From NCBI GenBank assembly GCA_017390245.1, contig JAFPCE010000099.1:1-40097 (forward strand): DNA of 40,097 nt, given 5' to 3'. A program made the position numbers and the translations under genes. Source of the stretch: Selenomonadaceae bacterium. GTDB taxonomy: Bacteria; Bacillota; Negativicutes; Selenomonadales; Selenomonadaceae. Below, piece after piece: positions 1 to 40,097 of the stretch (within the stretch, counting starts at the first letter, position 1; each line of letters starts with the position of its first letter). The notes under the pieces were generated by a model. The model was not told the DNA's origin. It worked only from the letters and a program-made list of their open reading frames with translations, and ran no database searches.

Positions 1-237
1 ATCAACGATCTGATCACCAACGGCAAGGTGGATCTGGTGATCAATACGCCCGTGGGTGCGGACGGTGCCAGCGATGACAGCTATCTGCGGAAAGCCGCCA
101 TCAAGAAGAAAGTACCCTATATCACTACTATCGCAGCTGCCAAGGCAGCAGCCAGCGGCATCAAGTCTATGAATAAACCCGGCTGCGGTGTGATGAAATC
201 CCTGCAGGAACTGCACGCAGAGATTGTTGAAAAATAA
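1..237 (+). CDS. carB: Carbamoyl-phosphate synthase large subunit, C-terminal MGS-like domain (5' partial)
   Basis: Frame is open from base 1. INDLITNGKVDLVINTP...DDSYLRKAAIKKKVPYITTIAAAKAAA...VMKSLQELH matches the typical CarB C-terminus. Confidence 0.88.
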   Translation: MNDLITNGKVDLVINTPVGADGASDDSYLRKAAIKKKVPYITTIAAAKAAASGIKSMNKPGCGVMKSLQELHAEIVEK

Positions 238-245
238 ATCCTGTC

Positions 246-282
246 AAAACTCCCACAGAACATGTTCTGTGGGAGTTTTTTC
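246..282 (+). terminator. Intrinsic terminator after carB
   Basis: Perfect 34-bp palindrome aaaactcccacagaaca/tgttctgtgggagtttt (246-279) running into a T-tract. Confidence 0.85.
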
Positions 283-313
283 TGTACACCTTGGAGAAGT
301 TCGGGATTACCCA

Positions 314-342
314 TTGACTTTAGCACGCTAAAGTGCTAAAAT
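314..342 (+). promoter_or_regulatory. Sigma-A promoter overlapped by a palindromic operator (likely YerC/HisR site)
   Basis: TTGACT (314-319), 17 bp, TAAAAT (337-342). Palindrome ACTTTAGC-AC-GCTAAAGT (317-334) plus overlapping TTTAGCAC-N6-GTGCTAAA (319-340). Confidence 0.75.
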
Positions 343-370
343 GTGAAAAAATATATCAGGGGTGGAATTT

Positions 371-670
371 ATGAAACCTTATCATAACAAAGACATGGAT
401 TTTTTGTATCGGGGAATTTTGAGTTTGCAGACCCGGGAAGAGTGCTATGCGTTTTTTGAAGACGTTTGCACCATCAAAGAGCTGCAGGCTATGGCTCAGC
501 GGTTCCGGGTGGCATCCCAGCTGAAAGAAAACAAAAATTACAACGAGATCCAGGCGGATACCGGCGCCAGTTCGGCTACGATCAGCCGTGTTAATAAATG
601 CCTGCTCTATGGCAGCGGTGGGTATGCTACCGCGTTGGAGCGCATGGAAAAGGAGCGGGATGATGGATAA
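371..670 (+). CDS. yerC: YerC/YecD family TrpR-like regulator (HisR)
   Basis: ECYAFFEDVCTIKELQAMAQRFRVA...YNEIQADTGASSATISRVNKCLLYGSGGY is the YerC signature. Lies directly upstream of hisZG. ATG 371 chosen; GTG 362 is an alternative. Confidence 0.88.
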   Translation: MKPYHNKDMDFLYRGILSLQTREECYAFFEDVCTIKELQAMAQRFRVASQLKENKNYNEIQADTGASSATISRVNKCLLYGSGGYATALERMEKERDDG

Positions 671-1751
671 GATTCTGAAAAAAGAGGAGCAGGCCATCCT
701 GCTGCTGCGAAAGCTATATCAAAACTACGGCTACCAGCCTTATAAAATGAGCCGTTTTGAAGAATATGACCTCTATGTCCGCAATAAAGATTTTTTGGTC
801 TCCGATCAGGTCATCACATTTTCTGACCGCAGCGGTAAGCTTTTGGCGCTGAAGCCGGACGTGACCCTTTCTATCATTAAAAACGCGGGAAAAGCAGCGG
901 ATATCCAGCGGGTGTACTATAATGAAAATGTTTTCCGTGTGGATCCCCAGACGCGAGCCTTCCGGGAGATCATGCAAACCGGCTTGGAGTGCATCGGCGA
1001 TCTTTCTTCCTCGGACGTGGCGGAAGTGGTGCTGCTGGCAGCCCAAAGCCTCAGCAAGCTGGGTGAAAACTTTGTGCTGGATATTTCTCATATGGGTATT
1101 GTTGGCGAGATCCTTCGCAAAAGCGGCTTGAGCCATGAGGGACAGAACCGGGCTCTGCAGTATCTGCATCAGAAAAACAGTCACGAACTGAATCGTTTGT
1201 GCCGGGAAGAGAACTGCTGCGCGGATGATCTTTTGGCGTTGGTGGAGTGCAGCGGTACTCCGGAATCTGTATTTGCGCAAATGCAGAGTATGCGGATTGG
1301 AGAACCCCTGGCGCAGTTGCGGCAGATTTGTGATGCGCTGACCCGGTTTGGCTTTGGTGAACAGATCCGTGTGGACTTCTCCGTTGGTACGGATATGAAG
1401 TACTACAGCGGTGTGGTGTTCAAAGGTTATCTGGCAGGTATTACCACATGGATCCTTTCCGGCGGTCAGTATGATAAGCTGCTGCAGAAAATGGGTCGCA
1501 GCGGCAATGCGGTGGGCTTTGCCATTTATCTGAATCTTTTGGAGCAGATCCGTGAGAATCCCCGCTTTGATGTGGATACTGTGTTGTTGTATCCGGAAGA
1601 TACAGATCCGATGGATATGATGATGGCGGCGGCAAAACTGCGGGAACAGGGCGATGTGCTGACGGTAAACCGTTTGCCGCAGAATTTGCGTTGGCGCAAG
1701 CTATATGAACTGAGAGAAGGGGAGGCGGTTATCCTTGAAAACAATGGTTAA
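660..1751 (+). CDS. hisZ: ATP phosphoribosyltransferase regulatory subunit
   Basis: HisRS-like motifs (FEEYDLY, LALKPDVTLSI, EIMQTGLECIG, YYSGVVFKGY, SGGQYDKL, AVGFAI). AAGGAG precedes ATG 660/663. Followed by short hisG. Confidence 0.9.
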   Translation: MMDKILKKEEQAILLLRKLYQNYGYQPYKMSRFEEYDLYVRNKDFLVSDQVITFSDRSGKLLALKPDVTLSIIKNAGKAADIQRVYYNENVFRVDPQTRAFREIMQTGLECIGDLSSSDVAEVVLLAAQSLSKLGENFVLDISHMGIVGEILRKSGLSHEGQNRALQYLHQKNSHELNRLCREENCCADDLLALVECSGTPESVFAQMQSMRIGEPLAQLRQICDALTRFGFGEQIRVDFSVGTDMKYYSGVVFKGYLAGITTWILSGGQYDKLLQKMGRSGNAVGFAIYLNLLEQIRENPRFDVDTVLLYPEDTDPMDMMMAAAKLREQGDVLTVNRLPQNLRWRKLYELREGEAVILENNG

Positions 1752-2331
1752 TATTGCCCTTCCCAAGGGACGGCTGGGCGAGAAGGTCTATGCGCTTTTG
1801 AAAAACGCAGGCTTTTCCTGCCCCGAACTGGAAGAAAGCAGCCGGAAGCTGGTTTTTGAAAACGGGGAGAAGGGTGTCCGTTACTTTTGGGTAAAGCCCT
1901 CCGATGTATCCATTTATGTGGAACGGGGCGCGGCGGATATCGGTGTGGCAGGCAAAGATATTCTGCTGGAGTACCGGCCGGATGTGTACGAATTGCTGGA
2001 TTTAAACATCGGCAAATGCCGGATGGCGGTGGCCGGACCCACCGGATTCCGGGACAGCGCAGGCAGAACCCTCCGGGTGGCCACCAAGTTCCCGGAGATC
2101 GCACAAAGCTACTACAATGAAAAATGCCGGGACATCGACATCATCAAGCTGAACGGCTCCATCGAACTGGCGCCCATTATGGGACTTTCCGATGTGATCG
2201 TGGATATCGTAGAGACCGGCAAGACATTAAAGGAAAATAATCTGGAAGTGTTGGAGACGATCGTGCCCATCAGCGCGCGGCTCATTGCCAATATGGCCAG
2301 CATGAATAAAATATTTTGCTGGAATTTTTAA
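1735..2331 (+). CDS. hisG: ATP phosphoribosyltransferase, short form; C-terminus appears truncated or replaced
   Basis: IALPKGRL, KPSDVSIYVERGAADIGVAGKD, RVATKFP, GSIELAPIMGLSDVIVDIVETGKTLKENNL. After ARLIAN the frame runs into AT-rich sequence (NKIFCWNF). Confidence 0.88.
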   Translation: MKTMVNIALPKGRLGEKVYALLKNAGFSCPELEESSRKLVFENGEKGVRYFWVKPSDVSIYVERGAADIGVAGKDILLEYRPDVYELLDLNIGKCRMAVAGPTGFRDSAGRTLRVATKFPEIAQSYYNEKCRDIDIIKLNGSIELAPIMGLSDVIVDIVETGKTLKENNLEVLETIVPISARLIANMASMNKIFCWNF

Positions 2332-2485
2332 CAAATATCCGCAGTCAGAATAAAAAATAGAGAATTGTCCTTGTACTATATACAATAAGCCGGATTAATG
2401 ATAAAATTAACTTGTAATTATTTACGTGGGAGGCAGGAGAGTCCTCCCTTAATATTTTTTGTGTATTTCTAAGGAGGTTTTTCTG

Positions 2486-3715
2486 ATGGCAGAGGAAAAA
2501 AAGAATTCTCTGGACAGCCTTGGCAAGTGGATTATTTTAGCCACTATCCTGGGTGCAGTAGTAGGCCTGGTAATGGGCAAGCCTGCTCACATGTTCGCTC
2601 CTATTGGCGATCTGTTCATGTCCCTCATTAAGATGGTAGTCGTACCAATGGTTTTCTTCTCTTTGGTAGGCGGTGCTGCTTCTCTTGGTAACTCCAAGGG
2701 TGCAGGCAAAATCGGTGCTATTACATTTATCTATTATGGTGTTACCACTGCAGTAGCAGTTGTTCTGGGCCTGATTGTAGCTCAGATTTTCAAGCCAGGT
2801 GCTGGTATTGATATTTCTGCTATTTCCGATGCAGCTATTGACGTTGATATGTCCCAGAGTGGTTCTATTCCAGGCTTCTGGGAGACTGTAATCGGCTTCG
2901 TACCTGTTAATCCTTTTGCAGCTCTCGTTGAAGGCAACATCCTGCAGACCATCGTATTTGCTTTGTTTGTAGGCTTTGCTCTTTCCCTTTTGGACGAGGA
3001 CAAGAAGAAGTTCATGATGAACATCTTCAATTTCTTCACAGAGATTTTCATCAAGATTATGACCGGCATTATGTACATTGCTCCTATCGGCGTATTTGCA
3101 CTGATGGCTGATGCAACTGGTACCTTCGGTTATGATGTTCTGGTTAAGATTCTCCAGCTGATTGTTGCTTATGTATTGGTACTGGCTGTTGTTACTTATG
3201 TAATGATTGGTGGTACTGTACAGCTCTTCTCCAAGAAGGTTGGCTATGTACAGTTCTTTAAGAGCATGTGGAAGTGCCAGGTATTTGCATTCTCCACTGC
3301 ATCTTCCATGGCTACCCTGCCAATGAACATGAGCACCTGTATTAATGAGTTCAAGCTGAATAAGGGTACTGTATCCTTTGCTTTGCCATTAGGTGCTACC
3401 ATTAACATGAATGGTAATGCTGCATACTATGCAATGGCAGCTTGCTTCATTGCCCAGATGTATGGCATTGAGCTCAGCGTTGGCCAGTATATTGCTATTA
3501 TCATCACTGCTACCTTAGGTGCAGTTGGCCAGGCTGGTGTACCAGGCCCAACTCTGCTGGTTGTAGCTGTATTGGTTGCTGCTAATATTCCTATTGAGGC
3601 ACTGCCAATCCTCTTTGGTGTAGACCGTATCTTCGATATGCTCCGTACTGCAGTTAACATCACTGGTGATGCTGCCTGCGCTACTATCGTTGACCGCTTC
3701 CGTGAAGAAGAGTAA
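2486..3715 (+). CDS. Dicarboxylate/amino acid:cation symporter (DAACS/GltP family)
   Basis: AFSTASSMATLP, LPLGATINMNG, GVDRIFDMLRTAVNITGD motifs; multiple hydrophobic segments; AAGGAGG before ATG 2486. Confidence 0.92.
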   Translation: MAEEKKNSLDSLGKWIILATILGAVVGLVMGKPAHMFAPIGDLFMSLIKMVVVPMVFFSLVGGAASLGNSKGAGKIGAITFIYYGVTTAVAVVLGLIVAQIFKPGAGIDISAISDAAIDVDMSQSGSIPGFWETVIGFVPVNPFAALVEGNILQTIVFALFVGFALSLLDEDKKKFMMNIFNFFTEIFIKIMTGIMYIAPIGVFALMADATGTFGYDVLVKILQLIVAYVLVLAVVTYVMIGGTVQLFSKKVGYVQFFKSMWKCQVFAFSTASSMATLPMNMSTCINEFKLNKGTVSFALPLGATINMNGNAAYYAMAACFIAQMYGIELSVGQYIAIIITATLGAVGQAGVPGPTLLVVAVLVAANIPIEALPILFGVDRIFDMLRTAVNITGDAACATIVDRFREEE

Positions 3716-3746
3716 TATTACTATTTATTAGATATCGGGAAATAAC

Positions 3747-3780
3747 AAAAGGCGCTGCTCTACGGGGCAGCGCTTTTATT
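3747..3780 (+). terminator. Intrinsic terminator after DAACS gene
   Basis: aaaaggcgctgctc-tacg-gggcagcgcttttatt hairpin plus T-tract. Confidence 0.8.
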
Positions 3781-3845
3781 GTGGCATTTTATCACTAAAT
3801 GGAGTAATATATGCTTAATGGTTTATAAAAATGGGAGGTACCATT

Positions 3846-5192
3846 ATGAATATCGTAATTGTAGGAGCGGGCAAGCTGGGATATAGTATCGCAGAGCTTC
3901 TGTCGAAGGAAGAATATGATATTGTGGTTATTGATAAAGAAGCAGAGCGCCTGGATATGATAAAAAACAATCTGGACGTTCTGACTATTCATGCCAGCGG
4001 CTCCAGCCCTACTACTATGGATGATATGGATGTGAGAGGCGCAGATATGCTCATTGCTGTTACTGGTAGTGATGAGGTAAATATGGTCTGCTGCATGATA
4101 GCCAAGAAGCATGGCATTACCCATACGGTGGCCCGCATCAGGGATATGCAGTTTCTCACTGAATCCAAGGATTACTTAAAGCAGAATTTTGATATAGACC
4201 TGGTATTGAATCCAGAGTATATTACCGCACTGGAAATCAGCCGTATTCTGATGGTACCTGCAGCGCTTAATGTGGAGGATTTTGCTGAAGGCAGGGTGCG
4301 TTTATTTGAGACGAAGGTAAAGAAAAAATCCCTGCTGGCCAGAAGGCCATTAAAAGAGCTGGAGATACCAAGATCTATTCTGGTAGCCATGATTTTCAGA
4401 GACAGGCGCATGATTATCCCTCATGGTGATGACTGCCTGCTGCCTCATGACAATGTGTATTTTGTAGGCAATACTACGGATATTGAAAACTTCAGCAAGA
4501 ATCTGATTCAGCGTGATACCAACAAGATAAAAAAGGCAGTTATCATTGGCGCTGGCCGTGCCGGCCGTTTTACTGCCAGAGAGCTTGATAAGCAGGGCGT
4601 AGATGTTATGGTCATTGATATAGATAGAGAGCGCTGCCGTATGGTGAATGAATACCTCACTGGTAACAGCGTTGCAGTATGCGGTGATGGTACTAATATA
4701 GAGCTGCTGCAGACAGAAGGTGTCAGCAAGGCTGATGTTATTATCTGCCTGACAAATGATGATAAACTCAACCTCCTTATGGCCTTAATGGGCAAGCATT
4801 TAAACGTGAAGAAAACCATTGTTAAGGTTAACCGGGCCGAGTACATTGATTTGATGGAAAAGGTAGGCATTGATATAGTATTGTCTTCCCGTTTTCTGGC
4901 TGCCAGCGAGGTTATGGCCTTTGTACGCCGGGGCGGCATAGTTTCTGTTTCCCTGCTGGAGGGTGCTAAGGCTGAGGCTATTGAGGTAGTGGTACAGGAA
5001 GGTGCCCGGGTAGCTGGGCGAAAGCTCATGGATGCTGCCCTGCCACGGGAATGTCTGGTCTGCGGCTATGTCCGGGAGGAAAATGCCTATGTGCCAAATG
5101 GTAATTCTGTGCTGCAGCCAGGTGACAGAGCTATTATTATTGTGCAGATGCAGCATGCTAAAAAAGTGCTGAAATATTTCCATAAGGGTTAA
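3846..5192 (+). CDS. trkA: Trk potassium uptake NAD-binding subunit (tandem RCK domains)
   Basis: Two Rossmann motifs (IVIVGAGKLG; VIIGAGRAG), AVTGSDEVN, IIPHGD; GGAGG RBS; followed by trkH genes. Confidence 0.93.
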   Translation: MNIVIVGAGKLGYSIAELLSKEEYDIVVIDKEAERLDMIKNNLDVLTIHASGSSPTTMDDMDVRGADMLIAVTGSDEVNMVCCMIAKKHGITHTVARIRDMQFLTESKDYLKQNFDIDLVLNPEYITALEISRILMVPAALNVEDFAEGRVRLFETKVKKKSLLARRPLKELEIPRSILVAMIFRDRRMIIPHGDDCLLPHDNVYFVGNTTDIENFSKNLIQRDTNKIKKAVIIGAGRAGRFTARELDKQGVDVMVIDIDRERCRMVNEYLTGNSVAVCGDGTNIELLQTEGVSKADVIICLTNDDKLNLLMALMGKHLNVKKTIVKVNRAEYIDLMEKVGIDIVLSSRFLAASEVMAFVRRGGIVSVSLLEGAKAEAIEVVVQEGARVAGRKLMDAALPRECLVCGYVREENAYVPNGNSVLQPGDRAIIIVQMQHAKKVLKYFHKG

Positions 5193-5198
5193 GGCGGA

Positions 5199-6659
5199 GT
5201 GGCAATGGATCGGATTGTTTTACTTTTAACAGGCAAATTAATTCTTTTTTGTGGCGCTTTTCAGCTGATTCCCTGGTGCTACAGCCTTTATTTAGGCCAC
5301 GATGATATTGTGAGTGCTTTTTCAGCTTCTATTTTGATTGCACTTTTAACAGGCATCTGGTTTTTAGGCAAGGGCGAAAAGCACGGAGATAGTATGAATG
5401 CCTGGGAAGGTTCCTGCTTTTTGTTTTTCAGCTGGTGGATTTTGTCCTTGTTTGGTGCTCTGCCATATTATTTTAGCGAGCATTTGCATTTTGCCGGAGC
5501 GATTTTTGAAAGCATTTCCTGTTTTACCACTACAGGCATCAGCAACTATGCTGGTGATATGGATATAGCTGTTATACTGTGGCGCAGTTTGTCCCAGTGG
5601 CTGGGAGGCTATTTTGTCTTTTTACAGCTTTGCACGCTGCTTCCTGTTACCAGCGGCTGCTTTGGCATTTCCTTTGTACTGCCTGGCAATATGCGTACAG
5701 GTGCTATTTCCCAGCGGCGTTTGCAGAAAACTGCAGGCCGTATATTGAAGATTTATCTGGTGGTTTCCTTGGTGGGGATGGCTTTATATGAGCTATGTGG
5801 CGTATCAGTTTTTGATGCTCTGAATCTAGCCATGGTTACCATATCTACAGGCGGCTGTTATACACCGGATGCCAGTGTTTCCATTGATGGCTGGTTTACC
5901 ATTACAGCATTTTTAGGTATTTTAACCTCTGGCTGCAATATACTTCTTTACTGGCAGGCCTTCAGCCGTGGTGAAATCCGTATTGTGAAGCAGACCTTTT
6001 ACAACAGTGAAACCAGGATTTTTTTCCTGCTGTTATTTGTATTTACTACGGTTATCGGTTTGCATCTATATTCCCAGGGCATGTACAGCCTGGGTGACAG
6101 TATGGCTAACAGCCTGTTCCACGTAGTATCCTTTGCCTGTACCAATGGTGTTATGGTGGATCAGATGCTGCACTGGCCTGGCAGTGATAAGTTTTTGTTA
6201 ATCTGCCTGGCTTTAATCGGTGGCTGTGTAGGTTCTCTGGCAGGTGGCTTTAAGATTTTCCGGCTGCAGGTGCTGGCTAAAAGTGCTTATGCAGAGATGA
6301 AGCGTTCCCTGCATCCCAATATGGTAGTGAGGATTGTGGTAGATGGCAAATCTGTACCCCATAAGACCATAGAGCGCATACTGACATATTTCTTTTTGTA
6401 CTTTTCCACTATAGTGGTGTCTATGCTTTTTGTTTCCTTAGCTGGCATGAGCATGCAGCAGACTGCAGATATTGTGGTATCATGCCTTACCAGTACGGGC
6501 CAGATGATGCTGTTTCACAGTGATTATGAGGAGCTGCAGTCTTTGCCTGATTATATTAAGATGATTTGCTGTGTGATTATGATTATTGGCAAGATAAATA
6601 TCTTTACCCTGCTTCTGCTGCTAAATGGCGGCTGGTCTAAATTAAAGGCCCGTGGCTGA
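5199..6659 (+). CDS. trkH: TrkH family potassium uptake membrane protein (divergent paralog)
   Basis: FESISCFTTTG, LWRSLSQWLGG, ISTGG, IGGCVGSLAGGFKIFR, LHPN motifs. Confidence 0.85.
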   Translation: MAMDRIVLLLTGKLILFCGAFQLIPWCYSLYLGHDDIVSAFSASILIALLTGIWFLGKGEKHGDSMNAWEGSCFLFFSWWILSLFGALPYYFSEHLHFAGAIFESISCFTTTGISNYAGDMDIAVILWRSLSQWLGGYFVFLQLCTLLPVTSGCFGISFVLPGNMRTGAISQRRLQKTAGRILKIYLVVSLVGMALYELCGVSVFDALNLAMVTISTGGCYTPDASVSIDGWFTITAFLGILTSGCNILLYWQAFSRGEIRIVKQTFYNSETRIFFLLLFVFTTVIGLHLYSQGMYSLGDSMANSLFHVVSFACTNGVMVDQMLHWPGSDKFLLICLALIGGCVGSLAGGFKIFRLQVLAKSAYAEMKRSLHPNMVVRIVVDGKSVPHKTIERILTYFFLYFSTIVVSMLFVSLAGMSMQQTADIVVSCLTSTGQMMLFHSDYEELQSLPDYIKMICCVIMIIGKINIFTLLLLLNGGWSKLKARG

Positions 6660-6692
6660 TGCCGCTGGTCTGGAGGTTAATGGTGAAATATT

Positions 6693-8135
6693 ATGAGTTA
6701 TAAGGTTGTTGCCTATATCATGGGAAAGCTGCTGGCTGCTTTAACCATAACGCTGGCTGTACCCTTTCTGGCAGCTGTATACTGGCAGGAAGCCAGCAGT
6801 ATTGATTTTATAGGAACTATAATTTTCAGCTTTGCCATTGCAGTTTTTTTGTATAACTATGGTGAGCTGGAGCATGACAATCTGACAGTGCGGGAGGGCA
6901 TGGCCATTACAGGCCTTTCCTGGCTGCTGGTGTCATTGATAGGTACTATTCCTTTTATAGCAGGACATCATTTAGGTGTTATAGATGCGGTTTTTGAATC
7001 CATATCTGGTTTTACCTGTACAGGTGCGTCGGTTATACCGGATCTGGATGCTATGCCCAGGAGCATTATTCTCTGGCGCAGTATCATGCACTGGCTGGGC
7101 GGTTTGGGGATTATCGTTATCTTTATAGCTATTTTCCCTCAGCCTGGCAACAGTGTCATGAAAATATTTGATACAGAAACTACAGGACCTTCTAAAGACC
7201 GCATGGTACCCCGGATTAAGAATGCAGCTCATGCGCTGCTGTTTATCTATATCGGCTTTACCTATCTCATGCTGTGTCTGCTGCTATTATGCGGCTACAG
7301 CTTGTTTGATGCCATTAATATCGCCTTTACCACCCTGGCTACAGGTGGTTTTGGGGTGCTGAATGACAGTATTGCAGGCTACAATAATTTCCCTGCTGAA
7401 ATGGTGATTATCTTCTTCATGCTGGTGGGCGGTGGTAACTTTGGCCTTTACTTTATGGCCTGGCGCAAGGGTATCAGCAAGATGCTGCACAATATAGAAT
7501 TCCGCATTTATCTGATTATGTTTGTGGTCTTTACCTGCCTGATTACCATTAACCTCACATCTGTTATGGGGATGCATAGTGATTTTGCCTTGAAAAACGC
7601 TGCTTTTCAGGTGGCATCAACCCTGACTACCACAGGCCTGGGCATAGATAACTACAACACCTGGCCAGCCTTTTCCCAGTACTGCATAGTTGTGCTGATG
7701 CTGACAGGCGGCTGTGCTGGTTCTACCTCTGGCGGCATGAAAATTGCCCGCGTAGTTATCCTGTGCAAAATGGTAGGAAAAATCATTAAGGAAAAGCTGC
7801 ATCCTAACAGCTTTGCCATAGTCAGAATGGAAGAAAAGCAGCAGGATGATGTGGTTATATTTAAAACAGCCAGATTTTTCTTCCTGTATATTTTCCTGGC
7901 GTTAATGACTACTATTTTCTTTAATTTTGATGGTGTACCGTCTGTAGACTCAGTGATGCTGGCTCTGTCCTGCATGGGCAATGTAGGCGTGTCCTTTGGT
8001 TTGGAGTACAGCTTTGCCCAGCTGCCAGACATGTCTAAGGCTGTGTGCAGTATCAACATGCTGGTAGGACGTCTGGAAATCTTCACTTATCTCGCTATGC
8101 TGCAGGCCAGCTTCTGGCGGGAAAATAACTGGTAA
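6693..8135 (+). CDS. trkH: TrkH family potassium uptake membrane protein
   Basis: FESISGFTCTGAS, WRSIMHWLGGLGII, LATGGF, TTTG, GGCAGSTSGGMK, GNVG, GRLEIF motifs. Confidence 0.92.
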   Translation: MSYKVVAYIMGKLLAALTITLAVPFLAAVYWQEASSIDFIGTIIFSFAIAVFLYNYGELEHDNLTVREGMAITGLSWLLVSLIGTIPFIAGHHLGVIDAVFESISGFTCTGASVIPDLDAMPRSIILWRSIMHWLGGLGIIVIFIAIFPQPGNSVMKIFDTETTGPSKDRMVPRIKNAAHALLFIYIGFTYLMLCLLLLCGYSLFDAINIAFTTLATGGFGVLNDSIAGYNNFPAEMVIIFFMLVGGGNFGLYFMAWRKGISKMLHNIEFRIYLIMFVVFTCLITINLTSVMGMHSDFALKNAAFQVASTLTTTGLGIDNYNTWPAFSQYCIVVLMLTGGCAGSTSGGMKIARVVILCKMVGKIIKEKLHPNSFAIVRMEEKQQDDVVIFKTARFFFLYIFLALMTTIFFNFDGVPSVDSVMLALSCMGNVGVSFGLEYSFAQLPDMSKAVCSINMLVGRLEIFTYLAMLQASFWRENNW

Positions 8136-8150
8136 TAAACTAAATTCAGG

Positions 8151-8225
8151 CACAAGAAAAGCCACAGCAATGTTATGTATCCTGACTAACGGATAGCTAC
8201 AGCATTGCCGTGGCTTATTTTTGTG
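8151..8225. terminator. Long imperfect hairpin between convergent trkH and gmhA (probable bidirectional terminator)
   Basis: cacaagaaaagccacagcaatg ... cattgccgtggcttatttttgtg with an inner tatcc/ggata stem. Confidence 0.6.
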
Positions 8226-8234
8226 TTATTAATT

Positions 8235-8897
8235 TTATGCCTGGAAAAATTCTTCTTCCACAGCCATACACAGCATGTGATAAATAGGTAAATGCAGCTC
8301 CTGAATCTTGTAGGTTTCCTGCTCTGGAGCAGCAATGACAATATCGCAGATATCCTGCATTTTGCACTGGCGGCCACCGATTAAGCCGATGGTCTTAATT
8401 CCAAGGGTTCTGGCCATCTGTAAAGCATAGATAACATTGCTGGAATTGCCAGAGGTGCTGATACCTATGAGAATATCTGCTGGCTGGCCTAAGCCCAGAA
8501 GCTGCTGGGCCATAGCTAAATCTGGTGCCTGGTCGTTAGCAAAAGCACTGTTTAGCGCTACTGCATTCATCAGGGAAATAGCTGGTAATGGGCTCTGGAG
8601 ATTTTTGTATAAATAATCTGCTTCCTCTGGGCAGACTGTCTGCATTTTTTTATAGAGCTCCTCATTTAAAGGACGTTTTTTGATAAAGCCCTTCATCAGC
8701 TCGCCCACAATATGCTCAGCATCTGAGGCGCTGCCACCATTGCCGCAGACTATGACCTTGCCACCAACTTTGTAGCATTGGCACATGGCCTTTATTGCCT
8801 GTAGCAGGGAGTCACGGCATATATGGAGCTGAGGGTAACGTGCTATAAGCTCATCAGCCTTTTGCAGTGTTAATTCCTTGCACAAATTAACCCACAT
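8235..8897 (-). CDS. gmhA: SIS-domain sedoheptulose-7-phosphate isomerase
   Basis: VCGNGGSASDAEHIVGEL, AFAND, GISTSGNSSNV, IQELHLPIYHMLC. Exact start codon uncertain. Confidence 0.85.
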   Translation of the reverse strand: MWVNLCKELTLQKADELIARYPQLHICRDSLLQAIKAMCQCYKVGGKVIVCGNGGSASDAEHIVGELMKGFIKKRPLNEELYKKMQTVCPEEADYLYKNLQSPLPAISLMNAVALNSAFANDQAPDLAMAQQLLGLGQPADILIGISTSGNSSNVIYALQMARTLGIKTIGLIGGRQCKMQDICDIVIAAPEQETYKIQELHLPIYHMLCMAVEEEFFQA

Positions 8898-8919
8898 CCT
8901 TTCTGAATATATTTATTGA

Positions 8920-9585
8920 TTACATATTGCGATAGCGGTTAGCAGTGGTTCTGGCATCGTAATCCCTGCCTGTATGTGGCTGGGATGGATTTACGTTAAT
9001 CATGCCCTGGCCATCACGGCGGATATCTCTTACAGGGCTGGAGCGATAGGCAGTTTGCTGGCTGTTAGCATCGTTTTCTGCCTGCTGGCTGCGTCTGGCT
9101 AAGAACATGCCAATGATGCCTAAAATAATTTTTACCACCAGGAAGAAAAGCAGTACATTGATAACCAGTCCTAAAATATCACCAATCACGCCACCGCCAA
9201 AGCCAAACATGCTGCCTAGCATAGAGCCAAGCATCATACCGCCAGCCAGGAGGCCCATGTTACGCAGGGTATTGCCCCAGCCAGTATGGTGCATAGCTGG
9301 ATTGTTCATGGCATTGGCAGCTGTATTAGCCTTAGCTGCAGGAGCGTTATTTGGCAGGTCCTTAGCGGCTTTAGATGGAGCGTATTCCTGATTATTGGGA
9401 CCACTGGCCTTTGGGGCAGTGGTATTAGCCTTAGGAGCAGGTGCAGGGGTGTTTACCTTCGGGGTAGAAATTTTCGGCCCGCTAAACATTTTAGCACCGC
9501 CCTTAGCTGCATCAGCAGTACCGGCAGCAGAGGCAAAAACAAAGGCCAGTGCCACCAGGCATGCGGCAATTTTCTTAAATTTCAT
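8920..9585 (-). CDS. Hypothetical membrane protein: signal peptide, Pro/Ala/Lys-rich linker, glycine-zipper and TM segment
   Basis: MKFKKIAACLVALAFVFA signal; GLLAGGMMLGSMLGSMFGFGGG; hydrophobic helix; GGAGG RBS. Confidence 0.75.
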   Translation of the reverse strand: MKFKKIAACLVALAFVFASAAGTADAAKGGAKMFSGPKISTPKVNTPAPAPKANTTAPKASGPNNQEYAPSKAAKDLPNNAPAAKANTAANAMNNPAMHHTGWGNTLRNMGLLAGGMMLGSMLGSMFGFGGGVIGDILGLVINVLLFFLVVKIILGIIGMFLARRSQQAENDANSQQTAYRSSPVRDIRRDGQGMINVNPSQPHTGRDYDARTTANRYRNM

Positions 9586-9588
9586 AAG

Positions 9589-9867
9589 TTAGTCCTCCTT
9601 GAAAGACTTAATATCATCAGGGAAAGCATATATTTCTCCAATGGTGTCCAGCTCTCCAGAAAGATAGCGGTCAATATCATCCACATCAATGTAGAGCTTG
9701 CAGTCAATATCCAGATATCCCTGTTCCTTGCCCTGGCTCAGCTTCACAATATCCATCAGCTTTTCCCGCAGGTTCAGGCACTCGCTGGCTTTAGCATGGA
9801 TGTCCAGCTTAATCTGTGGTACACCATATTCACTTATAACTTCAGTTAATGTCATGCGCTGTGACAT
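9589..9867 (-). CDS. Hypothetical acidic protein (92 aa)
   Basis: ORF with GAGG RBS, ending 3 bp before the next gene; normal codon usage. Confidence 0.7.
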   Translation of the reverse strand: MSQRMTLTEVISEYGVPQIKLDIHAKASECLNLREKLMDIVKLSQGKEQGYLDIDCKLYIDVDDIDRYLSGELDTIGEIYAFPDDIKSFKED

Positions 9868-9970
9868 AATAAAACCTCATTTCTTTGCGATTAATATACT
9901 ATTATGGATAAATTGTAGCATAGTAGTATGAAAAATAGTAGGAAAATATCCTCCTAGAGTGGCTATATGT

Positions 9971-10123
9971 TTATTTGCCAGCAGCAGAAATAATTTTCTG
10001 CAATTCCCGTACCTGGTTTAAATGTGTTTCATAATCCAGATCATTGGCATCGTACAGCATGCGCTTTTTTAATTCATCAATGCGGCGCTGCAGTTTTTCT
10101 TTTGTTTCAGGACTTAAGGCCAT
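9971..10123 (-). CDS. Small hypothetical protein, 50 aa, absent from the ORF track (MALSPETKEKLQRRIDELKKRMLYDANDLDYETHLNQVRELQKIISAAGK)
   Basis: Read manually on the minus strand: ATG at 10123 with GAAAGGA RBS, TAA at 9973-9971; amphipathic helical pattern. Confidence 0.7.
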   Translation of the reverse strand: MALSPETKEKLQRRIDELKKRMLYDANDLDYETHLNQVRELQKIISAAGK

Positions 10124-10202
10124 AATATTTCCTTTCCGTATTTCTACACCTTATCGTTATTTCTAGAATATAATATCATATATGATGGGAATGCAAAAAT
10201 AA

Positions 10203-10514
10203 TTTATCCTGTCTATTTTAAACCACTATCCTCTGGCAGATCATCTGCTGGCTGCCGGGGCAGGCCTGCTGGGGTTTCTGCTTTTATCTGTGGTGACCAG
10301 AGGCAGTATTGGTGGTGGTGATATTAAGCTTATGGGAGCGCTGGGACTGTGGCTGGGGCTTAAAGCTATCTGGCAGGTGGCTGTTGGCGGCATTCTGCTG
10401 GGGGGAATCTGGGCGCTGCTGCTGATTTTATGTAAAAAGAAGGGCCGTAAGGATTTTGTTCCTTACAGCCCTGGGTTTATACTGTGCGGTATTATTGTGT
10501 ATTTATTAAAATGA
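10203..10514 (+). pseudogene. 5'-truncated prepilin peptidase (peptidase A24) remnant
   Basis: GSIGGGDIKLMGALGLWLG...KKGRKDFVPYSPGF is the A24 C-terminal signature. The frame extends upstream only to TAA at 10200-10202, with no N-terminal half or RBS. Confidence 0.7.
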
Positions 10515-10528
10515 GAGAGTGTGTTAGC

Positions 10529-11461
10529 TTATTCGGAGAATAATGGAGTGGAGAGATAGCGGTCACCGTTATCAGGCAGGAGAACTACAATGGTTTTGCC
10601 TTTGTTTTCTGGGCGGCGGGCCAGCTCAATAGCAGCTGTTAAGGCAGCGCCAGAGGAAATACCGATTAGAAGGCCTTCTGCATGGGAGAACTGGCGGCCA
10701 TATTTAAAGGCATCTTCATTGGCTATAGGCAGGATTTCGTCCAGAAGCTTAGTGTCTAAGGTGTCCGGTACGAAGCCAGCACCAATGCCCTGAATCTTGT
10801 GAGGACCAGCTACGCCTTTGCTCAGTACAGGAGAGGTGGCAGGCTCCACAGCTACAATCTTAATATCAGGATTCTGTTCCTTGAGGTAGCTGCCTACACC
10901 AGTAATAGTGCCGCCAGTGCCTACACCTGCTACGAAGAAATCAAGCTTGCCCTCAGTGTCCCTCCAGATTTCAGGACCGGTGGTGGATTTATGGGTAGCT
11001 GGATTGGCAGGATTAGTGAACTGGGATGGGATAAAAGCATGAGGAATGGTCTTAGACAGCTCTTCCGCCTTTTCAATAGCACCCTTCATGCCCTTGCTGC
11101 CATCGGTGAGGACAATTTCTGCACCATAGGCCTTCAGCATGTTGCGGCGCTCTACAGACATGGTTTCTGGCATGGTGAGGATAGCACGGTAGCCCTTGGC
11201 TGCTGCTACGCTTGCCAGGCCGATGCCGGTGTTGCCACTGGTAGGCTCAATGATGACGGAATCAGGAGCCAGCAATCCTTTGGCCTCAGCATCTTCAATC
11301 ATTGCCTGGGCAATACGGTCCTTGACGCTGCCAGCTGGATTTAAATACTCCAGCTTAACCAGAATATTTGCTTCAAGATTATTGGCCTTAATGAAATTAT
11401 TTGCACGGAGTAAAGGGGTATTACCAATTAATTCAGTTACGCTATTGTAAATTTTAGCCAT
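10529..11461 (-). CDS. cysK: Cysteine synthase A (O-acetylserine sulfhydrylase)
   Basis: [23 protein letters not shown] (PLP Lys), [36 protein letters not shown]; AAGGAG RBS before ATG 11461. Confidence 0.96.
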
Positions 11462-11488
11462 ATTGAACATCTCCTTCTTGTACCTCAC

Positions 11489-11543
11489 TAAACATATATG
11501 ATTGCTATGTTTATATAATAATCATTTGGAGAAGCTTTGTCAA
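11489..11543 (-). promoter_or_regulatory. cysK sigma-A promoter plus downstream Rrf2-type operator
   Basis: TTGACA (11543-11538), 17 bp, TATTAT (11520-11515). Palindrome TAAACATA-N9-TATGTTTA at 11489-11513. Confidence 0.75.
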
Positions 11544-11565
11544 TAGTATAAATAAAATTTTTTTC

Positions 11566-11618
11566 TAAACATATAAATTAACTATGCTATTGATTTTTGC
11601 ATGGGTATATTTTATCAT
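11566..11618 (+). promoter_or_regulatory. Second Rrf2-type operator plus promoter of the regulator gene
   Basis: TAAACATA-N9-TATGCTAT at 11566-11590, abutting TTGATT (11590-11595), 17 bp, TATCAT (11613-11618). Confidence 0.65.
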
Positions 11619-11669
11619 TATATACAGAAGAAATGATTAGGGATAATTATAAGGAAACGAGGCGATACT

Positions 11670-12116
11670 ATGCGTATTTCAGCCAAGGGCCGCTATGGAC
11701 TGGCTGCTATGACACATCTGGCACAGTGTTATCAGGCAGATATGCCGATTACCATCATCAGCATTGCGGAGAAGATGGGGATTTCTAAAATTTATCTGGA
11801 GCAGGTTTTTTCATTGTTAAAGAGGGCCGGTCTGGTAAATTCCATTAAAGGAGCTCAGGGGGGCTATCAGCTGGCCAGCCAGCCACAGGATATCAGCGCC
11901 TATGATGTGCTGGCGGCTATAGAAACTTCTTTGACAGAGGAGACTGCTGCCACTGTGGCAGAAACCAGCAGCCTGCTGGAGGAAGCTATGCAGAAGCAGG
12001 TTTTTGCCAAGCTGGATGAGGCGGTAAAGGCAGCTTTAGCAGATGTGTCTTTAGCAGATTTAAACCAGTATATAGAAAGCAAATCTGCTTCTGATGAATT
12101 GATGTATTTTATTTAA
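11670..12116 (+). CDS. Rrf2 family transcriptional regulator, CymR-like
   Basis: MRISAKGRYGL, ISKIYLEQVFSLLKRAGLVNSIKGAQGGYQL; lacks the IscR Cys triad; ends LMYFI; divergent from cysK. Confidence 0.88.
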   Translation: MRISAKGRYGLAAMTHLAQCYQADMPITIISIAEKMGISKIYLEQVFSLLKRAGLVNSIKGAQGGYQLASQPQDISAYDVLAAIETSLTEETAATVAETSSLLEEAMQKQVFAKLDEAVKAALADVSLADLNQYIESKSASDELMYFI

Positions 12117-12212
12117 AAAATAATTTTTCTGTTTTTTCTAGTACAAAAGTATGATATACTTTTAGCAAATATAGTTTTTTATTGATTTTCTAGAGAGAAT
12201 GGAGGCTTGTAT

Positions 12213-12638
12213 ATGAAATATGAGTTTACAGATGAATATCTGACTGGCATAGAGTTAATTGATACTGAACATGCCCACCTTTTTGAATTAGCTAATAAGG
12301 CTTATGATTTGCTGACAGATCAGTTTGCCTTAGATAAATATGATCGTATTGCTGCTCTTTTGGAGGAGCTGCGTGAATATACTAAAACCCATTTTGCCCA
12401 TGAAGAGGAATTTATGGAAAGCATTAATTTCCGCCATATCTGGAGCGAAAAGCATCAGCATATTACTTTTGTTAATAGGCTGGAGTCCATTGACTTAAAG
12501 GCTATGGATGAAAACCAGCAGGAGCATCTCATGGAAATTATTGAGTTCCTGGCCCTGTGGCTCCAGGGGCATATTAAGGGTGCTGATAAGCGCATTGGTA
12601 CATATTATGATTCTCTGCCAGATGAAGCAAAAGCATAA
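12213..12638 (+). CDS. Single-domain bacteriohemerythrin
   Basis: TGIELIDTEH, HFAHEEEFM, QH, WLQGHIKGAD di-iron ligand pattern; GGAGG RBS. Confidence 0.9.
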   Translation: MKYEFTDEYLTGIELIDTEHAHLFELANKAYDLLTDQFALDKYDRIAALLEELREYTKTHFAHEEEFMESINFRHIWSEKHQHITFVNRLESIDLKAMDENQQEHLMEIIEFLALWLQGHIKGADKRIGTYYDSLPDEAKA

Positions 12639-12648
12639 GTGATAATGG

Positions 12649-12677
12649 AAGAACCTGCCTGAGGCAGGTTCTTTTTT
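12649..12677 (+). terminator. Intrinsic terminator after hemerythrin
   Basis: aagaacctgcc-tga-ggcaggttctttttt. Confidence 0.85.
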
Positions 12678-12722
12678 CTCTGCAGAATTTTTGGCATCCA
12701 GGTTTTTATAAATAGAAATAGC

Positions 12723-12817
12723 ATAACTATAAAGACCCAGCATGTGAGCAGCATGCTGGGCCTTTATAGTGTGTATTATGTGTATTATATTTAGGAGAGT
12801 CCTTCTTTGAAGGTCTG
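12723..12817 (-). ncRNA. Candidate Fur-repressed small RNA (~95 nt) with anti-SD seed
   Basis: Own promoter and own 19-bp terminal hairpin (12726-12770; G-U pair only on the minus strand); no real ORF; CCUUC/GAAGG hairpin followed by ACUCUCCUAAA. Ends are approximate. Confidence 0.65.
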
Positions 12818-12822
12818 GATAT

Positions 12823-12851
12823 AATATAGCATATATGAGAATAATTATCAA
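12823..12851 (-). promoter_or_regulatory. Sigma-A promoter with overlapping Fur box
   Basis: TTGATA (12851-12846), 17 bp, TATATT (12828-12823) with extended TG. TGATAAT-T-ATTCTCA (12850-12836) has one mismatch to the 7-1-7 Fur consensus TGATAATnATTATCA. Confidence 0.75.
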
Positions 12852-12917
12852 TAGCAAAAAGAAAATTTTTCAAAAAATTTTTGCCAGGCTGGAAGTATTG
12901 ATACAGATAGCTTTTAT

Positions 12918-12946
12918 AAAAAAATAGCCAGATATAATCTGGCTAT
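12918..12946 (-). terminator. Intrinsic terminator after dnaB
   Basis: atagccagat-tat-atctggctat followed by a T-tract on the minus strand. Confidence 0.8.
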
Positions 12947-12992
12947 GAGAATAAACGTAATGATTTTTTCTTGATTTACAGCAGGTTTCTCT

Positions 12993-14348
12993 TTACTGCC
13001 GTGGCGTAAAGTTGTTGAAGCGGGTAAATTCCTTCTGGAAGTATAGCTTCACTGTGTCTACAGGACCATTACGATGCTTGGCAATAATAACCTCCGTAAT
13101 ATTTTTTTCTGCTGTTTCCGGGTCGTAGTAATCTTCACGGTACAGGAACATAACGATATCAGCATCCTGCTCCAGAGAACCAGATTCACGCAGGTCACTG
13201 AGCATTGGACGCTTAATCTGGCGTGATTCAACACTGCGGCTCAGCTGGGAAAGGGCAATAACTGGCACGTTAAGCTCACGGGCCAGACCCTTCAGGGAAC
13301 GGGAAATTTCAGCAATCTCTGCCTGGCGGTTATCAGCATTTTTCTTGCTGCCAGAGCCCTGCATCAGCTGCAAATAGTCAATGATAATCAAATCCAGACC
13401 GTGCTGGGCTTTAAGGCGTCTGGCCTTGGAGCGCAGCTCGTTTACCTGGATGTTCGTGGTGTCATCTATGTAGATTGGGGCTTGGGAAATCATGCCTCCG
13501 GCTGTCAGGAGACGGTTCCATTCTTCATCGCCAATATCGCCAATACGGAGCTTCTGGGAATCAATACCGCCTTCAGAACAGAGCATACGCTGAACCAGCT
13601 GGCTCTTTGACATTTCCAGGGAGAAGAAAGCCACAGATTTTTTGGCCTTTAAGGCTACATTAGCGGCAATGTTCAGAGTAAAGGCAGTTTTACCCATACT
13701 TGGGCGGGCTGCAACTAAAATTAAGTCTGATGGCTGCAGGCCAGAGGTCAGTTTATCCAAATCGGAAAAGGATGTTGGAATACCGGTAATCTGTCCCTTG
13801 TTGCCATAGAGAAAATCAATTTTGGATACAGTAGTGAGTATAACCTCAGAAATGGGAGTGAAATCACCAGAGCTGTGCTGGGATGAAGCACCGAGAATGG
13901 CTTTTTCGGCCTTATCCATGATGACAGGTACTTCCTCTGCACCTTCAAAGGCCATAGCAGAAATATCGTTAGCTGCATTAATCAGGGCGCGGAGCTCTGA
14001 TTTTTCCCGGACGATGTTGGCATAATAGGTTGCATTGGCTGCAGATGGCACAGTATTTGGCAGGCTGCCAATAAAACCTGCACCGCCTACACGTTCCAGC
14101 ATGTTATCCTTATTAAGCTGGTCAGTCAGGGTTACCATGTCTACAGCAATGTTATTGTTAGCCATATTGATAATGGTATCGTAGATAATGCGGTGGGCAT
14201 CACGATAGAAATCGTTGCCGCCAATGAGCTCCGATACCTCAGAAATAGCTTCCTTCCGCAGCATCATGGCACCTAAAACGGACTTTTCAGCCTCTATGTT
14301 ATTAGGTGGCACAGCCTTGGCAGGGTTAGTAGTATCGTTATTGGGCAT
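12993..14348 (-). CDS. dnaB: Replicative DNA helicase
   Basis: PPNNIEAEKSVLG, AARPSMGKTAF (Walker A), FSLEM, IIDYLQLM, LSQLSR, DLRESGSLEQDAD, KHRNGP. Confidence 0.97.
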   Translation of the reverse strand: MPNNDTTNPAKAVPPNNIEAEKSVLGAMMLRKEAISEVSELIGGNDFYRDAHRIIYDTIINMANNNIAVDMVTLTDQLNKDNMLERVGGAGFIGSLPNTVPSAANATYYANIVREKSELRALINAANDISAMAFEGAEEVPVIMDKAEKAILGASSQHSSGDFTPISEVILTTVSKIDFLYGNKGQITGIPTSFSDLDKLTSGLQPSDLILVAARPSMGKTAFTLNIAANVALKAKKSVAFFSLEMSKSQLVQRMLCSEGGIDSQKLRIGDIGDEEWNRLLTAGGMISQAPIYIDDTTNIQVNELRSKARRLKAQHGLDLIIIDYLQLMQGSGSKKNADNRQAEIAEISRSLKGLARELNVPVIALSQLSRSVESRQIKRPMLSDLRESGSLEQDADIVMFLYREDYYDPETAEKNITEVIIAKHRNGPVDTVKLYFQKEFTRFNNFTPRQ

Positions 14349-14351
14349 AGC

Positions 14352-16400
14352 TTACTCCTTTGTTTTTGCTGGGGCCATAATCAGGTCAATGGCTTCCTGT
14401 GCACTAGACACAGTGAAGATTTCCAGACCTAAGTGGCCCTGAGGAATATCTTTAGCATTTTCTTTAGGAATAATCAGCCGGGTTATTCCAGCTTGTTTAG
14501 CACCATAAGCCTTTTCAAAAACACCGCCTACAGGACGGACTCTGCCCTGCAGGGAAATCTCACCTGTAATGGCAGTATCCTGGCGGATAGGACGTCCTGT
14601 CAGGGCAGAAATCAAGGCTGTTAAAATAGCAGTGCCGGCACTTGGTCCGTCAATATTGCCTCCGCCAATGACATTGATATGGATATCGTAGTCATGAATA
14701 TCCTTACCTGTAATCATCCGTACAACAGAAGCGGCGTTAAAGACAGAATCCTTGGCCATGCTGCCAGCAGTTTCGTTAAAGCGGACAGTGCCCTTGCCCT
14801 TTTCCCGGGCTTCAAAGGCCACAGCTTCAATTTCAATGACAGAGCCTAAAAAGCCTGCTACGCCAAGGCCAAAAATATGGCCAATTTCTGTGTCGTCAGA
14901 GGCTTTTTTTGTTACATAAGGAGAAAGACGGCTGACTTGAGCTACCTTGTAAACATCTGCCTTTGTAATGGTTACCTGTGTTTTAGAATGTGTATCTTCA
15001 GCAGCAGCGGTATCGGTTAAAATATCTGCTGCTTCTTTGTCAGTACGCTGCAGGGCAACGCTGTAGGCATCAGCCAGAATGTTAATAGCCTTGCGGCCCT
15101 CAATGGTGTATTCGCTAATGAGCTTGTCTACACCATCAGCTAACTGGGCCTGCAGCTTTCTGGCTGCATTAGCAATAATTTCCCGGATATGCTGTGGTGT
15201 TAATGGCTCAAAGTAAATTTCAGCGCAGCGGGAACGCAGGGCTGGATTTATGGAGGATGGCTCTCTGGTGGTGGCACCGATTAAAACGAAATCTGCAGGA
15301 GCCCCTTTTTCAAAAAGCTGCCGGATATATGGCGGAACCTTTTCATCAGCAGGGTCATAATAAGCAGATTCAAAGAAGGCACGTTTATCCTCCAGAACCT
15401 TCAGCAGCTTGTTTTGCAGCATAATATCCATCTCACCGATTTCATCGATAAAGAGAATACCGCCATGGGCATCAGTTACCAGGCCAGGTTTTGGTTCTGG
15501 TACACCAGTGTCAGCCAGGTCCTTGCGGGCGCCCTGGTAAATAGGATCATGGACTGAGCCTAACAGAGGATTTGTTAAATCACGGGGATCCCAGCGCAAA
15601 GTTGTGCCATCGGTTTCCACAAATGGTGCATCTTCAGCAAAAGGTGAACGGCTGTATTTTTTTGCAGCCTCCAGTACCAGGCGGGCTGCAGTGGTTTTAC
15701 CTACACCAGGCGGTCCGTAAAGAATCAGATGCTGGGGATAAGGTGAGCTGAGCTTGGACAGCAATGATTGTACTGCACGGCTCTGGCCTACGATTTCATC
15801 CATGGACTGGGGACGCAAAAGCTCCATAACAGACTGGGTCAGGTGAACCTGCTCCAGCTTTTCCAGCTGTTCACGTTTTTGCTGGGCCATAGGAGTTTCA
15901 TATTGCTGTTTTTCCTCAGCTAAGACCTGTTTCTGGATGTCCTTAACATAATCCTGGTGATTTTCTTCCAGCTTTTCTGCTACCTTTTTTTCAATGTCAT
16001 CCTCCAGGCTGCGTCTGGCCACAATTTCAGAAAAATGTTCTGTCAGTTCATCGATAATGCCTGGAATCTCTTCATCTGAAGGAACTTCCTTGATAGTTGG
16101 ATTTTCCAGAATAATCCGCTGTAAAGCAAGGACACGCTCACCCTTTTCAGGTGAGCGTACCAGCTGCAGGGCATCCATTTTCCCTGCCTTTATTACTAAT
16201 TTATCAGTGCCATAAAAGTCTGCCAATAAGGCAAGCAGAGCAGAAATATAGCGATCTGTATCATCAGTGCCATCAGTGTCACTGGCGGCATTGCTATCAT
16301 CATTTGCTTCAGATTGGAGTGGTGAAATATTTTCATCCTGCTTTTCATCTGTGTTATGGTCATTGTTTAAATTTAAAAGTTTTGAGAAAAAATTGTTCAT
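14352..16400 (-). CDS. lonC: Lon-family ATP-dependent protease (Firmicutes LonB/LonC type)
   Basis: GPPGVGKTT, FIDEIGE, ALRSRC; protease domain DGPSAG with downstream Lys (GGVFEK); located between rplI and dnaB. Confidence 0.88.
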   Translation of the reverse strand: MNNFFSKLLNLNNDHNTDEKQDENISPLQSEANDDSNAASDTDGTDDTDRYISALLALLADFYGTDKLVIKAGKMDALQLVRSPEKGERVLALQRIILENPTIKEVPSDEEIPGIIDELTEHFSEIVARRSLEDDIEKKVAEKLEENHQDYVKDIQKQVLAEEKQQYETPMAQQKREQLEKLEQVHLTQSVMELLRPQSMDEIVGQSRAVQSLLSKLSSPYPQHLILYGPPGVGKTTAARLVLEAAKKYSRSPFAEDAPFVETDGTTLRWDPRDLTNPLLGSVHDPIYQGARKDLADTGVPEPKPGLVTDAHGGILFIDEIGEMDIMLQNKLLKVLEDKRAFFESAYYDPADEKVPPYIRQLFEKGAPADFVLIGATTREPSSINPALRSRCAEIYFEPLTPQHIREIIANAARKLQAQLADGVDKLISEYTIEGRKAINILADAYSVALQRTDKEAADILTDTAAAEDTHSKTQVTITKADVYKVAQVSRLSPYVTKKASDDTEIGHIFGLGVAGFLGSVIEIEAVAFEAREKGKGTVRFNETAGSMAKDSVFNAASVVRMITGKDIHDYDIHINVIGGGNIDGPSAGTAILTALISALTGRPIRQDTAITGEISLQGRVRPVGGVFEKAYGAKQAGITRLIIPKENAKDIPQGHLGLEIFTVSSAQEAIDLIMAPAKTKE

Positions 16401-16424
16401 AGGGTATCCTTTTACAATGCTAGA

Positions 16425-16871
16425 TTAGCCAGCGGTAATTTCTACCTTAATGGTGCTGGTGATTTCAGGATGCACCTTAATAACAGCCTCATAGCTGCCG
16501 GTACCAGTTACCTCTGTCTTTAAACTGATTTTACGCTTATCTACTTCAATGCTGAACTGCTTCTTTAAGGCTTCAGAAATATCCTTGCCGGTTACAGAGC
16601 CGAAGAGACGGCCATTGCTGCCGATTTTGACAGGAATGGTAACAGTGACCTTAGCCAGCTGTGCTGCCATGAGCTTGGCTTCGTCAGTATCCTGTGCCTT
16701 TTTGCGGGCAGCGGAGCCAGCCTTGGCTTTAGCTACATTTTCATTGGCAGCATTAGCAATGATGGCAATCTTCTTTGGCAGAAGGAAGTTACGGCCATAA
16801 CCCTCGGAAACCTCGACTATATCACCTTTTTTACCTACGTTCTTAACGTCCTGCTGTAATATTACTTTCAT
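16425..16871 (-). CDS. rplI: 50S ribosomal protein L9
   Basis: MKVILQQDVKNVGKKGDIVEVSEGYGRNFLLPK; GRLFGSVT. Confidence 0.97.
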   Translation of the reverse strand: MKVILQQDVKNVGKKGDIVEVSEGYGRNFLLPKKIAIIANAANENVAKAKAGSAARKKAQDTDEAKLMAAQLAKVTVTIPVKIGSNGRLFGSVTGKDISEALKKQFSIEVDKRKISLKTEVTGTGSYEAVIKVHPEITSTIKVEITAG

Positions 16872-18855
16872 GATCTTCATTCTCCTCTATAAACTGTTGT
16901 GTTGCTTGAATAACCTCATTATACACATCATCCAGGGATTTGTCAGTAACCTGGGCACCGGCTACGGTCTGATGACCGCCACCGCCAAGGTGCTCCATGA
17001 TAACCTGGACATTGATTTCACCAGTGGAACGGGTACTGATACCAACGGTATCTGGATAAAGCTGGAAAATTACGGCACTGGCCCTGACGCCCTCAATCCT
17101 CAGCATGGTGTCAGCTACCTGGGCAGCTACTACCTGGATGTTAGGTATGATTTTTGGACAGCGGGTAATAATCAGCCCATTAGGCAAAAGCTCAGCATTG
17201 GCTTTCGCCAGGGCCTTGGCCTGCTCTGTTTCAAAATCAGTGCGGAAAAGCTGGCGGATAGCTACAGGGTCTGCACCACAGCGCCGCAGATAGGCGGCTG
17301 CATCAAAGGTGCGGACACCAGTCTGGACCGCAAAATTTTTGGTATCTACAATAATACCAGCGTACAGGGCTGTTGCCTCAATGCGCGGCAGAGTCATATT
17401 ATCGCTGAAATATATCAAAAGCTCTGTAACCAGCTCACTGGTGGAACTGGTAGCCGGTTCGCCATAGTTCAGCCGGGTATTCTTGATAAAATTGGTGCTG
17501 CGGCGGTGGTGGTCAATAACTACCACATCACTTACCCTGTCTAAAAGAAATGGAGCTGCAGTCAGATGGGGTATGTGAGTATCCACTACAAATAGTACGG
17601 GCTTTTTGGCTGTAATGTTAAAAAGCTGGCTGGACTGGATGAAGAGATTGGCATACTCTTCTTTATCCTTCAGCTGTTCCAGGAATTTGCCCACACCGTC
17701 ATTAAACTCGCTGAGAATAATATAAACAGGCTTCTTTAAATGCTTGGCCATGCGGGAAATACCCAGGGCTGCACCCAGAGAGTCAAAATCCTCATTCTGG
17801 TGGCCCATAATCAGCACTTCATCAGATTCCTGGATGATTTCATACATGGAATTGGAAATGATGCGGGCCTTGACTCTGGTGTATTTTTCTACTGCCTTGG
17901 TTTTGCCGCCATAGAAGCTGGTTTTGCCATCCTGTAATACTGCTACTTGGTCACCGCCGCGGGCCAGGGCCAGGTCCAGCATGGACTGGGCTTTTTCACC
18001 AAGCTCCAGGAGATTCTGCCGGTCAGCTACAGCTACACCTATACTCAGGGTTACGGAAAGGCGGCGGGTAGGATTTTCCAGGGTACGTACCTGGTCTAAG
18101 ATATTGAATTTGCCTTCTAAAGCAGTTTCAACATTGCGGCGTTCCATGACAGCTATATACAGCTCATCGGAAATCTTCCGCAGGAAGCCTTCCAGATTGT
18201 TTACCCAGCGGGTAATGGTTTTATTGGTTTCAAAAATCAGGTCATTTTTTTCATTATCGTTTAAGCCCTGTAAAACATCGGCGTAATTATCAATCTGAAT
18301 GTACATAAAGCTAGTACGGGAATCCGAGTGAATGCGTTTTAATATCTCGTAAGCAGATGTATCCATGATGTAAAGTGCCATCAGACCACAGGGATTGTCA
18401 TTGGTAGCAATGGGACGATATACAGTACGGTAGTGGACATTATCGTGAATAAACACTGTTTCACCATTGCGGCCCCAGATAGTTCCAGCATCCAGCTCAG
18501 GCCAGATGTCAGACATGGCCATATTCTGCTCAGGCACGTCCGTCGTATGCTTTTCCAGTTCTTTGTTATACCACTGGATGCGGCCTTCTTCATTGATGAT
18601 AATCACAATCTGAGGCAGCTGCTCAATGGCATAATTGCTGACAGGATTTACATTGCTGATGACAGTATGGCAGTAGCTGTTAAATTCTTCACTGCGCTTT
18701 TTACAGCGTTCCCTGGCAAAGAGCAATGTACAAATCCATACCATCAGGGATACCAGACCCAGCCAGACATTAAAGATGCTGAGAATCCCTACTACAAATA
18801 AAAAGGTAATTAAGATAATGCAAATATCAAACCAGGCATTTAAATTACGTGGCAT
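16843..18855 (-). CDS. gdpP: Cyclic-di-AMP phosphodiesterase GdpP/YybT (TM, PAS, degenerate GGDEF, DHH/DHHA1)
   Basis: Two N-terminal TMs, LDLALARGGDQ, HQNEDFDSLG, VVDTH, IDHHR, GIIVDT, GGGGH; yybS-gdpP-rplI synteny. Confidence 0.92.
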   Translation of the reverse strand: MPRNLNAWFDICIILITFLFVVGILSIFNVWLGLVSLMVWICTLLFARERCKKRSEEFNSYCHTVISNVNPVSNYAIEQLPQIVIIINEEGRIQWYNKELEKHTTDVPEQNMAMSDIWPELDAGTIWGRNGETVFIHDNVHYRTVYRPIATNDNPCGLMALYIMDTSAYEILKRIHSDSRTSFMYIQIDNYADVLQGLNDNEKNDLIFETNKTITRWVNNLEGFLRKISDELYIAVMERRNVETALEGKFNILDQVRTLENPTRRLSVTLSIGVAVADRQNLLELGEKAQSMLDLALARGGDQVAVLQDGKTSFYGGKTKAVEKYTRVKARIISNSMYEIIQESDEVLIMGHQNEDFDSLGAALGISRMAKHLKKPVYIILSEFNDGVGKFLEQLKDKEEYANLFIQSSQLFNITAKKPVLFVVDTHIPHLTAAPFLLDRVSDVVVIDHHRRSTNFIKNTRLNYGEPATSSTSELVTELLIYFSDNMTLPRIEATALYAGIIVDTKNFAVQTGVRTFDAAAYLRRCGADPVAIRQLFRTDFETEQAKALAKANAELLPNGLIITRCPKIIPNIQVVAAQVADTMLRIEGVRASAVIFQLYPDTVGISTRSTGEINVQVIMEHLGGGGHQTVAGAQVTDKSLDDVYNEVIQATQQFIEENEDHESNITAGR

Positions 18856-18912
18856 AATAATCTCCTTTAGTTTTATAACTAAATTGCATAAAGTCTATGT
18901 ATTGCAAAGGCT

Positions 18913-19881
18913 TCACAAGGTATCCTTGCGTTTCTGGAAGCGCTTGCGATAGTCAAAAATCATATCAAACAGGCCAATGAAACCCAGAATCTGGCTGAAG
19001 GTACCATTAAAGAATATAAATATGAGAATCAGCCAGAAGACAAAGCGGCTGACTCTTTCCCGCAGGAGATTACTGAGAACGGCTATACCCTGCAAAAAGC
19101 CGCCAAAGGTGGCCAGAAGATTAGCATTGAGAGAAAGCTGATAAAGCCAGTCAATAGAGCGAGAAGATCCCCAGTAGAGACCTACCAGAGAAAAGCCAAA
19201 TACGTAGAGCAAAAGCTTGGGGAGGCGCCATTCATCAAAAGGTGGCAGAGATGCAACCTGATAGCCGAGGCGGCGCAGTACCTTGCCACCAGCAGCAAAA
19301 TTAATCCAGGTGGTAAGGAGGCCGGCGCTGATAACAGCCAGAGGCATCAGCATGCCCATAAGCTTAAATATCATAGTAAACTGTTCCTGCAGCTGGGCCA
19401 GCTGCTCAGGAGACATGCCCATGGTCTCGTACATGGAGATAGCTTCCTGCAGAGCTTCTTCCATGGCCCCCACTTGTGTTTCCATATCAAAAGGATTGAT
19501 GCCGGAAATAGCCAGCAGCAGTACAGAGGAAACAGCAACACCCAGAATAGCAGCGCCAAACCCGGTTAAGAGAATTTTAGCAGCAGGCCAGTTTTTCTGG
19601 AAGCCATATCCCAGTGCCAGGCTGGGCGGACCGAAGGTTGCCACCAGATGGATGGCATTTAAAGGTGAAATCAGGGCAGCCATGATAATAGTAGCTGCGA
19701 TAATGCTGATGACACCGCTTTTTAATCCATGCCGTACCACCAGAATGATAATAGGCATAGGCCACAGCAGGGTGGCAATGGTGCCCAGTATAGGCATGTA
19801 TACAGCAATGAGACCCATGATAACAGTGATGGCAGCTAAAAGACCGCCTTCTGTAGTAGATTTTATTTTAAATTCAGCCAC
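18913..19881 (-). CDS. yybS: YybS/DUF2232 family membrane protein
   Basis: EGGLLAAI, WPMPII...RHG, PPFDEWRLP, IGLFDMIFDYRKR; directly upstream of gdpP. Confidence 0.85.
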   Translation of the reverse strand: MAEFKIKSTTEGGLLAAITVIMGLIAVYMPILGTIATLLWPMPIIILVVRHGLKSGVISIIAATIIMAALISPLNAIHLVATFGPPSLALGYGFQKNWPAAKILLTGFGAAILGVAVSSVLLLAISGINPFDMETQVGAMEEALQEAISMYETMGMSPEQLAQLQEQFTMIFKLMGMLMPLAVISAGLLTTWINFAAGGKVLRRLGYQVASLPPFDEWRLPKLLLYVFGFSLVGLYWGSSRSIDWLYQLSLNANLLATFGGFLQGIAVLSNLLRERVSRFVFWLILIFIFFNGTFSQILGFIGLFDMIFDYRKRFQKRKDTL

Positions 19882-20041
19882 AACAAAGCTCCTTTATTCA
19901 TTTAATCTAATGCTTAATTATATCATTATATTGATTTATTAGCTAGAACAAAAATTTGTCTTAAAACAGGACAGCGTGCAGAAAATTTTCCAGGCATCTG
20001 GCAGGTTTGTGCTGCTGCGGTGAATATTTTGCCAGCTCAAT

Positions 20042-20070
20042 AAAAAAGCTGCCCGCAGTTTGCGGACAGC
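20042..20070 (-). terminator. Intrinsic terminator after phosphohexomutase
   Basis: Minus strand gctgtccgca-aac-tgcgggcagc-tttttt. Confidence 0.8.
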
Positions 20071-20128
20071 ATAGAAAATCTGGAGATTTTGAAATTGCGA
20101 ATCATGAAATTTGCAATTAAGACAGATA

Positions 20129-21637
20129 TTATTTTATGACGCTGGTATCAAGATGCTTAAATTCAGCTAAAAGCTCATGGGCAATGGCAGTTAATTTCTG
20201 GCAGCCACCGGCGTGCCTGCTTTCAACGTTCATAGGCATGTTTGGATCGTGAAGGGACATACGCAAAAGTACCCAGCCTTCTCCTGGGAATACCAGGCGG
20301 ACACCCTCATAGGAAGGTGCTGCAATTTTTATACCCTTAGCTTCTGCTTTTTCCTGGAAGGCTTTCAGCACATTCTGGCCATAGGTCTTAAAGTCTTCCA
20401 CATTGCGGATATAAAAACGGTACTCCACAGCTTCAGCAGGCTGCTGTAAATCTGCAATGAGATGGGACAAATCCTTGTTCATTTTCTTTGCCTTGGCTGC
20501 AGCAATAATCAGCTTTACTGCCAGATATGCACCGTCATCTAAATAGTAATTTTCACTTAAAGCACCGTGGCCAGAGGTTTCAATAGCCAGTGGCGAAACA
20601 GTGCCGGCATTGTTCAGGCGGATACATTCGTTAATGACATTTTTGTAGCCACGCATAAAACGGTGATGCTTCAGATGAAGCTTGTTTTCCAGAAAATCAG
20701 TAAGCTCGTCTGAGGTAACAGAGTCGGTGATAATAGTACTGCCTGGATAATCAGGCTCTAAAATGGCTGCCATCATGGCAATCAGGGCATTGCGGCTGAT
20801 TTGCTGGCCGTCAGGCAGCACGGCGCTCATTCTGTCTACGTCTGTATCAAAAATAATGCCAAGGTCTGCTTTATTATTTAGAACAGCACCCCGGATGGCA
20901 TCCATAGCCTGCTGGTTTTCCGGGTTAGGAATATGATTTGGAAAATGGCCGTCTGGGTCAAGGTAAAGGCTGCCAGAAATATCTGCACCCAAAGGCACTA
21001 ATACTTTATTAGCAAAGAAACCGCCAGCACCGTTGCCAGCGTCTGCCACAATATGCATGCCCTGCAGCGGCTTATCAGCATCTCCAGCATTGAGGCCTGT
21101 GCGGATTTTCTGGCATAAATGAGCTGCATAGGCATCAATTAATGCTAGCTTTTTTACAGCAGCCAGGTCTTTTTCGGCAGGCTCTAATGTAGCGGCAATT
21201 TTTAAAACCGCAGTGATATCTGATTTTTCCAGCCCGCCCTGGGCAGTGAAAAATTTTAAGCCGTTTCTGTTAAAAGGCAGATGGCTGGCAGTAATCATAA
21301 TAGCACCATCCGCTTTGATTTCTGGCAAGACAATAGACATAAACATAGCTGGGGTAGAAGCCATTTCACAGTCTCTGGCAGCTGCGCCGGCAGAGAGGAT
21401 ACCCTGCAGGGCTGCCTCTTTCAGGCTGGTGGCAGAGAGACGGGAATCGTGGCCAATGGTAATAACAAGCTCTGCTGCAGGTTTATCCAGCTTCTGGCTC
21501 AGCCATTTTACGTAAGCTGCAGCGATGACATTGGCCTCATCAGGGTGGAGATTAACATTTTCTCCGGCAATTCCCTCCAGGGCAATGCCACGGACGTCAC
21601 TGCCATTTTGTAATTTTAATAATTCTTTTTCTATCAT
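20129..21637 (-). CDS. Phosphomannomutase/phosphoglucomutase (alpha-D-phosphohexomutase)
   Basis: NGSDVRG, ITASHLP (catalytic Ser), FDTDVDR (metal loop), ETSGH. Confidence 0.92.
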   Translation of the reverse strand: MIEKELLKLQNGSDVRGIALEGIAGENVNLHPDEANVIAAAYVKWLSQKLDKPAAELVITIGHDSRLSATSLKEAALQGILSAGAAARDCEMASTPAMFMSIVLPEIKADGAIMITASHLPFNRNGLKFFTAQGGLEKSDITAVLKIAATLEPAEKDLAAVKKLALIDAYAAHLCQKIRTGLNAGDADKPLQGMHIVADAGNGAGGFFANKVLVPLGADISGSLYLDPDGHFPNHIPNPENQQAMDAIRGAVLNNKADLGIIFDTDVDRMSAVLPDGQQISRNALIAMMAAILEPDYPGSTIITDSVTSDELTDFLENKLHLKHHRFMRGYKNVINECIRLNNAGTVSPLAIETSGHGALSENYYLDDGAYLAVKLIIAAAKAKKMNKDLSHLIADLQQPAEAVEYRFYIRNVEDFKTYGQNVLKAFQEKAEAKGIKIAAPSYEGVRLVFPGEGWVLLRMSLHDPNMPMNVESRHAGGCQKLTAIAHELLAEFKHLDTSVIK

Positions 21638-21684
21638 AAAAATATCCGCCTCCTGAAAATTATATAAATCAATTTCTCACTAGT

Positions 21685-21713
21685 AATATAGCATTTTATG
21701 GGGTGGTTAGCAA
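21685..21713 (-). promoter_or_regulatory. Sigma-A promoter of phosphohexomutase
   Basis: TTGCTA, 17 bp, TATATT with extended TG. Confidence 0.55.
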
Positions 21714-21771
21714 TTCCTTGCTATTGTTTAAAACTATTTAATATTAATAGAAGGAAAAGCACTGGGAGGGT

Positions 21772-21801
21772 TTGACAGTATTTGGTTAATAATGCTATGC
21801 T
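21772..21801 (+). promoter_or_regulatory. Sigma-A promoter of purB
   Basis: TTGACA (21772-21777), 18 bp, TATGCT with extended TG. Confidence 0.55.
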
Positions 21802-21889
21802 ATATGAGTCAAATAATGGAATAAAATATTTCATTATGCAGGTCAAAGGACCATTAAGCTTTCTATAACTACGAGGAGGAAAATCATTT

Positions 21890-23182
21890 ATGATTGAACG
21901 GTATACTAACCCTGAGATGGGCAATATCTGGACTCTGCAGCATGAATTTGAAGTTATGCTGGACGTTGAAATCGCTGCTTGCGAGGCTATGGCTGAGCTG
22001 GGTGAGATTCCTAAAGAGGCAGCTGTGAACATTCGTGAGAAGGCACAGTTTGATCTGCCAAGGGTTAAGGAAATAGAGAAGGAAACCAACCATGACATCA
22101 TTGCATTTTTAACAAATGTTGCTGAGTATGTTGGTGAGGATTCTAAATATATTCACAAGGGCTTAACCTCTAGTGATGTTAAGGATACAGCTCTTGGTAT
22201 CATGATGAAGAAGTCTGCAGAGCTGATTCTGGATGACTTGCGCAAGTTCCGTGAGGTACTGGTTCGCCGTGCTGCCGAGTTCAAGCACACTGTATGTATC
22301 GGCCGTACCCATGGTATCCATGCTGAGCCTATGACCTTCGGCTTGAAGCTGGCTTTGTGGCTCAATGAGGTTGACCGTGATATTGAGCGTGTTGAGCATG
22401 CTAAGAAGATTGTTTCTGTTGGTAAGCTTTCCGGTGCTGTAGGTACCTACTCCAACATCAATCCAAAAATTGAAGAAATTGTCTGCAAGAAGCTGGGCAT
22501 TACCCCATCTCCACTGGCTACCCAGGTTATCCAGCGTGACCGTCATGCTGAGTACATGACTACCCTGGCTATCGTAGCTAGCTCCTTTGAGAAGTTTGCT
22601 ACTGAGATTCGCAACCTGCAGCGTACTGATATCCGTGAGGCTGAGGAGTATTTTGCTCCAGGCCAGAAGGGGTCTTCTGCAATGCCTCATAAGCGTAATC
22701 CTATTACCTGCGAGCGTATCTCCGGTATGGCCCGCCTGGTTCGTGGTAACGCTGTTGCAGCTATGGAGGACATTACTCTGTGGCATGAGAGAGATATTTC
22801 CCACTCTTCTGTAGAGCGTGTAATTCTCCCAGACAGCACCATCAACGTTGATTACTGCATCAGAAAGTTCACCAACATCATTGACAAGCTGCTGGTATAT
22901 CCAGATGCTATGCTGGAGAATCTTAACAAGACTGGCGGTCTTATCTTTAGCCAGCGCATCTTGATTGCTGTTGTTAACAAGGGAGTATTGCGTGAGGATG
23001 CTTACAAGTGGGTACAGCGCAATGCTATGAAGAGATGGCTGAACAAGGAAGACTTCCGCACTAATGTTGAGAAGGATCCTGATATTACCAAGTATCTGAC
23101 CAAGGAAGAAATCGATGAGTGCTTCGATGTACAGTACTTCCTCCGTCATGTTGATATGATTATGGCCCGCTTTGGTCTGTAA
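21890..23182 (+). CDS. purB: Adenylosuccinate lyase
   Basis: MIERYT, HKGLTSSDV, GRTHGIHAEP, GSSAMPHKRNP signature. Confidence 0.97.
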   Translation: MIERYTNPEMGNIWTLQHEFEVMLDVEIAACEAMAELGEIPKEAAVNIREKAQFDLPRVKEIEKETNHDIIAFLTNVAEYVGEDSKYIHKGLTSSDVKDTALGIMMKKSAELILDDLRKFREVLVRRAAEFKHTVCIGRTHGIHAEPMTFGLKLALWLNEVDRDIERVEHAKKIVSVGKLSGAVGTYSNINPKIEEIVCKKLGITPSPLATQVIQRDRHAEYMTTLAIVASSFEKFATEIRNLQRTDIREAEEYFAPGQKGSSAMPHKRNPITCERISGMARLVRGNAVAAMEDITLWHERDISHSSVERVILPDSTINVDYCIRKFTNIIDKLLVYPDAMLENLNKTGGLIFSQRILIAVVNKGVLREDAYKWVQRNAMKRWLNKEDFRTNVEKDPDITKYLTKEEIDECFDVQYFLRHVDMIMARFGL

Positions 23183-23201
23183 TTTCTAACTGTAAATTAC
23201 T

Positions 23202-23229
23202 GTAAGGGGCTGCTGAGGCAGTCCCTTAC
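23202..23229 (+). terminator. Hairpin between purB and purA (terminator or mRNA stability element)
   Basis: gtaaggggctgc-tgag-gcagtcccttac, then ctattttt. Confidence 0.55.
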
Positions 23230-23285
23230 CTATTTTTATGGGCAGGCCCTGGCTTTGCCTGAATTTGAGAGAGGAGACTCTTATT

Positions 23286-24572
23286 ATGTCAGCTGTTGTT
23301 GTATTAGGCACCCAGTGGGGTGACGAGGGTAAGGGTAAAATTGTAGATTATTTAGCACAGCAGGCGGAGACTGTTGTCCGCTATCAGGGCGGCAGTAATG
23401 CTGGCCATACTGTTGCTGTAGATGGTGTAGAGTACAAGCTGCGCCTGATGCCATCTGGTATTCTCTTCAAGGGAACCCTGTGTGTAGTAGGTAACGGTGT
23501 TGCTTTTAATCCAAAGGTTATGCTGCAGGAAATGGATGGCATGATTGCTAATGGCATCGATGTCAGCGGTATCCGCATCAGTAACCGTGCTCATGTTGTA
23601 TTGCCATATCATTGTGAAATGGATGGCTATCTTGAGGAGCTGAAGGGTGCTAACAAGGTTGGTACTACCAAGAATGGTATTGGCCCTTGCTACGCTGACC
23701 GCGATCACCGTATTGGTATCCGTGTCTGCGACTTCATTGATAAGGAAGAATTTGCTAAGCGCCTCAAGGAAAATCTTGAGCTGAAGAATCAGGAAATTGT
23801 GAAGCTCTATGGCAAAGAGCCAATGGATTATGAGACAATCCTGAAGGAATATGAAGGTTATGCAGATCGTCTGCGCCCATACGTATGCGATACTATTGCT
23901 CTGCTGCATGATGAAATCAAGGCTGGCAAGAAGATTCTCTTCGAGGGTGCTCAGGCAACCATGCTGGATATTGATTATGGTACTTATCCATACGTTACTG
24001 CGTCTCATCCTGTTTCTGGCGGTATTGGTGTTGGTGCAGGTGTTGCACCTCGTGATATCGACAAGGTTGTAGGTGTTGTAAAGGCTTATTGTACCCGTGT
24101 AGGTGAGGGTCCATTCCCTACTGAGCAGCTGAATGAGATTGGTGACAAGATTCGTGAGGCTGGCCACGAGTATGGTACTGTAACTGGCCGTCCACGCCGT
24201 ACCGGCTGGCTGGATGCTTGTGTTGTCCGTTATGCAGGCATGCTTTCTGGCATTGATTATATGGCTATTACCCGTCTTGACATCCTGGACTGCATGGATG
24301 AGATTAAGATGTGCGTTGGCTACAAGTACAAGGGTGAGCTGTTAAATGAGATTCCTGCTTCTCTGAAGGTTCTGGCAGAGGTTGAGCCTGTATACGAGAC
24401 CTTTGAGGGATGGAAGACTGATATCAGCGGTATCCGCAAGTATGAGGAGCTTCCTGAGAATGCCCGCAAGTACTTAGAGCGCATGGCTGAGGTTACTGGC
24501 ATTGCTCTGGGCATTGTATCTGTAGGTCCAAACCGTGATCAGACCATTATCTTGGCAAAGGATTTATTCTGA
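23286..24572 (+). CDS. purA: Adenylosuccinate synthetase
   Basis: GTQWGDEGKGK, GGSNAGHT, GIGPCYAD, EGAQ, EYGTVTGRPRRTGWLD; GAGGAG before ATG 23286. Confidence 0.97.
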   Translation: MSAVVVLGTQWGDEGKGKIVDYLAQQAETVVRYQGGSNAGHTVAVDGVEYKLRLMPSGILFKGTLCVVGNGVAFNPKVMLQEMDGMIANGIDVSGIRISNRAHVVLPYHCEMDGYLEELKGANKVGTTKNGIGPCYADRDHRIGIRVCDFIDKEEFAKRLKENLELKNQEIVKLYGKEPMDYETILKEYEGYADRLRPYVCDTIALLHDEIKAGKKILFEGAQATMLDIDYGTYPYVTASHPVSGGIGVGAGVAPRDIDKVVGVVKAYCTRVGEGPFPTEQLNEIGDKIREAGHEYGTVTGRPRRTGWLDACVVRYAGMLSGIDYMAITRLDILDCMDEIKMCVGYKYKGELLNEIPASLKVLAEVEPVYETFEGWKTDISGIRKYEELPENARKYLERMAEVTGIALGIVSVGPNRDQTIILAKDLF

Positions 24573-24610
24573 TAATTTGCCATCAGCATATAAAAAGCTT
24601 TTGTGAAATG

Positions 24611-24645
24611 AGGGCTGCTATCTGACAGGTGGCAGCCCTTTATTT
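24611..24645 (+). terminator. Intrinsic terminator after purA
   Basis: agggctgctatct-gac-aggtggcagccct-ttattt. Confidence 0.75.
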
Positions 24646-24692
24646 GCAGGAGCAGGATCGTTTCATGTGTGTTATTTATGTAGGAGAAAATT

Positions 24693-25454
24693 ATGCTTGA
24701 GCTGAAAAATGTGACCTATCAGGTTACAGAAAACAACACTAGCAAGAATATTCTGGACAAAATGAACCTGGTGATTCCTGATGATAAATTCATAGTTATC
24801 ACTGGACCTAATGGTGGTGGCAAGTCCACCCTGGCTAAGACCATTATGGGCATTAACCCTATTACTGAAGGCCAGCTGATTTTTGATGGCCAGGATATTA
24901 CTGAGAAGAATATTACTGAAAGAGCTAAGCTGGGCATCAGCTTTGCTTTCCAGCAGCCAGTTCATTTTAAGGGCATTAAGGTTATTGATTTGCTGCGTCT
25001 GGCAACTGGCACTAATCTGTCTGTGGCCAAGGCCTGCGATTATCTCTCTAAGGTAGGTCTCTGTGCAAAGGAATACATCCAGAGAGAGGTGAATGCCTCT
25101 CTTTCCGGTGGTGAGCTGAAGCGCATTGAGATTGCTACAGTTCTGGCAAGAGGAACGAAGTTTTCTATTTTTGATGAGCCAGAGGCAGGCATTGATATCT
25201 GGAGTTTCCAGAATCTGATACAGGTTTTTGAAAATATCCGTGCCACTATTAAGGGAACTGTTTTGATTATTTCCCATCAGGAGCGTATTTTAAATATTGC
25301 AGATGAGATTATTGTCATTGAAAATGGCAAGGTGAAAAAGCAGGGTCCAAGAGAAGAAATTCTGCCAGAGCTGCTGGGAACTGCAGCTGCTATTAATGCA
25401 GGCTGTTCTAAGCTGGTACCTGAGGAGAAAAAAGCAGAGGAGTGTGATATCTGA
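24693..25454 (+). CDS. SufC-like ABC ATPase of a minimal SUF-like system (SmsC-type)
   Basis: GPNGGGKST, GISFAFQQP, LSGGELKRIEIA, FDEPEAGID, ISH; translationally coupled to a SufBD-family gene. Confidence 0.85.
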   Translation: MLELKNVTYQVTENNTSKNILDKMNLVIPDDKFIVITGPNGGGKSTLAKTIMGINPITEGQLIFDGQDITEKNITERAKLGISFAFQQPVHFKGIKVIDLLRLATGTNLSVAKACDYLSKVGLCAKEYIQREVNASLSGGELKRIEIATVLARGTKFSIFDEPEAGIDIWSFQNLIQVFENIRATIKGTVLIISHQERILNIADEIIVIENGKVKKQGPREEILPELLGTAAAINAGCSKLVPEEKKAEECDI

Positions 25455-26383
25455 TGCTGGATAAGATTCAATTGCAGCTTTTAACGGAAATTGCTGATTT
25501 GCACGGTGTGCCAGAGGGGGCTTATAATATCCGTGCCAATGGTGAGAAGGCAGCCCGCAATACTACTGCCAATATTGATATTGTTACTAAAACTGATGGC
25601 AAGAGCGGTATTGATGTGCACGTTAAGCCAGGCACTAAGAACGAAAGTGTCCATATACCTGTAGTGCTCAGTGAGAGCGGCATCAAGGAAACCGTATATA
25701 ATGATTTCTACATTGGTGAAGGTGCTGATGTGGTTATTGTGGCAGGCTGCGGTATTCATAATTGTGGTAACCAGGACTCCCAGCACGATGGTGTACACCG
25801 CTTTTTTGTAGGGAAGAATGCAAAAATCCGCTATGTGGAAAAGCATTATGGCGAAGGTGATGCCAAGAGCAGTGGCAAGCGCATATTAAACCCTGTAACT
25901 GAGGTATATCAGGAAGAGGGCAGCTATGTAGATATGGAAATGGTGCAGATAAAGGGCGTTGACTCTACTGAGCGTGTTACCAAGGCAGAGCTGGCAGCTG
26001 GCGCTACCATGATTGTCCATGAGCGTTTAATGACTCATGGCCAGCAGTCTGCTACCAGTATTTATGAGGTAGCCTTAAATGGTGATGGCTCTAGTACAGA
26101 TGTTATTTCCCGTTCTGTTGCCAAGGATGAGTCTCAGCAGGTTTTTGAGGCAGCTATCGTAGGCAATGCAGTGTGCAATGGCCATGCAGAATGTGATGCC
26201 ATTATCATGGACAAGGCTCATGTAGTGGCAGTGCCAAAGCTGGATGCCCGCAACGTGGATGCAGCTTTGATACATGAGGCAGCTATTGGCAAGATTGCCG
26301 GTGACCAGCTTATCAAGCTGATGTCGCTGGGCTTAACTGAGGCTGAAGCAGAGGAGCAGATTATAGGCGGCTTCCTGCGTTAA
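25454..26383 (+). CDS. Short SufB/SufD-family scaffold (SmsB-type)
   Basis: Beta-helix pattern; GHAECDAII; LIHEAAIGKIAGDQLIKLMSLGLTEAEAEEQIIGGFL. Confidence 0.88.
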   Translation: MLDKIQLQLLTEIADLHGVPEGAYNIRANGEKAARNTTANIDIVTKTDGKSGIDVHVKPGTKNESVHIPVVLSESGIKETVYNDFYIGEGADVVIVAGCGIHNCGNQDSQHDGVHRFFVGKNAKIRYVEKHYGEGDAKSSGKRILNPVTEVYQEEGSYVDMEMVQIKGVDSTERVTKAELAAGATMIVHERLMTHGQQSATSIYEVALNGDGSSTDVISRSVAKDESQQVFEAAIVGNAVCNGHAECDAIIMDKAHVVAVPKLDARNVDAALIHEAAIGKIAGDQLIKLMSLGLTEAEAEEQIIGGFLR

Positions 26384-26399
26384 TAATTTGTGGTAAAAT

Positions 26400-26448
26400 A
26401 AAAGGTATTTCCTATGTGACTTTAAGTCAGATGGGAAATACCTTTTTT
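26400..26448. terminator. Bidirectional intrinsic terminator
   Basis: aaaaggtatttcctat-gtgactttaagtcag-atgggaaataccttttt between convergent genes. Confidence 0.8.
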
Positions 26449-26459
26449 AGTGGGTAAAA

Positions 26460-27653
26460 TTATTTTTTCAGCTGTGCCTCAGTCATATTATAGGCCTCAG
26501 CAATAATTTTGTTATCTGGTAAAAGCTCCTGGGCTCTGGCTAAATCTTTCATAGCTGCCTTGTATTTGTGCTGCAGTGCCAGCAGGCTGCCATGGTTATA
26601 CAGGGCCAGGGTATTATCTGGATCATGCTTTAGTACCTGGGTATAGCATTTTTGCGCAGCTTTGATTTCGCCGGCAAATTGTAAAATCTGGGCCTTGCCC
26701 AATAAAGCCTGGCTATTGGCAGGTTCAACAGCCAGCACCTGGTCATATTCCTTCAGCGCCAGGTTATCCTTGCCCCATTCACGGAAGATATCACCTCGGC
26801 TGAGACGGGCAGAAAGGTGAGCTGGCTTTAATTTTAAAACCATATCGTATTCACGGAGAGCTTCTTCATAGCCCCCCTGCTTTTTAGCCAGCTGGGCTAC
26901 TGTTTCGTGCGCCAGATAATCCTGGCCGTTTTTCCGGGCCACCTGGCGGGCAGCCTCCAATACGCTATCTTCATAGTCAGGCTTTTGGGCCTCCCGCCAC
27001 AGGGTGATAATATCCTGGCCGTAGTGAGTACCTGGAACAGCCCATTTGCCGTTTAAGTCTGGCCAATAGGTGGCAGTGCCATGATAATCAGGATATTTAG
27101 TCACCAGAATCTCGTAGCGCGGGTCTACCAGAGCCTGCTTTGGCAGCTCCTGGGTGGCATAAGCCAGCAGGTGCTGGATATGGGCACGGACACCACGCTG
27201 GGGAGTCAGAAAGCTGTAGCCTGGGGCACCGTGGCCAACAGCCCCCAGACCGCAGTAGTTGTTCTGGTTTGGCTTTACATCATTGCCATAGCGGAAAAAT
27301 CCAGTTTCCTTCAAGGCCTGGCAGAGAGCTATGTCGCCCCGGACACCTTCAATAGCTGCCTCGCTGTAGTAGGCGGCCACCAGCTCCTCCAGGGTGCAAT
27401 TGATTTTAGGCTCATCATTGACGCTGCGGATATAGCTTACCATCTGTTCCTGGGGAATGACAGCTTCTCCCAGAATGGTAACAGCATTGGTATCTATGGC
27501 AGCTTTAGGTACTGCCGGCCATTCTACCAGGGGACGGTAACGCCAGTTATCAATAGTTGTATCATTGGCAGATACTGCTGAGGCAGTGCTTATCATAATA
27601 GTTGCCGCCAAAAGAGCAGTGCCAGTAAACCTGCAGAATTTATTTTTAAACAT
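26460..27653 (-). CDS. Secreted glucosaminidase-domain (GH73-like) protein with C-terminal TPR repeats
   Basis: Signal peptide; IALCQALKETGFF, QNNYCGLG, GVRAHIQHLLAYA, LNGKWA..GTHYG; C-terminal ~34-aa repeats (A...Y..VL...P). Confidence 0.82.
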   Translation of the reverse strand: MFKNKFCRFTGTALLAATIMISTASAVSANDTTIDNWRYRPLVEWPAVPKAAIDTNAVTILGEAVIPQEQMVSYIRSVNDEPKINCTLEELVAAYYSEAAIEGVRGDIALCQALKETGFFRYGNDVKPNQNNYCGLGAVGHGAPGYSFLTPQRGVRAHIQHLLAYATQELPKQALVDPRYEILVTKYPDYHGTATYWPDLNGKWAVPGTHYGQDIITLWREAQKPDYEDSVLEAARQVARKNGQDYLAHETVAQLAKKQGGYEEALREYDMVLKLKPAHLSARLSRGDIFREWGKDNLALKEYDQVLAVEPANSQALLGKAQILQFAGEIKAAQKCYTQVLKHDPDNTLALYNHGSLLALQHKYKAAMKDLARAQELLPDNKIIAEAYNMTEAQLKK

Positions 27654-27776
27654 AAGAAACCTCCATGGTCAATATTTGTTTTATTATAGCATATATTTTC
27701 AATTTACACAGAAAAGTGAATTTGACTTAAATGCGGGCAATAACTCATGTAATTTCTGTGTGAGGATTTTAAAATA

Positions 27777-27870
27777 AAATCTGATAAATTTAGTCGGAAT
27801 TATTGACATTTAGATTTAATGCTCGTACAATAAGGTGAAGATTAAATCTGAGTAATTTAATAAGAATTAT
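27777..27870 (+). promoter_or_regulatory. suf promoter flanked by two Rrf2/IscR-type boxes
   Basis: TTGACA (27803-27808), 17 bp, TACAAT (27826-27831). 27-bp repeats aaatctgataaatttagtcggaattat (27777-27803) and aaatctgagtaatttaataagaattat (27844-27870), 22/27 identical. Confidence 0.72.
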
Positions 27871-27900
27871 TAAGAGAGCTTTTAGGAGAGTATATACATT

Positions 27901-28686
27901 ATGAGCACAAATTTATTGGCAATTAAAAATCTGCATGCCATTGTGGCAGGCAGTAACGCACAGGAAAATAACAGCCAGCAGGAGGTAAAGGAAATTCTCC
28001 ATGGCATTGATTTAAATATTGGCCAGGGAGAGGTGCACGTTATCCTTGGTCCTAATGGTTCTGGCAAGTCTACTCTGATGAACGTCATTATGGGGCATCC
28101 CAGCTATGAAGTAACTGAGGGCAGTATCGAGCTGGAGGGTGAGGACATTAAGGAGCTGCCTGTATATCAGCGCAGCCGCAAGGGCATATTCTTATCCTTC
28201 CAGAATCCTGAGGAAATACCTGGCATTACCGTAGAAAATCTGCTGCGTACTGCTAAGCAGGCTGTAACAGGAAAACCAGTAAAATTGATGAAATTCCGCA
28301 AGGAGCTGGAAAATACCATGACAGAGCTGCAAATAGATAAGTCCTATGGCCAGCGCTACGTGAATGTAGGCTTTTCTGGCGGTGAAAAAAAGCGCAACGA
28401 AATCCTCCAGCTTTTAATGCTGCAGCCGAAGCTGGCACTGCTGGATGAGACAGATTCCGGACTGGATGTAGATGCAGTGCAGATTGTTTCCCAGGGCATT
28501 CAGAAATTTCACAATGAAAATAATGCCTGTCTGATTATTACCCACAATACCCGCATTTTAGAGCAGCTGCAGGTGGATAAGGTGCATGTCCTGTTACAGG
28601 GCAAAATTGTGGCTGAGGGAGGCCAGGAGCTGATAGATAAAATTAACAGCCAGGGCTTTGGCTTTCTACAGAATGAGCAGGAGTAG
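27901..28686 (+). CDS. sufC: Fe-S cluster assembly ATPase
   Basis: GPNGSGKST, GIFLSFQNPEEIPG, GFSGGEKKRNEILQ, LDETDSGLDVD. Confidence 0.96.
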   Translation: MSTNLLAIKNLHAIVAGSNAQENNSQQEVKEILHGIDLNIGQGEVHVILGPNGSGKSTLMNVIMGHPSYEVTEGSIELEGEDIKELPVYQRSRKGIFLSFQNPEEIPGITVENLLRTAKQAVTGKPVKLMKFRKELENTMTELQIDKSYGQRYVNVGFSGGEKKRNEILQLLMLQPKLALLDETDSGLDVDAVQIVSQGIQKFHNENNACLIITHNTRILEQLQVDKVHVLLQGKIVAEGGQELIDKINSQGFGFLQNEQE

Positions 28687-30101
28687 TGAGTAATATGGAA
28701 AAAAAGAAAACCTATGTGGAGGATATTGAACGTACCTTATACGATATCCGCAATGAAGACCGCTCCAGCTACAAGGTAGAGCAGGGGCTGACTGAACAGA
28801 TTATCAGGGATATTGCCGCTAAAAAGCATGACCCTCAGTGGATGCTGGACTTCCGGCTGGGTTCCCTGCAGGAATATTACCGGCAGAGCCTGCCAGAATG
28901 GGGGCCGGATTTATCTGAGCTGAATATGGACCAGATTGTTACCTATGTGCAGCCTGATGCTAAAATGGCTGGCCGGTGGGAGGATGTGCCTGAGGACATC
29001 AAGGACACCTTTGACAGACTGGGGATTCCCGAGGCAGAGCAGACTTCCCTGGCAGGTGTAGGAGCCCAGTATGATTCAGAGGTGGTATACCACAGCATAC
29101 AGGAGGATTTAGTCAAGCAGGGGGTTATCTATACAGATATGGAAACAGCCCTCAGGGAGCATGAGGCTATTGTCAGGGAGCATTTCATGCAGCTGGTACC
29201 GCCGAAGGATCACAAATTTGCTGCTCTTCATGGTGCGGTATGGTCTGGGGGATCCTTTGTCTATGTGCCAGAAGGCGTAAAGGTAGAGATTCCGCTGCAG
29301 TCATATTTCCGTCTCAATGCTGCTGGTGCAGGGCAGTTTGAACATACCTTGATTATTCTGGAAAAAAATTCCAGCCTGCATTTTATCGAAGGCTGTAGTG
29401 CACCAAAATACAATGTAACCAACCTGCATGCCGGTTGTGTGGAGCTGTTTGTGGGAGAAGGAGCAAGGCTCAGATATTCCACCATTGAAAACTGGTCCCG
29501 CAATATGATGAATTTAAATACTAAGCGAGCCATTGTGGAGAAGAATGGCATCATTGAATGGGTGTCAGGTTCCTTTGGTTCCCATGTATCTATGCTGTAT
29601 CCTTGCAGCGTACTGCATGGGGAAAATGCCCGCTGCGAATTTACGGGCGTGACCTTTGCCTCTAAGGGGCAGAATCTTGATACTGGTGCCAGCGTCATTC
29701 ACGCAGCACCATATACCTCTGCTAATATCAGCACCCGCACTATATCTAAATCGGGTGGCCAGGCTACCTACAGAAGTGCAGTAAAGGTAACAGAGAAGGC
29801 ACATCACGCGAAATGCTCTGTTAACTGTGAATCCCTGATGCTGGATGATATTTCCCGGTCAGATACACTGCCGGCCATGGATATCCAGGGTGACGAGGCA
29901 GATATCGGCCATGAAGCAACCATTGGCCGTATCAGTGATGAAGCGGTATTTTATCTCATGAGCCGCGGCATCAGCGAGGATGAAGCCAAGGCCATGATTG
30001 TCCGGGGCTTTGTAGAGCCTATTGCCAAAGAACTGCCACTGGAGTATGCAGTAGAAATGAACAATCTGGTTAATATTGAGCTGGAAGGTGCAATGGGTTA
30101 A
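28686..30101 (+). CDS. sufB: Fe-S cluster assembly scaffold
   Basis: WEDVPEDIKDTFDRLGIPEAE, GVGAQYDSE, GQFEHTLII, EGCSAP, HEATIGRI. Start GTG 28686 or ATG 28695. Confidence 0.96.
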   Translation: MSNMEKKKTYVEDIERTLYDIRNEDRSSYKVEQGLTEQIIRDIAAKKHDPQWMLDFRLGSLQEYYRQSLPEWGPDLSELNMDQIVTYVQPDAKMAGRWEDVPEDIKDTFDRLGIPEAEQTSLAGVGAQYDSEVVYHSIQEDLVKQGVIYTDMETALREHEAIVREHFMQLVPPKDHKFAALHGAVWSGGSFVYVPEGVKVEIPLQSYFRLNAAGAGQFEHTLIILEKNSSLHFIEGCSAPKYNVTNLHAGCVELFVGEGARLRYSTIENWSRNMMNLNTKRAIVEKNGIIEWVSGSFGSHVSMLYPCSVLHGENARCEFTGVTFASKGQNLDTGASVIHAAPYTSANISTRTISKSGGQATYRSAVKVTEKAHHAKCSVNCESLMLDDISRSDTLPAMDIQGDEADIGHEATIGRISDEAVFYLMSRGISEDEAKAMIVRGFVEPIAKELPLEYAVEMNNLVNIELEGAMG

Positions 30102-30113
30102 CAGGAGGAAAAA

Positions 30114-30947
30114 ATGGCAGAAAAAATATTTAGCAAAATTCCTATGGCCACATGGCGCTGGCTAGGTGTTAATAACGCCACGGCAGAGGAAGAGCTTCTG
30201 GCAGTGGCAGACACCCGCAGCTTTAAGATACCAGCGGGGACAGATAAAGAGGCGGTAGTGGTCATCAGGCAGGAGCAATATGGCAAAATACAGGTGAAGC
30301 TAGGTGAAAATTCCAGACTGAAGCTGACTTATGTACAGCTGGCAGATACAGATAAGGATTATGCCGGGGAAATAGAAATACAGCTATCTGACGGAGCTCA
30401 GCTGGAAATGGCAGCTGTAGAGGCTGGGGGCAAAAAGGCTGTTTCCAAGGTGCTGGTAAATCTGGCAGGCAATAGCTCCAGGGCAGATGTGTCAGTGCTG
30501 TACCTGGGAGATAAGCAGCGGGTACTGGATATGAATTATGTTATGGTACAGTCTGGGAAAAAATGTGAAGCTAAGCTGGAGGTTTATGGTGCACTTTTAG
30601 ATAAGGCAGAAAAAATCTTCCGGGGGACTTTAGATTTTAAACGGGGAGCTAAGGGGGCAGCTGGCCAAGAAAAGGAGCAGGTGGTAGTTTTATCCAGCCA
30701 GGTAAGAAACCGCTCTGTACCGCTGATGCTGTCTGGTGAATCAGAGGTAGATGGCCATCATGCAGTATCCATAGGTAAAATTGATGAAGCTAAGCTGTAT
30801 TACCTCATGAGCCGTGGCCTGGAAATGGCTGAGGCGAAAAAACTGGTGGTGGAGGCAGCCTTTGCACCAGTAATGAGCAGAATAACTGATACAGAACTGC
30901 AGGGAGAATTGCAGCATTATATAAAGGAGCGATTGTCTGATGCTTAA
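30114..30947 (+). CDS. sufD: Fe-S cluster assembly protein SufD (short form)
   Basis: FRGTLDF, NRSVPLML, GHHAVSIGKIDEAKLYYLMSRGL; operon position. Confidence 0.9.
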   Translation: MAEKIFSKIPMATWRWLGVNNATAEEELLAVADTRSFKIPAGTDKEAVVVIRQEQYGKIQVKLGENSRLKLTYVQLADTDKDYAGEIEIQLSDGAQLEMAAVEAGGKKAVSKVLVNLAGNSSRADVSVLYLGDKQRVLDMNYVMVQSGKKCEAKLEVYGALLDKAEKIFRGTLDFKRGAKGAAGQEKEQVVVLSSQVRNRSVPLMLSGESEVDGHHAVSIGKIDEAKLYYLMSRGLEMAEAKKLVVEAAFAPVMSRITDTELQGELQHYIKERLSDA

Positions 30948-32172
30948 CCAGGATTATAAAAAGGATTTTCCTATATTGCAGCAAACCATGCAGGGAAAGC
31001 CTTTGGTATATTTAGATAACGGAGCTACTACCCAGAAGCCTGACAGTGTCATTGCAGCAGTCAGGGATTATTATACTCATGCTAATGCCAATCCTCACCG
31101 GGGAGCCTATGAGCTCAGTGTTCAGGCCACTGATATTTATGAAAACGCCAGAGTAAGGACTCAGAAATTTATTAATGCCCAGCACAGCCATGAGATTATT
31201 TTTACGAAAAATGCTACAGAGTCATTAAATCTCATTGCTTACAGTTATGGACTCAGTACCCTGCAGCCAGGGGATGAAGTGGTGATTTCCATAGCGGAGC
31301 ACCACAGCAACCTGGTGCCATGGCAGAGAGTGTGCCAGCAGAAGGGAGCTACGTTAAAGTATATATATCTGGAAAAGGATGGCAATTTATCCCAGCAGGA
31401 TATAAATGAAAAAATCACTGCCAAGACAAAAATCGTGGCAGTGACTCAGGTGTCTAATATTTTAGGACTGATAAATCCAGTAAAGGAAATTGTAAAAAAG
31501 GCCCATGCAGCAGGTGCTGTAGTGGTAGTCGACGGTTCTCAGTCAGTACCTCATATAAAGGTGGATGTACAGGAGCTGGATGCAGATTTCTTTGTGTTCT
31601 CCGGCCATAAGATGCTGTCTCCTATGGGCATTGGGGTGCTGTATGGCAAGGAAGCCCTCTTAAATGCTATGCCGCCATTTCTCATGGGTGGTGACATGAT
31701 TGACTATGTGGAGGAGCAGCATACCGAATACGCTCCCCTGCCAGCAAAATTTGAAGCAGGTACCCAGAATGTAGGTGGTGCAGCAGGATTGGTGGCTGCT
31801 ATAGATTATCTGGAAAATTTCGGCATGGAGAAGGTGGCAGATATTGAGGCTGAGCTGGTGCAATACGCCTTAGAAAAGCTGGCAGATATGCCATATATTG
31901 AGCTGTATGGCTGCAATAGCAGGCTTGACAACAAAACAGGCATTATTGCCTTTAATGTCAGGGATGTGCATCCTCACGATGTGGCGACTATCCTGGATGC
32001 CCAGGGGGTAGCTGTACGGGCAGGCCACCACTGTGCCCAGCCGCTTTTAGCTTATTTAGGACAGAATGCCACTTGCCGGGCCAGCTTCTATTTTTATAAT
32101 ACTAAAGAGGATGTGGACAGATGGCTGGCTGCTTTAAGCAAGGTGAGAGGAGTGTTAGGTTATGGAGCTTGA
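30940..32172 (+). CDS. sufS: Cysteine desulfurase, SufS type
   Basis: YLDNGATTQKP, EHHSN, FSGHKML (PLP Lys), RAGHHCAQP. Confidence 0.96.
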   Translation: MLNQDYKKDFPILQQTMQGKPLVYLDNGATTQKPDSVIAAVRDYYTHANANPHRGAYELSVQATDIYENARVRTQKFINAQHSHEIIFTKNATESLNLIAYSYGLSTLQPGDEVVISIAEHHSNLVPWQRVCQQKGATLKYIYLEKDGNLSQQDINEKITAKTKIVAVTQVSNILGLINPVKEIVKKAHAAGAVVVVDGSQSVPHIKVDVQELDADFFVFSGHKMLSPMGIGVLYGKEALLNAMPPFLMGGDMIDYVEEQHTEYAPLPAKFEAGTQNVGGAAGLVAAIDYLENFGMEKVADIEAELVQYALEKLADMPYIELYGCNSRLDNKTGIIAFNVRDVHPHDVATILDAQGVAVRAGHHCAQPLLAYLGQNATCRASFYFYNTKEDVDRWLAALSKVRGVLGYGA

Positions 32173-32581
32173 CAGCATTTATACAGAGCTGATTGCCGAG
32201 CACAGCCGTTCAGCAGAAAACAAACATCCCCTGGCCTTTCCTACAGTTACACAGAAGGGCCGCAATCCCAGCTGCGGTGATGAAATTACTTTGCAGCTGC
32301 AGGTGAAAGATGGTGTTATAGAGGATGCAGCCTTTACTGGTATAGGCTGTGCCATTTCCCAGGCTTCTACCTCGATTATGATTGATTTAATTAAGGGAGA
32401 GACTGTGGAGCAGGCTAAACATCTGGCAGATTTATTCCTGAAGATGATTAAGCGGGAAATTAATGATGAAGCAGAGCTGGAGGAGCTGGATGAAGCTCTG
32501 GCCTTAAAAAATATTTCTAATATGCCAGCCAGGGTGAAATGTGCTGTGCTTTCCTGGCATACACTGCAGCAGATAATATAA
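32162..32581 (+). CDS. sufU: SUF system sulfur-transfer protein (NifU-like)
   Basis: NPSCGD, GCAISQAS, PARVKCAVLSWH. Confidence 0.95.
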   Translation: MELDSIYTELIAEHSRSAENKHPLAFPTVTQKGRNPSCGDEITLQLQVKDGVIEDAAFTGIGCAISQASTSIMIDLIKGETVEQAKHLADLFLKMIKREINDEAELEELDEALALKNISNMPARVKCAVLSWHTLQQII

Positions 32582-32632
32582 AATATGGCCGGCAGTATTG
32601 CATTATATATAGCAAGCTGCCAGCCTGTATTT
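32581..32632 (+). terminator. Hairpin after sufU
   Basis: aaatatggc-c-ggcag...ttgc / gcaa...ctgcc-a-gcc-tgtattt imperfect stem. Confidence 0.55.
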
Positions 32633-32652
32633 ACAATTAAATTTTGGCAATA

Positions 32653-32749
32653 GAAAAAGGACGAAGAAAGCTTCGTCCTTTTCTCAACGGTTATATGACG
32701 TCCACCGCAATCAACACTTACAAAGCGATGAGGCCACTTCCTAACCTGT
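32653..32749 (-). ncRNA. Candidate structured orphan small RNA (~97 nt)
   Basis: Near-consensus promoter upstream; long G-U-containing hairpin (32689-32746); perfect 12-bp terminator stem (32655-32682) with T-tract; no convincing ORF. Confidence 0.62.
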
Positions 32750-32754
32750 ATGTA

Positions 32755-32783
32755 AGTATAGATATTTTTACCTAGAATGTCAA
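32755..32783 (-). promoter_or_regulatory. Sigma-A promoter of the candidate sRNA
   Basis: TTGACA (32783-32778), 17 bp, TATACT (32760-32755). Confidence 0.75.
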
Positions 32784-32836
32784 GCAAATATTAGTAAAAT
32801 AATTCAAAAACATAATTGTTTCACACACAAAGACTA

Positions 32837-34090
32837 TTACTTTGCCAGTGTACAACTGTCCATTAGTAATCCATCGTGGGAATAGCAGTTAACAGTTAAT
32901 TTTGTCTCTGCAGCAGTTAGGGTTAAATAGTTATCAACTTCCGGCTGGGGCAGCATCACCTTATCAAAATGTCTGGTGCGGGGCACATCATAACGGCAGT
33001 TGCCAGCATTGCCTGTGTCAATATAAACAGGGCCATCCAGGGCGGGCCGGAAATTTTTAATGTGGTCATGGCGCCGGTAGGTATGCTGATGGGCTGTCAG
33101 CACCAGGTCGATATTAAGTTCATCAAAGTATGGCATGAAAACCCGGCCTACAGGATCAATGCTGTCATAAGGGTTGTCTGTTAGGGCAGCTTCATAGTTA
33201 ATGATGTCCTTGTGCATCAATACCACCTGCCATTTAGCTGTGGAAGCTTTTACCACTTGCGTAAGCCATGGCAGCTGGCTGTCTAGCAGCCCTGGCTGCA
33301 GCGGGTCAAGCTCTTCCATCATAGTATTAAGCACAATAAAATGTACAGAACCATAGGTGAAATCATAATAATACCGCTGCCATTTAAGGCTGCCATTGCC
33401 AGGCAGGGCAAAAAAGCTTAAAAAGGCCTTAGGCAGGTGGCAGAGCCATTGCAGGTTATAGGTTTCATGGTTGCCCATAACTGGTGCAAAGGGCAGCTGG
33501 GGCAGATGCTTTTCTATGGCCTGAAACCACTGGCGCCACTGGAACATGGCGGCACCATTGTCCACCAGGTCACCCATGTTCACAAAGAAAGCTGCATCTG
33601 TATTTTTGGAGAAGCCGGTTTCTGCTACATTGTGCCAGGTAGCATATCCATCGGAGCATTGGGAATCCGGGAAAATTAAAGCTTTAAAAGGTTGATTTGC
33701 TGCTGGTACAGAGAGTTTCTGCCAGTCAGAGGCTTCGTTGTCCTGGATAACCTGATAGCTATAAATATGGCCTGGCTGTAAGCTTTCCAATCTGGCGGTG
33801 CAGATATAAAAATCTTCATCTCCCAAAGTAAATTTATCAGTTTTAGGAGATATGCTGGATACGGATGCAGCTGCATCATTCAGTTTGTATTGCAGCTGCA
33901 CATTGCCATGGGGCTGCAGGCTATGCCACATAATAGTACGGCAGCATGGGTCTTCGGCCATAAGCTGACGCAAAAAAATAATATCGCTTTTACTGCTGGC
34001 GCTGGCAGCTTTTAATCCAGGCAGACACAGACTCAGCAGAGCTGCAGGTAATAGCTTTAAGAAGCTGCGGCGTGAAATGTCCGTCATCAT
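32837..34090 (-). CDS. Tat-exported purple acid phosphatase-like metallophosphoesterase (Fn3-like plus calcineurin-like domain)
   Basis: SRRSFLK twin-arginine signal; DSQ, GDLVD, GNHE, VLMH, AHQH metal motifs. Confidence 0.88.
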   Translation of the reverse strand: MMTDISRRSFLKLLPAALLSLCLPGLKAASASSKSDIIFLRQLMAEDPCCRTIMWHSLQPHGNVQLQYKLNDAAASVSSISPKTDKFTLGDEDFYICTARLESLQPGHIYSYQVIQDNEASDWQKLSVPAANQPFKALIFPDSQCSDGYATWHNVAETGFSKNTDAAFFVNMGDLVDNGAAMFQWRQWFQAIEKHLPQLPFAPVMGNHETYNLQWLCHLPKAFLSFFALPGNGSLKWQRYYYDFTYGSVHFIVLNTMMEELDPLQPGLLDSQLPWLTQVVKASTAKWQVVLMHKDIINYEAALTDNPYDSIDPVGRVFMPYFDELNIDLVLTAHQHTYRRHDHIKNFRPALDGPVYIDTGNAGNCRYDVPRTRHFDKVMLPQPEVDNYLTLTAAETKLTVNCYSHDGLLMDSCTLAK

Positions 34091-34234
34091 GAACCTCCTG
34101 AAGGTGTCTTAATATGGATATTTAACAAAAAACATTGTACAATAGCATTATATGTAAATTCAGGAAAAATTAACATACCTGATTTAAAGTAAGCTAAAGC
34201 TGTTGCTATACGCTGATTATAAATAAAGGAAGTA

Positions 34235-34708
34235 TTGCGTAATATGGATAATATGATGAAAAGCATAATGGAAAAAAAGCTGCAGGGAGAAATTTCAGAT
34301 ATAACCCGCCACCATTTGGAGAATTTTTATAAGGATAATCCTTTTCCAGAGGTTATTGGTCTGCATATAGAAAATATAGAATATGGCAGTGTAACCATGC
34401 GCCTGGATGTGAGGCATGACCTGACTAATTTTTATGGCATTGCCCATGGGGGTGTAGCCATGAGTCTGGCGGATACAGCTATGGGTGCTACCTGTCTGTC
34501 CTGTAATAAAAAAGTAGTAACCCAGGCCCTGAATTATAATTTTATCCGGGCGGCTGTAGAGGGAACCAGGCTCATAGCCACTGGCAGGGTTATACATAAT
34601 GGTTTAAAAACCATGGTGTGCGAAACGGAAGTGAAGGATGAGGAAGGGGAGCTCTATGGCAAGGCTACAGGCACCTTCTTTGTCATAGGCGCTTTTGATG
34701 GCAAATAA
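34235..34708 (+). CDS. PaaI family hotdog-fold thioesterase
   Basis: NFYGIAHGGVAMSLADTAMG motif; start uncertain (TTG 34235 or a downstream ATG). Confidence 0.88.
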   Translation: MRNMDNMMKSIMEKKLQGEISDITRHHLENFYKDNPFPEVIGLHIENIEYGSVTMRLDVRHDLTNFYGIAHGGVAMSLADTAMGATCLSCNKKVVTQALNYNFIRAAVEGTRLIATGRVIHNGLKTMVCETEVKDEEGELYGKATGTFFVIGAFDGK

Positions 34709-34806
34709 TGACTCTGGATTAAGAGATTATTTACTGCTGGGAAAACAGAAAATCTCCTGACTTTTTCTGCAGCAGCTAAAAACATATAAAAATATATAAG
34801 GAGACG

Positions 34807-34837
34807 AAAAAATACCCGTGGCTGGCCACGGGTATTT
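34807..34837 (-). terminator. Intrinsic terminator (probably bidirectional)
   Basis: aaatacccgtggc-tg-gccacgggtattt with an A-tract on the left. Confidence 0.8.
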
Positions 34838-34876
34838 GTGCTTTATATGCAATTATGTAATATGCTGTTGAAAATA

Positions 34877-35740
34877 TTACTGAACGTTCATGGAAAGAGT
34901 GATGAACTGGTTAGCCATCTGTACCTTCTGGAGAACTGCTTCAGTAACTACAGCACCCTTTTCTACCAGTACTACGCCTTCAGCGTTGGTAATCTGGCGG
35001 GTAACCTTCTTGCCTAAGAGGTAACGGCGCTGTCTGTCCATGGTAACCTTGTCTGCCTGCTGGATATCGTTGTCAGCCTTTGGAGCTGGAGCAGGTTCTG
35101 GCTTTACCTCTGGAGCAGGCTCAGCCTTTGGCTCTTCCTTAACTTCAGGTTTTACCTCTGGAGCAGGCTCAGCCTTTGGCTCTTCCTTAACCTCAGGCTT
35201 AACTTCTGGAGCAGGTTCAGCCTTTGGAGCTTCCTTGACCTCAGCCTTTGGGGCTACTGGTTCAGTTTTTTTTTCAATGGTATCAGAATCGATAACGGTT
35301 ACCTGCTTACCAAAAATGGAAATCTGCTCGCTGCTGGTCTCAGAGAGAGAACCGTCAGCACTTTCGATTTCAACCTTTTCAATTTTGCCGGTTTCGCCAA
35401 TATAAATTTCTACTACCTTACCCTGGATAGTACCGGATTTGGTAATAGCCTTGGTGCCGATAATCTTGATATTCGCATCAAGCATTGCCTCATAATCACC
35501 AGCATCCTCAAGGGTGAGAATGTTTTCACTGTTGGTAACGGTAACTGCATCATGACCAATAGCAATAACAGAGGAATAAGGCAGCAGCTTGACACCGCGG
35601 TACCAATCCTCATCCTCGATGGTAATGGCTGCGATGGTGCCATTTTTAGCATCAACCAATAAGGTTTTGCTCATACCTAGCTCGCGGCCCTCAGTGATAC
35701 TGATAACTGGAAGGCCAAGAATTTCTACACTTTTCTTCAT
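34877..35740 (-). CDS. Tandem PRC-barrel protein with Pro/Glu/Val/Lys-rich repeat linker
   Basis: EILGLPVISITEGRELG...LPYSSVIAIGHDAVTV and IIGTKAITKSGTIQGKVVEIYI are PRC-barrel patterns; AGGAGG RBS. Confidence 0.82.
   Translation of the reverse strand: MKKSVEILGLPVISITEGRELGMSKTLLVDAKNGTIAAITIEDEDWYRGVKLLPYSSVIAIGHDAVTVTNSENILTLEDAGDYEAMLDANIKIIGTKAITKSGTIQGKVVEIYIGETGKIEKVEIESADGSLSETSSEQISIFGKQVTVIDSDTIEKKTEPVAPKAEVKEAPKAEPAPEVKPEVKEEPKAEPAPEVKPEVKEEPKAEPAPEVKPEPAPAPKADNDIQQADKVTMDRQRRYLLGKKVTRQITNAEGVVLVEKGAVVTEAVLQKVQMANQFITLSMNVQ
35103..35246 (-). repeat. Three 48-bp in-frame tandem repeats (KPEVKEEPKAEPAPEV)
   Basis: Units at 35103-35150, 35151-35198 and 35199-35246; differences are mostly at silent positions. 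Confidence 0.9.
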
Positions 35741-35785
35741 GGGAATTCCTCCTGATTTTGAATGAAATTTGGGAATTAATAAATT

Positions 35786-36919
35786 TTAACAAGACCTTTT
35801 ATTATTATATAAGGTCTCGATTTGTAACATAATGTCTTTCGGAATAGTATCCTGTGGTTTGCCAGCATACTCTGTGCCAGCTGTAAACTCCTGCAGTATG
35901 GATACGTACAGGATGCTGTCAGCAAACTGATCCTTAAAGCTGCTGTTAGAAGCTACTGCCTTCAGCTTAAAGGCAGATTCATAGGCCTGCAGGGCATCCT
36001 TGTATGCACCCTGGCTCTTATAGATATTGGCCAGCTCAATTACTACAAATGGTGCATAACTGTCATCTGCATATCTAAGCAGAGCTGCCTTGTATGCGGT
36101 AATGGCCTGTTTAGAATCCTGTCTGCTGTTAGCCAGGAAGGCGAAATCCAGCAGATCGTCTAAGGTCTTTAAATGAGGCATTAAATCTGGCTGCTGAGGC
36201 TTAACTGCAGGTTTGGTTTTAACTGCAGGCTTAGCCTTGATCTTAGGTTTAGCTTCGGCCTTAGGCACTGCAGGCTCCGTCTTGACCTCAGGTTTAGCTT
36301 CGGCCTTAGGCGCTGCAGGTTCAGCCTTAGCTTCAGGTTTTGTCACTTCCGCAATTACTGGAGCTGCTATCTTCCTGTCACTTGGTAACTTGATGATTTC
36401 AACCTTAGTTTCAGACTTAGTCTCAGCTTTAGCCTCAATACCTGGTTCAGGTACAGCTTTGCCAGTATTAGCAAGGTTTTCTGCAGGTGGTGCAGGAGCT
36501 GCTTCTTTGATAACAGGCTCCTTGATACTGATGGAATCTGCTTCTGCCACTGTATTTTCAGCAGTGGAGGCCATGACAGGTGCTTCAGCCGGAGCTGCTG
36601 CCGTTTCGGCTGTGTCTGCCGGAGCTTCTGCTCCAGACAGTGCTGCTTTACGCTGGAAATGCAAAAGCAGGCTGTTAAAAGCTGTAGTAGTTACTGCGGC
36701 CAGTAAAAGCAGGCAGCCCAGGGTATAAAAATAAGATATATTTAAAAATGGAACTAAAGCAATCATGGCATAATTAATGCCTGCAGCCCAAAGAGCACAC
36801 ATCAGCAGAGATGCCAGAGGCACCCTCATGCCTGTCCATTTTCCTGCCATATAAACTGTAGCAATGCCTGTAAATAAAATTGCAAAAATTATGTAAAAAA
36901 AGGTCACAAATAACACCAC
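35786..36919 (-). CDS. Hypothetical membrane protein: 3 TMs, Pro/Ala/Lys/Glu-rich linker, C-terminal TPR-like domain
   Basis: Hydrophobic N-terminus; low-complexity middle; AITAYKAAL...YAPFVVIELANIYKSQGAYKDALQAYESA. Confidence 0.75.
   Translation of the reverse strand: MVLFVTFFYIIFAILFTGIATVYMAGKWTGMRVPLASLLMCALWAAGINYAMIALVPFLNISYFYTLGCLLLLAAVTTTAFNSLLLHFQRKAALSGAEAPADTAETAAAPAEAPVMASTAENTVAEADSISIKEPVIKEAAPAPPAENLANTGKAVPEPGIEAKAETKSETKVEIIKLPSDRKIAAPVIAEVTKPEAKAEPAAPKAEAKPEVKTEPAVPKAEAKPKIKAKPAVKTKPAVKPQQPDLMPHLKTLDDLLDFAFLANSRQDSKQAITAYKAALLRYADDSYAPFVVIELANIYKSQGAYKDALQAYESAFKLKAVASNSSFKDQFADSILYVSILQEFTAGTEYAGKPQDTIPKDIMLQIETLYNNKRSC
36245..36319 (-). repeat. 30-bp direct repeat at 45-bp period (PAxPKAEAKP)
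   Basis: aggtttagcttcggccttaggc(a/g)ctgcagg at 36245-36274 and 36290-36319. Confidence 0.8.
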
Positions 36920-36980
36920 TACGCTTTATTTTTTGATAAAATATAAGTGAGTTTATAATATAACTCAAACAATTGTAAAA

Positions 36981-37056
36981 TTTCGACATCACTCTGAAAA
37001 ATCCTGCATAGCATATTTTTTATTTATAGGCAGGGAATTTTCTATAAATGTCGAAT
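36981..37056. promoter_or_regulatory. Two divergent SigH-like promoters
   Basis: Minus: GCAGGA, N14, GTCGAAA (37007-36981). Plus: GCAGGG, N14, GTCGAAT (37030-37056). Confidence 0.55.
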
Positions 37057-37138
37057 TGTGAGTATGCAGGAAAAATTTTCTGCATAAATATTACAATTAA
37101 TTATAGTATAACATAAACTGAGAAATGAGGGGAAACAA

Positions 37139-37411
37139 ATGAGAGAAGAAAAATTTACTATTGTTAATGAGCAGGGTTTACACGCACGTCCAGCAGGCCA
37201 GATAGCTAAAGAATCCAGGAATTATAAATCTAAGATTACTTTAACTATTCCTGAAACTGGCAAAAAATCTGATGCTAAGAGTTTGATGGGGATTATGACT
37301 CTGAAGGCAAAGAAGGGCACTGTTATCACCATTACTGCAGATGGTGAGGATGAAGATGCAGTTATTGAAAGATTTGGCGAATTGATTAAAACCGGCTTTG
37401 GTGAGGATTAA
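37139..37411 (+). CDS. ptsH: Phosphocarrier protein HPr
   Basis: GLHARPA (His15 site); DAKSLMGIM (Ser46-type site); ADGEDE. Confidence 0.95.
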   Translation: MREEKFTIVNEQGLHARPAGQIAKESRNYKSKITLTIPETGKKSDAKSLMGIMTLKAKKGTVITITADGEDEDAVIERFGELIKTGFGED

Positions 37412-37458
37412 AGTCAAAGAGAGTTTTGATAGGAATCTACAACCAGGAGGTTAGAAAA

Positions 37459-39174
37459 ATGTCAGATAATTTTAAGGGCATGGGAGCTATTCCAGGTATT
37501 GCTATTGGCAGAATCAAGCTGGTGGGACAGGACTTAACCAAGTATTTAGCTGCCTATAAGCCAGGAGATAAGGCTGAGGAACTGGAAAAGCTGAACAAAG
37601 CTATAGAAATGTCTGCAGAGATATTGGAGAAAAATGTTGAAGCCATGCGGGCAAAGGGGCAGGACGACCAGGCAGATATCATGGAAGCTCATTCCATGCT
37701 GGTACAAGATCCTATGCTGACAGATGGCATGGTGGAAAAAACTGAAGAATTAGGCAATGCTGCAGAGGCGGTAATAGCTTCCTCTCAGGAGTCAGCAGCC
37801 ATTTTTGCGGAAATGGATGATGATTACCTGCGGGAAAGAGCAGCGGATGTGCTGGACGTAGGCAAGCGTATTGCCAAGGTTATTCTTGGTATCAAGGAGC
37901 CAGAGCTGGGAGATGAAAAGCTGATTCTCTGCGGCTATTCCGTAGAACCATCTGCTGTAGCTGCTGTTCCAGATGAAAAGATTGCCGGTGTCATCATGGG
38001 TGAGGGCAGTACAACCTGCCATGCTGTTATTATTGCCAAGTCCAGAGCTATTCCTACTGTAGTGGGTTTAGATAAAACAGCTGACGAGCTGCCTGATGGC
38101 AGCCTGGCTATTTTAAATGGCAAGTCTGGTGAAATTATCGTTAATCCAGAGCCGGAGGTACTGGCTGATTATAAGCAGAAGCTGAAGAAAATCCAGGAGG
38201 ACATTGCCAGATATCTGGCCCTGAAGGATGCTCCTGCTGAAACAAAGGATGGAGTACAGATTCAGCTGGCCTGCAATATCAGCTCTCCAGCTGATGCAGA
38301 GTCTGCAGAAAAGTATGGCAATAAGGGCATTGGCTTGTTCCGTTCAGAATTCCTCTTTATGCAAAGTAATGATATTCCATCTGAGGAAACTCAGTATGAG
38401 AGCTATGCTAAGGCTGTAAAAGCCTGCAAGGGTGAGATGTGCGTTATCCGTACCCTGGATATTGGTGGTGATAAGCCATTGCCATATCTCAATATTCCTA
38501 AGGAGGATAATCCTTTCCTGGGTTATCGTGCGATTCGTATCAGCCTGCAGCACAAGGAAATATTCATGCCACAGCTGAAGGCTATTCTCCGTGCCGGTGT
38601 CTTTGGTCCAACAGGCATTATGGCACCCATGGTTATCAGCGTAGATGAGGTCCTGCAGCTGCGGGGCGTTATCAGAGAAGCCATGCAGGAGCTGGAGGAT
38701 GAAGGCAAGGAATATTCCAAGCATGTGCAGGTAGGCATTATGGTTGAAACACCAGCAGCTGCTGTCATGACGCCAATGCTGGGTAAATATGTAGACTTTT
38801 TCAGCATTGGTACTAATGATCTGGTACAGTACACCCTGTCTGTAGACAGAATCAATCCTAATGTAGGTTATCTGTATAACCATTTCCATCCAGCAGTATT
38901 ACAGCTGATTCAGCGTACTATTGAGGCTGCTGAAAAGCACAATATCTGGTCTGGCATGTGCGGTGAAATGGCCAGCGATCCTTATGCGGCTGTTATTCTC
39001 ATGGCAATGGGTATCAAGGAGCTCAGCATGAGTGCACCATCCATTCCAAGAGTTAAGGAAATGATTCGTTCTGTTACCTATCAGCAGGCTAAGGAAATCT
39101 TAAATGCTGTTATGGATCTGGAAAATGGCCAGGAAGTAGCAGAATATCTCCATAAAGCATTGGGTGAAAAATAA
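37459..39174 (+). CDS. ptsI: PEP-protein phosphotransferase (PTS enzyme I)
   Basis: [12 protein letters not shown] (phospho-His), [45 protein letters not shown]; AGGAGG before ATG 37459. Confidence 0.96.
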
Positions 39175-39230
39175 ATTTGGTATATAATAATGGCGTCATA
39201 AGACACCATTATTTTTTTGGAGGAATATCG

Positions 39231-39905
39231 TTGGAAATTTTTAAAAATGACTGGGGCAAATATTTAAAGGAAGAAATGGCCAAGCCATACTATCAGCAGC
39301 TGCGCCAGTTTTTGATACAGGAATACCGGCAGAATGTGGTTTATCCTGATATGTATGATATTTTTAACGCATTGCATTATACCAGCTATGCTGATACTAA
39401 AGTGCTGATTTTGGGACAGGATCCATATCATGAACCTGGCCAGGCCCATGGTCTGAGTTTCTCCGTGATGCCTAATGTACCACCGCCTCCATCTCTGGTA
39501 AATATTTACAAGGAGCTGGCTGATGATTTAGGCTGCAGTGTACCTGATAATGGCTGCCTGCTGCCCTGGGCTAAGCAAGGGGTGCTTTTACTGAACACTG
39601 TTTTAACTGTCAGAGCCCATCAGGCTAATTCCCACAGGGACAAGGGCTGGGAAAGCTTTACAGACAAAATTATTTCTCTCTTAAATGAAAGAGAAATACC
39701 CGTAGCCTTTATTTTGTGGGGAAGTCCTGCCAGACGGAAAAAAGCCTTAATTACCAACAGGCGTCATTTAATTATTGAGTCTGCCCATCCCAGCCCTTTG
39801 TCTGCCTACAGGGGCTTTTTTGGCAGCCACCCATTTTCCCGTGTTAACAGCTTTTTAACAGCTAATGGTATAGAACCAATTAACTGGCAGCTGCCAAATA
39901 TCTGA
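39231..39905 (+). CDS. ung: Uracil-DNA glycosylase
   Basis: [39 protein letters not shown]; GGAGG before TTG 39231. Confidence 0.96.
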
Positions 39906-39921
39906 TTTTCTGGAAAATGTG

Positions 39922-39950
39922 TTGACAAGAAGTTAAAATTGCGGTAATAT
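39922..39950 (+). promoter_or_regulatory. Sigma-A promoter of tRNA gene
   Basis: TTGACA (39922-39927), 17 bp, TAATAT (39945-39950). Confidence 0.7.
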
Positions 39951-39970
39951 ATCATTCGTCAACAGAATAT

Positions 39971-40046
39971 TGGGGTATCGCCAAGTTGGTAAGGCACTGG
40001 ATTCTGAATCCAGCATGCGTTGGTTCGAGTCCAGCTACCCCAGCCA
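39971..40046 (+). tRNA. tRNA-Gln (anticodon CTG)
   Basis: Acceptor tggggta/tacccca; anticodon arm ctgga-tt-CTG-aa-tccag; GGTTCGAGTCC T-arm; encoded CCA; 76 nt. Confidence 0.96.
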
Positions 40047-40056
40047 TTGCAATAAT

Positions 40057-40086
40057 GCATCACTTCTGTAGTGGTGCTTTTATTTT
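40057..40086 (+). terminator. Intrinsic terminator after tRNA
   Basis: gcatcact-tctgt-agtggtgc-ttttatttt. Confidence 0.75.
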
Positions 40087-40097
40087 TCCCAGAAAAT

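Follow-up and report, generated by a model that had tools for sequence, protein, structure and literature searches.

Introduction

Iron-sparing small RNAs (sRNAs) are reported to have arisen separately in several lineages (PMC9410917). RyhB (~90 nt) and PrrF of Proteobacteria are repressed by Fur, occur as paralogous copies, target iron enzymes and Fe-S assembly, and depend on Hfq (PMC13750123, PMC13501541). FsrA of Bacillus subtilis is linked to Fur, spares iron through a C-rich motif directed at the Shine-Dalgarno (SD) sequence, and requires FbpA, FbpB and FbpC (PMC9410917). IsrR of Staphylococcus combines promoter Fur boxes, an intrinsic terminator and single-stranded C-rich pairing regions (three C-rich regions and three stem-loops) with iron-enzyme mRNA targets, and is conserved within its clade, a single genus (PMC9410917). 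A 2026 review describes the finding of iron-sparing sRNAs in gut commensals as an open task, and the passages of it considered here name neither Negativicutes nor Selenomonas, Veillonella or Megamonas (PMC13750123).

We analysed a window of 40,097 nt, the whole stretch of contig JAFPCE010000099.1 from a Selenomonadaceae bacterium (GCA_017390245.1). A preliminary description, made from the letters alone, had read the region between a hemerythrin gene and dnaB as encoding the equivalent of these sRNAs in a Negativicute. We consider it highly probable that the region holds a conserved stand-alone sRNA gene, which would be repressed by Fur in plentiful iron and whose product would pair over the ribosome binding sites (RBSs) of iron-protein mRNAs and block their translation. 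It resembles RyhB and PrrF in approximate length, predicted Fur repression, kinds of predicted target and paralogous copies; where those RNAs depend on Hfq, which might also act here, this genome has an Hfq fragment at a contig end, and the RNA matches neither family in Rfam. The Fur link, the predicted iron sparing and the C-rich motif complementary to the SD recall FsrA, from which it differs in lacking an Rfam match and in having rubrerythrin as its best predicted target. With IsrR it shares a Fur-type box at the promoter, an intrinsic terminator, single-stranded C-rich pairing, predicted iron-enzyme mRNA targets and conservation within a clade, but it has one 5′ hairpin, one C-rich stretch and a long two-part seed, and spans a family of anaerobes instead of one genus; these two RNAs were set apart by description and by the absent Rfam match. 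An Rfam search, as the preliminary description had proposed, gave no family at gathering in the window or in eight homologue loci, tRNAs excepted; of the sRNA models, RsaH alone spanned the RNA, with 17.9 bits where the cut-off is 50 (E 1.9). The literature covered, namely titles and abstract openings with subscription papers outside, holds no such RNA for this group, and it may already be present, without a name, among the candidate structured RNAs of supplementary lists. The RNA appears to be a new analogue of RyhB, FsrA and IsrR that evolved independently.

Anatomy of the predicted RNA unit

The locus comprises the following features.

12213..12638, plus strand: hemerythrin gene, convergent, with its own terminator and no overlap with the RNA; predicted pairing weak (-7.6 kcal/mol)
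12723..12816, minus strand: predicted sRNA of ~94 nt, both ends predicted (fold, unpaired probability, models R1-R3)
12726..12770, minus strand: terminator hairpin of 19 pairs, loop CUGCUCA at 12751-12745
12771..12788, minus strand: tandem AUAAUACAC x2, in which the 3′ half of the seed is repeated, seen in this genome only
12779..12800, minus strand: unpaired 22-nt seed, an anti-SD part (12800-12790) plus an AU/AC-rich part
12801..12813, minus strand: 5′ hairpin CCUUC/GAAGG, from folding
12823..12831, minus strand: extended -10, TG-n-TATATT (TG 12831-12830, TATATT 12828-12823)
12836..12850, minus strand: Fur-type 7-1-7 box TGATAAT-T-ATTCTCA over the -35 and spacer, one mismatch to the consensus
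12846..12851, minus strand: -35 hexamer TTGATA, followed by a 17-nt spacer
12993..14348, minus strand: dnaB, with a terminator-like site after the gene at 12946-12924

All of the elements named in the preliminary description, from the -35, TG, -10 and box to the hairpin, the anti-SD and the 19-pair stem, lie where it placed them on the minus strand, including a stem G-U pair that becomes an A-C mismatch on the opposite strand. Its placing of the unit between the hemerythrin and dnaB terminators also holds, each gene having its own terminator-like site. At the level of sequence, this is a stand-alone non-coding unit with a promoter and an intrinsic terminator, independent of its neighbours. The 94-nt RNA is predicted to have a small hairpin at its 5′ end and a long one at its 3′ end, separated by an open region, with a folding z of -6.2 and 0/200 shuffles equally stable. 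The computed fold leaves seed and repeat unpaired (mean 0.91), and the anti-SD stretch reads ACUCUCCUAAA (12800-12790, minus). Two earlier observations stand only in part. The tandem repeat is present at 12771-12788, but the 19 relatives read have a single copy followed by (AC)n. The statement that there is no real open reading frame overlooks a 120-codon frame (12857-12495) that crosses the region; this frame begins upstream of the predicted start site and matched no NCBIfam family. Contigs assembled from eight RNA runs, a type of contig that drops short RNAs, include some over hemerythrin and dnaB and none over the RNA, and a single 40-nt piece from the RNA runs over the promoter derives from a different sequence. 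Hemerythrin itself was considered as a target or antisense partner and rejected, given its convergent position, the lack of overlap and the weak pairing. Further upstream, a cysK gene is divergent from a gene for an Rrf2/CymR-like regulator (window 10529-12116).

Conservation and spread

The genome studied here belongs to Anaerovibrio, a genus of the Selenomonadaceae, in the Negativicutes. A DNA search of 40 relatives found seed-bearing matches in 22 of the 24 other Anaerovibrio genomes, the remaining two having completeness of 80% and 88%. The 22-nt seed core is unchanged in 20 seed-holding loci and invariant in 19/19 aligned Anaerovibrio sequences (alignment A1, which leaves out L011, with its long insert). 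The TTGA of the -35 is likewise invariant in 27/27 aligned homologues. Around these constant parts the 5′ domain and terminator vary in sequence with their pairing kept, and the flanks vary too. In relatives, the 5′ hairpin is mostly GCUUU...AAAGC around an insert of a few to ~90 nt, and inserts of up to ~90 nt within the 5′ stem are seen in L011, L206, L208, L210, L211 and L218. In the terminator, 9 of 10 pairs are altered on both sides, and 88% of alignment cells are paired compared to 37-74% when the structure is slid, both values being for a structure derived from the same alignment. The terminator loop (C/U)UGCUCA (12745-12751) is kept while the stems turn over, with RCTCA found 3′ of the seed in 34/51 loci.

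Exact matches to a 20-nt seed pattern number 26, comprising 19 in Anaerovibrio, four in unclassified Selenomonadaceae and three under other names; these last, titled Muribaculaceae, Anaerotignum and Veillonellaceae (L054, L046, L043), probably reflect differences in naming or binning. Cultured carriers are A. lipolyticus DSM 3074 and LB2005, and A. slackiae. Model R1, built from the RNA sequence alone with the promoter left out, matches 67/121 family genomes at E 0.05, its weak matches including false ones, and gives up to about six matches in some genomes. Among 24 loci read outside the genus (L062-L064 left out), 19 have a 7-1-7 box with at most two mismatches starting 34-35 nt before the RNA; at our locus the distance from the box to the predicted start is 34 nt. 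The other five are two with the best box further up, one with three mismatches, one with four, and one false locus. Because R1 held no promoter, boxes at the same distance provide independent support. Model R2 gave E <1e-5 in 21/41 genomes, about one per genus, and with G054 added after reading the count is 22/41 Selenomonadaceae. Model R3, which includes the promoter, matches 19/23 family genomes and 1/1 genome of a further family (f5, two tandem copies), and found none among 116 genomes from 24 other families of the class. The preliminary description had made its reading depend on the conservation of box plus seed in relatives, and this is what we see across many genera.

Weak model matches in other families yielded nine loci for reading, none with box and seed, and weak matches in G045, G047, G055, G052, G041 and G058 were rejected on reading. 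R3 on ten non-carriers gave a single promoter-only piece, positive controls having been run in a separate search. Two individual loci differ in layout. In L213 (G028, another family) the unit and its promoter are present twice, as nearly identical tandem copies, and another Fur-type box with DUF3793-flavodoxin genes follows directly downstream. L290 (G043) has seed and terminator, but the ~130 nt upstream of its seed contain neither box nor promoter; it may contain a long insert or derive from a 3′-UTR.

The Fur-type box and the likely regulator

A Fur box overlapping the promoter is a feature of Fur-repressed iron-sparing sRNAs, and in sequence terms it is found here. With a general consensus for the box, we see five sites with at most one mismatch in the 1.76 Mb genome (G000). 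Two precede an exbB-like gene and one a DUF3793-like gene, the fourth is the RNA's own, and the fifth lies within a coding region; a two-mismatch site is found at a feoA-like gene. These three gene names were assigned by likeness of N-termini. Because the box is so rare and the entire unit is conserved, the stand-alone unit is more than a chance assembly. In many relatives a second palindrome, weaker than the first, lies upstream, like the two boxes described for isrR (PMC9410917). Other matches of the promoter in relatives precede DUF3793-flavodoxin and feoAB genes.

The genome has one Fur-like and one PerR-like gene, both under the NCBIfam cut-off, so a genuine trans-acting sRNA that has these targets might instead answer to peroxide or another metal, under the PerR-like paralogue or a different metal sensor. 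Fur and PerR boxes are alike, and the strongest predicted target is rubrerythrin, a peroxide-defence protein. However, the box of the RNA is of the TGA...TCA type common to feoAB, flavodoxin and exbB-like promoters, several homologues of the RNA gene adjoin feoB, exbBD or DUF3793-flavodoxin genes, and both rubrerythrin genes (G000:C76:21185 and C275:2785) have upstream palindromes of a different form, GGATAAT-n-ATTATC(C/G), likely a PerR site distinct from the Fur box. We regard control by a PerR-like or other sensor as very unlikely. Since the box type is common to iron-related promoters and the rubrerythrin genes have a different one, Fur is the likelier regulator of the RNA.

Predicted targets in the same genome

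A simple gene caller gave 1693 genes, of which 1617 leaders were ranked by seed duplex energy. Two predicted sites lie in the window.

24666..24687, plus strand: predicted target site at the RBS of the smsC/sufC-like gene 24693-25454, rank 2 of 1617
27881..27891, plus strand: predicted target site at the RBS of sufC, the first gene of sufCBDSU, an 11-nt perfect complement, rank 30

The window thus holds two nearby Fe-S assembly loci, a sufC/sufB-like pair (24693-26383) and a full sufCBDSU (27901-32581), with predicted sites at both first genes. Iron proteins, including Fe-S assembly factors and iron-enzyme subunits, account for 13 of the 40 best-pairing leaders compared to 4/40 controls (p 0.013), with iron labels that we assigned from Pfam when the ranking was already known, and for 12/75 once top genes that had been skipped are included again (p 0.037); controls were leaders from seeds with the anti-SD retained and the tail shuffled. 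The 13 are smsC-like, iron alcohol dehydrogenase, iorA-like, two rubrerythrins, leuC, sdaAB, a hydrogenase-type membrane subunit, nfnA, mrp, sufC, sdhA and sdhC. The iron-protein count leaves out a flavoprotein that has a CX2CX2CX5C motif, and also a tetrapyrrole methylase; in all, 27 of the top 40 leaders fall outside it. The rank-1 leader belongs to a PocR-domain chemoreceptor (G000:C35:6967-7986) with no established iron link, which may be a target or may bind a metal cofactor; literature listings established no tie between PocR domains and heme.

Cysteine-motif labels (43 genes, many of them false), chosen independently of the ranking, showed no enrichment in the top 25 or top 50, and a weak signal in the top 100 (7 vs 3.3 +/- 1.4 in 60 shuffles). 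Most radical-SAM genes rank low in seed pairing. The seed is conserved, predicted to be single-stranded and complementary to iron-protein leaders, with the motif-only test weak. The anti-SD half alone gave no enrichment. A complement to the terminator loop upstream of a seed-type site was found in 3 of 1554 leaders, a frequency that does not support the loop as a second seed.

Seed-target co-variation across the family

Orthologous leaders were taken from the same 40 genomes, using at most the best 30 loci per gene, for genes chosen from the own-genome top list. The comparison of carriers and non-carriers omits G045, G047, G054 and G055 as ambiguous (another analysis has G054 as a carrier and the other three as non-carriers), and G071 was left out of the lysC test (contig end). 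Among the matches listed, predicted pairing is stronger in carriers than in non-carriers for rubrerythrin (-16.0 against -11.4 kcal/mol, 18 vs 10 genomes, p 0.008), nfnA (-15.5 against -11.7, 15 vs 12, p 0.003), leuC (-12.7 against -9.6, 16 vs 12, p 0.003) and smsC (-14.0 against -10.3, 10 vs 9, p 0.02), p values that overstate the effect because of relatedness among the genomes and the choice of genes from the top list. We see no carrier effect, among the matches listed, for sdhC (p 0.13), leuD, sdhA or 275 neighbouring starts (-9.3/-9.3 kcal/mol), and lysC leaders pair no better in carriers than in non-carriers (-12.0/-13.3 kcal/mol).

Replacing each genome's own seed by those of other genomes gave a further comparison. 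Among the matches listed, the own seed is favoured by -3.0 kcal/mol at the rubrerythrin leader (0/5000 permutations), by -1.2 at nfnA (p 0.0002) and by -1.1 at smsC (p 0.006, borderline with a composition control at p 0.056), and for rubrerythrin it ranks first for 8/12 distinct seeds. Co-variation is absent, among the same listed matches, for leuC (p 0.24) and sdhC (p 0.11), and also for 165 neighbours (-0.05, p 0.25) and lysC (-0.09, p 0.37); because these last two are negative controls, their result argues against a composition effect. The changes are visible in the sequences: the seed CCUACUA of G070 stands opposite the leader UAGUAGG, AUCUACAC of G044 opposite GUGUAGAU, UUCAUACACA of G067 opposite UGUGUAUGAG, and ACAAUACACA of G043 opposite UGUGUAUUGU, and in G074 the seed-leader duplex is unbroken over the whole seed.

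Strong complements are also found in some non-carriers, for rubrerythrin in G052 and G058, and for a fumarase-like neighbour in G057, G058 and G068; these may reflect recent loss of the RNA or a homologue missed by the models. That neighbour is conserved upstream of sdhC and, to judge by its N-terminus, likely the beta subunit of a class I fumarase; among the matches listed (L263-L289), its leaders are strongly complementary in ten genomes, three of them non-carriers.

These data also bear on whether a Fur-controlled RNA might mainly titrate a protein or slow translation broadly through its anti-SD, iron mRNAs being affected only incidentally. The seed does hold a generic anti-SD, several genomes have multiple copies, and the terminator loop is conserved, yet its complement is rare in leaders. 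Against this, co-variation is specific to iron-gene leaders, and the anti-SD half has no enrichment by itself, which makes titration or a general brake very unlikely. In the mechanism that we prefer, direct pairing with iron-protein mRNAs, iron-loaded Fur would cover the -35, and the RNA would be made when iron falls. The AUAAUACACA half of the seed (AUACACA) would base-pair to a UGUGUAU(U) tract lying 5′ of the SD and give specificity, and the CUCUCCU anti-SD half would cover the AGGAG(A/G) site, so that ribosomes could not load and iron would be spared. By co-variation, the best-supported predicted targets are reverse rubrerythrin, nfnA and smsC, followed by leuC, sufC, iron alcohol dehydrogenase, iorA, sdaAB, mrp, sdhCA and the second rubrerythrin.

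Genomic context

The preliminary description had proposed building a covariance model from syntenic regions downstream of dnaB. That approach would fail, as dnaB synteny is absent in the relatives, which hold the RNA gene at other loci; in the Anaerovibrio relatives read, it adjoins a family-2 glycosyltransferase gene, near a sodium:solute symporter. Promoter, seed and hairpin stay together at these differing loci, and therefore the gene moves as a unit. That the region encodes no independent RNA, but a bidirectional terminator with a chance promoter, a cis element of its neighbours or an antisense or antitoxin RNA, as its position between converging genes and a hairpin that is also terminator-like on the plus strand could suggest, is extremely unlikely given this constancy amid changing flanks, the separate terminator-like sites of both neighbours, the absence of overlap with a neighbour and the 0 matches to the seed pattern in viral contigs.

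Implications

Overall, the reading of this locus as an iron-sparing sRNA gene of a Negativicute gains support from conservation of box and seed, from iron-protein enrichment and from seed-target co-variation. On balance we lean towards a broader view, that this is an independently evolved iron-sparing sRNA family, the first that our searches could assign to obligately anaerobic Firmicutes, with a long two-part seed, a terminator loop that may be a second contact, and duplication up to about six times in some genera. Its main co-evolving target would be rubrerythrin, such that peroxide defence would require both the release of a PerR-type repressor and sufficient iron. With this finding, a family of anaerobes from rumen and gut has a candidate iron-sparing sRNA, some carriers of which are in culture. 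The natural compensatory changes between seed and target point to direct tests, for which the non-carrier genera are natural controls. In short, the predicted RNA suggests how anaerobes may trade iron against peroxide defence.
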